This document shows positions 1 through 30,952 of a stretch of 30,952 bases of DNA, one piece after another. The translations under genes were made by a program, and so were the position numbers. Below the pieces are notes generated by a model. The model did not search any database, was not told where the DNA came from, and saw nothing but the letters and a program-made list of their open reading frames with translations. The DNA lies in the UHGV virus genome UHGV-0110025. One strand, written 5' to 3'. The stretch comes from a virus. Numbering within the stretch: position 1 is the first letter of the stretch; the number at the start of each line of letters is the position of its first letter.

Positions 1-49
1 CATATAAAACAATTAGTTAATGCAATTTTTAATGCAGTGAATTGCAGCG

Positions 50-1099
50 TTACGCAACCTCTGCCGCCACGTTGTCGCCAATACACAGTGACAACGGATT
101 CAAGGTGACAGCTTGTTCAAGATGGTCAGGAGCAAAGTGCGCATACTTCATTGTTTCACGAATATTTGCGTGACCGAGTATCTTCTGGAGTACAAGGATA
201 TTGCCGCCATTCATCATAAAATGCGCGCCAAAGGTGTGACGTAAAACGTGCGTTTTCTGCCCTTCAGTCAATTCAATGTTTGTGAGTTTGAGCATCTTCT
301 TAAAGTCCTGATAGCAGGGCTTGAACATTCTTCCCTGACGTTCGGACAACTCGTCATACAGCCATTTAGGAATCGGAACCGTGCGATTCTTCTTACCTTT
401 GGTTTTGGTGAAAGTCAGCTTGCAGGGGGAAAGTTGGGGACGTGTAAGTCTCTCAGCTTCTCCCCATCGTGCGCCAGTAGCCAGGCACACCTTAACAATC
501 ATAGTAAGATTTTCTTTGCCATATTGTTCACAGGCTCGGAACAGCTCCGGGAGCTGAGACAAAGTTAGCCAGGACATTTCTTTCTCAGCTTCTTTGAATA
601 CACGAATCCCGTCCAGTGGATTGGGTAAACTCCATTCACCTAATCGCCGCAGTTCATTGAACACAGCTTCGAGGTATTGCTGTTCGCGATTGACAGTTAT
701 AGGTTTGGCGATCCATTTCGCCGGGTCTTTGTGATAGCCGTTGTCTATTTCGCCACGTAATCGACGGTCACGGTAATGAGCCCAATCTTTAGCGGTAAGA
801 CGAGATGCAATAGGGTCGCCCAACCCGTTACATACAATTTGAAGCTTAGCTAACCGCGACTTACTGGCGACCAACGCCTGTCCATGTAAATTATGCCAAA
901 GCTGGATAATCTCACTTAAGCGTCGGCGGTCTTCTTTCTTGCCGAGCCACGGCTTATCTTCACTCTCGCTTTTCGTAAATGCTTCGAATGCCTCGGCCTC
1001 ACCTTTGGTATTGAATTGCCGACGTATTCGCCGCCCTTCTCGCCCATTAGGATAAAGCTCACATAACCATTTGCCATTTTTTTGCTTACTTATAGTCAT
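50..1099 (-). CDS. int: P2-type tyrosine integrase. The ORF track starts at 1147, but the probable true start is the internal Met at 1099 (MTISKQKNGKW...), matching the N-terminus of P2-family Int.
   Basis: N-terminus (MTISKQKNGKWLCELYPNGREGRRIRRQFNTKGEAEAFE) is characteristic of P2 Int. C-terminal catalytic region has HxxR (VLRHTFGAHF) and a terminal Tyr region (ETMKYAHF). It sits at the prophage end, co-oriented with the repressor. Confidence 0.9.
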   Translation of the reverse strand: MTISKQKNGKWLCELYPNGREGRRIRRQFNTKGEAEAFEAFTKSESEDKPWLGKKEDRRRLSEIIQLWHNLHGQALVASKSRLAKLQIVCNGLGDPIASRLTAKDWAHYRDRRLRGEIDNGYHKDPAKWIAKPITVNREQQYLEAVFNELRRLGEWSLPNPLDGIRVFKEAEKEMSWLTLSQLPELFRACEQYGKENLTMIVKVCLATGARWGEAERLTRPQLSPCKLTFTKTKGKKNRTVPIPKWLYDELSERQGRMFKPCYQDFKKMLKLTNIELTEGQKTHVLRHTFGAHFMMNGGNILVLQKILGHANIRETMKYAHFAPDHLEQAVTLNPLSLCIGDNVAAEVA

Positions 1100-1121
1100 A
1101 ATGTCACCGAGGCAACTCTTA

Positions 1122-1460
1122 TCATTCGCAAAGTGCTGTCGCAGCATCCATTACGGGATCCAAAGGAATTTTTACTCCTTCATAATCCGGGCTATCTTTC
1201 CAAACAGTATCAATATCGCTCCCCTCAAGCTTTCCAGACTTTACACCATCAATAGCAAACCCATTTAATGGGTATCGGTCATCTGTTGCTTTGTCGTACA
1301 CAAAGGCATATCTACCATTAACACAAGACACCGTAGCTTTTTCAAAAGTTAACGGCCAATCATCACCAAACTTAGCACCGTCTAAATCCTGTGTTTTTTC
1401 AGCGGCTGATGCACCGAAAGAAAGTGAAAGAAATAAAGCTAAAAAAAGCTTACGTTTCAT
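1122..1460 (-). CDS. Small secreted protein (about 113 aa) with a cleavable Sec signal peptide (MKRKLFLALFLSLSFGASA|AEKT). Moron inserted between int and C. Start taken at MKRK, not the longer ORF-track start, which overlaps C.
   Basis: Positive n-region, hydrophobic h-region and an ASA-AE cleavage motif. Local GC is lower than in the flanking int and C genes. P2 itself has no gene at this position. Confidence 0.6.
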   Translation of the reverse strand: MKRKLFLALFLSLSFGASAAEKTQDLDGAKFGDDWPLTFEKATVSCVNGRYAFVYDKATDDRYPLNGFAIDGVKSGKLEGSDIDTVWKDSPDYEGVKIPLDPVMDAATALCE

Positions 1461-1468
1461 AATGTCCC

Positions 1469-2305
1469 TTATACGTGTTTTTCCAATGTGAAAATTACAG
1501 CACCTACTGGTGTGATATCTGTAATGCTGCATTCAAACTCGGCAGACTTATTTGACAACCTGACTTTTCCGCCGGGAAGACGAATTACATCAAAAACATC
1601 AAGAGCGCCGTCAATATCAATTAACCAACGCCCATTACTTATGTTCGAAGCAGAACGGTTGACAAGCCAAGAGGCTCCAACACCTTCAACAAAAATCAAC
1701 TCCTCTGAGTCAGAGGGTATCATCGAGGGGTCTGGATGCCATTCGCCAGCGTCCTTAAGCTCACCCGCTTCAAGGCGAAATTTTTTAATTGAAAAACTTG
1801 ATGTGACCATTTCTCTGTTAGTTCGCATTTGCCCCTTGCCGGTTGCTAACCATTCCAGCGAAACACCAGTATCAAGGGCACAAGTAACAACTACATCGCC
1901 TGGGAAAAAATCACGCCGAACCCATGTGCTAATTGTTCCAGATGATATACCGAGTAAATCACCCAGCTCCTTTTGCATAGAAAAACCGTAAGCATCAAGG
2001 ATGCGTCTCAGAACAGGTTTACCACCTGAAGCCATGACCTTTTCATAAAGCTCTTTGCCCTTCAGGGTCGCACGTGAAGAGTTTGCTTTTGCAAGCTCCC
2101 CTGTCACTAACCATCCGATATCTGCGCCCGTTTCAATAGCACATTCAACAAATACATTGCCCGGAACGCTATCTCTGGCAAGCCAACTGCTTATGTTGTT
2201 GGCATAAATACCAAGTTTTTCGCCAAGTTCTTTTTGCGAGCTAAGTCCATAAGCCGAAAGGATTCTTTCGATAGCCGGAGCCGCACCATCTCCAAATTTA
2301 GCCAT
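1469..2305 (-). CDS. Immunity repressor (C/CI-type) carrying two tandem N-terminal CI-type helix-turn-helix domains and a C-terminal oligomerisation-like domain.
   Basis: There is an internal repeat: RILSAYGLSSQKELGEKLGI..SSWLARDSVPGNVFVECAIETGADIGWLVTGE versus RILDAYGFSMQKELGDLLGISSGTISTWVRRDFFPGDVVVTCALDTGVSLEWLATGK. Position and leftward orientation with int match P2/186 C or CI. No Ser-Lys S24 autocleavage motif is evident. Confidence 0.8.
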   Translation of the reverse strand: MAKFGDGAAPAIERILSAYGLSSQKELGEKLGIYANNISSWLARDSVPGNVFVECAIETGADIGWLVTGELAKANSSRATLKGKELYEKVMASGGKPVLRRILDAYGFSMQKELGDLLGISSGTISTWVRRDFFPGDVVVTCALDTGVSLEWLATGKGQMRTNREMVTSSFSIKKFRLEAGELKDAGEWHPDPSMIPSDSEELIFVEGVGASWLVNRSASNISNGRWLIDIDGALDVFDVIRLPGGKVRLSNKSAEFECSITDITPVGAVIFTLEKHV

Positions 2306-2315
2306 GTATCGCCAC

Positions 2316-2362
2316 CAAAATTAATTTTCGCCATTGCAAAATTAAATTTCGCGAACTAAAGT
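2316..2362 (+). promoter_or_regulatory. Immunity switch region. It has two 17-bp direct repeats (caaaattaattttcgcc at 2316-2332 and caaaattaaatttcgcg at 2337-2353, spaced 21 bp start to start). These overlap a rightward sigma70-like early promoter (-35 TTGCAA 2334-2339, 17-nt spacer, -10 TAAAGT 2357-2362).
   Basis: The direct repeats are read directly from the sequence. P2 C protein is known to bind direct-repeat operators that flank the Pe -10. The leftward Pc promoter for C/int was not confidently located. Confidence 0.4.
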
Positions 2363-2425
2363 GATGATTATCAACCACGATGCACATCAATGCAGTTCAC
2401 TACAAACAACAGGAGATAATGCGAT

Positions 2426-2797
2426 ATGTCAGATGCAAAATCAATCTCGACGCATGATTCGCAAAACTCACAAAATCAAACTGTGCTGTTAGATCCGGCT
2501 CAGTTTGATGCCATCGTTACCGCTATGCTGCCAGCTCTGCAGACAATGATCCGCTCCGCTATGTCAGACACAATGACAGTGAAAGACTTTGCCGCCACTC
2601 GCGGTGTAAGCGAGCGTCTGGTCTGGCAATGGCTTGATGAGGGAATCCTCCTCAAAGCTCCAACTAAAGACTTTTCCAACAAGGAAGAGGCTGGAAAACG
2701 AAGCCGCACCCTCGTAAACGTGAAAGCATGGCGCGACAAACTAACCCAGCAAGCGATTGATTGTCGCTACATCGACCACCGCATCGCTCTTAACTGA
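2426..2797 (+). CDS. First early-operon gene. Putative Cox/Apl-like HTH DNA-binding protein (excisionase / early regulator).
   Basis: Good SD (aggaga) 8 nt upstream. It occupies the cox/apl position immediately rightward of the switch. It has an HTH-like segment (TVKDFAATRGVSERLVWQWLDEGIL). At 123 aa it is longer than canonical Cox or Apl. Confidence 0.45.
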   Translation: MSDAKSISTHDSQNSQNQTVLLDPAQFDAIVTAMLPALQTMIRSAMSDTMTVKDFAATRGVSERLVWQWLDEGILLKAPTKDFSNKEEAGKRSRTLVNVKAWRDKLTQQAIDCRYIDHRIALN

Positions 2798-2829
2798 ATT
2801 TGATTATGCAAGTTAGAGGGAATTTAACC

Positions 2830-3339
2830 ATGTTTGATTTTCAGATTTCTAAACATCCTCACTATGACGAAGCGTGCCGGGCTTTTGCGCAGCGTCACAA
2901 CATGGCGAAGCTGGCCGAGCGTGCGGGTATGAACGTTCAAACGTTACGTAACAAGCTCAACCCAGAACAGCCTCACCAATTCACACCGCCTGAATTGTGG
3001 CTGCTGACTGACCTGACCGAAGACTCAACCCTCGTTGATGGCTTTCTGGCGCAAATACATTGTCTGCCATGCGTGCCGGTTAATGAGCTGGCTAAAGAGA
3101 AATTGCAGTCTTATGTGATGCGCGCAATGAGTGAACTCGGCGAACTGGCGAGCGGTGCGGTATCAAATGAACGTATGACCTCTGACCGCAAACACAGCAT
3201 GGTTGAGAGTGTTAATGCAGGCATCCGCATGTTGTCTCTGTCGGCGCTGGCGTTACAGGCGCGTCTACAGGCTAACCCGGCAATGTCGAGCGTGGTTGAT
3301 ACCATGACCGGCATCGGCGCAACATTTGGTTTGGTATGA
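2830..3339 (+). CDS. cII: 186-type CII lysogeny-establishment regulator (phage regulatory protein CII family), 169 aa. Start taken at MFDFQ, not the upstream TTG/ATG of the ORF track.
   Basis: Sequence MFDFQISKHPHYDEACRAFAQRHNMAKLAERAGMNVQTLRNKLNPEQPHQFTPPELWLLTDLTEDSTLVDGFLAQIH is essentially the coliphage 186 CII N-terminal domain. SD gaggga lies 9 nt upstream of the 2830 ATG. Confidence 0.85.
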   Translation: MFDFQISKHPHYDEACRAFAQRHNMAKLAERAGMNVQTLRNKLNPEQPHQFTPPELWLLTDLTEDSTLVDGFLAQIHCLPCVPVNELAKEKLQSYVMRAMSELGELASGAVSNERMTSDRKHSMVESVNAGIRMLSLSALALQARLQANPAMSSVVDTMTGIGATFGLV

Positions 3340-3547
3340 GGTGTTTATGCTGAAAAATGAACCCTCATTCGCATCTCTGCTCGTTAAACAAAATCCAGGT
3401 ATGCATTACGGTCACGGCTGGATCGCGGGTAAAGATGGTAAGCGCTGGCACCCGTGCCGCTCTCAGTCTGATTTACTGGCTGGCCTCTCTACTCAAAAGC
3501 TGGGGGAATCATGGCTATCGAAGCTGTTTCCGCGACTATTCCGCTAA
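3326..3547 (+). CDS. Small early-operon protein of unknown function. Alternative start at 3347 (MLKNEPSF...).
   Basis: ORF in the early operon, overlapping the cII stop. Position is analogous to fil/dhr-like small genes of 186. No recognisable motif. Confidence 0.4.
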   Translation: MVWYEVFMLKNEPSFASLLVKQNPGMHYGHGWIAGKDGKRWHPCRSQSDLLAGLSTQKLGESWLSKLFPRLFR

Positions 3548-3849
3548 AAGCGGGTGAACGTCTGGCCGGTCTCAATCATGTAGCTGAATTGCGCGCGAGA
3601 TATTGGGGCGATAGTTGGAAAGAGGTTGAGCGCTTTGTCGATGATATGCGCGATAAACGTGACTCTCAATTTGAAGAAAATAATCGGGCGCTGGCCGCTA
3701 TTTTCTTTCTGGCAAAAATACCGGCGGCTCGTCATGAGCTCGAATTAAGTGAGCTGACTACTGACGAGAAAAAAGCGCTTATTACAGCGATGAATCATTT
3801 TCGTGCAGTAGTGAGCTTATTTCCCAAACGGCTAACCATGCCGAATTAA
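3511..3849 (+). CDS. Early-operon hypothetical protein (112 aa).
   Basis: Backbone-like GC, co-oriented in the early operon and overlaps the upstream ORF end. No motif recognised. Confidence 0.5.
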   Translation: MAIEAVSATIPLKAGERLAGLNHVAELRARYWGDSWKEVERFVDDMRDKRDSQFEENNRALAAIFFLAKIPAARHELELSELTTDEKKALITAMNHFRAVVSLFPKRLTMPN

Positions 3850-3915
3850 CCAAAACAGAAATTAATGGCGTAAACCCGCCGGGCATTTTATTGCCCAAAA
3901 TCAGGAGAGTTAGTT

Positions 3916-4143
3916 ATGCGTAATACCGAACCCCGTAGTTTTAATACTGATAGTGACACGCTGGCCGTGCTGCTGACAGATGCAAAAAAAGAAGAACGCA
4001 AAGACCGCGCACTCGCCGTTTCAATCCGTCTTGAGGCGCTGGCTATCCATATCACTAAAGAGGGCATGAACGGCACCGAAGCCGCTGAACTGCTGCGCCG
4101 TGAGGCCACCCGCTACGAAAACGAATCACAGGAGCTGCACTAA
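3916..4143 (+). CDS. Early-operon hypothetical protein (75 aa).
   Basis: Strong SD (aggagagttagtt ATG). Stop overlaps the next start (TAATG). Confidence 0.5.
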   Translation: MRNTEPRSFNTDSDTLAVLLTDAKKEERKDRALAVSIRLEALAIHITKEGMNGTEAAELLRREATRYENESQELH

Positions 4144-4364
4144 TGGCCGACGCAATGGATTTAGCACAACTGCGCGAGCAGGAAGACCGCGAGCGCCACA
4201 TCAGCAACGCGCGCAGCCGTATAGCAGCGTCCTCTCCTTTCCTCTGCGAAGAATGTGACTCACCAATCCCGGAAGCTCGCCGTGCTGCAATTCAGGGGGT
4301 GGCATTTTGCGTGACTTGTCAGCAAATCGCAGAGCTAAAAAACAAACACTATCGGGGGGTATAA
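4143..4364 (+). CDS. DksA/TraR-family C4 zinc-finger protein (73 aa).
   Basis: Motif CEECDSPIPEARRAAIQGVAFCVTCQ (CxxC-x17-CxxC with the conserved PEARR). Typical of TraR-like proteins found in P2/186-family early operons. Confidence 0.7.
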   Translation: MADAMDLAQLREQEDRERHISNARSRIAASSPFLCEECDSPIPEARRAAIQGVAFCVTCQQIAELKNKHYRGV

Positions 4365-4365
4365 A

Positions 4366-6588
4366 TTGGCTGTTCAATTCGCTTATCCGTGGAATGCTCC
4401 ACGATCGGCTATAGCCAGCCCATACCTTACTTATAAGCAACAGCATCGCCGCGACCGTATGTTCGCGGCGATGCTGCATGCTAAAAAGGTGCTTTCTCTC
4501 CAGCCCGACTGCGTGCGGTTAGATGTTTATCGCACTGCGGCAGTGCTGGAGCAAAATCAGGGCATTCAACGAGCCAATGCCTTTTTGATCAGCTTCTGCA
4601 AAAAGGCATTGCCGCGTCTTGAATTGGTCGCAAAAAAATACGAATGCGCGGGTATCAACAGCAAGGTATCAACCTCTGTTTTTGGAAGTCATTTTGATAC
4701 CCAGCTTATGCAATATCTGGCGTCACGCATGGTTAATATGGTCGCCCGATATAACCGCCTCCCGGATATGTCGCGCGCTGATGTTGACCTGTTGGCCGCC
4801 GATATTGCTAATTTCATTCGTGGTGAACTTGCCAACATTAATGACCACGGATTCGGCGAGCTTAAAACGCTGTACACCTGGTATAATCGTGCTGGCTTTA
4901 TTTCCCTCCAGTTCAACGTTATCCCCCCCCATTGGGATCGGGTTGCAAAAAAATATGTTGGCGCGGATGAAATCGCACCGGCTATCGCCAAGATGTTTAA
5001 CGATGGGTGGTGGCGTGGTCGTTTGCGCCGGGTTGCAGCTACGTGGCGCGAACACCTGCAAATTGCAGTCGGCAACGTCAGCAAGAAAAAAAACACCTAT
5101 GCGAGTAAAAACTGCGTGACTGACTGGCGTGAACAAAAGCGCCGAACTCGTGAATTTCTCAAAGGTCTGGATCTCGAAGACGAAGACGGCAACCGTATCA
5201 GCCTGATTGAAAAATATGATGGCTCAGTTGCTAACCCTGCGATTCGCCGCTGTGAGCTCATGACTCGCATTCGTGGGTTTGAAAACATCTGTAATGAGCT
5301 CGGTTATGTCGGTGAGTTTTACACTCTGACCGCGCCGTCGAAATATCACGCCACGACTAAAGCCGGTTACCGTAACAGCAAATGGAGCGGTGCCTGCCCG
5401 GCTGACACGCAAAACTATCTAACTGATATCTGGGCGCGTATCCGTGCCAAACTGCATCGGGAAGATGTCCGTATTTTCGGTATTCGTGTCGCCGAGCCCC
5501 ATCACGACGGTACTCCACACTGGCACATGCTGATGTTCATGCTGCCGGAAGATGTTGAATATGTTCGCTCCATCGTCCGTAAATACGCGTGGAAAGAAGA
5601 CCGCCGCGAACTGAAAAGCGATAAGGCAAAAAAAGCACGTTTCCACGCCGAGTCCATTGACCCGGAGAAAGGCAGCGCAACCGGCTATGTTGCTAAATAC
5701 ATATCAAAAAATATCGACGGTTATGCTCTCGATGGTGAAACCGATAATGAAAGCGGTGAACTGCTGAAAGAGACAGCCCCCGCCGTTTCAGCATGGGCTT
5801 CGCGCTGGCACATCCGTCAGTTTCAGTTTATCGGTGGTGCGCCGGTGACGGTTTACCGTGAGTTGCGTCGCCTCGCTGATACCGAAACCGCGCACGGACT
5901 GAGCGTTGAGTTTGCCGCCGTCCATGATGCCGCCGACGCTGGTGACTGGGCTGGTTATGTTAATGCGCAGGGTGGACCGTTTGTCCGTCGCGATGATTTA
6001 CAGGTGCGCACACTGTATGAACCACGTACCGAGCTTAATCAGTACGGTGAGGAAACGGTATGTATTAAGGGGGTCTACGATTCCTCCATAGGTGCAGGTA
6101 GCCCGATTTTAACCCGGCTCACTCAGTGGAAGATTGTTCCGAAGCATGCTGTTGATTTGGCCGTTGACCTTCAGGACGGCAAAGCCGTCCCTCGGAGTTC
6201 TGTCAATAACTGTACGGGAAGTGAAAGCGATCCACCGATACTGGATTTAACAAAACCACAGAGTCGGCGCGAAAGACGAGAGCTGACCAACCGACTCAGG
6301 AAGCAAAAACCAGCAATACGGCGAAAATTCGTCCACGGAATGGATGAGCAAAACGCAGCTATAGCGAAAACTATCGACGAGATACATCTGACAACCAGCA
6401 TCACAATCAGCCGGGGCGAAGCCCTGCACCTGATGGCAGGTGGGAAAAGCTGTTTTGATGGCAAATGGCTAAGGGGAACATCCAAAGGGGAGATATTTTC
6501 CACTGTCCCATCGAACCAAGCTAAAGCTAGTAAAATCCTCAATCGTGTTGCAGCGTTGGTAGAAGCATCAAAGTTAATAGATGATTAA
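4366..6588 (+). CDS. A: Replication initiation endonuclease gpA (rolling-circle HUH nickase).
   Basis: HUH motif HHDGTPHWHMLMF and catalytic tyrosine motif GYVAKYISKN. Size of 740 aa is close to the 761 aa of P2 A. Last early-operon gene. The C-terminal ~150 aa are lower GC and divergent. Confidence 0.9.
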   Translation: MAVQFAYPWNAPRSAIASPYLTYKQQHRRDRMFAAMLHAKKVLSLQPDCVRLDVYRTAAVLEQNQGIQRANAFLISFCKKALPRLELVAKKYECAGINSKVSTSVFGSHFDTQLMQYLASRMVNMVARYNRLPDMSRADVDLLAADIANFIRGELANINDHGFGELKTLYTWYNRAGFISLQFNVIPPHWDRVAKKYVGADEIAPAIAKMFNDGWWRGRLRRVAATWREHLQIAVGNVSKKKNTYASKNCVTDWREQKRRTREFLKGLDLEDEDGNRISLIEKYDGSVANPAIRRCELMTRIRGFENICNELGYVGEFYTLTAPSKYHATTKAGYRNSKWSGACPADTQNYLTDIWARIRAKLHREDVRIFGIRVAEPHHDGTPHWHMLMFMLPEDVEYVRSIVRKYAWKEDRRELKSDKAKKARFHAESIDPEKGSATGYVAKYISKNIDGYALDGETDNESGELLKETAPAVSAWASRWHIRQFQFIGGAPVTVYRELRRLADTETAHGLSVEFAAVHDAADAGDWAGYVNAQGGPFVRRDDLQVRTLYEPRTELNQYGEETVCIKGVYDSSIGAGSPILTRLTQWKIVPKHAVDLAVDLQDGKAVPRSSVNNCTGSESDPPILDLTKPQSRRERRELTNRLRKQKPAIRRKFVHGMDEQNAAIAKTIDEIHLTTSITISRGEALHLMAGGKSCFDGKWLRGTSKGEIFSTVPSNQAKASKILNRVAALVEASKLIDD

Positions 6589-6662
6589 TTTACATCCATA
6601 TCATGCACATACAATACCTGCATGATTCACTTTTTCTCTTCCCATCATTTGCTAATACGTGA

Positions 6663-6682
6663 TACTGTACAAATATACAGTT
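6663..6682 (+). promoter_or_regulatory. LexA (SOS) box TACTGTACAAATATACAGTT (CTGT-N8-ACAG), overlapping a putative promoter (-35 TTGCTA 6649-6654).
   Basis: Perfect CTGT-N8-ACAG palindrome with an AT-rich spacer, 20 bp upstream of a small ORF with an SD (gggaggg). Position is analogous to the LexA-controlled tum promoter of coliphage 186 at the right end downstream of gene A. Confidence 0.6.
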
Positions 6683-6702
6683 ATCATATTGGGAGGGATT
6701 TC

Positions 6703-6888
6703 ATGGTTGGGGAACATTTCAGCCGAACGCAGCAAAAGTGGGCTTGTGTGCAATTCATTGCCGAGATATCTCTGGTTGCAAACTGCAAGCCAGCAGACTT
6801 AAAGCTTGCGCTTACTCTCATTGCTGATCTGGCAAACAGCGAAAACAACGAAGAACCAGAAAATGAAGTCTTTTATAAGGCTGAATAG
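6703..6888 (+). CDS. Small SOS-controlled ORF (61 aa from the MVGEHFS start). Candidate Tum-like antirepressor or SOS-induced small protein.
   Basis: SD gggaggg sits 5 nt upstream of the ATG, immediately downstream of the LexA box. It has an acidic C-terminus. The antirepressor assignment is by position only (inference). Confidence 0.4.
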   Translation: MVGEHFSRTQQKWACVQFIAEISLVANCKPADLKLALTLIADLANSENNEEPENEVFYKAE

Positions 6889-6890
6889 GT

Positions 6891-7025
6891 TATGAAAATT
6901 AATCTCACATTGGATAAGAAACAAAAACTAGGCCGACCGGTTATTGATGCCTTTCAATGCGAATTGACCAAGAGGACACTGTCTATTTTTCCGTCAACAT
7001 GTGGTGCCGTCAAGAGAGCACTATG
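6891..7025 (+). CDS. Possible 44-aa micro-ORF (MKINLTLDKKQKLGRPVIDAFQCELTKRTLSIFPSTCGAVKRAL).
   Basis: It starts 2 nt after the preceding stop, and its stop overlaps the next ATG (ctATGAgt). Weak SD and no homology recognised. It is below the ORF-track length cutoff. Confidence 0.2.
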
Positions 7026-7148
7026 AGTGGTGCTGAGTTGATGGAGTTTGATATAGATTCAGATCGCGAGGCGCTTGATGGTATTCTCCAAGAAATCTGG
7101 GAAGACGAGCAGTTGGCGGTAGTTAATGACAGAATGTGCAGACCATAA
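7023..7148 (+). CDS. Possible 41-aa acidic micro-ORF (MSGAELMEFDIDSDREALDGILQEIWEDEQLAVVNDRMCRP). The ORF track gives a longer 63-aa version from 6957.
   Basis: ATGA-overlapped with the upstream micro-ORF. Highly acidic. Speculative. Confidence 0.2.
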   Translation: MSGAELMEFDIDSDREALDGILQEIWEDEQLAVVNDRMCRP

Positions 7149-7196
7149 CCCTATGTCTAGTTGCACGGAGGTTAGAAAAAATGCTGTCCGAATTAG

Positions 7197-7215
7197 CCCT
7201 CTCTCAGAGGGCTAT
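7197..7215. terminator. Perfect 8-bp hairpin agccctct-ctc-agagggct. It is flanked on both sides by the direct repeat aaaaatgctgt (7180-7190 and 7223-7233) and followed by a short T-run.
   Basis: Read directly from the sequence. It lies between the SOS micro-ORF cluster and the cargo operon. It could be a terminator or insulator, or a protein-binding site. Confidence 0.3.
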
Positions 7216-7271
7216 GAATTAAAAATGCTGTTTTTGATATGTTAACCTCTTAACAGTTTCATCTTTAAATC

Positions 7272-7299
7272 TTGTAAAGTAAAACTTTGCGTTTATGAT
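7272..7299 (+). promoter_or_regulatory. Candidate sigma70 promoter for the cargo operon: -35 TTGTAA (7272-7277), 16-nt spacer, -10 TATGAT (7294-7299).
   Basis: Good match to consensus in an AT-rich leader about 50 nt upstream of the 7347 start (SD aaggag). Confidence 0.3.
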
Positions 7300-7346
7300 T
7301 GATAAAAATTAAAAAAGTATGAAGAGGCTGTAAAGGAGTTTTATCA

Positions 7347-7862
7347 ATGCCTGGATTCCAAAATGCACAGCAAAATCAATTTGATGATCATGCTCCAGAA
7401 ATGGAGATAAACTTAATCGTAGATGTTGCTGAGCAGCCCGTAGCCTTTACCTATCAATATAGTGAGCAAATTAGCCACCTTGCACCGCAATGTCCGCCAG
7501 CAGAAGCGATTGAATGTGACAAAGAATGCTGGCGCTTCACTCTCAATCCGATAACGGACAGTTGCTTTTGGCCTCCAAAAAGAAGGGTTCCTGAGAGGGT
7601 TGCCTCAGACAGTCAGCAGGAGTGCTCTATGTGGGCGTTGTCTATGTATGAATCAGAGCGACAAGCTGTAGTCGCTTATTCTGGGCTTTCTAAGTCAGTG
7701 AGAAATATTAAGAAAACAATTGGAGATCACCTTGCAAGAGGCACGGTAGCTTGTGGTGATGGTAGATGTATGCCTCCAAATAGAAAAGGCCATTTTGACT
7801 TTCATCCATATTTAGATACTGAGTTCCCTGATGGCTTTCAGGTAATAAGAGCATTACCATGA
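7347..7862 (+). CDS. Cargo gene 1 (171 aa), Cys/His-rich hypothetical protein. Low GC. First gene of a two-gene operon in the P2 tin/old hotspot position.
   Basis: SD aaggag 8 nt upstream. Cysteine-rich segments (CPPAEAIECDKEC, CGDGRC, HFDFH). GC is clearly below the backbone. No recognised family. Confidence 0.6.
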   Translation: MPGFQNAQQNQFDDHAPEMEINLIVDVAEQPVAFTYQYSEQISHLAPQCPPAEAIECDKECWRFTLNPITDSCFWPPKRRVPERVASDSQQECSMWALSMYESERQAVVAYSGLSKSVRNIKKTIGDHLARGTVACGDGRCMPPNRKGHFDFHPYLDTEFPDGFQVIRALP

Positions 7863-8947
7863 TAAAATTAGATGCTAAAAGAATCACTGCACCGGAGGTC
7901 GGAGATTACTCGTGGTATTCTGACTTGGTGTATTTTGATGGACCACTGATTTGTTTATTTCGAGGAAGTGGCTATAAGGATGCTCTTTATGTTTGGCTTG
8001 ATAATTCAACCAGAGCCAACCGCTGGTGTTTAATACCTGTATCAAGGTCAACTTTAGATTCCTATCTTAATCAAAGAATGAGTCTAAGAGAAATCATACA
8101 ATCAAACGAATATGTTTATATTTGCAATCACTTTGCAGAAACAGGACGAAAAAATTATAGCCGTCTGAGCGTAGATGATTTCCCTGAGGAATATATGCCT
8201 GATGCTGACTCATATTTATATGAAGAAATATGCACCGATGACGCACTATTGTTAAAGCAAGAACGCACATCTAGCTATATGCTAGGACTGGACAACCAGT
8301 TGTTTATAAATGATTTATCAGAAATTCCAAAAATTTTCGAACAATTGTATTCTTTCCACTATGGACTTGCCCACTTGGGCAGAATTTCCATTAGAAATAC
8401 CATGCTGCGATTGATGGGTAGTTGGACTGGTGGATTCTCAGCAGTAAATATTTTCACTGGTTTAAAGAATGTCATTCCTGTCCTGCACCGCCCAGAAGTT
8501 AGCTCACTTCAATATAACTCCCCCGGACATATTGAATTGAACTTGCTTCCTGACTTGGCGCAGAGCGTTCAGGATGTATCTGTTCGTGTTGAAAATGAAT
8601 TTATTTATGACCGTTTAGAGAAAATCTATAAAAACAATTACACATACTTTAAAGATAAAGATCTATCAGGTTTTGATGAGGGTGGAGGAATTGAGTTAAG
8701 GAACATCGACTCTGAAACCACAGAAAATCTTCGTAAGCGTGTTAGAATTTTCTTTAGGTGTTTAGGTTGGAAAACCTATCAAGCGCAGTTTGATATGATC
8801 GGTGCCCATCCCTTGCAGCAGTTACGCGCAGTTATGGCGTATTACAGACGCCTGAAAACATTACGAGAATATATTGTGGCAGATAAATTATTCATTGGTC
8901 ATTCGCGAGTGCCGGTAGAGCAAATTACTGTGAATACTGAAAATTAG
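7859..8947 (+). CDS. Cargo gene 2 (362 aa), hypothetical protein, translationally coupled (ATGA overlap) to gene 1.
   Basis: Its start overlaps the stop of the upstream gene. Long low-GC ORF ending about 118 bp before cos. No recognised catalytic motif. Confidence 0.65.
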   Translation: MIKLDAKRITAPEVGDYSWYSDLVYFDGPLICLFRGSGYKDALYVWLDNSTRANRWCLIPVSRSTLDSYLNQRMSLREIIQSNEYVYICNHFAETGRKNYSRLSVDDFPEEYMPDADSYLYEEICTDDALLLKQERTSSYMLGLDNQLFINDLSEIPKIFEQLYSFHYGLAHLGRISIRNTMLRLMGSWTGGFSAVNIFTGLKNVIPVLHRPEVSSLQYNSPGHIELNLLPDLAQSVQDVSVRVENEFIYDRLEKIYKNNYTYFKDKDLSGFDEGGGIELRNIDSETTENLRKRVRIFFRCLGWKTYQAQFDMIGAHPLQQLRAVMAYYRRLKTLREYIVADKLFIGHSRVPVEQITVNTEN

Positions 8948-9064
8948 CTTTCTGCATGAGGATGCGTGAATCTGCATTATTTATTAATTCAACCCATAGA
9001 TACTGTAGGACGCAATAGGCATGGGCTTGAGACCAAAATGCAACTGCATTAAAACCGCCCCATT

Positions 9065-9200
9065 AAGCGGGTAGGCGTGGCGGGGAAAGCATTGCGCGCC
9101 AGCAGTGATGCGTAATAATAAAAATTATCCTCTGAGCGCGTCGTGATGGCGCTGTCGTGGTCGCTGCTGGTTCGTTGGTGGTCGGGTGTGTTCGTGCGCG
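9065..9200 (+). other. cos: Phage cos/packaging region. Putative 19-nt cohesive-end sequence GGCGTGGCGGGGAAAGCAT (9065-9083) followed by GC-rich terminase recognition sequence.
   Basis: Near-identity to the phage P2 left end as I recall it (GGCGAGGCGGGGAAAGCAC TGCGCGC...TCAGCGCGTCGTGACGGCAC). Here it reads ...GCATTGCGCGCC...TGAGCGCGTCGTGATGGCGC. Location between the end of the early region and portal Q matches P2. ORF-track ORFs 9049-9281 here are spurious. Confidence 0.6.
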
Positions 9201-9311
9201 TGAGACGCATCTGATGCGTGATGGTGGTGTGCATGGAAAAGCCACCAGGAGCAGCGGCTTTACAGGAGTGGCAGGATTCAAACTGCTAATTATGTTTCTA
9301 CTATGATTAAA

Positions 9312-10316
9312 CTAATTTACATGTATGTAGAGTTCACCGTCGCCAGACCAATCGGGACACTCTAAAACAAGCCCAAACTGCTTGAATATTTCATCAATGA
9401 TTATTGTTATCTCCCGAAAATCACCAAAACCTGTAATGTGCTGGTCATTAAACTTCCCATAAAGATTCTGAAAAGCAATGCCTAATTCTGATAATTGATA
9501 TCTTATCTTTGAGTTGGATAGTGTAAGGGATAGCTTTGGATCGTATTCTTTAATATTGATGTTTAGAGAATGGACATAACCCATCGCATAAGCATAAGAG
9601 TTGATGATTAGCCTGATACGTTTTTTTACTTCGAGATACATGTCATTCAGAGAAATATTACCGTACTTATAACCCCAGATGAGTTTTTCAATCTCGTCAG
9701 ATACTTCATTTACAACAGTGTCAAGATTCTCTAAAAATAAATCAATAGTTTCTTGAGGGGCAGACCCCGAAGACATGTAATTAGCGAGATATTCAGACCA
9801 TGCACGCGTGGCTGAGATAAGAAGCGCGCTACCATACTCGTTGACTGTAAAATTTTGGGCTAAGCATGTTAGTAAGTTTTTTTCATGTACGTGCACTAAT
9901 TCATGGTGAATGCGATGGATGACTGCGAGGTATCCTTCTTCTTTCAGTTTTAAGAAGCTACCATCATTGAAAAGCTCAACAAAAAAATCAATCGATAGCA
10001 CAAGGGTATATTCTTCACATAGCCCATCATTGCCAATTTTTGTTACTAACTGCCCGACGGCTGCGCCCTGTTTGCTATTGGTAAATGAACTAGGGGATTT
10101 GTGTTGGTAAGAGGATGTTACCTTTTGAAGAGCTTCACTGAAGTTATAGGAAACAATCACGCATTTTAATTTGGAGATATCAAGATTGAGATTTTTTGTT
10201 AAAGCTCGGATAGCTTCTAGTGTGAAATTACCGATATTATTTGCTTCTTGCTCAGTAGCGAAACCTTCGAGGGTTATTTTAAAATCAGTTTCCAAAATAT
10301 TAATCTCCGCGCCCAT
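9312..10316 (-). CDS. Cargo gene (334 aa), putative zinc metallopeptidase-like protein with an HExxH motif. Low GC. Inserted between cos and Q, co-oriented with the late P-Q transcript.
   Basis: Motif IHRIHHELVHVHEKN (HELVH = HExxH, extra His/Glu nearby, possible third ligand in VNEYG about 20 aa downstream). P2 has only about 100-150 bp between cos and Q, so this is an insertion. Confidence 0.6.
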   Translation of the reverse strand: MGAEINILETDFKITLEGFATEQEANNIGNFTLEAIRALTKNLNLDISKLKCVIVSYNFSEALQKVTSSYQHKSPSSFTNSKQGAAVGQLVTKIGNDGLCEEYTLVLSIDFFVELFNDGSFLKLKEEGYLAVIHRIHHELVHVHEKNLLTCLAQNFTVNEYGSALLISATRAWSEYLANYMSSGSAPQETIDLFLENLDTVVNEVSDEIEKLIWGYKYGNISLNDMYLEVKKRIRLIINSYAYAMGYVHSLNINIKEYDPKLSLTLSNSKIRYQLSELGIAFQNLYGKFNDQHITGFGDFREITIIIDEIFKQFGLVLECPDWSGDGELYIHVN

Positions 10317-10393
10317 TGTTTTGATATTCGATGCACTATAGCTTTCGCAGATTGCATCTTCAATAATGAGCGCAGAGATTGTGGCGGCCTAAG

Positions 10394-11440
10394 TTATTCT
10401 GGGTTGTCGAGGGTGTACTCTTTGAACCTGATGACCTCCATACCGAGCCAGTCGTTTACCTCCCTGAACCTATCCTGCAGGGGTGACAGCTCATTACGCA
10501 CAAATACCTTTGCCACCTTCTCAACGTCACCGAGTGAACCGATATTCTCGGGCTTGCCGCCCATGAGCTGGAACGGTACGCGGTGCGCGTCCATCAGATC
10601 GGCGGCACTGGCCTTCTTGATGTTGAAAAAGTCATCCTTTGTGGCGACCTCGCTCAGTGGCACGATTTTGATGCCGTCCGGTTTTCCGCCGGGAGCGTAG
10701 AAAAACAGGTTCTTAAAGTTGCCGAGCCCTTTTGAGTTGCGCATCGCCTCGCGCAGCGATTCGACGTCGGTCGCGCTCTGCGCCGGGTCAGTCACATACA
10801 TGATGTAACCCGCGTGCGCGCCGTTCTGATAATACTTGCGGCGGAACAGCGTCGCGGATTCATTCAGCCAGGCGGAATTTAGCGCGCTGAGATATTCGGG
10901 CAGGCCGTAAATCTCCTGATTAATGTCGGGCTCCAGCAGGTGAAACACGGTATCAGGCGCGAACTCGTGCGGCTGGGTGAAGTTTTCCACAAACCAGAAA
11001 ATCGAATCGTCGACTCCGCGTCGGGTGTATTTGGCTGGCGAGGCCAGCAGTTTGATTAACTGGCCGGTGACGCTGTGGCGCTGCTCAAGAAAGGCGTTAC
11101 CGAACACCAGATAATCGAGCGCAAAGCGGCTGAAATCCTGACGGGATAACAACGGGTGCGGAATGTAGGTGCTCGCGAGCACGTTACGCTTAACATAAAT
11201 TGGCGAGCTGTGATGCACGGCAGAGCGCAGGCTCTTTGCCAGCCCTGAGAAGCTGACCGGCGGCTCGTACCATTTGCCGTTACTGATGCACTCGACGTAA
11301 TCCAGAATGTCGCGCTTATCGAGTACCGGCACCGGCTCGCCGAAGGTGAACGCTGTCGTTTTTGGCGGTGCGCTGGCGGTCAGTTGTTGTGGTTTGCTGG
11401 CCTTTTGTGCGTTGGCTTTACGGGATTTTTGTTTACCCAT
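10394..11440 (-). CDS. Q: Portal protein gpQ.
   Basis: AFTFGEPVPVLDKRDILDYVECISNGKWYEPPVSFSGLAKSLRSAVHHSSPIYVKRNVL closely matches P2 Q. It is adjacent to cos. Confidence 0.92.
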   Translation of the reverse strand: MGKQKSRKANAQKASKPQQLTASAPPKTTAFTFGEPVPVLDKRDILDYVECISNGKWYEPPVSFSGLAKSLRSAVHHSSPIYVKRNVLASTYIPHPLLSRQDFSRFALDYLVFGNAFLEQRHSVTGQLIKLLASPAKYTRRGVDDSIFWFVENFTQPHEFAPDTVFHLLEPDINQEIYGLPEYLSALNSAWLNESATLFRRKYYQNGAHAGYIMYVTDPAQSATDVESLREAMRNSKGLGNFKNLFFYAPGGKPDGIKIVPLSEVATKDDFFNIKKASAADLMDAHRVPFQLMGGKPENIGSLGDVEKVAKVFVRNELSPLQDRFREVNDWLGMEVIRFKEYTLDNPE

Positions 11441-11441
11441 T

Positions 11442-13211
11442 TTAGTTGAACTCCAGAATAGATTTAGGCTGCATGCCGCTACCGGCAGAAAGCGGTTCGT
11501 TTAACAGGGCGTGCATGGTCGCCCATGCGATATCGGCGTGGCTGGCTTCCTCGGTGCGGCTGGCCTCATAGGTGGCGCTGCGCCCGCTGCTGGTCATGGT
11601 TTTGCGGATGGACATAAACGACTGCGTGACGTCGGTTGCTCCGGCGTCGTACTCCAGACAGCCACGGCGAATGGTGTCTTTCGCCTTGAGTACCATTGCG
11701 GTTTTCATTTCAGGTGTGTAACGGATGCCGCGTGCCGCCGGGTAAAATGAGCGCACCAGCTGGAACACGCCGAGACCGAGGCCGGTTGCGTCAATGCCGA
11801 TGTATTCGACGTTGTATTTCTCGGTCAGCTTGCGGATGCCCTCTGCCTGTGCTGCAAAATCCATGCCCTTCCACTGGTGGCGCTCCAGCATGCGGAACTT
11901 GCCACCAGAGACCACCGGCGGCGCGAGCACGACGCACCCGGCACTGTCGCCGGTGTGTGACGGGTCGTAGCCAATCCAGACAGGACGAGAGCCGAACGGA
12001 TGGTCGGCGAACGGGGCAAAGTCCTCCCATTCCTCCATCACATCGACCATGCAGCGCTGCAGCTCCTCGAACGGGAATACCGACGCTTTATCGTCGACAA
12101 ACTCGCACATAAACAGGTTCTTAAAGTCCTCATCACTGTTTTCGCGTTTGAGCTGGTCGAGGTCGAACAGGGTGCAGCCACCCGCAAGGGCGTCCTCAAT
12201 GGTGACAATCTGCCGCCACTGGCCATCGTCGCAGAGCTGGCCACCGGCGAGCGCGCTGTGACTGATGTCGATTTCGATGCGGTCGGCAATCCGGCTGCGC
12301 CCCTTGTTGAACAGCTCGCCAGACCAGAAGGGGTAAGCGCCGTGCGCCAGCGTGGAAGGTGTCGAAAAATAGGTCGAGCGCAGGTGCTTTTGCGAGGCCA
12401 TGCCCGAGGCGACTTTGCGCAGTTTCTGAAAATTCGGGATCCAGAATATTTCATCGACATACAGATCGCCGTTATGGCTCTGCGCGGTGTTGGAATTGGT
12501 ACCGAGAAAAATCAGTTTTGCGCCGTTGTTACCGATGACAATCGGGTCGCCAGTCAGGTCAACGTCGACCAGTCGCGCAAACTGGATGATGTATTCGCGG
12601 AACACGTAAGCCTGCGTTTTACTGGCTGATAAAAATATCTGGTTATGGCCGGTTTTGAGTGCGCGCAGCAGTGCCTCGCGGGAGAAATAGAATGTCGCGC
12701 CAATCTGGCGGGATTTGAGAATGTCACGAATACGGTGCTCCAGTCCTGCGCGGTACCACTGCAACTGGTACTCGAAAGACTGGTCGAAAAATAATTCCTC
12801 TAGTTTATCGATAGCCTCGTCGCTGAAAAAATTCTTTTTCGGCTTTTTGCGCTCCCCTTTGTTGCGGTTGGCGACGTTGGGGTTAAGGTCGGCTTCGTTG
12901 CCGGTCTGGCTGTAGCGGTTGACTCGCGCCAACCGTTCAATCTGCCGTCCGAGCAGGTCAATCTCTTTGAAATCACCCCCTGTCTTTTGCGGCTTGGCGA
13001 TGAGCTGAATCAGCCTAGCCTCAAGGCTGCTTTCAACGCGGGAAATCGGCGCGATGCCGTCCCAGCCGTCGCGCTGCTTCCAGCTCTGCACGGTCGGGCG
13101 CTTGACCTGCAGCATTTCGGCAATCTGTGGCACGGAAAAACCCTGCCAGTAAAGCAGCGATGCCTGCCGTCGCGGGTCATGCAACAAGGTTGTATCGGTG
13201 GAAATGGTCAT
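11442..13211 (-). CDS. P: Terminase large subunit (ATPase/nuclease) gpP.
   Basis: N-terminus PRRQASLLYWQGFSVPQIAEMLQVKRPTVQSWKQRDGWD is the P2 gpP signature. 589 aa. Divergent from O as in P2. Confidence 0.92.
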   Translation of the reverse strand: MTISTDTTLLHDPRRQASLLYWQGFSVPQIAEMLQVKRPTVQSWKQRDGWDGIAPISRVESSLEARLIQLIAKPQKTGGDFKEIDLLGRQIERLARVNRYSQTGNEADLNPNVANRNKGERKKPKKNFFSDEAIDKLEELFFDQSFEYQLQWYRAGLEHRIRDILKSRQIGATFYFSREALLRALKTGHNQIFLSASKTQAYVFREYIIQFARLVDVDLTGDPIVIGNNGAKLIFLGTNSNTAQSHNGDLYVDEIFWIPNFQKLRKVASGMASQKHLRSTYFSTPSTLAHGAYPFWSGELFNKGRSRIADRIEIDISHSALAGGQLCDDGQWRQIVTIEDALAGGCTLFDLDQLKRENSDEDFKNLFMCEFVDDKASVFPFEELQRCMVDVMEEWEDFAPFADHPFGSRPVWIGYDPSHTGDSAGCVVLAPPVVSGGKFRMLERHQWKGMDFAAQAEGIRKLTEKYNVEYIGIDATGLGLGVFQLVRSFYPAARGIRYTPEMKTAMVLKAKDTIRRGCLEYDAGATDVTQSFMSIRKTMTSSGRSATYEASRTEEASHADIAWATMHALLNEPLSAGSGMQPKSILEFN

Positions 13212-13376
13212 TGATGCCTCGCCGTAGTGGATTCAGGGCAAGGCTACTTAATGGCCGTCAGTGATTCGCTAAGGTGCTGTTGTGTGGGCGGTTGTCCAGT
13301 CGTCATTGGTGGTCTGGCGTGTCCTGAGTCTGGAAACTGGCGGTGACCAGTAACCTCAACCTCAGGACTCCTGACA

Positions 13377-14231
13377 ATGGCAAAAAAAGTCTCAAAATTC
13401 TTTCGCATCGGCGTCGAGGGTGACACCTGCGACGGCCGCATTATCAGCGGCAACGATATTCAGGAAATGGCCGAATCGTTTGACCCTCGCGTCTACGGTT
13501 GCCGCATTAACCTTGAGCATATTCGCGGTCTCTTTCCTGATGGCGACTTCAAACGCTTAGGCGATGTGGTTGAACTGAAAGCTGAAATAATTGACGACGA
13601 TTCTGCGCTTAACGGCAAATGGGCGTTGTTCGCCAGAATCACCCCAACCGACGACCTGATTGCGATGAATAAAAAATTGCAGAAGGTCTACACCTCAATG
13701 GAAATTCAGCCGAATTTTGCCAATACCGGCAAATGCTACCTCGTCGGCCTTGCTGTCACCGATGACCCGGCGAGCCTCGGCACTGAATACCTCGAATTCT
13801 GCCGCAACGCGAAGCACAACCCTCTGCAGCGCTTTAAGGCCAACCCTGAAAACGTTTTTTCCGCTGCCACGCTGGCCGAACTGGAATTTGAAGACGTTCC
13901 CGATACGGTGCTAAACAGCCTGGCAGATAAGGTGAAAGCCATTTTCAGCCGTAAGCAGGTCAGCGACGATGCGCGCCTGAATGATGTGCATGAAGCGGTG
14001 AGCACCGTCAGCGAGCATGTGCAGACCAACCTCACTGCGCAGGATAAGCGTCTTTCCGCTATGGAAGCCGCGCTTACCACCTTTAAACAGGAACTGACCG
14101 GCAAGATTGAAGAAACCAGCCAGGCATTTTCCGCCCTGAAAGCCACCCTCGACAAAACCGAAAGTTTCAGCCAGCCGCGACGCACGAAAGCCAGCGGCGG
14201 TGGTGGCGATGAGCTGCTGACCGACTGCTGA
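13377..14231 (+). CDS. O: Capsid scaffolding protein gpO.
   Basis: Position and size (284 aa) match, with a coiled-coil-rich C-terminus. First gene of the rightward late operon divergent from P. Confidence 0.88.
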   Translation: MAKKVSKFFRIGVEGDTCDGRIISGNDIQEMAESFDPRVYGCRINLEHIRGLFPDGDFKRLGDVVELKAEIIDDDSALNGKWALFARITPTDDLIAMNKKLQKVYTSMEIQPNFANTGKCYLVGLAVTDDPASLGTEYLEFCRNAKHNPLQRFKANPENVFSAATLAELEFEDVPDTVLNSLADKVKAIFSRKQVSDDARLNDVHEAVSTVSEHVQTNLTAQDKRLSAMEAALTTFKQELTGKIEETSQAFSALKATLDKTESFSQPRRTKASGGGGDELLTDC

Positions 14232-14307
14232 TAAACCGCAGACCAGAAACCGGGCGGTAACTCCGCCCGATGCAGTGACTAACCGATAAATTCAAACAGG
14301 AAATACT

Positions 14308-15375
14308 ATGCGCCCGGAAACCCGTTTTAAGTTCAATGCCTATCTGACCCGCGTCGCTGAGCTGAACGGCATCAGCACTGATGACGTCAGTAAAAAATTC
14401 ACCGTCGAGCCGTCCGTCACGCAAACGCTGATGAACAAAGTGCAGGAGTCATCCGCGTTTCTGCAGACGATTAACATTCTGCCGGTTGCAGAAATGAAGG
14501 GTGAGAAAATCGGCGTCGGTGTGACCGGTACTATCGCCAGCACGACCGACACCTCGGGCGATGATGAGCGTAAGACCGCAGACTTCACCGCGCTTGAGTC
14601 CAACAAGTACGAGTGCGACCAGATTAACTTTGACTTCCATCTGAAATATAAAACCCTCGACCTGTGGGCGCGTTTTCAGGACTTTCAGCGCCGCATCCGT
14701 GACGCCATTGTTAAGCGTCAGGCGCTCGATTTCATCATGGCCGGTTTTAACGGTACCACCCGCGCCGCCACCTCTGACCGCACCAAAAATCCGATGCTGC
14801 AGGATGTAGCCGTCGGCTGGCTGCAGAAATACCGCAACGAAGCCCCGACGCGTGTGATGAGCAATATCACCGATGCTGACGGTAAGGTCGTTTCGGCAGT
14901 GATTCGCGTCGGTAAAAACGGCGACTATGAGAACCTCGACGCGCTGGTGATGGATGCTACCAACAACCTGATTGACGAGGTTTATCAGGATGACCCGAAA
15001 CTCGTTGCCATCGTTGGCCGTAAGCTGCTGGCCGACAAATATTTCCCGCTGGTGAACAAGCCGCAAGAAAACAGCGAAGCGCTCGCGGCAGATATCATCA
15101 TCAGCCAGAAGCGAATCGGCAACCTGCCTGCTGTGCGTGTGCCGTACTTCCCGGCGAATGCCGTGTTAGTGACAACGCTGGAAAACCTCTCTATCTATTT
15201 CATGGATGAGAGCCACCGCCGCAGCATTGATGAAAACCCGAAAAAAGACCGCGTGGAAAACTACGAGTCAATGAATATCGACTATGTGGTCGAGGCGTAT
15301 GCCGCCGGGTGTCTGCTGGAAAACATCACCCTGGGCGATTTCACCGCACCTGCAGCACCGGAAAGCGGAGAGTAA
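14308..15375 (+). CDS. N: Major capsid protein gpN.
   Basis: 355 aa, P2 N-like sequence (MRPETRFKFNAYLTRVAELNGI...). Synteny O-N-M. Confidence 0.92.
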   Translation: MRPETRFKFNAYLTRVAELNGISTDDVSKKFTVEPSVTQTLMNKVQESSAFLQTINILPVAEMKGEKIGVGVTGTIASTTDTSGDDERKTADFTALESNKYECDQINFDFHLKYKTLDLWARFQDFQRRIRDAIVKRQALDFIMAGFNGTTRAATSDRTKNPMLQDVAVGWLQKYRNEAPTRVMSNITDADGKVVSAVIRVGKNGDYENLDALVMDATNNLIDEVYQDDPKLVAIVGRKLLADKYFPLVNKPQENSEALAADIIISQKRIGNLPAVRVPYFPANAVLVTTLENLSIYFMDESHRRSIDENPKKDRVENYESMNIDYVVEAYAAGCLLENITLGDFTAPAAPESGE

Positions 15376-15379
15376 GCCC

Positions 15380-16129
15380 ATGACGAGCCCCGCACAGCGT
15401 CACATGATGCGGGTCTCGGCCTCTCAAGCCGCGCAGCGGGAACAAGCCCCGCTGCGCCATGCAACCGCCTACGAGCAGATGCTGGTAAAGCTGGCCGATG
15501 ACCGCCGCACGTTGAAAACCATCCGTTCAAACGAACTGAAAGCCGCGAAAAAGCGTGAGCTGCTGCCGTTCTATGCGCCGTGGGTCGCCGGTGTGCTGGC
15601 TGATGGCCGTGGTGCGCAGGATGACATTCTGATGACAGTCATGCTGTGGCGTCTCGATGCCGGTGATATCGCTGGCGCGCTGGAAATTGCGCCATACGCG
15701 CTGAAGTACGGCCTCACCTCTGACTATCGCCGCACGACACCTTACATGCTGGTTGAGGAGGTGGCGCTTGCCGCGCTGCGCCTGCGCGATGCCGGTGAGC
15801 CTGTCGACCTCGCATTACTGCTGACCACCCTTAGCCTGACCGACGGCGCTGACGTTCCCGATATGGTGCGCGCTCGACTGCATAAGGTGACCGGTCTAAC
15901 CCTGCGCGATGCCGGTCAGAGCGCCGAAGCACTGGCACAGTTTCAGCGCGCGATGCAGCTCGACCGCAATGCCGGTGTGCGCAAAGAGATTGAGCGACTG
16001 GAGCGGGCATTGAAGCCTAAGCCCGATGCCGCGCCCCGTAAAACGACTAAACCGCGCACGCGCAAACCTGCCACCAAACCGGCGGCAAAGCGCGGGCGTC
16101 CACCAAAGGCGGTAAAAACCGCCGGTTAA
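15380..16129 (+). CDS. M: Terminase small subunit gpM. Start at MTSPAQRHMMRVSA, not the overlapping upstream ATG of the ORF track.
   Basis: MTSPAQRHMMRVS...APLRHATAYEQMLVKLADDRRTLK...KKRELLPFYAPWVAGVL matches the P2 gpM N-terminus. Basic Lys/Arg/Pro-rich C-terminal tail. Confidence 0.85.
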   Translation: MTSPAQRHMMRVSASQAAQREQAPLRHATAYEQMLVKLADDRRTLKTIRSNELKAAKKRELLPFYAPWVAGVLADGRGAQDDILMTVMLWRLDAGDIAGALEIAPYALKYGLTSDYRRTTPYMLVEEVALAALRLRDAGEPVDLALLLTTLSLTDGADVPDMVRARLHKVTGLTLRDAGQSAEALAQFQRAMQLDRNAGVRKEIERLERALKPKPDAAPRKTTKPRTRKPATKPAAKRGRPPKAVKTAG

Positions 16130-16222
16130 CTGAACGCTCCCCGAGCCGGGCGGCACGCCGGTCAAAGCGGGTTTTGACCCTGACGGCGACCGGCGTCCAC
16201 CGCCCAACCTAATGAGGTTGTC

Positions 16223-16732
16223 ATGACGACAGTAATACTGAATCAGCCCGACGAACCGCAGGACGTACCGGGCGTGGTGATTCCCGCACCGGAGACGGGC
16301 GACGCAGTGATTAAAAACACGTTCTTTTTCCCTGATGTGGATCCGAAGCGGGTGCGCGAGCTGATGCGCCTTGAGCAGACGGTTTCCGATGCGCGCCTGC
16401 GCAACGCCATCAAGACCGGCATGGCGGAAACCAATGCGGAGCTTTACGACTACCGGCTGCGCCAGATTGCCGCAGGGTTTAAGACACTGGCCGACGTGCC
16501 TGACGCCGAGGAAATCGACGGCGAGAATGTGCGCGTTTTCCACTACCTCAGCGCCGTGACGGCGATGGCGACCGCCACCCTGTATGAGCGTTATCGCGGG
16601 GTTGAGGCCACCGGCAAGGGTGACAAAAAAGCCGACAGCGTCGAAACCACCATTGATGACCTGTGGCGGGATATGCGCTGGTCGGTCTCGCGCCTGCAGG
16701 ATAAGCCGCGCTGCATCGTGGGTCAGCTCTGA
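16223..16732 (+). CDS. L: Head completion/stabilisation protein gpL.
   Basis: VIKNTFFFPDVDPKRVRELMRLEQTVSDARLRNAIKTGMAETNAELYDY...KPRCIVGQL matches P2 L. Confidence 0.88.
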   Translation: MTTVILNQPDEPQDVPGVVIPAPETGDAVIKNTFFFPDVDPKRVRELMRLEQTVSDARLRNAIKTGMAETNAELYDYRLRQIAAGFKTLADVPDAEEIDGENVRVFHYLSAVTAMATATLYERYRGVEATGKGDKKADSVETTIDDLWRDMRWSVSRLQDKPRCIVGQL

Positions 16733-16935
16733 TGAAAGTCTACGCGATGCAGGGCGACACCATCGACGCGCTTTGCGCCCGGTATTACGGGCGCACTGAG
16801 GGCGTGGTCGAGGCTGTGCTGCAGGCTAATCCCGGTCTGTCTGAGCTGGGCGTCATTCTGCCGCATGGCACGGCAATTGACCTGCCCGACGTGGCATCGT
16901 CACCCGTAACAGAAACTATCAACCTTTGGGAGTAA
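16732..16935 (+). CDS. X: Tail protein X (LysM-like).
   Basis: 67 aa (MKVYAMQGDTIDALCARYYGRTEGVVEAVLQANPGL) matches P2 gpX. Start overlaps the L stop. Confidence 0.8.
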   Translation: MKVYAMQGDTIDALCARYYGRTEGVVEAVLQANPGLSELGVILPHGTAIDLPDVASSPVTETINLWE

Positions 16936-16938
16936 ACC

Positions 16939-17235
16939 ATGACAGAAGGGGAAAAAGGCGTCCTGTCACTGTTTGTGATTGGCGTGATGATTGTTGTCGG
17001 AAAAGTGCTGGCGGGTGGTGAGCCCATTACCCCGCGCCTGTTTATCGGCCGCATGCTGCTCGGCGGTTTTGTTTCAATGGTCGCCGGTGTTGTTCTGGTG
17101 CAGTTTCCAGATATGTCACTGCCTGCCGTTTGTGGGATTGGATCCATGCTCGGCATTGCAGGTTATCAGGTGGTGGAAATCGCCATTCAGCGCCGCTTTA
17201 AGTCACAACAGGGGGATAGCGATGCCGGTCATTAA
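16939..17235 (+). CDS. Holin (98 aa, three predicted TM segments).
   Basis: Hydrophobic helices (VLSLFVIGVMIVVGKVLAGG, LLGGFVSMVAGVVLVQF, AVCGIGSMLGIAGYQVV) with a charged C-terminus. It occupies the P2 gpY position immediately before the endolysin. Confidence 0.7.
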   Translation: MTEGEKGVLSLFVIGVMIVVGKVLAGGEPITPRLFIGRMLLGGFVSMVAGVVLVQFPDMSLPAVCGIGSMLGIAGYQVVEIAIQRRFKSQQGDSDAGH

Positions 17236-17719
17236 TACTCACCAGAATATCGCCGCGTTTCTGGACATGCTGGCCTATTCCGAAGGGACGGCGATGCATC
17301 CGCTGACGAAAAATCGTGGTTACGACGTCATTGTCACTGGCATTGATGGCAAGCCGGAAATTTTCACCGACTACACCGACCACCCTTTCGCACATGGCAG
17401 ACCAGCGAAAGTGTTTAATCGACGCGGCGAAAAATCCACGGCATCAGGGCGTTACCAGCAGCTTTATCTCTACTGGCCGCACTATCAGAAACAGCTCGCA
17501 TTGCCTGATTTCAGCCCGTTGTCGCAGGACAAACTTGCGATTCAGTTAATCCGGGAGCGCGGTGCCATTGAGGATATTAAAGCGGGGCGTATTGAGCGAG
17601 CAATTTCACGTTGCCGCAATATATGGGCGTCGCTGCCGGGTGCAGGTTACGGCCAGCGTGAGCACAGCCTCGACAAACTGGTCACTGTGTGGCGCACGGC
17701 TGGCGGGGTGATGGCATGA
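17222..17719 (+). CDS. Endolysin, a lambda R-type lytic transglycosylase (165 aa). Start at MPVINTHQ overlapping the holin end.
   Basis: AAFLDMLAYSEGT...GYDVIV...FTDY..HP......GRYQ....W..Y.KQL.L.DFSP.SQD..A.Q.I.ERGA......I..AI.RC.NIWASLPGAGYGQ.EH matches the lambda R transglycosylase fold, including the catalytic E in AYSEGT. Confidence 0.8.
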   Translation: MPVINTHQNIAAFLDMLAYSEGTAMHPLTKNRGYDVIVTGIDGKPEIFTDYTDHPFAHGRPAKVFNRRGEKSTASGRYQQLYLYWPHYQKQLALPDFSPLSQDKLAIQLIRERGAIEDIKAGRIERAISRCRNIWASLPGAGYGQREHSLDKLVTVWRTAGGVMA

Positions 17720-18129
17720 AAATCCTGATAACGCTGCTGGTGCTGGCCGTGCTCGGGCTGCTGTGGTTGCGCCATGAGAACGGCAATTTATCCCGCTCCT
17801 TTGAGACGGCAAACCGCGTCGCAAGCGAACAAAAGACGACGATTGGCATGCTGAAAAATCAGCTCAGTGTTGCCGGTCAGCTTGCCCGACGTAATGAATC
17901 CGCGCAGGTGGAACTGCGCGAACAGCTCGCAAAGGCCAGCGCAGAGGCCAGCCGCCGTGAGCAGACGATAACGAGGTTACTTAATGAAAATGAAGCCTTT
18001 CGCCGCTGGTATAACGCTGCTTTGCCTGATGTTGTGCGTCGGCTGCACACCCGCACCGCCTGCGCCAGTGCCGGTGATTGTGGTCAGCGGATGCCCGAGG
18101 GTGAGCCTTTGTCCGATGCCGGGAAGTGA
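17716..18129 (+). CDS. i-spanin (Rz/LysB-like). N-terminal TM anchor then a coiled-coil periplasmic domain.
   Basis: MKILITLLVLAVLGLLWL is a TM segment, followed by a charged coiled-coil region. It lies immediately after the endolysin. Confidence 0.65.
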   Translation: MKILITLLVLAVLGLLWLRHENGNLSRSFETANRVASEQKTTIGMLKNQLSVAGQLARRNESAQVELREQLAKASAEASRREQTITRLLNENEAFRRWYNAALPDVVRRLHTRTACASAGDCGQRMPEGEPLSDAGK

Positions 18130-18274
18130 CCCGAAAACCAATGGTGACCTGAGCGCAGATATCCGCCGTCTTGAGGGCGCGCTGACCGCCTGCGCGCTGC
18201 AGGTTAAAACCGTCAAACACTGTCAGGATGAACTCGATGCAGAAGCACAAAAGCCTGCGCAAAGCGCTGATTAA
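17984..18274 (+). CDS. o-spanin (Rz1/LysC-like lipoprotein). It overlaps the 3' end of the i-spanin gene in another frame and extends past it (overlapped architecture).
   Basis: Signal sequence with a lipobox-like LCVGC then a proline-rich TPAPPAPVPVIVVSGCP, typical of Rz1-type o-spanins. Its frame differs from the i-spanin. Confidence 0.55.
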   Translation: MKMKPFAAGITLLCLMLCVGCTPAPPAPVPVIVVSGCPRVSLCPMPGSDPKTNGDLSADIRRLEGALTACALQVKTVKHCQDELDAEAQKPAQSAD

Positions 18275-18704
18275 CGCCGTGCCGCAGCTCCGAAATAATC
18301 CCGATATGCTGCGCCTTTTTGCCGACAACGGCCATACCGATTCCCGACTGGCGAGCTCGCTGTCGTTTGAAAAGGTGTACGTGCTTAACGTGGTGGTTAC
18401 CGACTTCACCGGTGACCTTGATTTGATATTCGTGCCGGTGCAGGCGTGGCTGCGTGAACATCAGCCGGACATTATGACCACCGACGACGGGCGGGAAAAA
18501 AGATTCACCTGGATTATTGATATCAATAACGACGATTCGCTCGATATCAGTATCAGCCTGAGGCTCACCGAGCGCACGCTCGTCAAAGAGGTCGACGGCG
18601 CGCTGCACGTCAGCTATGCCCCTGAGCCGCCACTGCCTGAGCCGGTGACGCGCCCGGTCGAGCTGTACGTTAACGGCGAACTGGTGAGTAAGTGGGATGA
18701 GTGA
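18237..18704 (+). CDS. R: Tail completion protein gpR. Start taken at MQKHKSLRKAL.
   Basis: NPDMLRLFADNGHTDSRLASSLSFEKVYVLNVVVTDFTGDLDLIFVPVQAWLREHQPDIMTTDDG...PVELYVNGELVSKWDE matches P2 gpR. Confidence 0.85.
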   Translation: MQKHKSLRKALINAVPQLRNNPDMLRLFADNGHTDSRLASSLSFEKVYVLNVVVTDFTGDLDLIFVPVQAWLREHQPDIMTTDDGREKRFTWIIDINNDDSLDISISLRLTERTLVKEVDGALHVSYAPEPPLPEPVTRPVELYVNGELVSKWDE

Positions 18705-19143
18705 ATTAACCGCGCTGCAGGAACGCCTTGCCGGTCTGATTGCCAGCCTGTCACCGGCGGCACGTCGGCAAATGGCGGCTGAGATTGCGAAAAAGCTGCG
18801 TACCAGTCAGCAACAGCGTATCAAGCGCCAGCAGGCACCCGACGGCACCCCGTATGCGGCACGAAAGCGCCAGCCGGTGCGGAGCAAGAAAGGTCGGATT
18901 AAACGTGAAATGTTCGCCAAACTGCGCACCAGTCGCTTTATGAAAGCCAAAGGCAGCGACAGTGCGGCGGTGGTGGAGTTTACCGGCAAGGTGCAGCGCA
19001 TGGCGCGGGTTCATCAGTACGGCCTCAAAGACCGGCCAAACCGTAACAGCCGGGATGTGCAGTACGAGGCGCGCCCGTTGCTCGGTTTCAATAGTATAGA
19101 TATGAGAATTATTGAGCGGTTAATAATTGGGGCTTTGGATTAA
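18697..19143 (+). CDS. S: Tail completion protein gpS.
   Basis: MSELTALQERLAGLIASLSPAARRQMAAEIAKKLR is P2 gpS-like. 148 aa. Start overlaps the R stop. Confidence 0.85.
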   Translation: MSELTALQERLAGLIASLSPAARRQMAAEIAKKLRTSQQQRIKRQQAPDGTPYAARKRQPVRSKKGRIKREMFAKLRTSRFMKAKGSDSAAVVEFTGKVQRMARVHQYGLKDRPNRNSRDVQYEARPLLGFNSIDMRIIERLIIGALD

Positions 19144-19171
19144 TTATGATCTAATATATTATTTTGTGATG

Positions 19172-19200
19172 AGGCTGGATAAACACCAGCCTTGATTTTA
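19172..19200. terminator. Bidirectional rho-independent terminator-like hairpin (7-bp stem aggctgg / ccagcct, 7-nt loop) with a T-rich tail, between convergent gpS (+) and the HIT gene (-).
   Basis: Inverted repeat read directly from the sequence. T-rich on the plus-strand side. It lies between the two stop codons. Confidence 0.4.
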
Positions 19201-19842
19201 TAGTTTGAAATCTGCGTAATTATCAATAACCTCTAGAACACCGCTGATATTGTTATCTCTGCGCCAATTCCAATTGCCATGTATCAAATTTGCATTAGAA
19301 TAAAGATATCTAAGGAACTGAGATGGTAAGAGTGGTTTGTTGCATAAAAATTCATCATAACTATTACTCATATACCACACATATCCATTTTTAATGTCAA
19401 AACTTAAATTCTCACCTTCAATTTTCTTAAAGTTAATTTCTTTATTTAGAGCATTTTCAAACTCTTGTGTATAATAAACACAGTGTATATGAGCGTGAGA
19501 AATGCACCCTCCTGAACGATCTATATTTTCACCTGCTCCGCTTTCAAAGAAAATTAGAGATCTACCAGATTGGTGGATTATAAATTCATTAAGTTCTCGC
19601 AGAATCTCCTTGCCATTACTCCGGGTATCTCGATCAAGAGCAGCAAAGGAGTTGATATGCCGCTTAGGAATCAGCATCACATGCGAATTATTTAGCGGGC
19701 CAATACTAGGTACAATTAGAAAATCATTTGTTTCTGCAATGATATTTTTCTTGTCATTTACGATTTCATCGTATCCTTTGATAAGGCTAATGCCATTTAT
19801 TTCATCGCATATTCCACAGAACGAATTACAAGAATTATTCAC
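19198..19842 (-). CDS. HIT-family (histidine triad) nucleotide hydrolase/transferase-like protein, 214 aa, GTG start with strong SD. Low-GC cargo.
   Basis: Histidine-triad motif GGCISHAHIHCV (HxHxHxx) with upstream HINT-like elements (CGICDE..., FLIVPSIGPLNNSHVMLIPKRH). SD aggaga 8 nt upstream of GTG. Start overlaps the stop of the upstream membrane-protein gene by 8 nt. Confidence 0.7.
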   Translation of the reverse strand: MNNSCNSFCGICDEINGISLIKGYDEIVNDKKNIIAETNDFLIVPSIGPLNNSHVMLIPKRHINSFAALDRDTRSNGKEILRELNEFIIHQSGRSLIFFESGAGENIDRSGGCISHAHIHCVYYTQEFENALNKEINFKKIEGENLSFDIKNGYVWYMSNSYDEFLCNKPLLPSQFLRYLYSNANLIHGNWNWRRDNNISGVLEVIDNYADFKL

Positions 19843-20356
19843 GTTTATTGTCTCCTGGTTTTTTAGGGAGCAATTTTTCAGCCCAAGATGCGAGTCGGCT
19901 TAGAACTAAGTCTGAAAAATATCCTAATATAAAACAAATCGAGAATGCAATTTTGGTCTTACCATGCCCTTTAATGGAGGATACAAACGTATCCGGAGAT
20001 AATATCGTATAAGAACAAAAAGCCACTAAAGCAGCTAAGAACGGAATAAAAATCCTCCAGTAGAACTTATGGGATTCCCAAGGAAAATTATACTGATTGT
20101 TTTTCCCTCTAGCAGTTACTCTATAAAACCATTTTGCATTATACACCCACCCTCCAAAAAAACCGCCAAGAATAGAAAACAAAGATATTTTATTATTATA
20201 TGACAGCTCAAAAACAAATTGGAAAAGAAAGGCGAGAATGCAACCTATTACAAAAAGAACTATTAAATAAGCAAATTCGAATTTTATTTGTTCACAATCG
20301 TTATTAAAATAAGGCACAACCTCATCATCGCCTAAGGTTTTTTTTCTTTCAGTCAT
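19835..20356 (-). CDS. Small integral membrane protein (about 173 aa from the MTERKK start, four predicted TM helices). First gene of the 2-gene low-GC operon with the HIT gene.
   Basis: Hydrophobic helices (FAYLIVLFVIGCILAFLFQFVF, ISLFSILGGFFGGWVY, WRIFIPFLAALVAFCSYTIL, IAFSICFILGYFSDLVL). SD gaaggtg upstream of the 20356 start. The ORF-track TTG start at 20407 is less likely. Confidence 0.55.
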   Translation of the reverse strand: MTERKKTLGDDEVVPYFNNDCEQIKFEFAYLIVLFVIGCILAFLFQFVFELSYNNKISLFSILGGFFGGWVYNAKWFYRVTARGKNNQYNFPWESHKFYWRIFIPFLAALVAFCSYTILSPDTFVSSIKGHGKTKIAFSICFILGYFSDLVLSRLASWAEKLLPKKPGDNKRE

Positions 20357-20532
20357 TTGCCAAACACCTTCATTTTTTACTGTGAGCCAGGGTAATTGCA
20401 TATTCAACTTGGCTATTCTAATTAATTCTCACAAGATTTCATAGATGTTGAGTAGACCTCTCAGAAGTTGTTTCATTCCTCACAGAATCCATCTCGATTG
20501 CCACTAATCTTGCCGGGCGTCATCCTTCCCAT

Positions 20533-21168
20533 ATGAAAAATCTAAATTCTTTGCAAGAAATCGCACGCGCGATCCGAAATCTCATCCGTACCGGCATCGT
20601 TAGCGACGTAGACCTCAAGGAGGGGCTATGTCGTATCCAGACCGGGGGGATGCAAACCACTTGGCTGAACTGGCTGACCACCCGAGCCGGTCGTTCGCGG
20701 ACGTGGTGGGCTCCCTCGGTCGGTGAGCAGGTTCTGCTGCTGGCAATCGGTGGCGAGCTTGATACCGCTTTCGTGCTGCCGGGTATTTTCTCCGACGATA
20801 ACCCCGCCCCGTCTGCCTCGGCGGATGCGTGGCATGTGGCTTTCCCTGATGGTGCGGTCATTGAGTACGAGCCCGAAACCGGCGCGCTGACGGTCAGCGG
20901 CATAAAAACGGCCGACGTGACGGCATCGGAGTCCATCACCGCAACCGTACCGCTGGTACTGGTGAAAGCCTCGACCAGTATCACCCTCGACACCCCGGAG
21001 GTGATTTGCACCAATAAGCTAACGACGGCGACGCTTGAGGTGCAGAAAGGCGGCAAGATGAGCGGCAATATCGAACATACCGGCGGGTCACTGTCGTCTA
21101 ATGGCAAGGTACTCCACACCCATAAACACCCGGGCGACAGCGGCGGGCAAACGGGGGCACCGTTATGA
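20533..21168 (+). CDS. V: Baseplate spike/assembly protein gpV.
   Basis: QTGGMQTTWLNWLTTRAGRSRTWWAPSVGEQVLLLAIGGELDTAFVLPGIFS...GKVLHTHKHPGDSGGQTGAPL is near-identical in pattern to P2 gpV. Confidence 0.9.
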   Translation: MKNLNSLQEIARAIRNLIRTGIVSDVDLKEGLCRIQTGGMQTTWLNWLTTRAGRSRTWWAPSVGEQVLLLAIGGELDTAFVLPGIFSDDNPAPSASADAWHVAFPDGAVIEYEPETGALTVSGIKTADVTASESITATVPLVLVKASTSITLDTPEVICTNKLTTATLEVQKGGKMSGNIEHTGGSLSSNGKVLHTHKHPGDSGGQTGAPL

Positions 21169-21512
21169 CGGCGCGCTATCAGGGGATGAACCGAAATACC
21201 GGCCTTGGCATCAGCGATACCGAGCATATCAGCCAGAGCATGCGCGATATTCTGCTGACGCCGGTCGGCTCGCGGGTGATGCGTCGTGAATATGGCTCGC
21301 TTCTGTCGGCGCTGATTGATATGCCGCAAAACCCGGCGCTCAGGCTGCAAATTATGGTGGCGTGCTATTCGGCTATCCAGAAGTGGGAGCCGCGCATCAG
21401 GCTTACATCCATCAGCTTTGAGGCCGGCGACGCTGGCGAGATGTATGTCGATATTACCGGGATGCGTACCGATACCGGTGCGTCAGTTTCAACCACTGTT
21501 TCACTGAGTTAA
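21165..21512 (+). CDS. W: Baseplate wedge protein gpW (gp25-like).
   Basis: 115 aa, MTARYQGMNRNTGLGISDTEHISQSMRDILLTPVGSRVMRREYGS matches P2 W. Start overlaps the V stop. Confidence 0.88.
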   Translation: MTARYQGMNRNTGLGISDTEHISQSMRDILLTPVGSRVMRREYGSLLSALIDMPQNPALRLQIMVACYSAIQKWEPRIRLTSISFEAGDAGEMYVDITGMRTDTGASVSTTVSLS

Positions 21513-21518
21513 ATAACT

Positions 21519-22427
21519 ATGCCAACCGTTGACCTGAGTCAGTTACCCGTTCCCGATGTGGTTGAGGAACTGGACTATGAAACCATCCTTGCGGAACGCA
21601 AAGCGACGCTGATATCGCTCTATCCAGAAGACCAGCAGGAGGCCATTGCCCGGACGCTCACACTTGAGTCAGAGCCGGTTGTTAAGCTGCTGCAGGAAAA
21701 CGCCTACCGTGAAGTTATCTGGCGTCAGCGGGTGAACGAAGCCGCGCAGGCGGTGACGCTGGCCTACTCCGCCGGTAACGACCTCGACGTCGTAGCCGGG
21801 AACAATAATACCGAACGCCTGACCATCACCCCGGCGGATGATATCACCATCCCGCCGATACCTGCCGTTATGGAATCTGATACCGACCTGCGACTGCGCA
21901 CGCAACAGGCGTTTGAGGGATTGAGCGTGGCGGGTCCGGTCGGTGCATATGAGTATCACGGTCGCAGCGCCGACGGGCGGGTCGCTGACGTTTCGGTCGC
22001 CAGCCCGTCGCCAGCCTGCGTGACGATTACCGTGCTATCGCGTGAGGGTGACGGCACTGCCAGCCCTGAGCTACTGGCGATTGTTGATAAAGCGCTGAAC
22101 GCCGAAGATGTGCGCCCGGTGGCTGACCGGGTGACCGTCCAGTCAGCCGAGATTGTACCGTACCAGATTGACGCGACGATCTACGTTTACCCCGGCCCCG
22201 AATCTGAACCCATCAGGCAGGCGTCAGAGCAGAAGCTGCAGAGCTACATCAGCGCGCAGCACCGCCTCGGGCGTGATATCCGTCTGTCAGCCATTTATGC
22301 GGCGCTGCATGTTGAGGGGGTGCAGCGTGTCGAGCTGACATCACCGCAGGCCGACATAGTGCTGAGTAAGTCGCAGGCGTCGAACTGTACCGAGTACCAG
22401 ATAACTATCGGGGGCTCGGATGAATGA
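21519..22427 (+). CDS. J: Baseplate assembly protein gpJ.
   Basis: MPTVDLSQLPVPDVVEELDYETIL is the P2 gpJ N-terminus. 302 aa. Confidence 0.9.
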   Translation: MPTVDLSQLPVPDVVEELDYETILAERKATLISLYPEDQQEAIARTLTLESEPVVKLLQENAYREVIWRQRVNEAAQAVTLAYSAGNDLDVVAGNNNTERLTITPADDITIPPIPAVMESDTDLRLRTQQAFEGLSVAGPVGAYEYHGRSADGRVADVSVASPSPACVTITVLSREGDGTASPELLAIVDKALNAEDVRPVADRVTVQSAEIVPYQIDATIYVYPGPESEPIRQASEQKLQSYISAQHRLGRDIRLSAIYAALHVEGVQRVELTSPQADIVLSKSQASNCTEYQITIGGSDE

Positions 22428-23028
22428 CCGGCTATTACCCGTTGGCTCGTCGCCGCTGGAGGTCGCCGCCGCCGCTGCGTTCTCTGAGATTCAGCGCGTG
22501 CCGGTACCGCTACGCACCCTGTGGAACTGGCGCACCTGCCCGGTAAAGCTGCTGCCGTATCTGGCGTGGGCGCTGTCGGTCGACAGGTGGGATGAGAAAT
22601 GGCCGGAGGCGACAAAGCGCAGCGTCTGCGCGTCCTCGTTTTTCGTCCATCAGCACAAAGGCACCATCAGCGCATTGCGTCGGGTCGTCGAGCCGCTCGG
22701 CTTTCTGATTGAGGTGCGCGAGTGGTGGCAACTCGACGAGGAGCCAGGCACATTCCGCCTCGTTGTTGGCGTCCTCGACAGCGGCATCACTGACGAAATG
22801 TATCAGGAGCTTGAGCGCCTGATTGAAGACGCCAAACCGGCAAGTCGCCACCTGACCGGGCTGGCTATCAGTCTGAGCTCGACCGGCGAACTGTATGTCG
22901 GCGCGGGATGCTATCACGGCGACGCACTGACTGTTTACCCCTACACCCCCGAGGAGATTGTCGTCGGCGGTGAATATTACCCGGCCTCGGCCATCCATTT
23001 GATTGATAACCTGAGAGTAAACGCATGA
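22420..23028 (+). CDS. I: Baseplate assembly protein gpI.
   Basis: MNDRLLPVGSSPLEVAAAAAF is the P2 gpI N-terminus. 202 aa. Overlaps the J stop. Confidence 0.88.
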   Translation: MNDRLLPVGSSPLEVAAAAAFSEIQRVPVPLRTLWNWRTCPVKLLPYLAWALSVDRWDEKWPEATKRSVCASSFFVHQHKGTISALRRVVEPLGFLIEVREWWQLDEEPGTFRLVVGVLDSGITDEMYQELERLIEDAKPASRHLTGLAISLSSTGELYVGAGCYHGDALTVYPYTPEEIVVGGEYYPASAIHLIDNLRVNA

Positions 23029-23990
23029 CCGCAAAATATTTTGCCATTCTGACCAATCAGGGCGCGGCGCGGCTGGCGAACGCGGCGGCACTCGGTACCA
23101 AACTCAACCTGACGCAGATGGCCGTCGGTGATGCGAATGGTACGTTGCCGACCCCTGACCCGGCGCAGACGAAGCTCATTAACCAGAAACGCATCGCGCC
23201 GCTGAACCTGCTGACCGTTGACCCGGCCAATACCAGTCAGATTATCGCGGAACAGATTATTCCCGAGAATGAAGGTGGTTTCTGGATCCGCGAGATTGGT
23301 CTCTATGACGATGATGGTATTCTGATTGCCGTGGCGAACTGTCCGGAGACCTACAAGCCACAACTGCAGGAGGGAAGCGGTCGCACGCAGACCATTCGCA
23401 TGATTCTGATTGTGTCGAGCACATCGGCAATCACCCTGAAAATCGACCCGGCAGTCGTGCTGGCAACGCGCCAGTATGTCGACGATAAGGTTATCGAGGT
23501 GAAAGCTTATGCTGATGACCTGATGAAAAAGCATGTTGAAGCCGTAAATCCGCATAAGCAGTACCCGCTGATTGCCAACGCGCTTAAAGAAATGGTTGAT
23601 GCCGGACTGGTTGATGAGATTTTTGCAAATTTAGGGTTGGGAACAGCCGCAAAAAAAGACATTGGTACGGGGGCTAATCAGATTCCAGATATGAATAGCT
23701 TCAATGGGAGTCTTGGTACAAATGGTTACTCGAAACTGCCAAATGGGCTAATTTTTCAATGGGGATGGTTTAGTATGAAATCCACATCAGGTGCGGTTGG
23801 GACAAGCACAGTTACGCTTCCAATTGCATTCCCTGTAGCATTTTTAACGCTTACAGCTTTGTTTAGTACACAGGATCCATCAACGCGTTCAGTTGGCTTT
23901 AATACAGCACTATCGGGGAAAACAGCAATTAACTTTACATATGTTTCACCAACTGACAATTCTATTTTTTGGTTTGCGGTGGGGTGCTGA
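23025..23990 (+). CDS. H: Tail fibre protein gpH (short form, 321 aa), with a conserved N-terminal baseplate-attachment domain and a low-GC, divergent C-terminal receptor-binding region.
   Basis: N-terminus MTAKYFAILTNQGAARLANAAALGTKLNLTQMAVGDANG matches P2 H. GC drops sharply from about 23640 to the end, as expected for an exchanged host-range module. Confidence 0.8.
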   Translation: MTAKYFAILTNQGAARLANAAALGTKLNLTQMAVGDANGTLPTPDPAQTKLINQKRIAPLNLLTVDPANTSQIIAEQIIPENEGGFWIREIGLYDDDGILIAVANCPETYKPQLQEGSGRTQTIRMILIVSSTSAITLKIDPAVVLATRQYVDDKVIEVKAYADDLMKKHVEAVNPHKQYPLIANALKEMVDAGLVDEIFANLGLGTAAKKDIGTGANQIPDMNSFNGSLGTNGYSKLPNGLIFQWGWFSMKSTSGAVGTSTVTLPIAFPVAFLTLTALFSTQDPSTRSVGFNTALSGKTAINFTYVSPTDNSIFWFAVGC

Positions 23991-23991
23991 G

Positions 23992-24405
23992 ATGGAAAAA
24001 ATATACTACTTTGACCCTGCAAGTCCTGGTTTCTACATCTCACCTGATAGCCCGTTAATTCCTGAAGGTTCTGTAGAAATTAGAGTCGAACAATATATGC
24101 AATATGCCGGGATTGCGTGGCCGGAAAATAAAGTATTGGGTGCTGATTCTTCGGGGCTACCTGCATGGCTGGATGCGCCACCGAAGACAAAACAAGAGAT
24201 GATTGACGAGGCAAAAGGTCGCCGGGTAAATCTGATTACCGAGGCTAAAGACGCCATTAGCCTGTGGCAGACCGAGCTGCAACTCGGCATCGTCAGCGAC
24301 GATGACAAGGCCAACCTGATTGCATGGATGAAATACATTCAGGCGCTGAACGCGGTCGACACCTCAACAGCACCGGATATCGAGTGGCCGGTAAAACCGG
24401 AATAA
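23992..24405 (+). CDS. G: Tail fibre assembly chaperone gpG (137 aa from MEKIYYF).
   Basis: It lies immediately after H, with a low-GC N-terminal half co-varying with the H C-terminus. The C-terminal motif (IAWMKYIQALNAV) is typical of tail fibre assembly proteins. Confidence 0.7.
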   Translation: MEKIYYFDPASPGFYISPDSPLIPEGSVEIRVEQYMQYAGIAWPENKVLGADSSGLPAWLDAPPKTKQEMIDEAKGRRVNLITEAKDAISLWQTELQLGIVSDDDKANLIAWMKYIQALNAVDTSTAPDIEWPVKPE

Positions 24406-24411
24406 CGCAAG

Positions 24412-24434
24412 GCGGGCTGATGCCCGTCTTTTTT
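24412..24434 (+). terminator. Rho-independent terminator after gpG. Stem gcgggc / gcccgt (one G-U pair), loop tgat, followed by TTTTTT.
   Basis: Read directly from the sequence. It is the end of the V-W-J-I-H-G operon as in P2. Only about 130 bp lie between G and FI, so the Z/fun hotspot is empty. Confidence 0.45.
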
Positions 24435-24536
24435 ATGATTTGTTTATGTGCCATCCCCTACCCATCGCCGATAAATAGCCCCTCAACAGACCAGCCAGGA
24501 CAATAACACTTGCCCACTAACCACGGAGTTAACCGG

Positions 24537-25715
24537 ATGAGTGATTTTCACCACGGCGTGCAGGTGCTTGAGATTAACGACGGCACCCGCGTCATTTCCA
24601 CTGTTGCAACCGCAATCGTCGGCATGGTCTGTACAGCCAGCGATGCGGATGCGGCAACCTTTCCCCTCAACGAGCCGGTACTGATTACCAATGTGCAAAG
24701 CGCCATTGCGAAAGCCGGTAAAAAAGGCACTCTGGCCGCGTCCCTGCAGGCCATCGCCGACCAGTCAAAACCTGTCACAGTTGTCGTGCGTGTTGCCGAA
24801 GGTACCGGAGAAGACGCCGAAGCGCAGACCATTTCCAATATCATCGGCGGCACGGATGAGAACGGTAAATATACCGGCATCAAGGCGCTGTTGACTGCCG
24901 AAGCAGTCACCGGCGTTAAGCCGCGCATTCTCGGCGTGCCGGGTCTCGATACCAAAGAGGTCGCAGTCGCACTTGCTTCGGTCTGTATCAGCCTGCGCGC
25001 GTTTGGTTATGTCAGCGCATGGGGTTGTAAAACCATTTCCGAGGCGATGGTCTATCGCGAGAATTTCAGCCAGCGCGAGCTGATGGTCATCTGGCCTGAT
25101 TTCCTTGCATGGGATACCACCACAAACGCCACCGCACCGGCATACGCAACTGCGCGCGCACTCGGCCTGCGTGCCTATATCGACCAGACCGTCGGCTGGC
25201 ACAAAACCCTGTCTAACGTCGGCGTGCAGGGTGTCACCGGCATCAGTGCGTCAGTGTTTTGGGATTTGCAGGCATCCGGCACCGATGCTGATCTGCTCAA
25301 CGAGGCCGGGGTCACGACACTGGTGCGTAAGGATGGCTTCCGCTTTTGGGGTAACCGCACCTGCTCTGATGACCCGCTTTTCCTGTTTGAGAACTACACC
25401 CGCACCGCGCAGGTGCTGGCCGACACGATGGCCGAGGCGCACATGTGGGCGGTCGATAAGCCCATCACCGCATCACTTATCCGTGACATTGTCGACGGCA
25501 TTAACGCCAAATTCCGCGAGCTGAAATCAAACGGCTACATCGTGGACGGTGAATGCTGGTTCGACGAGGAATCGAACGATAAGGAAACCCTCAAGGCCGG
25601 GAAACTGTATATCGACTACGACTATACACCGGTTCCACCACTGGAAAGCCTAACCCTGCGCCAGCGTATCACCGATAAATATCTGGTGGATCTGGCCGAA
25701 TCGGTCAACAGCTAA
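24537..25715 (+). CDS. FI: Tail sheath protein gpFI. Start at MSDFHHGVQVLEI.
   Basis: MSDFHHGVQVLEINDGTRVISTVATAIVGMVCTASDADAATFPLNEPVLITNVQSAIAKAGKKGTLAASLQAIADQSKPVTVV is near-identical to the P2 FI N-terminus. Confidence 0.92.
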   Translation: MSDFHHGVQVLEINDGTRVISTVATAIVGMVCTASDADAATFPLNEPVLITNVQSAIAKAGKKGTLAASLQAIADQSKPVTVVVRVAEGTGEDAEAQTISNIIGGTDENGKYTGIKALLTAEAVTGVKPRILGVPGLDTKEVAVALASVCISLRAFGYVSAWGCKTISEAMVYRENFSQRELMVIWPDFLAWDTTTNATAPAYATARALGLRAYIDQTVGWHKTLSNVGVQGVTGISASVFWDLQASGTDADLLNEAGVTTLVRKDGFRFWGNRTCSDDPLFLFENYTRTAQVLADTMAEAHMWAVDKPITASLIRDIVDGINAKFRELKSNGYIVDGECWFDEESNDKETLKAGKLYIDYDYTPVPPLESLTLRQRITDKYLVDLAESVNS

Positions 25716-25730
25716 GGAGCCTGAAACAAC

Positions 25731-26249
25731 ATGGCACTACCCCGCAAACTTAAATATCTGAACATGTTCAATGACGGCCTTAGCTACATGGGCGTTGTGG
25801 AATCCGTGACGCTGCCGAAGCTGACCCGCAAGCTCGAAAACTATCGCGGCGGCGGCATGAATGGCGCGGCGGCGATTGACCTTGGTCTCGACGATGATGC
25901 GCTCACCGTCGAATGGTCTGTCGGTGGCCTGCCTGATGTGGCGCTGTGGGCGCAGTACGCCGCGCCGGGTGCTGACGCAGTGCCGTTGCGTTTTGCTGGC
26001 TCTTACCAACGTGACGACACTGGCGAAATCGTGGCGGTCGAGGTGGTCATGCGTGGCCGTCATAAAGAAATCGACGGCGGCGAGAATAAGCAGGGTGAAA
26101 ACACCTCGACCAAACTGTCGACCGTATGCACCTATTACCGCCTCACGATTGATGGTAGCGACGTCATCGAAATCGACACCGTCAACATGGTTGAGAAGGT
26201 GAACGGCGTCGACCGTCTGGAACAGCACCGCCGCGCAATCGGGCTGTAA
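25731..26249 (+). CDS. FII: Tail tube protein gpFII.
   Basis: 172 aa (MALPRKLKYLNMFNDGLSYMGVVESVTLPKLTRKLENYRGGGMNG) matches P2 FII. Confidence 0.9.
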   Translation: MALPRKLKYLNMFNDGLSYMGVVESVTLPKLTRKLENYRGGGMNGAAAIDLGLDDDALTVEWSVGGLPDVALWAQYAAPGADAVPLRFAGSYQRDDTGEIVAVEVVMRGRHKEIDGGENKQGENTSTKLSTVCTYYRLTIDGSDVIEIDTVNMVEKVNGVDRLEQHRRAIGL

Positions 26250-26312
26250 TTCCCTGGCCGGTCAGCACTGCTGGCCGGTTATTAATCCCCATTCAGAGCA
26301 GAGAAAAACATC

Positions 26313-26648
26313 ATGGCAAAAGCACCACGTAAAACCGCTGAATTTGTTGATATGGCTGGCAATGAAATTGACACCGTAAACCCGAACGTCGTGACCCTCG
26401 ACAAGCCGATTAAGCGCGCCGGTCAGACGATTGATAAAGTCACACTGATTGAGCCGAACGCCGGTACCCTGCGCGGTGTCAGTCTGGCAGCGGTGGCGCA
26501 GTCCGAAGTCGATGCGCTGATTAAGGTATTGCCACGCATGACCTACCCCGCGCTTACGGCGCAGGAGCTTACCGCAATGAACCTGCCCGATATGCTGTCG
26601 CTGGCCGCTAAGGTGATTAGTTTTTTGTCACCGGCTTCGGCGGAGTAG
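26313..26648 (+). CDS. E: Tail assembly chaperone gpE.
   Basis: 111 aa, position between FII and T. It contains the slippery heptamer TTTTTTG near its 3' end. Confidence 0.8.
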   Translation: MAKAPRKTAEFVDMAGNEIDTVNPNVVTLDKPIKRAGQTIDKVTLIEPNAGTLRGVSLAAVAQSEVDALIKVLPRMTYPALTAQELTAMNLPDMLSLAAKVISFLSPASAE

Positions 26649-26800
26649 ATTTCCCGCCCGACCTGTCGACCGATGACCTGATGGCGGATATCGCGGTGAT
26701 ATTCCACTGGCCGCTATCAGATCTCTATTCCCTGAGCCTGACCGAGCTCATCACATGGCGCGAAAAGGCGCTGCAGCGTAGCGGACACCACAATGAGTAA
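26313..26800 (+). CDS. E': gpE' (gpE+E'), the -1 programmed frameshift extension product of gene E. The slip is at T TTT TTG (26621-26627) and the extension ends at a TAA overlapping the T start.
   Basis: Translating the -1 frame after the slip gives FFVTGFGGVDFPPDLSTDDLMADIAVIFHWPLSDLYSLSLTELITWREKALQRSGHHNE* (stop 26798-26800). This matches the known P2 E' extension (DDLMADIAVIFHWPPSELY...LTELITWREKAL...). Confidence 0.6.
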
Positions 26801-29237
26801 TAACCTGAGACTTGAGGTTTTGCTGAAAGCGGTCGACCAGGCGACCCGACCGCTTAAATCCATCCAGACCGCGAGTAAAACCCTGTCGGGCGATATTCGC
26901 GACACACAAAAAGGGCTGCGTGACCTGAACGGGCAGGCCGCGAAAATCGACGGCTTTCGCAAAACCAGCGCTCAACTGGCCGTAACCGGCCAGTCGCTGG
27001 AGAAGGCAAAGCGCGAGGCTGAAGCGCTTGCCACGCAATTCAAAAATACTGAGCGCCCGACGCGAGCGCAGGCACAGGTGCTCGAATCCGCAAAACGTGC
27101 CGCCGAGGGGCTGCAGGTTAAATACAACAGCCTCACCGAGTCGGTTAAACGCCAGCAACGCGAGCTGGGTGCCGCCGGTATCAATACCCGCAATCTGGCA
27201 AACGATGAGCGGGGGCTTAAAACACGTATCAGCGAGACGACGGCGCAGCTCAACCGGCAGCGTGAAGCATTGGCGAAGGTCAGCGCACAGCAGGCGCACC
27301 TAAACCGAGTGAAAGAGCGATATAAATCGGGTAAGGAGCTTGCCGGTAACATGGCCGCTGCAGGTGCTGCCGGGGTCGGTATTGCGACAGCGGGAACGAT
27401 GGCCGGGGTTAAATTGCTGATGCCCGGTTATGACTTTGCGCAAAAAAACTCCGAGCTGCAGGCTGTGCTCGGGGTCGATAAGCAGTCGCCAGAAATGCAG
27501 GCGTTACGCAAACAGGCGCGCCAGCTCGGTGACAATACAGCCGCTTCTGCTGATGATGCAGCCAGTGCGCAGATTATCATTGCAAAAGGTGGTGGTGATG
27601 CGGCGGCTATAGCGGCCATGACACCTGTGACTCTCAACCTGTCGCTTGCAAACAAAAAAACAATGGAGGAAAACGCGCAACTGTTGATGGGGACAAAAGC
27701 CGCCTTTCAACTTTCTAATGACGCGGCTGCACATATCGGTGATGTTCTTTCAACCACGATGAACAAAACCACCGCTGATTTTCAGGGACTAAGTGACTCA
27801 TTAAGTTACCTTGCCCCTGTTGCGAAAAATGCTGGGGTGAGTCTTGAACAGGCGGCGGCGATTACCGGCACACTTCATGATAATAACATCAGGGGGTCAA
27901 TGGCTGGGACTGGCGGCGCTGCTGTTATAACGAGACTACAGGCACCCACAGGCAAAGCATACGATGCTCTCAAAGAGCTGGGAGTTAAAACCTCAGACAG
28001 CAAAGGCAATACGCGCCCGCTATTTACCATCCTGAAAGAAATGCAGGCCAGTTTTAAGCGCAACAATCTTGGTACCTCACAAAAGGCCGAGTACGTGAAA
28101 ACGATATTCGGCGAGGAGGCTATGAAGTCTGCAAGTGTCCTTATGGCGGCAGCGGCAAGCGGAAAACTCGATAAGCTAACTGCCACGATAAAGGATTCAG
28201 ACGGTAAAACAGAGGAGCTGGTCAAGGTTATGCAGGATAACCTCGGCGGCGACTTCAAGGAGTTCCAGTCAGCATATGAGGCGGTCGGCACTGACCTCTA
28301 TGACCAGCAAGATAGCTCATTGCGTCAGCTAACTCAGACAGCAACACGGTATGTGCTAAGGCTTGATGACTGGATCAAAGACAACAAGGAGTTAGCGGAA
28401 ACTATCGGCATCATCGCCGGTGGTGCGCTGGCGCTGATTGGTATCATCGGCGGCATTGGTCTCGTTGCGTGGCCGGTTGTCATGGGGATTAATGCAATTA
28501 TCGCCGCTGCTGGCGTGCTGGGTACGGTCTTTACTGTCGTCGGTAGTGCCATTGCGACAGCGCTCGGTGCGATTACCTGGCCGATAGTGGCCGTCGGTGC
28601 GGCGATTGTGGCGGGGGCGCTACTCATCCGTAAATATTGGGAGCCCATCAGCGCATTTTTCTCGGGAGTGATTGAAGGCATCATGAGTGCCTTTGCCCCA
28701 GTCGGGGAAATGTTAGCTCCACTGGCTCCCATTTTTGATGGTCTCGGCGAGAAACTGCGCGGCGTCTGGCAGTGGTTTAAAGACCTGATAGCACCGGTTA
28801 AGGCCACGCAGGAAACGCTTGATAGCTGCAAAAATGTCGGCGTCATATTTGGTCAGGCACTGGCCTCTGCCTTGATGGCTCCGCTCAATGTTTTTAACAA
28901 GCTGCGCAGCGGTGTCGACTGGCTTCTCGAAAAGCTCGGCATCATCAACAAAGAGTCGGACAGCCTCGACCAGACCGCCGCCAAAACCAATGCCGCCACA
29001 CAGGGTAATTCCTACATCCCGGCAACCAGCACATATGGCGGCTATCAGGCTTATCAGCCAGTTACCGCACCGGCGGGGCGCTCTTACATTGACCAGAGCA
29101 AAAGCGAATACAACATCAATCTGCCGGGAGGTGTTGCGCCGGGGCATCAGCTTGACAGACAACTACGCGACACGCTCGAACAGATTGAGCGCGATAAACG
29201 CGCCCGCCAGCGTGCCAACATGACCCACGACTATTGA
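26793..29237 (+). CDS. T: Tail tape measure protein gpT.
   Basis: 814 aa, with a coiled-coil N-terminus, a Gly/Ala-rich TM-like central region and a transglycosylase-free C-terminus. Position FII-E-T-U-D. Confidence 0.9.
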   Translation: MSNNLRLEVLLKAVDQATRPLKSIQTASKTLSGDIRDTQKGLRDLNGQAAKIDGFRKTSAQLAVTGQSLEKAKREAEALATQFKNTERPTRAQAQVLESAKRAAEGLQVKYNSLTESVKRQQRELGAAGINTRNLANDERGLKTRISETTAQLNRQREALAKVSAQQAHLNRVKERYKSGKELAGNMAAAGAAGVGIATAGTMAGVKLLMPGYDFAQKNSELQAVLGVDKQSPEMQALRKQARQLGDNTAASADDAASAQIIIAKGGGDAAAIAAMTPVTLNLSLANKKTMEENAQLLMGTKAAFQLSNDAAAHIGDVLSTTMNKTTADFQGLSDSLSYLAPVAKNAGVSLEQAAAITGTLHDNNIRGSMAGTGGAAVITRLQAPTGKAYDALKELGVKTSDSKGNTRPLFTILKEMQASFKRNNLGTSQKAEYVKTIFGEEAMKSASVLMAAAASGKLDKLTATIKDSDGKTEELVKVMQDNLGGDFKEFQSAYEAVGTDLYDQQDSSLRQLTQTATRYVLRLDDWIKDNKELAETIGIIAGGALALIGIIGGIGLVAWPVVMGINAIIAAAGVLGTVFTVVGSAIATALGAITWPIVAVGAAIVAGALLIRKYWEPISAFFSGVIEGIMSAFAPVGEMLAPLAPIFDGLGEKLRGVWQWFKDLIAPVKATQETLDSCKNVGVIFGQALASALMAPLNVFNKLRSGVDWLLEKLGIINKESDSLDQTAAKTNAATQGNSYIPATSTYGGYQAYQPVTAPAGRSYIDQSKSEYNINLPGGVAPGHQLDRQLRDTLEQIERDKRARQRANMTHDY

Positions 29238-29250
29238 GGGGGATTAAACG

Positions 29251-29736
29251 ATGATGCTTGCTCTCGGAATGTTTGTGTTTGAACTTCGCACCCTGCCTTA
29301 CCAGTCGATGCAGCATTCGAAAGATTATCGCTGGATGTCCAATGACCGGGTGGGTAAACCACCTGCCTATCAGTTTCTTGGCGAGGGGGAAACCTCTATA
29401 CAGCTTGCTGGTACGCTATACCCCGCTATCACTGGCGGTTGGATCTCACTAAAGGCTGTAGAGGTGATGGCCAATGAAGGCAGAGCGTGGCCGTTGATAG
29501 AGGGAACCGGAAATATCCTCGGGATGTATATCGTCGATAAAGTATCGACTACACGCACCGAGTTTTTCAGTGATGGTGCGGCCAGAAAGATTGATTTCAC
29601 GCTTTCGCTAAAACGGGTTGATGAATCGCTGACAGAGATGTTTGGTGACCTGAATAAACAGGCCAGTGAGCTTCTCGGCTCTGCCGGTAATTTGACAGAT
29701 AAACTGCAGGGTATGCCCGGAGGTTTCACTGCATGA
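29251..29736 (+). CDS. U: Tail protein gpU.
   Basis: 161 aa (MMLALGMFVFELRTLPYQSMQHSKDYRWMSNDRVGKPPAYQFLGEGETSIQLAGTLYP) matches P2 U. Confidence 0.88.
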   Translation: MMLALGMFVFELRTLPYQSMQHSKDYRWMSNDRVGKPPAYQFLGEGETSIQLAGTLYPAITGGWISLKAVEVMANEGRAWPLIEGTGNILGMYIVDKVSTTRTEFFSDGAARKIDFTLSLKRVDESLTEMFGDLNKQASELLGSAGNLTDKLQGMPGGFTA

Positions 29737-30902
29737 TAACGGGGATGGCAATTGACGCCGGTGCCAGCCTTGCACCGGCATTTATGTTGACGCTGAACAG
29801 CCAGGACATTACCAGCAATTTTAGTGACCGATTGATTTCTCTCACCATGACCGATAACCGGGGTTTTGAGGCTGACCAGCTCGATATTGAGCTTGATGAT
29901 ACCGACGGGAAAGTTGAGTTACCCCTGCGCGGGGCAGTGCTGACGCTGTGGCTTGGCTGGCAGGGCTCGGCGTTGCTGAATAAGGGGGATTTTACGGTCG
30001 ATGAGATTGAGCACCGGGGAGCGCCTGACACCCTGACCATCCGGGCGCGCAGCGCGGACTTTCGCGGCACGCTAAATTCCAGGCGTGAAGAGTCATGGCA
30101 TGACACCACCATCGGAGAACTGGTCAGCACCATCGCAAAACGCAATAAACTGACGGCCAGTGTCGCTGATTCACTGAAAAAAATCCCGGTACCGCATATC
30201 GACCAGTCGCAGGAGTCCGACGCGGTGTTTCTGACCCGGCTAGCTGACCGAAACGGAGCTGCGGTGTCAGTGAAAGCGGGGAAATTGCTGTTTCTGAAAG
30301 CCGGTAGTGCGATGACGGCCAGCGGCAGAGCCATCCCGCAAATGACGCTGACCCGTAGCAATGGTGACCGTCATCAATTTGCTATTGCCGACCGTGGGGC
30401 TTATACCGGCGTAACGGCAAAATGGTTGCACACTAAAGACCCGAAGCCGCAAAAGCAAAAAGTGACGCTGAAACGCCAGCCAAAAGAGAAACACCTACGC
30501 GCACTGGAGCACCCGAAAGCAAAGCCTGTCAGCAAAAAGACAAAGGCCAAAAAAGAGCAGGAGGCTCGCGAGGGTGAGTATATGGCCGGTGAAGCCGATA
30601 ACGTGCTGGCGCTGACAACGGTCTACGCATCAAAGGCGCAGGCGATGCGTGCCGCTCAGGCTAAGTGGGATAAACTGCAGCGAGGCGTTGCGGAGTTTTC
30701 AATCACACTGGCGCTAGGGCGAGCGGATTTATTTCCTGAGACGCCTGTACGTGTGTCGGGCTTTAAGCGCGTAATAGACGAACAGGTATGGTTAATCAGT
30801 AAAGTAACTCACATTCTGAATAATAGTGGCTTCACGACGGGGTTAGAGCTTGAGGTTAAGCTATCTGATATAGAGTACAGCTCAGAGGAAAGCGAAATAT
30901 AA
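29733..30902 (+). CDS. D: Tail protein / late control gene D product gpD.
   Basis: 389 aa, N-terminus MITGMAIDAGASLAPAFMLTLNSQDITSNFSDRLISLTMTDNRGFEADQLDIELDD matches P2 D. Last late gene before the expected ogr/attR. Confidence 0.9.
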   Translation: MITGMAIDAGASLAPAFMLTLNSQDITSNFSDRLISLTMTDNRGFEADQLDIELDDTDGKVELPLRGAVLTLWLGWQGSALLNKGDFTVDEIEHRGAPDTLTIRARSADFRGTLNSRREESWHDTTIGELVSTIAKRNKLTASVADSLKKIPVPHIDQSQESDAVFLTRLADRNGAAVSVKAGKLLFLKAGSAMTASGRAIPQMTLTRSNGDRHQFAIADRGAYTGVTAKWLHTKDPKPQKQKVTLKRQPKEKHLRALEHPKAKPVSKKTKAKKEQEAREGEYMAGEADNVLALTTVYASKAQAMRAAQAKWDKLQRGVAEFSITLALGRADLFPETPVRVSGFKRVIDEQVWLISKVTHILNNSGFTTGLELEVKLSDIEYSSEESEI

Positions 30903-30952
30903 AAAAGCAAATCATAACTTGCAAATGCAATTTTAGAGTTTATTATTCCCTC

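Follow-up and report, generated by a model that had tools for sequence, protein, structure and literature searches.

The region downstream of the replication gene A in the stretch of viral DNA analyzed here (30,952 nucleotides of the UHGV virus genome UHGV-0110025, hereafter referred to as the window) very probably harbors the SOS operon of a P2-like prophage of the PSP3/186 type, comprising a LexA-repressed antirepressor gene, tumA, and a broken tumB. The module is already known as the tumA/tumB pair of the PSP3 type, a relative of tum from coliphage 186, and its sole peculiarity in the window is the recently pseudogenized tumB. The region is best annotated (Table 1) as a LexA operator followed by the antirepressor gene tumA and a pseudogene of tumB/dinI, and not as three hypothetical micro-genes; the importance of the finding beyond the annotation is little. 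From what is known of this family, we infer the binding of LexA to the operator, the binding of TumA to the CI repressor, and the inducibility of the prophage.

Tum has been described as an antirepressor with a DinI-like second half, suggesting a fusion of an antirepressor and DinI (Lemire et al. 2011, PMC3121763). In the phages PSP3 and Fels-2, tum is split by a stop codon, and it is the upstream gene of PSP3 that carries the antirepressor activity, according to a personal communication of G. E. Christie quoted via Bunny et al. 2002 (PMC3121763). The UV inducibility of 186, PSP3, Fels-2, and SopEPhi, which sets these phages apart from P2, has been attributed to tum (Lavigne et al. 2009, PMC2771037); they also employ CI/CII and not the C repressor of P2 (PMC2771037). 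As in PSP3, the antirepressor and the DinI halves are separated in the window by a TAG stop (6886-6888) and a new start at 6892, and no single polypeptide of ~146 aa is encoded. The short ORFs had been taken as a sign of either a minimal antirepressor or a split or novel arrangement; the arrangement is indeed split but not novel, since the same split has already been described for PSP3 and Fels-2 (PMC3121763).

Table 1. Features of the predicted SOS operon, of its presumed repressor target, and of the downstream region (positions in the window)
Feature	Position	Strand	Basis
cI, 278 aa, PSP3-type immunity repressor with duplicated N-terminal HTH, presumed TumA target	1469-2305	-	PF07022 (two stretches) and PF16452
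-35 hexamer TTCCCA of the putative p95-type SOS promoter	6639-6644	+	Aligns with the annotated -35 TTCACA of 186 p95 (U32222 29020-29025)
-10 hexamer TACTGT, coinciding with the initial six nucleotides of the LexA box	6663-6668	+	Aligns with the annotated -10 of 186 p95 (U32222 29044-29049)
Predicted LexA operator TACTGTACAAATATACAGTT	6663-6682	.	Counterpart of the putative LexA site annotated in 186
Shine-Dalgarno GGGAGGG of tumA	6691-6697	+	Read from the sequence; a GGAG-like motif is kept in relatives
tumA (ORF1), 61 aa, predicted LexA-controlled antirepressor of PSP3-type CI	6703-6888	+	Homology; ATG at 6703
tumB (DinI-like) pseudogene	6892-7122	+	DNA alignments with 186, PSP3, and 613R3; ancestral stop TAG at 7120-7122
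ORF2, 44 aa, N-terminal tumB fragment	6892-7026	+	phrog_189 (DinI) positions 71-113, E 1.4e-10
ORF3, 41 aa, C-terminal tumB fragment	7023-7148	+	phrog_189 positions 116-144, E 2.2e-6
9-bp G+C-rich hairpin TAGCCCTCT-CTC-AGAGGGCTA	7194-7214	+	RNA fold; no U-tract directly after
PD-T4-10 A	7347-7862		PADLOC E 6.5e-69
PD-T4-10 B	7859-8947		PADLOC E 3.3e-169

The control region of the operon is recognizable from its likeness to that of 186, whose GenBank record annotates the SOS-dependent promoter p95 with the -35 hexamer TTCACA, the -10 hexamer TACTGT, and a putative LexA site beginning at the -10. The aligned block of the window and 186 reads TTCTTCCCATC(A/T)TTTGC(T/C)AATACGTG(A/C)TACTGTA, and the spacer between the hexamers amounts to 18 nt in both. 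The preferred assignment of the putative SOS promoter in the window is, by homology, that of a p95 homolog. The predicted overlap of the LexA operator with a sigma70-like promoter was borne out by the base-for-base alignment to p95, the -10 being shared with the box. Another candidate, picked by the sigma-70 scan (GTGATA-17-TATCAT, 6659-6687), was set aside, its -10 not being conserved in relatives; LexA would occlude the promoter under either assignment.

The letters and the position of the LexA box turned out to be exactly those given in the original prediction. Its description as perfect holds for the CTGT-N8-ACAG core but not for the full site, which deviates from the consensus TACTGTATATATATACAGTA by 3 mismatches (17/20 positions agree). 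The bare core occurs in the window once, and, since at least one such core turned up in 23/100 shuffles, its presence alone represents weak evidence. A match to the consensus equal to that of the complete 20-mer was encountered in 0/100 shuffles. A weight matrix of our own build, based on an uncurated set of 20 E. coli LexA sites, gave TACTGTACAAATATACAGTT a score of 3.9, with genuine SOS boxes spanning 0.65-9.5 and the next best site of the 31-kb window at 13.5. The site at 6663-6682 is the sole LexA-like site of the whole window.

The relatives provide the strongest, and indeed decisive, evidence for the predicted LexA box, namely the conservation of its core. CTGT-N8-ACAG precedes the tumA start in 31/31 relatives, comprising 29 tumA loci from different Enterobacterales genomes together with the phages PSP3 and vB_EcoM-613R3, at a distance of 37-43 nt (60 nt in one locus, for which a shorter ORF had been called). 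At the same time, the DNA flanking the box diverges among these 31 relatives to the point of being unalignable in several of them. The affinity of LexA for the box of the window may be lower, since 3 of its 20 positions are off-consensus and two of these, C at 8 and T at 20, are also unlike the box of PSP3.

Judging by homology, ORF1 is TumA, an orthologue of TumA of the Salmonella phage PSP3, with which it shares 87% identity. The GenBank note on tumA of PSP3 reads "similar to 5' end 186 tum; UV induction of prophage", and its tumB is annotated as "similar to dinI and 3' end of 186 tum". The 61-aa ORF with a strong Shine-Dalgarno sequence expected just 3' of the box was confirmed with the boundaries listed in Table 1; it begins 115 nt past gene A (4366-6588; Pfam Phage_GPA, called on an identical contig). 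A longer, 88-aa version of ORF1 (from 6622) was rejected: it starts 5' of the promoter, and the homologs are mostly 60-61 aa long. Like the window, PSP3 (AY135486; Eganvirus PsP3) carries tumA-tumB after the replication gene A, behind the same promoter/LexA-box block (the PSP3 box being TACTGTATAAATATACAGTA), with tumA starting 40 nt after the box start and tumB starting 4 nt past the tumA stop. Overall, the suggestion of a 186-style module with a Tum-like antirepressor downstream of gene A is supported by the alignment of the p95/LexA-site block and by the identity of ORF1 to TumA of PSP3.

The TumA family comprises 140 homologs or clusters, mostly of 60-61 aa, spread over Enterobacteriaceae and occurring, e.g., in Salmonella, Klebsiella, Escherichia, Citrobacter, Cronobacter, Yokenella, Kosakonia, and Pantoea. 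Its members are hallmarked by the near-invariant core ACVQFIAEVSLIANCKPxDLKLALxLIADLA. A copy of tumA (~85% identical) is present in ~79/5,426 complete E. coli genomes, where it goes under the names "hypothetical protein" and "DinI-like family protein". The AlphaFold2 model of TumA features a low-confidence two-helix hairpin (residues 8-25 and 30-46; pLDDT 65), followed by a C-terminal tail (47-61) which is acidic-rich in sequence and predicted, likewise at low confidence, to be disordered.

The presumed target of TumA is the CI repressor of the same phage. As in PSP3, it is a long cognate CI with a duplicated HTH, displaying 77% identity to the CI of PSP3 (286 aa) and 33% to that of 186 (192 aa). 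The Pfam search revealed the HTH stretches of PF07022 and the C-terminal domain PF16452 but no Peptidase_S24 domain in the CI of the window, bearing out the earlier remark that this repressor lacks a LexA/S24-type autocleavage motif. With a CI devoid of such a domain, SOS induction of the phage would call for an antirepressor of some kind. Within the phage database, seven distinct phages were found to possess TumA (PSP3, SEN1, SI22, SW9, Midge, RCIP0057, and 613R3), and these are exactly the phages possessing a PSP3-type CI at >=64% identity; all other CI relatives in this database display <=41% identity and come without TumA. This correlative evidence supports the notion that TumA and the PSP3-type CI constitute a cognate pair.

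The operation of the switch can be envisaged as follows. In the lysogen, the host LexA would reside on its operator over the -10 of the p95-type promoter, so transcription would be blocked. Upon DNA damage, RecA would become activated, LexA would undergo self-cleavage, and the promoter would fire. The resulting 61-aa TumA would bind the PSP3-type CI, which presumably cannot cleave itself, and CI with TumA bound would lose its operators; consequently, the early lytic promoter would open and the prophage would be induced. The early lytic operon expected to be expressed at this stage runs from the genes of an Apl-like protein (2426-2797) and CII (2800-3339) through gene A. The product of tumB would be a DinI-like modulator of the RecA filament, inactivated in this lineage by two frameshifts.

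Similar schemes are known from other phages. The tum gene of 186 (CP95), expressed from p95, likewise has a LexA operator on the -10 and encodes an antirepressor blocking the DNA binding by a CI which does not cleave itself. GfoA and GftA of the Gifsy prophages (Lemire et al. 2011, PMC3121763) and AntC of N15 are small proteins as well, originating from a LexA-repressed operon with a dinI homolog, and they bind and inactivate a non-cleavable repressor (PMC3121763). The Gifsy operons differ from that of the window in that dinI comes first (the order is reversed) and the repressor is of the GfoR/DicA type; no sequence relationship is claimed.

It might be argued that ORF1 is induced in the SOS response without being an antirepressor, serving, e.g., host takeover or exclusion, with the prophage being induced by another route. 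Such a role is suggested by the scarcity of annotation around this protein: ORF1 matched no Pfam or NCBIfam family, a search for solved structures related to TumA found none, and the function of the matching phrog_1993 (E 5.7e-31) is given in PHROGs as unknown. In terms of sequence, TumA is also weakly linked to the N-terminal half of Tum from 186. Still, a non-antirepressor role appears very improbable, as the position of the gene, its promoter/operator, and its downstream DinI partner are all as for 186 tum, the co-occurrence of TumA with one CI type is exact, and the literature assigns the antirepressor activity to the upstream gene of PSP3 (PMC3121763). In addition, the CI devoid of an autocleavage domain would require an antirepressor in an SOS-inducible phage.

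Concerning the weak link just mentioned, BLASTP of ORF1 against 186 Tum returned no alignment, and MAFFT gave 29% (about 30%) identity between TumA and the N-terminal half of Tum, a figure in line with the 33% identity between the CI proteins. The comparison of the TumA family with 186 Tum in hhalign yielded an E of 1.5e-4 over 32 columns (Tum 14-45) at 34% identity, with a probability of 52%; the relationship came to light solely at the profile level. The motif common to TumA and Tum residues 14-42 is V-x-x-I-A...C...D...A-L-x-L-I-A-[DE]-[LI]-A. The TumA HMM search of 1.8 billion cluster representatives brought up 35 clusters, made up of short stand-alone proteins, and did not reach a fused Tum; the single 137-aa match (P0149) was ruled out as a fused Tum, being devoid of a DinI-like C-terminus.

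At the same time, synteny and the shared promoter argue for a common origin of TumA and the N-terminal half of Tum. On either side of the antirepressor part, conservation between the window and 186 is good, with a close alignment of the promoter/operator and ~75-76% DNA identity in the DinI half, whereas the middle has diverged. This pattern resembles the one expected of a specificity module that follows its repressor. An illustration of such tracking is seen in the exact co-occurrence of TumA with a single type of CI, next to a promoter and a DinI half that are both conserved. A further difference is that Tum of 186 is one 146-aa polypeptide, whereas the corresponding halves in the window belong to separate genes.

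The second part of the operon had been read as two micro-ORFs of 44 and 41 aa sharing an ATGA overlap. Their coordinates (including the ATGA at 7023-7026) were exact, but the comparison with the homologs indicates that ORF2 and ORF3 are two pieces of a single frameshifted DinI-like tumB and not separate genes: they match consecutive parts of one DinI profile (Table 1), and two 1-nt indels distinguish them from 186, PSP3, and 613R3. The first lesion is the loss of 1 nt between 7020 and 7023 (in codon 44, "-CT" stands in place of the TCC of 186), which brings a TGA in frame and ends ORF2; the start of ORF3 is an internal Met of the intact homologs. The second lesion is a 1-nt insertion, C7110, converting the conserved end ...EDESWR, with the stop codon thereafter, into ...EDEQLAVVNDRMCRP with a stop codon, i.e., into an aberrant 12-aa tail. 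A programmed ribosomal frameshift joining ORF2 and ORF3 was considered and rejected as unlikely, since GCA-CTA-TGA lacks a slippery heptamer and the ribosome would have to shift once more at 7110.

Repair of both lesions in silico (6892-7122) gave a 76-aa protein, of which 56/76 residues are identical in the C-terminal half of Tum from 186. Its dN/dS versus 186 equals 0.07, which implies that tumB was under strong purifying selection for nearly all its history. On the Pfam DinI model (PF06183; cut-off 24.2 bits), the repaired tumB scored 41.2 bits and ORF3 16.9, while ORF2 had no match, so neither fragment reaches the cut-off. The repaired protein matches the family of host DinI (E. coli dinI) end to end, and both genes reside behind a LexA box; unlike host DinI, tumB is a phage paralogue, remaining well below the cut-off of the NCBIfam DinI equivalog (38 bits vs 111), and is a pseudogene in the window. 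In PSP3, tumB is intact (77 aa, 83.9 bits on Pfam DinI), whereas that of the window is broken by the two frameshifts. On the DNA level, tumB of the window is nearer to the 3' half of 186 tum than to tumB of PSP3, which makes the operon a mosaic.

Among assembly errors, single-base indels occur most often, and the pair found here cancels out in length, so one could ascribe the frameshifts to sequencing or assembly and assume an intact 76-aa tumB in the real phage. This explanation is exceedingly improbable: neither indel is situated within a homopolymer run, and both recur in four further metagenome contigs, which come from different samples, were assembled independently by different pipelines, and display SNPs versus the window elsewhere. 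The recurrence of the lesions in independent assemblies of this lineage marks them as real mutations, and the lesions of tumB are, on these comparisons, judged to be real and recent. The 44-aa fragment was called on 16 contigs from several samples (the longest is 26 kb), with the same gene order in all of them. Exact-match scans for the frameshift junction turned up one contig in the metagenomes and none in IMG/VR. All contigs with the split tumB share 98.8-100% identity with the window; as near-identical carriers, they represent one phage lineage, so nothing can be inferred from them on selective maintenance of the split. The protein database contained no near-identical intact tumB, the best intact relative being 74% identical, so the frameshifts cannot be dated against a close intact allele.

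Another alternative is that the split tumB is still functional, with ATGA-coupled translation of ORF2 and ORF3 and either reassembly of the DinI fold from the two fragments or action of ORF3 alone on RecA filaments. The geometry would permit termination-reinitiation, as the ATG of ORF3 overlaps the stop of ORF2, and ORF3 keeps EFDIDSDREALDGILQEIWEDE, the region aligning with the C-terminal acidic helix of DinI. It is via this helix that DinI touches RecA, as is also stated by the title of reference 28 in PMC3121763. Furthermore, the 186 record annotates N-terminally truncated Tum products which "modulate SOS induction". Nevertheless, a working split tumB seems decidedly unlikely, since two independent frame-breaking mutations within 231 nt have the look of decay, C7110 swaps the conserved SWR end for the unrelated tail, and no Shine-Dalgarno sequence is found ahead of ORF3. 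The failure of either fragment to attain the DinI cut-off, the lack of tumB at most tumA loci (see below), and the near-identity of the carriers, giving no sign of maintenance, point in the same direction.

The pseudogene reading of tumB agrees with the distribution of this gene. Across the 29 tumA genome loci, tumB is intact (76-79 aa) in 7/29, truncated independently in L023, and absent from 21/29; at the tumA loci without tumB, unrelated genes come next. As an intact tumB is missing from most tumA loci, it appears not to define the antirepressor function. Hence, tumB appears to be dispensable: what stays constant is the LexA box together with tumA, whereas the DinI gene is an optional addition. 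In agreement with this, the induction of the Gifsy prophages was reportedly unchanged by non-polar deletions of dinI (PMC3121763). The lineage described here can be regarded as a natural tumB knock-out; taken together with the numerous loci carrying tumA alone, it indicates an accessory role in the induction switch for the DinI half of the classical Tum of 186.

Downstream of the operon, the window and its relatives part ways. The cargo following the SOS genes is PD-T4-10 in the window vs gp37/gp38 in PSP3. In 186, the partial terminator t95a is followed by orf97, a member of the SOS operon whose expression from a plasmid blocks 186 infection, according to the 186 record; in the window, the hairpin of t95a is not conserved, and PD-T4-10 occupies the position of orf97. 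No canonical terminator emerged from the terminator scan of 6300-7700, and the Rfam search of 6300-9400 yielded nothing credible. The hairpin at 7194-7214, situated past the SOS genes, may act as a weak terminator or affect RNA stability.

One could imagine that SOS transcription reads through the decayed tumB and the lost t95a into PD-T4-10 (7347-8947), with ORF3 surviving as a coupled minimal DinI-helix peptide acting on RecA; this combined scenario is considered rather unlikely. If true, the read-through would render the anti-phage system inducible by DNA damage, as is the case for orf97 in 186. The PD-T4-10 genes are low in GC content, and the promoter scan detected a promoter-like site at 7272-7299, which may drive them independently.

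The low-GC DNA directly 3' of the SOS operon is the site of a two-gene anti-phage system, PD-T4-10, both members of which were recognized by PADLOC (gene A, 171 aa, E 6.5e-69; gene B, 362 aa, E 3.3e-169). In phage 186, the same slot is held by orf97, the gene following 186 tum. The pair has a promoter-like site of its own, and a canonical terminator was not found in the interval between the LexA-controlled promoter and PD-T4-10.

Features flanking the SOS operon and cI in the window
Feature	Position	Strand	Remark
DUF2511/YebY-family ORF	1122-1532	-	between integrase and cI
CI repressor, 278 aa	1469-2305	-	
Promoter-like site of PD-T4-10	7272-7299		
PD-T4-10 two-gene anti-phage system	7347-8947	+	PADLOC match
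334-aa ORF	9312-10316	-	between PD-T4-10 genes and portal gene
Portal gene	10394-11440	-	

The lowest GC content of the region (0.34-0.41) is found in the stretch holding the 334-aa ORF, a cargo gene of the A-to-Q variable region. Its product lacks a match in Pfam or PADLOC, and the ORF is a candidate for an uncharacterised defence or exclusion gene. In L044, a near-identical contig of the same phage lineage, two shorter ORFs (90 and 235 aa) stand in its place. The same contig is missing approximately 34 bp, corresponding to 7302-7335 of the window, a minor structural variation inside the lineage; the gap falls in the spacer that separates PD-T4-10 A from the remnant of tumB.

A lesion in tumB, the DinI-like second gene of the operon, also appears in the tumA locus L023 from an Atlantibacter MAG, where an intact tumA is followed by a 54-aa tumB fragment and an out-of-frame remainder (approximately 3180-3500). 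This truncated or frameshifted tumB represents a second, independent case, but an assembly error is possible since the source is a MAG. Several other tumA loci (L018-L022, L025 and L026, from Pluralibacter, Kosakonia, Enterobacter and others) harbor neither tumB nor cargo genes at this place; instead, a 67-aa ORF (MQVIAQQGDTLD...) lies approximately 150-210 nt 3' of tumA. This ORF presumably resembles tail protein X of P2; if so, those prophages order the genes around the SOS gene differently.

The CI repressor of the window comprises two tandem CI-type HTH domains followed by the CI C-terminal domain. The two-HTH layout is common to the 286-aa CI of the P2-like phage PSP3, whereas the CI of 186 (192 aa) possesses a single HTH. 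The neighboring DUF2511/YebY ORF, matching PSP3 gp28 in its position between integrase and cI, is likely to be expressed together with cI as a lysogenic-conversion or moron gene.

Follow-up and report, generated by a model that had tools for sequence, protein, structure and literature searches.

The window, by which we mean the whole 30,952-nucleotide stretch of the virus genome UHGV-0110025 that was analysed, has an integrase and a 186-type CI repressor at its left end and is a 186/P2-type E. coli prophage that carries a pair of genes as cargo. These two genes, whose products are called A and B below, are plus-strand open reading frames that share an ATGA at positions 7859–7862, where the stop codon of A overlaps the start codon of B. 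GC content is reduced around them, at 0.37–0.43 over positions 6500–10500 as compared with 0.52–0.62 for the structural-gene backbone. Because Phage_GPA (the phage replication gene A) lies on one side and Phage_portal on the other, we place the pair in the slot that extends in P2 from the replication gene to cos and the portal gene, and that houses tin and old in P2. The right edge of this hotspot is marked by the 19-mer GGCGTGGCGGGGAAAGCAT at positions 9074–9092, a cos-like sequence that we take to be the 186/P2 cohesive end. An earlier sequence-only reading had described a coupled, low-GC gene pair at the tin/old position, and the open reading frames, their overlap, the GC values and the two flanking genes all confirm that description. 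The main features of the locus are as follows.

4366–6588, upstream of the pair: Phage_GPA, replication gene A (E = 4e-131)
6958–9037, plus strand: variable cassette, delimited by blastn between the window and two relatives, phage vB_EcoM-613R3 (ON470592) and an E. coli SF-468 prophage
7347–7862, plus strand: PD-T4-10A, putative antitoxin, 171 aa, acidic, pI 5.2 (PADLOC; role from PMC9519451)
7859–8947, plus strand: PD-T4-10B, putative toxin, 362 aa (PADLOC; role from PMC9519451)
10394–11440, minus strand: Phage_portal, beyond the pair

Swappable cargo at the P2 hotspot

Pairwise blastn alignment of the window with vB_EcoM-613R3 and the SF-468 prophage shows that homology to these backbones ends at position 6957 and restarts at position 9038, with 92–93% identity in the left flank and 99.4–99.7% in the right, and it is these breakpoints that define the limits of the cassette. 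A core of roughly 7231–9100 is common to the E. coli and Raoultella copies. Other genes occupy the same slot in related elements: a 70-aa open reading frame and a 313-aa minus-strand open reading frame in both the SF-468 prophage and vB_EcoM-613R3, and small hypothetical open reading frames together with a DUF2188 protein in a prophage of strain AST217. The pair is swappable cargo of the P2 hotspot, present or absent at the same site among close prophages, as the sequence-only reading had anticipated. This mainly confirms known biology, namely that P2/186-type prophages swap defence cassettes between the replication gene A and cos.

Of 5426 complete E. coli genomes, 1654 contain the portal and terminase DNA of the window, which occurs at 1909 places in all, 34 of them with at least 99% identity. 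The pair itself was found in 13 of the 5426, every copy having about 76% DNA identity to the window, and a megablast search of the INPHARED phage collection did not find it.

Orthology to PD-T4-10

Both proteins match PADLOC models for a single defence system. The small protein matches PD-T4-10_A (PDLC04023) with an E-value of 6.5e-69 and 228 bits, its residues 28–171 covering profile positions 4–148 of 148, and the large protein matches PD-T4-10_B (PDLC04024) with an E-value of 3.3e-169 and 561 bits over profile positions 1–351 of 353; neither matches any other defence family in PADLOC, Old included. Searches of Pfam, NCBIfam and PHROGs gave no match for A, and for B only a sub-threshold match to DUF6575. 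Judged by its profile matches, the pair is a diverged PD-T4-10 orthologue, and the system is one already known. The sequence-only reading had recognised no family for either protein and had proposed an undescribed system; this does not hold, since both proteins match the PADLOC models full length and the E. coli orthologue was validated in 2022 (PMC9519451). The profile search that had been suggested as a check returned a known defence system.

PD-T4-10 comes from a functional selection in which the system was recovered from E. coli ECOR65 (Vassallo et al. 2022, PMC9519451) as two overlapping open reading frames without predicted function, and four systems of the same screen sit between the P2 replication endonuclease and the portal gene, that is, at the tin/old locus (PMC9519451). 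In the ECOR65 orthologue B is toxic and is fully neutralised by A; A could not be deleted, and deletion of B led to loss of T4 resistance (PMC9519451). Protection is of the abortive infection (Abi) type, is strong against T-even phages, and is seen both in the native strain and with the cloned genes (PMC9519451). By analogy with this orthologue, B of the window would be a toxin and A its antitoxin, acting together in abortive-infection defence against T-even phages. The defence or Abi role proposed earlier is thereby retained by orthology, and the parts then guessed for the two proteins give way to a predicted antitoxin for the small one and a predicted toxin for the large one. In a 2024 survey PD-T4-10 is still entered among the toxin-antitoxin systems whose function is unknown, and our search of the literature turned up no later work on the mechanism of either PD-T4-10 or DUF6575.

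The window pair and ECOR65 PD-T4-10 are organised alike. A lies upstream of B, the open reading frames overlap by 4 bases, A has 171 aa in both, B has 362 aa here and 363 aa in ECOR65, and both pairs occupy a P2-type hotspot after a replication endonuclease and a DinI remnant. All of the E. coli copies examined lie downstream of the replication endonuclease, a small open reading frame and the DinI remnant, and their operon length of 1604 bp agrees with the published ECOR65 coordinates. The window allele nevertheless departs from the E. coli type, with 76% identity in DNA, 67% in A and 88% in B, and its prophage backbone, unlike that of the E. coli copies, is 186-like with a CI repressor. Its lineage is common to Klebsiella and Raoultella, which are represented in the 90% clusters of both window proteins, and identical proteins occur in draft E. 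coli assemblies, where they are annotated 'hypothetical protein'. Both genes are under purifying selection (dN/dS of 0.13–0.18 for A and 0.03 for B); relative to the E. coli type, A has a dN of 0.219 and B one of 0.078. The rate of evolution of A is about three times that of B.

Three short elements upstream of the pair are relevant to its expression.

7240–7255, strand not applicable: palindrome TGTTAA-CCTC-TTAACA, read from the sequence, upstream of the promoter candidate
7272–7299, plus strand: sigma-70-like promoter candidate TTGTAA-16-TATGAT, from a scan (9 of 12 consensus positions)
7333–7338, plus strand: Shine-Dalgarno sequence AAGGAG of the gene for A, 8 nt ahead of the ATG at 7347

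The Shine-Dalgarno sequence is a good one. The promoter had been described as near-consensus, and its hexamers are indeed there; both are kept in the orthologous E. coli and Raoultella loci, in a region that is overall only about 75–80% identical. The description is overstated all the same, because 9 of 12 positions match and sites of such quality are no more frequent in the sequence than by chance (11 found, 12.1 expected from shuffled sequence). The cloned ECOR65 system was natively expressed with about 100 nt of upstream DNA (genes 196254–197857, cloned region 196153–198064; PMC9519451), and the candidate falls inside that stretch. The palindrome is a possible operator; its arms are kept in the E. 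coli locus L001 and carry one mismatch in the Raoultella locus L003. We identified no binding protein for it, and nothing ties it to A.

The antitoxin family and the two-domain toxin

The antitoxin belongs to a large family without a Pfam match. An exhaustive profile search gave 1,562 clusters at 50% identity, 1,083 of them at E ≤ 1e-10, and nearly all of the clusters consist of stand-alone proteins of 135–155 aa. A word-based search had found few relatives of A, and HMMs recovered it in all 16 genome loci. No Pfam domain was detected in A or in 147 family representatives, and hence no HTH, RHH or AbrB domain, and A has no sequence match in the PDB. The protein is laid out as a conserved core of about 140 aa behind a fast-evolving N-terminal extension of about 30–35 aa, and its first 45 residues evolve fastest.

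Across the 147 representatives C93, S99, G139 and H149 are invariant, and Y38, C49, P50, R63, F74, P76, P82, R84, L98, G126, A130, G148 and F150 are conserved in at least 90%. The suggestion that A is a cysteine- and histidine-rich metal sensor is right as to composition, as 7 Cys and 5 His are present among the 171 residues, and otherwise finds little support in the conservation pattern; the role predicted from the orthologue is that of antitoxin. C57, C61, C73, C136 and C141 are specific to the Enterobacterales and are not kept outside that order, and we have set aside a zinc-finger or metal-sensor reading on this ground; the family as a whole keeps C49, C93 and H149, and two cysteines and one histidine argue only weakly for a metal sensor. 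Structure prediction with a Foldseek search, also suggested earlier, served for one protein of the two: B gave a confident model that has no PDB match at E ≤ 0.001, and AlphaFold2 run on A with a shallow 14-sequence alignment yielded a pLDDT of 37.8 and no usable model.

The AlphaFold2 model of B, built with 57 homologues, has a pLDDT of 91.3 and a pTM of 0.89 and divides the protein into two predicted domains. The N-domain (about residues 1–147) is modelled as beta-rich, is acidic with a pI of 4.6, and matches DUF6575; the C-domain (about residues 148–351) is modelled as mainly helical with one beta-hairpin and is basic, with a pI of 8.6. The likeness to DUF6575 (PF20215) involves about residues 20–120 of the N-domain. 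In the window protein the match covers residues 43–116 (profile positions 39–115 of 218) and scores 21.5 bits against a cut-off of 26.6 bits, and of the 57 homologues 51 match with E ≤ 1, 3.9e-8 being the lowest value. In RefSeq the E. coli orthologue goes under the name 'DUF6575 domain-containing protein'. The C-terminal 200 aa, in contrast, fall outside every Pfam model, and Pfam scans of the 57 members gave DUF6575 only, with no match for the C-domain. Foldseek found no match to the B model in the PDB at E ≤ 0.001, nor did the B family profile match any PDB sequence. The only BFVD matches were one DUF6575 protein and a 113-aa phage protein, the latter aligned with the N-domain alone (TM 0.79). 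The C-domain is an orphan, and the PDB offers no informative analogue of the B model.

Most conserved positions of the C-domain fall within the stretches QLYSFHYGL, WTGGFSAVNxFTGL, PxxHR, YNSPGHI and LRxxxAYYRRL. The invariant residues are H210, S221, P222, G223, R323, R330 and R331; conservation is at least 90% for R211 and H224. A HEPN-type Rx4-6H motif was sought in B by eye and not found. Neither protein contains a transmembrane or hydrophobic segment (the maximum mean Kyte-Doolittle value over 19 residues is 1.13), which makes a membrane-acting toxin unlikely. Given this lack of hydrophobic segments, the basic charge of the C-domain and its conserved His, Arg, Ser and Tyr residues, our guess would be that B acts not on the membrane but on a soluble target, for example nucleic acid or translation.

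Gene order ties A closely to the N-domain of B. At each of the 16 genome loci, which come from several phyla and include Pseudomonas, Stenotrophomonas, Janthinobacterium, Opitutaceae, Caldilinea and Desulfobacterales, A is the gene immediately preceding B, and the same order is seen in 18 of 18 viral contigs with full-length B. At five further loci that were retrieved by way of A, the downstream gene encodes a DUF6575 N-domain in every case. It is full-length B at one (L031), an N-domain-only protein of 133 aa at a second (L032), where A is fused to DUF3127, and an N-domain-only partner of 172 aa at a third (L034); at L033 and L035 the partner with the N-domain runs off the end of the contig. 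A C-domain without an N-domain was never found among the genome and viral loci examined. From this co-occurrence we infer that A and the N-domain would form a conserved interacting core, to which the C-domain may have been added as an effector.

Mode of action and competing explanations

We consider it highly likely that the pair is a PD-T4-10 orthologue that works, in its general mode, as a toxin-antitoxin Abi system of the protein-protein, type II-like kind. In the lysogen it would probably be transcribed from its own promoter, and A and B would be made together because their translation is coupled. A would keep B inactive, presumably by docking on the DUF6575 N-domain, and the basic, helical C-domain would be the toxic effector. 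Infection by a T-even-type phage may then bring about the loss of neutralisation, either because A is depleted after host gene expression has been shut off by the phage or because A or the N-domain is acted on by a phage product, and B, once freed, would halt the cell ahead of the production of phage progeny.

This arrangement resembles known systems in part. With P2 tin and old the pair shares the slot between replication gene A and cos; those genes are also low in GC, are expressed in the lysogen and exclude other phages, tin acting against T-even phages. Neither protein has sequence similarity to P2 Old, an ATPase with a Toprim nuclease, or to Tin in PADLOC or Pfam, and tin and old each encode a single protein where the window has a toxin-antitoxin pair. 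The type II-like Abi systems, such as PD-T4-9 and PD-lambda-2 of the same screen, are closer in that the antitoxin gene lies upstream of the toxin gene and overlaps it. PD-T4-10 extends the likeness, its toxin being toxic alone, neutralised on co-expression and active in Abi defence (PMC9519451). Unlike classical type II systems, however, A has no recognisable DNA-binding domain and has a conserved globular domain in its place, and B shows no similarity to a known toxin fold or superfamily (RelE, MazF, VapC, HipA, Doc, GNAT, HEPN, ART and others). Nor does the pair include a chaperone or third component. A type III system with an RNA antitoxin is argued against by the region itself, as positions 6400–10500 gave no Rfam match at threshold and contain no array of tandem or direct repeats.

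Several other readings can be weighed against a type II-like pair. A could be a catalytic or metal-dependent protein that controls B as a type IV- or VII-like modifier or reverser of B or of its product, or it could be a phage sensor. The size of its family (1,562 clusters), its compact domain with a fixed length of about 140 aa, the four invariant residues C93, S99, G139 and H149 together with C49, P50, R63, R84, G126 and G148 at 90% or more, and the lack of any HTH, RHH or AbrB domain would all suit such a protein. We nonetheless regard it as rather unlikely, since A matches no enzyme family or solved structure, only three possible metal ligands are conserved where a canonical zinc site needs four, and the published neutralisation on co-expression fits direct binding equally well (PMC9519451). 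Less probable still, in our estimation, is that the pair is mainly an addiction or stabilisation module of the prophage, or an excluder of mobile elements, such that the window allele would protect little, if at all, against T-even phages. A toxin-antitoxin pair on a mobile element, with an antitoxin that falls to 67% identity and has a fast-evolving N-terminus, is what such a module might look like. The orthologue, however, confers protection in its native strain and from a cloned copy alike (PMC9519451), the slot is a documented defence hotspot (PMC9519451), and the pair is rare, swapped cargo that is not fixed in the prophage lineage. As to an undescribed defence or Abi system that combines a metal-binding sensor with an effector unrelated to any known family, the absence of a significant family in Pfam, NCBIfam and PHROGs and the public annotation as 'hypothetical protein' are just what would invite it; we give it next to no credence, and it is refuted by the full-length PADLOC matches to PD-T4-10_A and PD-T4-10_B and by the published function (PMC9519451).

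The system in the cassette is already catalogued, and PADLOC recognises it; its remaining value lies in the mechanism of PD-T4-10. New here are the confident two-domain model of B and the large family of A with its tie to the DUF6575 N-domain. The model and the lists of invariant residues in A and B provide handles on that mechanism, and the window supplies a natural second allele, with A 67% identical, that can be used for mapping specificity.

A broader proposal, which we offer tentatively and with more doubt than conviction, is that the C-domain toxin has a fold or activity absent from solved structures, that the A-domain and the DUF6575 N-domain make up a widespread regulatory module (more than 1,000 clusters in many phyla) able to work with or without the C-domain, and that large lytic phages have captured stand-alone N-domain proteins, perhaps as interfering decoys. 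Stand-alone N-domain proteins that are not accompanied by A occur at six viral loci, four of them on contigs of 250–670 kb.

Possible mosaicism and upstream features of the PD-T4-10 cassette

Comparison of the PD-T4-10 operon (7347-8947) with its copy in Raoultella lignicola (L003) reveals a sharp contrast between the two genes, with dS at 0.41 for the antitoxin gene A and 1.40 for the toxin gene B. This inequality suggests a recombination breakpoint within the operon, such that antitoxin and toxin alleles may have been shuffled. Two further features lie upstream of the operon.

Features upstream of the PD-T4-10 operon
6957-7148: 63-aa ORF left over from a DinI-like gene (E 5.8e-7 to phrog_189 and 0.009 to Pfam DinI)
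7240-7255: perfect palindrome TGTTAA-CCTC-TTAACA, 17 nt upstream of the operon's -35 hexamer

The cassette's left breakpoint (6957) lies within what is the DinI gene in the related backbone. A frameshifted DinI pseudogene occupies the equivalent place in the PD-T4-10 loci of E. coli, so the remnant appears to travel together with the cassette. The palindrome is kept in the orthologous E. coli locus and has a single mismatch in the Raoultella locus, and it could be an operator.

Two further low-GC segments as candidate cargo

Low GC content also marks two other segments of the prophage, one of them on the opposite side of cos from PD-T4-10.

Additional low-GC segments
9312-10316, minus strand: 334-aa ORF between cos and the portal gene
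19198-20407, minus strand: island with GC of 0.33-0.38 between ORFs for an S-like tail gene and a V-like baseplate gene

The 334-aa ORF is a candidate second defence cargo. In its slot between cos and portal, E. coli 13C1079T encodes an AIPR (abortive infection) protein and strain 200088 a hypothetical protein of 208 aa. Both the SF-468 prophage and phage vB_EcoM-613R3 carry the 334-aa gene itself. The product matches phrog_11743, a family of unknown function (E 2.8e-157), yields no match in PADLOC and Pfam scans, and includes an HExxH-like stretch, 'HHELVHVHE'. The island contains two overlapping genes. One encodes a 214-aa protein similar to HIT, DcpS_C and CwfJ_C_1 domains (E ~1e-6), the other a 190-aa product with no known function, and PADLOC matches neither. 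The HIT protein and a neighboring hypothetical ORF are also present in the related E. coli prophages AST217 and SF-468, and the two genes are possibly an uncharacterized moron or defence pair.

Module variants and homologues in other genomic contexts

Domains of both PD-T4-10 proteins occur in other arrangements. An N-terminal DUF3127 domain (PF11325) is present on some PD-T4-10A-like proteins, encoded at L032 (1410-2524) and L035 (354-1055); L032 pairs such a protein with one of 133 aa consisting of only the N-domain, a combination that is a shorter module variant, and in L035 the partner gene is truncated by the contig end. The DUF6575 N-domain of PD-T4-10B also stands alone, as proteins of ~120-145 aa in IMG/VR viral contigs (L055-L060), four of which are large (L055, L058, L059 and L060, 250-670 kb); no PD-T4-10A-like gene was found near the stand-alone gene in any of the six. 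A 113-aa phage protein in BFVD shares the N-domain fold (TM 0.79). A role for such stand-alone proteins as decoys carried by phages, or as regulators acting on systems like PD-T4-10, is pure speculation.

Distant PD-T4-10B homologues with 41% identity are found outside of any prophage in Pseudomonas syringae (L025-L028), where mutY/yggX-like genes are followed by a small variable island that contains them. A gene for a RES-domain protein lies beside the homologue, and one strain has a transposase there as well. The annotation of these records calls no A gene and instead shows an ORF of 154 aa on the other strand; another Pseudomonas locus (L007) has an A-like ORF upstream of B.

What the first reader, a model, noticed from the sequence alone, without database searches (positions are those of the whole stretch)
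9312..10316. HExxH metallopeptidase-like low-GC gene inserted between cos and portal gene Q
P2 has essentially no coding capacity between cos and Q. Here a 334-aa low-GC ORF is inserted, co-oriented with the late P-Q transcript, so it could be expressed late during infection. It also lies next to the constitutive cargo on the other side of cos. The protein carries a clear HExxH motif (IHRIHHELVHVHE), suggesting a zinc-dependent peptidase. Prophage-encoded zinc proteases such as Lit of e14 are classical abortive-infection effectors that cleave translation factors when triggered by an infecting phage. A protease at a defence hotspot is therefore a plausible cell-death or exclusion effector. I cannot confirm homology to Lit or any named family from sequence memory.
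Basis: partly seen in the sequence, partly recalled or inferred. Interest (0 to 1): 0.7.

Follow-up and report, generated by a model that had tools for sequence, protein, structure and literature searches.

The report
Uncharacterised zinc-protease cargo gene in prophage
A 186/P2-like prophage carries, squeezed between its DNA-packaging site and its portal gene, an extra gene for a previously undescribed zinc-protease-like enzyme; its relatives sit among anti-phage defence genes in many bacteria, so it is a credible but untested candidate immunity gene.

Summary
A 334-aa ORF (9312-10316, minus strand; the real start is probably the TTG at 10295, giving 327 aa) of low GC lies between cos (9074-9092) and the portal gene (10394-11440) of a 186-like prophage. 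Phage 186 and most relatives have only about 170 nt there.

The family has no Pfam, NCBIfam or PADLOC model, and its PHROG has unknown function. It is not related to Lit beyond the motif helix.

The gene is dispensable cargo:
- it is present in 26 of 5426 complete E. coli genomes;
- it is independent of the neighbouring PD-T4-10 system;
- it is sometimes frameshifted.

Elsewhere it stands alone in defence islands and Tn7-like cargo, next to restriction-modification (RM), Gabija-like, SMODS/SLATT and TIR genes. The same cos-portal slot holds PD-T4-2-like and DndB-like cargo in other prophages.

A defence role is therefore plausible, but it rests on context only. Trigger, substrate and phenotype are unknown.

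The parts
9312..10316 (-). Cargo ORF encoding a stand-alone gluzincin-like metallopeptidase. The maximal ORF is 334 aa; the probable real start is the TTG at 10295, giving 327 aa.
9891..9905 (-). Codons of H138-E139-L-V-H142, the HExxH on the active-site helix (helix 126-148 of the model).
   Evidence: E139 and H142 are conserved in 84 of 84 divergent family members and H138 in 83 of 84. The helix assignment comes from the model.
9792..9800 (-). Codons of W173-S174-E175. E175 is the putative third zinc ligand, on the following helix (160-185), 33 residues after H142.
10335..10363 (-). Sigma-70-like promoter candidate (TTGAAG-17 nt-TATAGT) in the 77-nt spacer between the portal stop and the ORF.
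   Evidence: Consensus scan, 9 of 12 matches, not above the shuffle expectation. Both hexamers are invariant in E. coli, Salmonella and Citrobacter copies, but the whole spacer is 91% identical, so this is weak evidence.
10305..10308 (-). GGAG Shine-Dalgarno candidate, 9 nt upstream of the TTG at 10295-10293.
   Evidence: Read directly from the sequence; conserved in alignment A4.
10382..10389 (-). GGCCGCCA, apparently a remnant of the 5' stem of the ancestral tW terminator, left beside the portal stop at the insertion junction.
   Evidence: Comparison with the empty sites of phage 186 and L037 (TAA..AAGCCGCCAGCA.GGCGGCTTTTT). Inference.
9237..9260 (-). Homologue of the tW intrinsic terminator (AGCCGC-loop-GTGGCT-TTTT), now downstream of the cargo gene.
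   Evidence: Phage 186 annotates tW at 164-187. Alignment A3 shows the hairpin retained, with compensatory stem changes, in the window, PKF8 and Salmonella. Terminator scan hit at 9255-9241.
9074..9092 (+). cos cohesive-end sequence GGCGTGGCGGGGAAAGCAT.
   Evidence: Matches bases 1-19 of 186, PSP3, SEN1 and EtG, which are annotated as cos.
10394..11440 (-). Portal gene (186 W / P2 Q homologue), immediately upstream in the same transcription direction.
   Evidence: Pfam Phage_portal, E 5e-13. Annotated as portal in ON470592 and in RefSeq genomes.
7347..8947 (+). PD-T4-10 A (7347-7862) and B (7859-8947), a separate validated toxin-antitoxin/Abi system on the gpA side of cos. It is not part of the finding's gene.
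   Evidence: PADLOC PD-T4-10_A E 6.5e-69 and PD-T4-10_B E 3.3e-169. The target gene occurs with other cargo or none at that side.

Best explanation
The ORF encodes a soluble, single-domain zinc metallopeptidase of the gluzincin type. Zinc would be held by H138, H142 and E175, with E139 as the catalytic base. The family has not been described.

It is a horizontally acquired, dispensable cargo gene (a moron). It was inserted at the tW terminator, between the portal gene and cos, on the portal side of the known cos-proximal defence hotspot of P2/186-like prophages.

Most likely it is a one-gene anti-phage or inter-element exclusion factor. It would be made in the lysogen from its own promoter, and also by read-through of the late terminase-portal transcript after induction. 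On infection by another phage it would cleave a host or phage protein needed for phage growth.

Shown: the insertion, the conserved active-site residues, the zincin fold, dispensability, independence from PD-T4-10, and a neighbourhood rich in defence genes.

Inferred: zinc binding, proteolysis, expression in the lysogen, and the defence phenotype. The trigger and the substrate are unknown.
For: Active site and fold:
- In 32 close homologues H137, H138, E139, H142, E145, N147 and W173-S-E175-Y176 are invariant.
- In 84 members at 16% mean identity, E139 and H142 are 100% conserved, H138 and E175 99%, and W173 and A178 at least 93%.
- The model has pLDDT 90.2. It shows a beta-sheet, then the HExxH helix, then the Glu helix.

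Cargo status:
- The gene is low in GC and present in 26 of 5426 complete E. coli genomes.
- It is absent from 78 of 79 related phage contigs, and the one copy there is frameshifted.
- The cargo on the gpA side of cos varies.

Hotspot:
- Rousset 2022 (PMC9122126) and Vassallo 2022 define gpA-gpQ as a defence hotspot.
- In other prophages the same portal-cos slot holds NsnA/PD-T4-2_A-like and DndB/DpdB-like cargo.

Non-phage relatives are stand-alone genes in defence contexts:
- a type I RM island in Psychromonas;
- Tn7-like cargo with SMODS+SLATT_4, AAA+Peptidase_S8 and type I RM;
- Gabija-like AAA_15/21+UvrD, nSTAND-WD40 and TIR;
- CAP12-PCTIR_TIR;
- AbiO, Nhi, SduA, DpdF and DRT reverse transcriptases within 7 kb in nine further loci.

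Two family members fuse the HExxH half to a DUF2971 domain, which PADLOC lists as defence candidate PDC-S31.

Transcription: there is no terminator between the portal gene and the ORF, and tW lies downstream.
Against: - There is no experimental phenotype, and no hit of the protein itself to any PADLOC model.
- Rousset's tables appear to list the gene only as 'hypothetical'. It is not among the systems they tested.
- A position inside the late operon is unusual for an abortive-infection toxin and would also suit a function in the lytic cycle.
- The promoter candidate is no better than chance.
- The neighbourhood evidence has no matched background control.
- Some neighbourhoods (Serratia, Kosakonia) carry T6SS-related genes rather than defence genes.
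- Pseudogenised copies exist.
Confidence: 0.55

Rival explanations
1. It is a phage-benefit gene of the lytic cycle, either counter-defence or host or satellite takeover. It would be transcribed with the late terminase-portal operon. The protease would degrade a host immune or housekeeping protein, or a P4-type satellite protein, to favour the prophage's own burst.
For: It is co-oriented with the portal gene and lies 77 nt downstream, with no intervening terminator, and tW follows it. The promoter candidate is not above chance.
Against: Relatives sit as stand-alone genes in chromosomal defence islands, Tn7-like cargo and integrase or resolvase islets with no phage around them. Among 50,697 phage records the only copy is in one temperate 186-like phage. 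Other cargo at the same slot lies in either orientation, so late co-transcription is not a property of the slot.
Confidence: 0.12
2. It is an accessory enzyme unrelated to phage conflict. Examples would be a stress, fitness or virulence factor, or a toxin or immunity-type protein of inter-bacterial competition, that merely rides in variable islands.
For: The Serratia fonticola copy lies among Hcp/DUF4225 (T6SS-type) genes. The Kosakonia copy lies near a Tlde1-domain gene and a YafO toxin. The Shewanella copy is flanked mostly by housekeeping genes. Many neighbours in nine further loci are ordinary metabolic genes.
Against: The protein has no signal peptide, transmembrane segment or secretion-marker domain in its sequence or model. 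Known defence genes recur in the neighbourhoods of very divergent homologues. It lies in a hotspot where more than a third of tested cargo gave anti-phage activity (PMC9122126).
Confidence: 0.2
3. The zincin-like site is not a peptidase. It would be a metal-dependent hydrolase acting on another substrate (nucleic acid, as in YbeY, or a small molecule), or a non-catalytic metal-binding scaffold.
Confidence: 0.08
4. It is a virion or assembly component, or a head-maturation protease, of this phage lineage.
For: It lies adjacent to the portal gene and is co-oriented with it.
Against: It is absent from phage 186, PSP3 and 78 of 79 related contigs with 76-100% identical portals. It is frameshifted in the one that has it. 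It is present in non-phage islands. Its GC content is foreign to the phage.
Confidence: 0.02

Closest known systems
Lit (e14 prophage cell-death peptidase, MEROPS U49 / Pfam Peptidase_U49)
   Same: Both are prophage-borne, stand-alone, roughly 300-aa cytosolic proteins with an essential HExxH. Even the local motif is alike (ILHHEISHV against RIHHELVHV). Lit is the precedent for a zinc protease acting as an abortive-infection effector.
   Different: No homology is detectable outside the 19-residue motif helix (hhalign probability 13.7%; BLASTP E of at least 15). No Peptidase_U49 hit appears at E up to 1. The genomic site and host element differ. Gol-peptide activation and EF-Tu cleavage were not tested.
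Gluzincin catalytic domains (clan MA(E): M1 aminopeptidases, M9 collagenases, M30 hyicolysin/lugdulysin, M4 thermolysin)
   Different: Sequence identity is 8-13%. There is no GxMEN exopeptidase motif, no propeptide and no signal peptide. The spacing from HExxH to Glu is 32 residues, against 18-19 in M1 and M4. The family signature HExxH[VI]H[DE]...WSEYxA is its own. No Pfam or MEROPS-type model matches.
Cargo of the cos-proximal gpA-gpQ defence hotspot of P2-like prophages (old, tin, PARIS, PD-T4-10, PD-T4-2 and others; Rousset 2022, Vassallo 2022)
   Same: A low-GC, variable, dispensable gene between gpA and gpQ next to cos. In this window it is accompanied by PD-T4-10.
   Different: It lies on the portal side of cos, inside the late operon upstream of tW. 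The classical cargo lies on the gpA side. It has not been validated as a defence gene.
ImmA/IrrE (M78) and CapP-type immune-regulatory metallopeptidases
   Same: These are small HExxH zincins associated with mobile elements and defence operons.
   Different: No Pfam hit. Only weak Foldseek similarity to an IrrE-like phage protein (E 0.28). There is no partner repressor gene next to it in any of the contexts examined.

Membership tests
Gluzincin (HExxH+E) zinc metallopeptidases | HExxH motif on an alpha-helix, conserved among homologues | tested here: met
   H138 is conserved in 83 of 84, and E139 and H142 in 84 of 84. The motif lies in helix 126-148 of the model.
Gluzincin (HExxH+E) zinc metallopeptidases | Third zinc ligand is a Glu on the helix that follows the active-site helix | tested here: met
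   E175 is conserved in 83 of 84 within the WSEYxA motif, in helix 160-185.
Gluzincin (HExxH+E) zinc metallopeptidases | Zincin fold similar to solved members | tested here: met
Gluzincin (HExxH+E) zinc metallopeptidases | Zinc binding and peptide-bond hydrolysis | not testable with these tools
   Needs purified protein.
Lit / Peptidase_U49 | Sequence or profile homology to Lit across the domain | tested here: not met
   No PF10463 hit at E up to 1. hhalign of the 84-sequence profile against Lit gives probability 13.7% over 19 columns only. BLASTP finds nothing.
Lit / Peptidase_U49 | Activation by the phage capsid Gol peptide and cleavage of EF-Tu | not testable with these tools
   Biochemical assay required.
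M1 aminopeptidases | GxMEN exopeptidase motif and HExxH-x18-E spacing | tested here: not met
   The translated sequence has no G-x-M-E-N. The spacing from H142 to E175 is 32 intervening residues.
ImmA/IrrE (Peptidase_M78) | Match to PF06114 and an adjacent HTH repressor substrate | tested here: not met
   No Pfam hit. No conserved HTH neighbour.
PD-T4-10 system | Being a conserved component that co-occurs with PD-T4-10 A/B | tested here: not met
   No PADLOC hit for the ORF. The same gene occurs with different gpA-side cargo, or none, in ON470592, strains 222, PKF8 and JKHS016, and in Salmonella.
P2/186 cos-proximal defence-hotspot cargo | Variable, dispensable gene located between gpA and gpQ next to cos | tested here: met
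   Position. Variability of the slot in 79 related contigs. Hotspot definition in PMC9122126.
P2/186 cos-proximal defence-hotspot cargo | Demonstrated anti-phage activity | not tested
No paper was found for the accessions or the family.
PADLOC candidate PDC-S31 (DUF2971) | Match to the PDC-S31 or DUF2971 models | tested here: not met
   Only the N-terminal domain of two fusion proteins (P0140, P0203) matches. The window protein has no hit.

The most novel reading that the evidence does not exclude
The gene would be the founding member of a widespread family of stand-alone immune zinc proteases. The family has about 354 clusters at 50% identity and spans Proteobacteria, Firmicutes, Acidobacteria and Campylobacterota. 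It is unrelated to Lit. The enzyme would sense infection by itself and abort it by cleaving an essential host or phage protein. The portal-cos gap of P2/186-like phages would then be a distinct cargo slot wired into the late operon.
Probability: 0.3. Interest if true: 0.6.

Novelty: new member of a known kind. Interest (0 to 1): 0.42.

Why it matters
If the protease is an immunity gene, it adds a new single-gene system with a proteolytic effector. That effector class has few characterised examples; Lit is the classic one. It would also give a compact 327-aa enzyme in which sensing and killing must reside in one domain.

The work also shows that the P2/186 defence hotspot extends across cos into the 3' end of the late terminase-portal operon. 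This matters for how prophage cargo is annotated and for when such cargo is expressed.

If the gene has no defence role, it is still an unannotated, conserved zincin family that deserves a model in the family databases.

Tried and rejected
- **Sequence searches.** Pfam, NCBIfam, PADLOC and PDB sequences, by single sequence and by profile, gave nothing for the protein.
- **Foldseek.** The PDB and BFVD libraries gave no significant match. The AFDB libraries were unavailable.
- **Lit homology.** Rejected.
- **Third component of PD-T4-10.** Rejected, because the gene occurs without that system.
- **Virion component.** Rejected on distribution.
- **Wider searches.** A profile search of the 5.8-billion-protein set with the broad alignment returned only close relatives because of the candidate cap. 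A second search with only distant members was needed. The search for related loci with the broad alignment failed for lack of conserved stretches.
- **Invertible switch.** A small resolvase sits next to three non-phage homologues, which suggested a switch. Flanking inverted repeats were found in two loci (27 nt at 78% and 12 nt at 100%) but not in the third. They are within chance, so the idea was not pursued.
- **Literature.** Searches by accession, PHROG id and keywords found no paper on this family.
- **Plasmids.** Only two distant hits, on Firmicutes megaplasmids.

Full report
**1. Observation**

The window carries a 186/PSP3-like member of the Peduoviridae.
- The ORF 9312..10316 on the minus strand (334 aa) is real.
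- Its GC is 0.37-0.42, against 0.55-0.61 for the adjacent portal and terminase genes.
- The cohesive-end sequence GGCGTGGCGGGGAAAGCAT lies at 9074-9092. Window 9074-9248 aligns with bases 1-175 of phages 186, PSP3, SEN1 and EtG, whose records annotate cos there.
- The portal gene is 10394..11440 (-) (Pfam Phage_portal) and the terminase is 11442..13211 (-).

In phage 186 the portal stop lies 177 nt from cos, and that stretch holds only the terminator tW. I fetched 80 related IMG/VR contigs with portals 76-100% identical and measured the distance from portal stop to cos. No cos match was found in one of them. Of the other 79, 64 have 155-179 nt and 15 have 380-4837 nt.

**2. Anatomy of the insertion**

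- On the minus strand the portal stop (TAA, 10396-10394) is followed by GGCCGCCA. This looks like the 5' half of the ancestral tW stem; the empty sites of 186 and L037 read TAA-8 or 9 nt-AAGCCGCC-loop-GGCGGCTTTTT.
- Next comes a 77-nt spacer with a sigma-70-like TTGAAG-17-TATAGT at 10363-10335. It scores 9 of 12, no better than shuffled sequence. It is invariant in E. coli, Salmonella and Citrobacter copies, but these are 91% identical overall.
- Then follow the ORF and a complete tW-like hairpin with a T-run at 9260-9237. The hairpin keeps its pairing through compensatory changes in the window, PKF8 and Salmonella.
- No terminator-like site lies between the portal gene and the ORF. Read-through from the late terminase-portal promoter into the ORF is therefore expected. 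This is an inference from the anatomy and from the annotated 186 transcription unit.
- The true start is probably the TTG at 10295, because GGAG lies 9 nt upstream, homologues begin ME[TP]DF there, RefSeq uses a 327-aa form, and residues 1-7 are disordered in the model.

**3. What the protein is**

It matches no Pfam, NCBIfam or PADLOC model and no PDB sequence. PHROG 11743, of unknown function, covers it end to end. Two other PHROGs cover only the halves. These correspond to frameshifted copies such as L039 and the 113-aa fragments in the protein cluster.

Homologues:
- 78 clusters at 90% identity are all named 'hypothetical'. They come from Enterobacterales plus Shewanella and Psychromonas.
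- An exhaustive profile search found 354 representatives at 50% identity with E up to 1e-3. Most are 310-340 aa and align end to end.

Conservation:
- In 32 close homologues, HHELxHxHExN and WSEYxAN are invariant.
- In 84 members with 16% mean identity, E139 and H142 are conserved in 84 of 84, H138 and E175 in 83 of 84, A178 in 82 of 84 and W173 in 78 of 84.

Structure:
- The AlphaFold2 model is confident (pLDDT 90.2, pTM 0.89). It shows a mixed beta-sheet with helices, then helix 126-148 carrying HExxH, then helix 160-185 carrying E175, then a helical bundle.
- Foldseek finds nothing significant in the PDB. Its best BFVD hit is a metagenomic 'Peptidase' at E 9e-3.

I conclude that the HExxH is a genuine, selectively maintained zincin active site of the HExxH+E type, in a family remote from all solved structures. 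Zinc binding and proteolysis remain inferences.

**4. Cargo, not phage core**

- The gene is in 26 of 5426 complete E. coli genomes. In each of the three loci inspected (and in the window) it lies 77 nt after a 186-like portal gene.
- It holds the same position in many Salmonella genomes and in Citrobacter.
- Among 50,697 phage records it occurs only in vB_EcoM-613R3.
- Across cos, the gpA-side cargo differs. It is PD-T4-10 A/B in the window (PADLOC E 6.5e-69 and 3.3e-169; a validated toxin-antitoxin/Abi system according to Vassallo et al.). It is an unrelated 313-aa protein in strain 222 and 613R3, and only small ORFs in PKF8 and JKHS016. The gene is therefore independent of PD-T4-10.

**5. 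Is it defence?**

Rousset et al. (PMC9122126) and Vassallo et al. define the gpA-gpQ interval as a defence hotspot. Rousset's Table S5 lists WP_001622301, as 'hypothetical', at the end of loci that otherwise match those of strain 222 and JKHS016. This is probably the older accession of this gene, and it is not among the systems they tested.

The portal-cos slot itself carries other low-GC cargo in related prophages, in either orientation:
- NsnA/PD-T4-2_A-like DUF262 proteins with a partner (L098, L100);
- a DndB/DpdB-like protein with a partner (L107);
- unknown pairs (L035, L074, L108);
- a three-gene set (L099);
- a 75-aa ORF in five loci.

Outside phages the homologues are single genes in variable regions:
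- a type I RM island in Psychromonas;
- Tn7-like cargo with AAA+Peptidase_S8, SMODS+SLATT_4 directly upstream, and type I RM downstream;
- Tn7-like cargo with Gabija-like AAA_15/21+UvrD, nSTAND-WD40, TIR and caspase-TIR;
- a Mesorhizobium islet with CAP12-PCTIR_TIR and an AAA_15/21 ATPase;
- islets in Enterobacter and Serratia.

Among 90 neighbours within 7 kb in nine further genomes, PADLOC finds AbiO, Nhi, SduA, DpdF, DRT-type reverse transcriptases and PD-T4-7, besides ordinary metabolic genes. Two family members fuse the HExxH half to a DUF2971 domain that PADLOC lists as candidate PDC-S31.

This is consistent guilt by association, but I had no matched background. The protein itself is in no defence database available here.

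**6. Mechanism**

The best-supported reading is a one-protein immune or exclusion protease. It has no partner gene conserved across contexts, no extra sensor domain, no signal peptide and no membrane segment. Recognition and catalysis would therefore reside in the single zincin domain and its helical extension.

Lit is the functional precedent, but the protein is not a member of the Lit family. Only the 19-residue motif helix aligns (hhalign probability 13.7%).

I rate the steps as follows:
- metallopeptidase fold and active site: about 0.85;
- dispensable cargo: about 0.9;
- defence function: about 0.55;
- a specifically Lit-like abortive mechanism: about 0.25.

Rivals are a late-expressed counter-defence or takeover protease, a non-defence accessory enzyme, and a non-peptidase hydrolase. 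A virion role is essentially excluded.

**7. Novelty and verdict**

The family is undescribed, and no paper was found. It belongs to a well-known enzyme superfamily and sits in a known hotspot, so it is a new member of a known kind rather than a new kind.

Two modestly new points:
- the hotspot extends to the portal side of cos, inside the late operon;
- the family is broad and defence-associated across phyla.

Interest is moderate (0.42). It is a good, cheap candidate for experimental testing.

Noticed in passing
window 7347-8947 (+): PD-T4-10 A (171 aa) and B (362 aa), a published toxin-antitoxin-type abortive-infection system, occupies the gpA side of cos. PADLOC E is 6.5e-69 and 3.3e-169. 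B also has a weak DUF6575 Pfam hit.
   Followed up: partly
window 19198-20407 (-): A second low-GC island (GC 0.33-0.38) holds two overlapping ORFs (214 and 190 aa) on the strand opposite the flanking tail and baseplate genes. This is roughly where P2 carries orf30. Neither has a PADLOC hit, and function is unknown.
   Followed up: partly
L035, L074, L098, L099, L100, L107, L108 (portal stop to cos); also L036, L042, L063, L064, L076: The portal-cos gap is a recurrent cargo slot in related prophages. It holds NsnA/PD-T4-2_A-like DUF262 pairs, a DndB/DpdB-like pair, three unknown two-gene sets, one three-gene set, and a 75-aa ORF (MDNYHITKDGDKWKLQKEGN...) in five loci. The cargo lies in either orientation.
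   Followed up: partly
L006 7042-7614, L014 6116-6685, L031/L032 7094-7867: Three non-phage homologues (Serratia fonticola, Enterobacter ludwigii, Mesorhizobium) each have a divergently transcribed small serine recombinase (Pfam Resolvase) immediately upstream. Inverted repeats flank the gene in two loci (27 nt at 78%; 12 nt at 100%) but not in the third. This could be a mobile two-gene unit or an invertible switch, or it could be chance.
   Followed up: partly
P0140, P0203 (about 590 aa, from the representative library): These are fusion proteins. An N-terminal DUF2971 domain (PADLOC candidate PDC-S31, E 3e-38) is joined to the C-terminal HExxH half of this family.
   Followed up: partly
L030 6515-9026: In a Tn7-like cargo region a distant homologue lies 37 nt downstream of a SMODS + SLATT_4 pair on the same strand. 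It is flanked by AAA+Peptidase_S8 and a type I RM system. Possible operonic linkage was seen only once.
   Followed up: no
L039 7125-8129; also E. coli TW10598 (hit H43) and the 113-aa and 106-aa members of the protein cluster: Frameshifted or split copies of the gene exist. PHROGs 28537 (113 aa) and 30021 (154 aa) appear to be built from such fragments.
   Followed up: partly
window 10382-10389 (-): GGCCGCCA next to the portal stop looks like the orphaned 5' stem of the original tW terminator. This suggests that the cargo entered within or beside the terminator hairpin.
   Followed up: partly
window 1-2305 and 6500-7350: Further low-GC stretches (GC 0.40-0.46) carry unexamined ORFs: 50-1147, 1122-1532 and 1469-2305 on the minus strand, and 6957-7148 on the plus strand. 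None has a significant PADLOC hit.
   Followed up: no

What the first reader, a model, noticed from the sequence alone, without database searches (positions are those of the whole stretch)
19198..20356. Coupled 4-TM membrane protein + HIT-family (histidine triad) enzyme operon inserted between tail genes S and V (P2 orf30 moron position)
A low-GC two-gene operon on the strand opposite to the late genes sits between gpS and gpV, the site where P2 carries the moron orf30. The upstream gene encodes a small protein with four predicted TM helices. The downstream gene overlaps it by 8 nt and encodes a HINT/Fhit-like HIT protein with the catalytic HxHxH motif (SHAHIHCV) and an N-terminal CxxC-like CGIC element. 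Such enzymes are nucleotide hydrolases or transferases (Ap4A, AMP-lysine, nucleotide phosphoramidates and similar). A membrane partner plus a nucleotide-modifying enzyme in a prophage hotspot suggests either a defence system or a lysogenic-conversion function. Possible defence mechanisms are degradation or modification of a nucleotide signal or of phage nucleotides, with a membrane effector or sensor. I do not know of a described HIT+TM anti-phage system, so this is a candidate novel one.
Basis: partly seen in the sequence, partly recalled or inferred. Interest (0 to 1): 0.8.

Follow-up and report, generated by a model that had tools for sequence, protein, structure and literature searches.

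The report
Membrane protein plus HIT enzyme cassette
A P2-like prophage carries a strictly conserved two-gene cassette, a small four-helix membrane protein plus an unusual two-lobed histidine-triad nucleotide enzyme, which moves between phage cargo slots and restriction-gene neighbourhoods and is most likely an undescribed anti-phage system, though no phenotype has been tested.

Summary
Two overlapping minus-strand genes (TM 19835-20356, HIT 19198-19842; GC about 0.30-0.39 against 0.58) fill the gpS-gpV slot of a P2-like prophage. That slot holds other cargo, or none, in sister prophages.

Both refutation tests that could be run failed to refute. The TM partner lies next to the HIT gene in every relative fetched, from Gamma-, Beta- and Deltaproteobacteria and metagenomes, including one locus with reversed gene order. 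Both genes are under strong purifying selection.

The cassette also sits in the classic P2 gpA-portal defence hotspot, beside cI-like repressors of Pseudomonas prophages, next to type I R-M plus GmrSD, and in a P2-like prophage remnant that also carries Septu. PADLOC finds nothing for either protein, although it does detect PD-T4-10 in the same window. I found no literature describing the pair.

Best reading: a new candidate anti-phage module of a nucleotide enzyme plus a membrane effector. Function and mechanism are inferred, not shown.

The parts
19835..20356 (-). Gene for a 173-aa inner-membrane protein with four predicted helices and no Pfam family. The GGxxGG motif, the basic/aromatic hairpin KWFYRVTARGK...W..HKFYWR and the GYFSD..LSR motif are nearly invariant.
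   Evidence: - ORF and RefSeq call.
- 120 homologues, none with a Pfam domain.
- Invariant columns.
- AF2 model with four long helices, pLDDT 79.5.
- Conservation is concentrated at residues 64-101 and 145-160, the predicted cytoplasmic face.
- dN/dS 0.04-0.08.
- Matches phrog_22917, function unknown.
19198..19842 (-). Gene for a 214-aa single-chain two-lobed HIT-superfamily enzyme. It has an N-terminal CxxC (C9, C12), the triad H116-A-H118-I-H120, and a C-terminal lobe with PSQFLRYLY and WNWRR.
   Evidence: - Pfam CwfJ_C_1, DcpS_C and HIT, all just above cut-off.
- Invariant residues.
- AF2 model, pLDDT 88.3, pTM 0.87.
- Matches phrog_23000, function unknown.
19835..19842 (-). 8-nt overlap (GTGAATAA) between the TM stop codon and the HIT GTG start codon, which implies translational coupling. 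GGAG lies at 19852-19855.
   Evidence: - Read directly from the sequence.
- In the 24 loci that held both genes, the TM and HIT matches abut or overlap, or are separated by at most a few tens of bases.
20357..20532 (-). Divergent intergenic region between the TM start and the gpV start. It contains a weak sigma-70-like match (-35 ATGAAA at 20437-20442, -10 TAGAAT at 20415-20420).
   Evidence: This is only 9 of 12 consensus positions, and such matches are no more frequent than in shuffles, so it is weak evidence. No Rfam family matches.
19170..19194 (.). GC-rich hairpin between the converging gpS-like and HIT genes. It is terminator-like on the + strand and lies 3 nt beyond the HIT stop codon.
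   Evidence: The T-run follows the hairpin only on the + strand.
19144..20532 (.). The whole low-GC cargo insert between gpS-like (18697-19143 +) and gpV (20533-21168 +).
   Evidence: - GC profile.
- Present at 99.5% identity or more in 8 of 5426 complete E. coli genomes.
- Sister prophages carry other cargo or nothing in this slot.

Best explanation
This is a self-contained, horizontally mobile two-gene module carried as prophage cargo. Its most likely role is protection of the lysogen against other phages.

**Shown**
- A 4-helix inner-membrane protein and a single-chain two-lobed HIT enzyme are encoded by overlapping genes.
- The two always occur together and are both under strong purifying selection.
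- The pair hops between phage cargo slots and defence-gene neighbourhoods.

**Inferred mechanism**
1. The HIT protein performs nucleotidyl transfer through a covalent His118-NMP intermediate, on a substrate of the form NMP-X. Candidates are a dinucleoside polyphosphate, a nucleotide-capped or adenylylated nucleic acid or protein, or a nucleotide conjugate. The level of this substrate would change on infection.
2. The HIT protein docks on, or delivers its product to, the highly conserved basic/aromatic cytoplasmic face of the membrane protein.
3. The membrane protein then acts as the effector. It would dissipate the membrane potential (abortive infection) or block a membrane step of infection.

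The NUDIX and nucleoside-deoxyribosyltransferase-like fusions seen in related HIT proteins, and the 5'-nucleotidase gene fused into the operon in some relatives, fit a small-nucleotide substrate.
For: **Obligate pairing**
- The TM and HIT genes are adjacent in all 24 loci that held both genes.
- The most divergent pairs, L007, L026 and L028, keep CxxC, HAHxH and WNW[RK].
- One distant pair, L044, has reversed gene order.

**Selection**
- pN is far below pS for both genes. TM dN/dS is 0.04-0.08.

**Mobility and cargo behaviour**
- The insert is low in GC and is found in 8 of 5426 E. coli genomes.
- The slot holds other cargo or none in sister prophages.
- The same cassette lies between gpA and the portal gene of another P2-like phage, L019. 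That is the old/tin hotspot, where many defence systems were validated (PMC9122126, PMC9519451).
- It lies beside the S24 cI-like repressor of Pseudomonas prophages.
- It lies at the tail-fibre end of a Proteus prophage and next to the genes of a Vibrio filamentous prophage.

**Defence neighbours**
- Type I R-M plus GmrSD lie immediately upstream in L028.
- Septu PtuAB is in the same Enterobacter P2-like prophage remnant.
- A GmrSD_N protein lies 2.5 kb upstream in Herbaspirillum.
- HipBA is adjacent in L038.

**Enzyme competence**
- The triad and the CxxC are invariant, and the structural model is confident.

**Nucleotide theme**
- Family members are fused to NUDIX (twice) and to Nuc_deoxyrib_tr.
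- A PF06189 5'-nucleotidase gene lies directly upstream of the TM gene in two unrelated loci.

**Membrane protein**
- Conservation of the TM protein is concentrated on the predicted cytoplasmic face.

**Precedent**
- A HIT protein, ThsC, accompanies 2.4% of Thoeris systems (PMC8565338).
Against: - No phenotype is known.
- Neither protein matches a PADLOC model. This shows the pair is not a known system. It does not show that it is a defence.
- Some contexts are uninformative or metabolic: Thalassospira, Burkholderia next to a phosphonate cluster, Desulfoplanes and L026.
- The SMC-type cluster beside the Halomonas copy carries only Pfam MksE and faint JetB labels and has no PADLOC hit. It may be a condensin rather than Wadjet.
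- Distant relatives in the same HIT family lack the TM partner and sit with sulfate-adenylyltransferase-like and sulfotransferase-like genes. The family as a whole is therefore not defence-specific.
- The TM protein has no recognisable ligand-binding domain. It is more conserved than the enzyme, which is unusual for a simple pore-forming effector.
- No copy was found in the isolate-phage (INPHARED) or plasmid (PLSDB) collections.
Confidence: 0.5

Rival explanations
1. The module is a superinfection-exclusion system acting at the membrane. The membrane protein is the main actor and blocks DNA entry or another envelope step. The HIT enzyme regulates or matures it rather than producing a death signal. 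This is still anti-phage, but it does not involve abortive infection.
For: - The TM protein is the more conserved partner.
- The position beside the cI-like repressor in Pseudomonas prophages is a classic location for exclusion genes. That statement is from established knowledge, not tested here.
- The cassette is carried by temperate phages of four different types.
Against: - Exclusion proteins usually act on relatives of the carrier phage. This cassette occurs in very different phages and also in non-phage chromosomal sites.
- An invariant catalytic triad and Zn motif argue that catalysis is central to the function.
Confidence: 0.15
2. The module gives immunity or detoxification against nucleotide-type toxins. 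The HIT enzyme would hydrolyse a phosphoramidate or nucleotide antibiotic, as MccH does for processed microcin C. The membrane protein would export or exclude the compound.
For: - HIT phosphoramidases give resistance to peptide-nucleotide antibiotics (PMC7157772).
- An operonic 5'-nucleotidase in two relatives would complete the breakdown of the released NMP.
- Accessory, sporadically distributed genes are also typical of resistance functions.
Against: - No microcin or antibiotic biosynthesis or uptake genes lie nearby in any locus.
- The TM protein matches no transporter family above threshold.
- MccH-type enzymes are ordinary single-lobe HIT proteins. That statement is from established knowledge.
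- Repeated placement in phage defence hotspots and next to R-M systems is not explained by this reading.
Confidence: 0.1
3. The module causes lysogenic conversion of the envelope. The HIT enzyme would act on a nucleotide-activated lipid or sugar, such as CDP-diacylglycerol or a UDP/GDP-sugar, presented by the membrane partner. This would alter surface or membrane composition.
For: - The enzyme has an obligate membrane partner.
Against: - These are much weaker structural matches than CWF19.
- NCBIfam GalT scores 12.8 bits against a cut-off of 448.
- No glycosyltransferase, flippase or O-antigen genes accompany the pair.
- The cassette spans hosts with very different envelopes and lifestyles.
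Confidence: 0.07
4. The module is a toxin-antitoxin-like addiction unit, with a membrane toxin and an enzymatic antidote. Alternatively it is a phage counter-defence enzyme that destroys host immune nucleotide signals.
For: - The pair is small, mobile, tightly coupled and translationally linked.
- It is inserted next to IS elements or integrases in some loci.
- Phage enzymes that degrade signalling nucleotides are known. That statement is from established knowledge.
Against: - The membrane protein is encoded first and is the more conserved of the two.
- Counter-defence proteins are normally soluble single genes expressed in the lytic programme. This pair is antisense to the late operon and also lives outside phages, next to R-M systems.
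- The toxin-antitoxin reading overlaps with abortive-infection defence and is not a true alternative to it.
Confidence: 0.08

Closest known systems
C-terminal module (CwfJ_C_1 + CwfJ_C_2) of the eukaryotic CWF19L1, CWF19L2, Cwf19 and Drn1 proteins, which associate with the intron-lariat spliceosome
   Same: - Pfam CwfJ_C_1 scores above its gathering cut-off in all 25 family members.
- From knowledge of the family, not tested here: the CwfJ module also starts with a CxxC.
   Different: - The bacterial protein is the bare 214-aa module. It has no N-terminal Dbr1-like or other domain.
- There is no sequence match to CwfJ_C_2.
- Sequence identity is only 11-20%.
- It keeps a complete HxHxH triad.
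- It is paired with a membrane protein, and there is no link to splicing.
Classical HIT enzymes (Hint, Fhit, aprataxin, DcpS, Ap4A phosphorylase, GalT)
   Same: - It has the HIT fold and a histidine triad.
- The CxxC plus His zinc site resembles that of the Zn-containing Hint-type proteins among the structural neighbours, 3o0m and 3r6f.
- The expected chemistry is nucleotidyl transfer through a His-NMP intermediate. That is established knowledge for the superfamily.
   Different: - It is a single chain with two lobes, rather than a homodimer of 110-150-aa subunits.
- PDB sequence E-values are no better than 4e-5.
- NCBIfam HinT, GalT and ATP adenylyltransferase all score far below their cut-offs.
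Two-gene 'enzyme + transmembrane effector' defence cassettes of phages and satellites, for example the HAD-like hydrolase + TM system of P4 (DefenseFinder Rst_Hydrolase-3Tm), and the TM-effector variants of CBASS and Pycsar
   Same: - The overall layout is the same: a small soluble nucleotide or phosphoryl enzyme next to a small multi-pass membrane protein.
- It is carried in P2/P4-type hotspots (PMC9122126).
- TM proteins in such systems are thought to kill the cell on infection (same paper).
   Different: - The enzyme family differs: HIT rather than HAD, CD-NTase or cyclase.
- The TM protein has no recognisable ligand-binding domain and no homology to the known effectors.
- No activity has been shown.
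ThsC, the HIT-domain accessory protein of some Thoeris systems (PADLOC 'Thoeris type II')
   Same: It is the only precedent I found of a HIT protein tied to a defence system (PMC8565338).
   Different: - No ThsA or ThsB genes lie nearby.
- The protein matches no PADLOC model at E of 1 or less. I did not confirm that a ThsC model is in that library.
- ThsC is an accessory protein, not the core enzyme of its system.

Membership tests
HIT superfamily | Histidine triad HxHxHxx, with hydrophobic x residues | tested here: met
   H116-A-H118-I-H120-C-V. The three histidines are invariant in 25 homologues and are kept in nearly all of 147 more distant representatives.
HIT superfamily | HIT alpha+beta fold | tested here: met
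   [not shown]
HIT superfamily | Profile match above the curated threshold | tested here: met
   Pfam HIT scores 23.4 bits against a cut-off of 21.5. All 25 members match. The margin is small.
HIT superfamily | Nucleotide hydrolase or transferase activity through a His-NMP intermediate | not testable with these tools
   This needs biochemistry.
   - The protein is 214 aa with a second, degenerate lobe.
- NCBIfam HinT scores 16.4 bits against a cut-off of 130.
- The best PDB Hint-like E-value is 4e-5, and Fhit gives 0.04.
CwfJ / CWF19 C-terminal module | CwfJ_C_1 domain | tested here: met
   It scores 28.4 bits against a cut-off of 21, and 25 of 25 members match. However, it is statistically indistinguishable from the overlapping DcpS_C and HIT matches.
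CwfJ / CWF19 C-terminal module | CwfJ_C_2 domain following CwfJ_C_1 | tested here: inconclusive
   [not shown]
CwfJ / CWF19 C-terminal module | Eukaryotic multidomain protein associated with the spliceosome or Dbr1 | tested here: not met
   It is a stand-alone bacterial or prophage protein.
GalT / Ap4A phosphorylase (transferase branch) | Family profile match | tested here: not met
   [not shown]
Any defence system in PADLOC-DB v2.0.0 | A protein profile match to a component of a known or candidate system | tested here: not met
   Both proteins give 0 families at E of 1 or less. Positive controls worked in the same session: PD-T4-10 A/B, PtuA/B and type I REase were all detected.
Rst_Hydrolase-3Tm (Rousset 2022) | HAD-like hydrolase plus TM protein in the P4 psu-int hotspot | tested here: not met
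   That system's enzyme is HAD-like (PMC9122126). The enzyme here is HIT, and there is no PADLOC hit.
Signalling defence systems with TM effectors (CBASS, Pycsar, Thoeris) | A dedicated signal synthase (CD-NTase, cyclase or TIR) plus an effector with a ligand-sensing domain | tested here: not met
   No such gene lies in the insert. The TM protein has no soluble domain. Any resemblance is one of layout only.
MccH-type immunity HIT phosphoramidase | Located in, or conferring immunity to, an mcc-like peptide-nucleotide antibiotic cluster | tested here: not met
   No mcc-like genes appear in any of the contexts with gene annotation, either Pfam-labelled or RefSeq. The activity itself was not tested.

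The most novel reading that the evidence does not exclude
The pair is a new kind of nucleotide-based immune module, with two parts to the claim.
- A CwfJ-like single-chain HIT enzyme would make or remodel an NMP-linked messenger by reversible nucleotidyl transfer through His118-NMP, or would sense an infection-specific nucleotide-capped or adenylylated nucleic acid. It would thereby gate a dedicated 4-helix membrane channel through the channel's invariant basic/aromatic cytoplasmic hairpin.
- The large bacterial family to which the enzyme belongs would be the prokaryotic source of the CWF19/Drn1 module of the eukaryotic spliceosome.
Probability: 0.12. Interest if true: 0.85.

Novelty: new variant of a known kind. 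Interest (0 to 1): 0.62.

Why it matters
**If the cassette protects against phages**
- It would add the HIT superfamily, as a core enzyme, to the chemistry used by bacterial immunity.
- It would add a new, very conserved small membrane effector.
- At 1.2 kb and two genes, the system is easy to test.

**Independently of defence**
- It brings to light a large uncharacterised bacterial family of two-lobed HIT proteins, at least 1795 clusters at 50% identity.
- The nearest solved structures for this family are the spliceosome-associated CWF19/Cwf19 proteins. This gives a tractable bacterial model for a poorly understood eukaryotic module.

**For P2-like phages**
- The gpS-gpV junction is shown to be a working cargo slot. 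It exchanges content with the established gpA-portal hotspot.

Tried and rejected
- **Known defence system.** PADLOC gave no hits for either protein, and its positive controls worked.
- **Rst_Hydrolase-3Tm.** I recalled this as a possible match. Its enzyme is HAD-like and it is carried by P4, so I rejected it.
- **Housekeeping Hint, Fhit or Ap4A hydrolase.** Rejected on architecture and profile scores.
- **Literature.** I searched for histidine triad, HIT and CwfJ together with phage-defence terms. I also read the P2 hotspot papers. Nothing describes this pair. The only related item is ThsC.
- **Isolate phages and plasmids.** Megablast against INPHARED and tblastn against INPHARED and PLSDB found no match.
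- **Viral structure library.** It returned only ordinary single-lobe HIT proteins, with TM-score 0.41 or less.
- **RNA elements.** No Rfam family matches in or around the insert.
- **Promoter and terminator scan.** Promoter-like and terminator-like matches were about as frequent as in shuffled sequence.
- **The 'Wadjet' neighbour in Halomonas.** The Pfam labels suggested Wadjet, but there is no PADLOC JetABCD hit. I downgraded it to an SMC/Mks-like cluster of uncertain role.
- **Distant HIT relatives as a source of partner clues.** They lack the TM partner, with one exception. They sit in a different conserved cluster of tandem HIT, HD-like, sulfate-adenylyltransferase-like and sulfotransferase-like genes. 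They therefore do not inform the function of the TM-linked clade.
- The afdb50 fold library was unavailable. A first attempt at a metagenome scan failed because the alignment had no conserved stretch.
Full report
**1. Observation**

The window is a P2-like prophage. In E. coli APEC E18055 a closely related prophage lies next to rplS-trmD-ffh, and its annotated gene order from cI and gpA through to gpD matches the window.

Two minus-strand ORFs lie between the gpS-like morphogenesis gene (18697-19143, +) and gpV (20533-21168, +). One is 19835-20356 (173 aa from the ATG). The other is 19198-19842 (214 aa from a GTG). They overlap by 8 nt (GTGAATAA), and a GGAG lies 9 nt before the GTG.

GC is about 0.30-0.39 across the insert (300-nt windows) against about 0.58 on either side. 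The insert occurs at 99.5% identity or more in 8 of 5426 complete E. coli genomes, always between the same two phage genes. RefSeq calls the same two ORFs there.

In-frame alternative starts for the TM gene exist at 20401 and 20407. Homologues in other genera begin at the position of the 20356 ATG.

**2. The slot is a real cargo slot**

I searched with the gpS-to-gpW segment. Sister prophages share the flanks at about 89-99% identity, but the slot content varies:
- this pair, in 8 genomes;
- a pentapeptide-repeat protein;
- a 347-aa hypothetical protein;
- a 287-aa hypothetical protein;
- nothing, giving a span of 1953 bases instead of 3271.

**3. The two proteins**

*HIT protein: sequence.* Pfam gives three overlapping HIT-clan matches just above threshold: CwfJ_C_1 28.4 bits, DcpS_C 28.5 bits and HIT 23.4 bits. 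All 25 aligned homologues behave the same way, and none matches CwfJ_C_2. NCBIfam HinT, GalT and ATP adenylyltransferase score far below their cut-offs.

Invariant residues across 25 homologues at 39-81% identity fall into three groups:
- C9 and C12, forming the CxxC;
- H54, H62, C113, H116, H118 and H120;
- a C-terminal block, N-x-P-L-L-P-S-Q-F-L-R-Y-L-Y ... W-N-W-R.

The protein is therefore a single chain with two HIT-like lobes, a pseudo-dimer. The N-lobe carries a complete triad and a CxxC motif. It is not a Hint/Fhit-type homodimer subunit.

*TM protein.* It has no Pfam, NCBIfam or PADLOC family, and none of its 120 homologues has a Pfam domain. The model (pLDDT 79.5) has four long helices: 20-48, 53-82, 95-118 and 133-162. 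Fold search returns only generic helical bundles.

Conservation is very uneven.
- Residues 64-101 are nearly invariant. They include GGFxGGW, then AKWFYRVTARGK, then W..HKFYWR.
- Residues 145-160 (GYFSDLVLSRLAxWAE) are also nearly invariant.
- The two short loops predicted to face the periplasm are poorly conserved.

By the positive-inside rule, the basic hairpin (6 K/R against 1 D/E) and the C-tail are cytoplasmic. The conserved surface therefore faces the cytoplasm, where the HIT protein is. This topology is inferred, not measured.

**4. Is the partnership conserved?**

Yes, without exception among close and mid-distance relatives. In all 24 loci that held both genes, the TM gene directly precedes the HIT gene on the same strand, overlapping or nearly so. 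These loci came from a genome scan, a viral-contig scan and exact-protein look-ups. The hosts include Escherichia, Enterobacter, Pantoea, Pseudomonas, Vibrio, Halomonas, Herbaspirillum and Desulfoplanes. Further look-ups in Proteus, Burkholderia and Thalassospira show the same arrangement.

The most divergent TM homologues (36-48% identity) are still followed by a 215-221-aa protein with CxxC, HAHxH and WNW[RK]. In one metagenomic contig, L044, a much more distant HIT relative is followed by a TM homologue, so the order is reversed (hmmsearch E 2.5e-26). Linkage that survives a rearrangement is strong evidence of functional dependence.

Both genes are under purifying selection. TM dN/dS is 0.04-0.08. 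For HIT, pN is 0.13-0.23 with synonymous sites saturated. No frameshifted copy was seen.

**5. Where the cassette lives**

*Phage contexts*
- It occupies the gpS-gpV slot of P2-like elements in three genera.
- It lies between gpA and the portal gene, the old/tin defence hotspot, in another P2-like phage, L019. That copy is 76% (TM) and 66% (HIT) identical.
- It lies directly beside the S24 cI-like repressor of lambdoid Pseudomonas prophages. Viral contigs L021-L025 show a similar gene layout.
- It lies at the tail-fibre end of a Proteus prophage.
- It lies in a Vibrio locus next to the genes of a filamentous (Zot/Rep) prophage.
- It lies in an integrase-bearing region of P. chaetocerotis.

*Defence neighbours*
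- In L028, type I R-M (PADLOC REase_I, E 1e-222) and GmrSD lie immediately upstream.
- Septu PtuA/PtuB lie in the same Enterobacter P2-like prophage remnant.
- A GmrSD_N protein lies 2.5 kb upstream in Herbaspirillum.
- HipBA is adjacent in L038.
- An rve transposase is adjacent in L044.

*Uninformative contexts*
- In Thalassospira the cassette sits between a TetR gene and a 49-aa TetR_C fragment, which suggests an insertion scar.
- In Burkholderia it lies next to a phosphonate cluster.
- Desulfoplanes and L026 give no clue.
- The SMC-type cluster beside the Halomonas copy carries MksE and faint JetB Pfam labels but no PADLOC hit, so I do not count it as Wadjet.

*Other points*
- The window's own prophage carries the validated system PD-T4-10 in its gpA-portal hotspot. 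This also serves as a positive control for PADLOC.
- No copy was found in the isolate-phage or plasmid collections.
- PHROGs holds both families, phrog_23000 and phrog_22917, with unknown function.

**6. The wider HIT family**

A profile search of 1.84 billion representative proteins finds 3440 clusters at E of 1e-3 or less, 1795 at 1e-10 or less, and 37 at 1e-30 or less. Most of the best 150 are 200-250 aa and match the profile end to end. Nearly all keep CxxC and HAHxH, and most keep W[ND]W[RK].

Some are fused to other domains:
- NUDIX, twice and in both orders;
- a nucleoside 2-deoxyribosyltransferase-like domain;
- a SAM methyltransferase;
- a second HIT copy.

In two unrelated loci a PF06189 5'-nucleotidase gene, 54% identical between the two, sits directly upstream of the TM gene. 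The gap is 7 nt in L038. These associations point to small-nucleotide chemistry.

Distant relatives at 25-35% identity, mostly from soil metagenomes, lack the TM partner in all but one of 80 loci. They sit in a different conserved cluster, with a paralogous HIT gene plus HD-like, sulfate-adenylyltransferase-like and sulfotransferase-like genes. The labels for these three are my reading of the sequences and were not checked against Pfam. The TM-linked clade is therefore one specialised branch of a family that is not defence-specific as a whole.

**7. Mechanism**

*Shown.* The two genes are coupled and obligately linked. The triad and Zn motif are intact. The conserved surface of the membrane protein is concentrated on one face. 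The cassette is mobile and lands in cargo and defence sites.

*Inferred.* This rests on the established chemistry of the HIT superfamily. His118, the middle histidine, attacks the alpha-phosphate of an NMP-X substrate and forms His-NMP. The second lobe, carrying the invariant PSQFLRYLY and WNWR motifs, probably binds the leaving group or acceptor, as second lobes do in GalT-type pseudo-dimers. The membrane protein is the output.

I commit to an anti-phage role at about 0.5 for the enzyme-plus-effector form. Exclusion-type variants add about another 0.15. Which nucleotide is involved, whether the enzyme makes or destroys a ligand, and whether the outcome is cell death or exclusion all remain open.

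*Rivals.*
- Immunity to nucleotide antibiotics, with MccH as the precedent (PMC7157772).
- Envelope conversion through nucleotide-activated lipids or sugars.
- An addiction module or a counter-defence enzyme.

Each rival explains the HIT chemistry. Each explains the repeated placement in defence hotspots, and the strict membrane partnership, less well.

**8. Comparison with known systems and novelty**

- By fold, the enzyme is closest to the CWF19/Cwf19 C-terminal module. It fails membership there, because it has no CwfJ_C_2 sequence match, no eukaryotic domain context and a complete triad.
- It is a HIT-superfamily member, but it does not belong to the Hint, Fhit, GalT or Ap4A-phosphorylase branches.
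- As a system, it resembles the 'small enzyme + TM protein' cassettes of P2/P4 hotspots, such as the HAD-like hydrolase + TM system (PMC9122126). It shares no protein family with them.
- The only HIT-defence precedent I found is ThsC, an accessory protein of some Thoeris systems (PMC8565338).
- Searches for histidine triad, HIT or CwfJ together with phage-defence terms found no description of this pair. The library covers open-access papers and bioRxiv only, so a report in a subscription journal cannot be excluded.

I rate it a new variant of a known kind: a candidate defence cassette built from protein families not previously used in that role.

**9. Verdict**

Interest is 0.62. Many candidate systems of this general kind exist. 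This one stands out for four reasons: an exceptionally clean conserved partnership, a core enzyme family that is new to immunity, an unexpected structural link to a spliceosome-associated module, and an easy experimental test.

Noticed in passing
window 7347-8947 (+): Two ORFs of 171 and 362 aa in the gpA-portal (old/tin) hotspot match PADLOC PD-T4-10_A (E 6.5e-69) and PD-T4-10_B (E 3.3e-169). The prophage therefore already carries a validated defence system. The APEC E18055 prophage, which shares the TM-HIT cassette, has different sequence here (26% identity at a fixed offset) and a 313-aa minus-strand ORF instead. Cargo in one hotspot has been swapped while the other stayed the same.
   Followed up: partly
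window 9312-10316 (-): A 334-aa ORF lies next to the portal gene in the same hotspot. It has no Pfam or PADLOC match and is also present in the E18055 prophage. It may be further uncharacterised cargo.
   Followed up: partly
L030 1214-2050 (-), L031 1143-2186 (+), L032 1177-2040 (-): Sister P2-like prophages carry alternative cargo in the gpS-gpV slot: a 278-aa pentapeptide-repeat protein, a 347-aa protein and a 287-aa protein. The last two have no Pfam family. Other prophages have an empty slot.
   Followed up: partly
L038 8421-9368 (+); L033 and L034 8322-9275 (+): A PF06189 5'-nucleotidase gene (E 3.5e-126) sits directly upstream of the TM-HIT pair in two unrelated loci, a Burkholderia contaminans genome and a JGI metagenome contig. 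The two copies are 54% identical. This is a probable three-gene variant of the cassette.
   Followed up: partly
L044 1173-2460 (+): In this metagenomic contig a distant HIT relative is followed, not preceded, by a TM homologue (hmmsearch E 2.5e-26). The pair lies next to an rve-type transposase. This is the only reversed-order pair seen.
   Followed up: partly
L055-L119, for example L055 4255-7130 and 9295-10581: In soil metagenomes, distant members of the same two-lobed HIT family occur as tandem paralogues. They lie in a conserved cluster with an HD-like protein (about 263 aa), a 262-aa unknown protein, a sulfate-adenylyltransferase-like protein (427 aa) and, in some loci, a sulfotransferase-like protein. 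There is no TM partner. The domain labels are my reading of the sequences and were not checked with Pfam.
   Followed up: no
proteins P0302, P0311, P0301, P0273, P0234: Members of the wider HIT family are fused to NUDIX (both orders), to a nucleoside 2-deoxyribosyltransferase-like domain, to a SAM methyltransferase, or to a second HIT copy.
   Followed up: partly
L035 8632-10845: In Thalassospira the cassette lies between a full TetR gene and a 49-aa ORF that matches only TetR_C_3. This looks like an insertion that duplicated or split the 3' end of the regulator gene.
   Followed up: no
L011 4023-5754 (-): The Enterobacter sp. FB P2-like prophage remnant that carries the cassette also carries a Septu pair beside ogr (PtuA E 7.5e-90, PtuB E 2.8e-61).
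   Followed up: yes
L002 4989-5385: In Candidatus Pantoea multigeneris the gpV gene next to the cassette is degraded. It contains a run of an imperfect hexanucleotide repeat, read as (LN)n or (LR)n in the two strands. The gpS side is also fragmentary. The cassette has therefore outlived its prophage.
   Followed up: no
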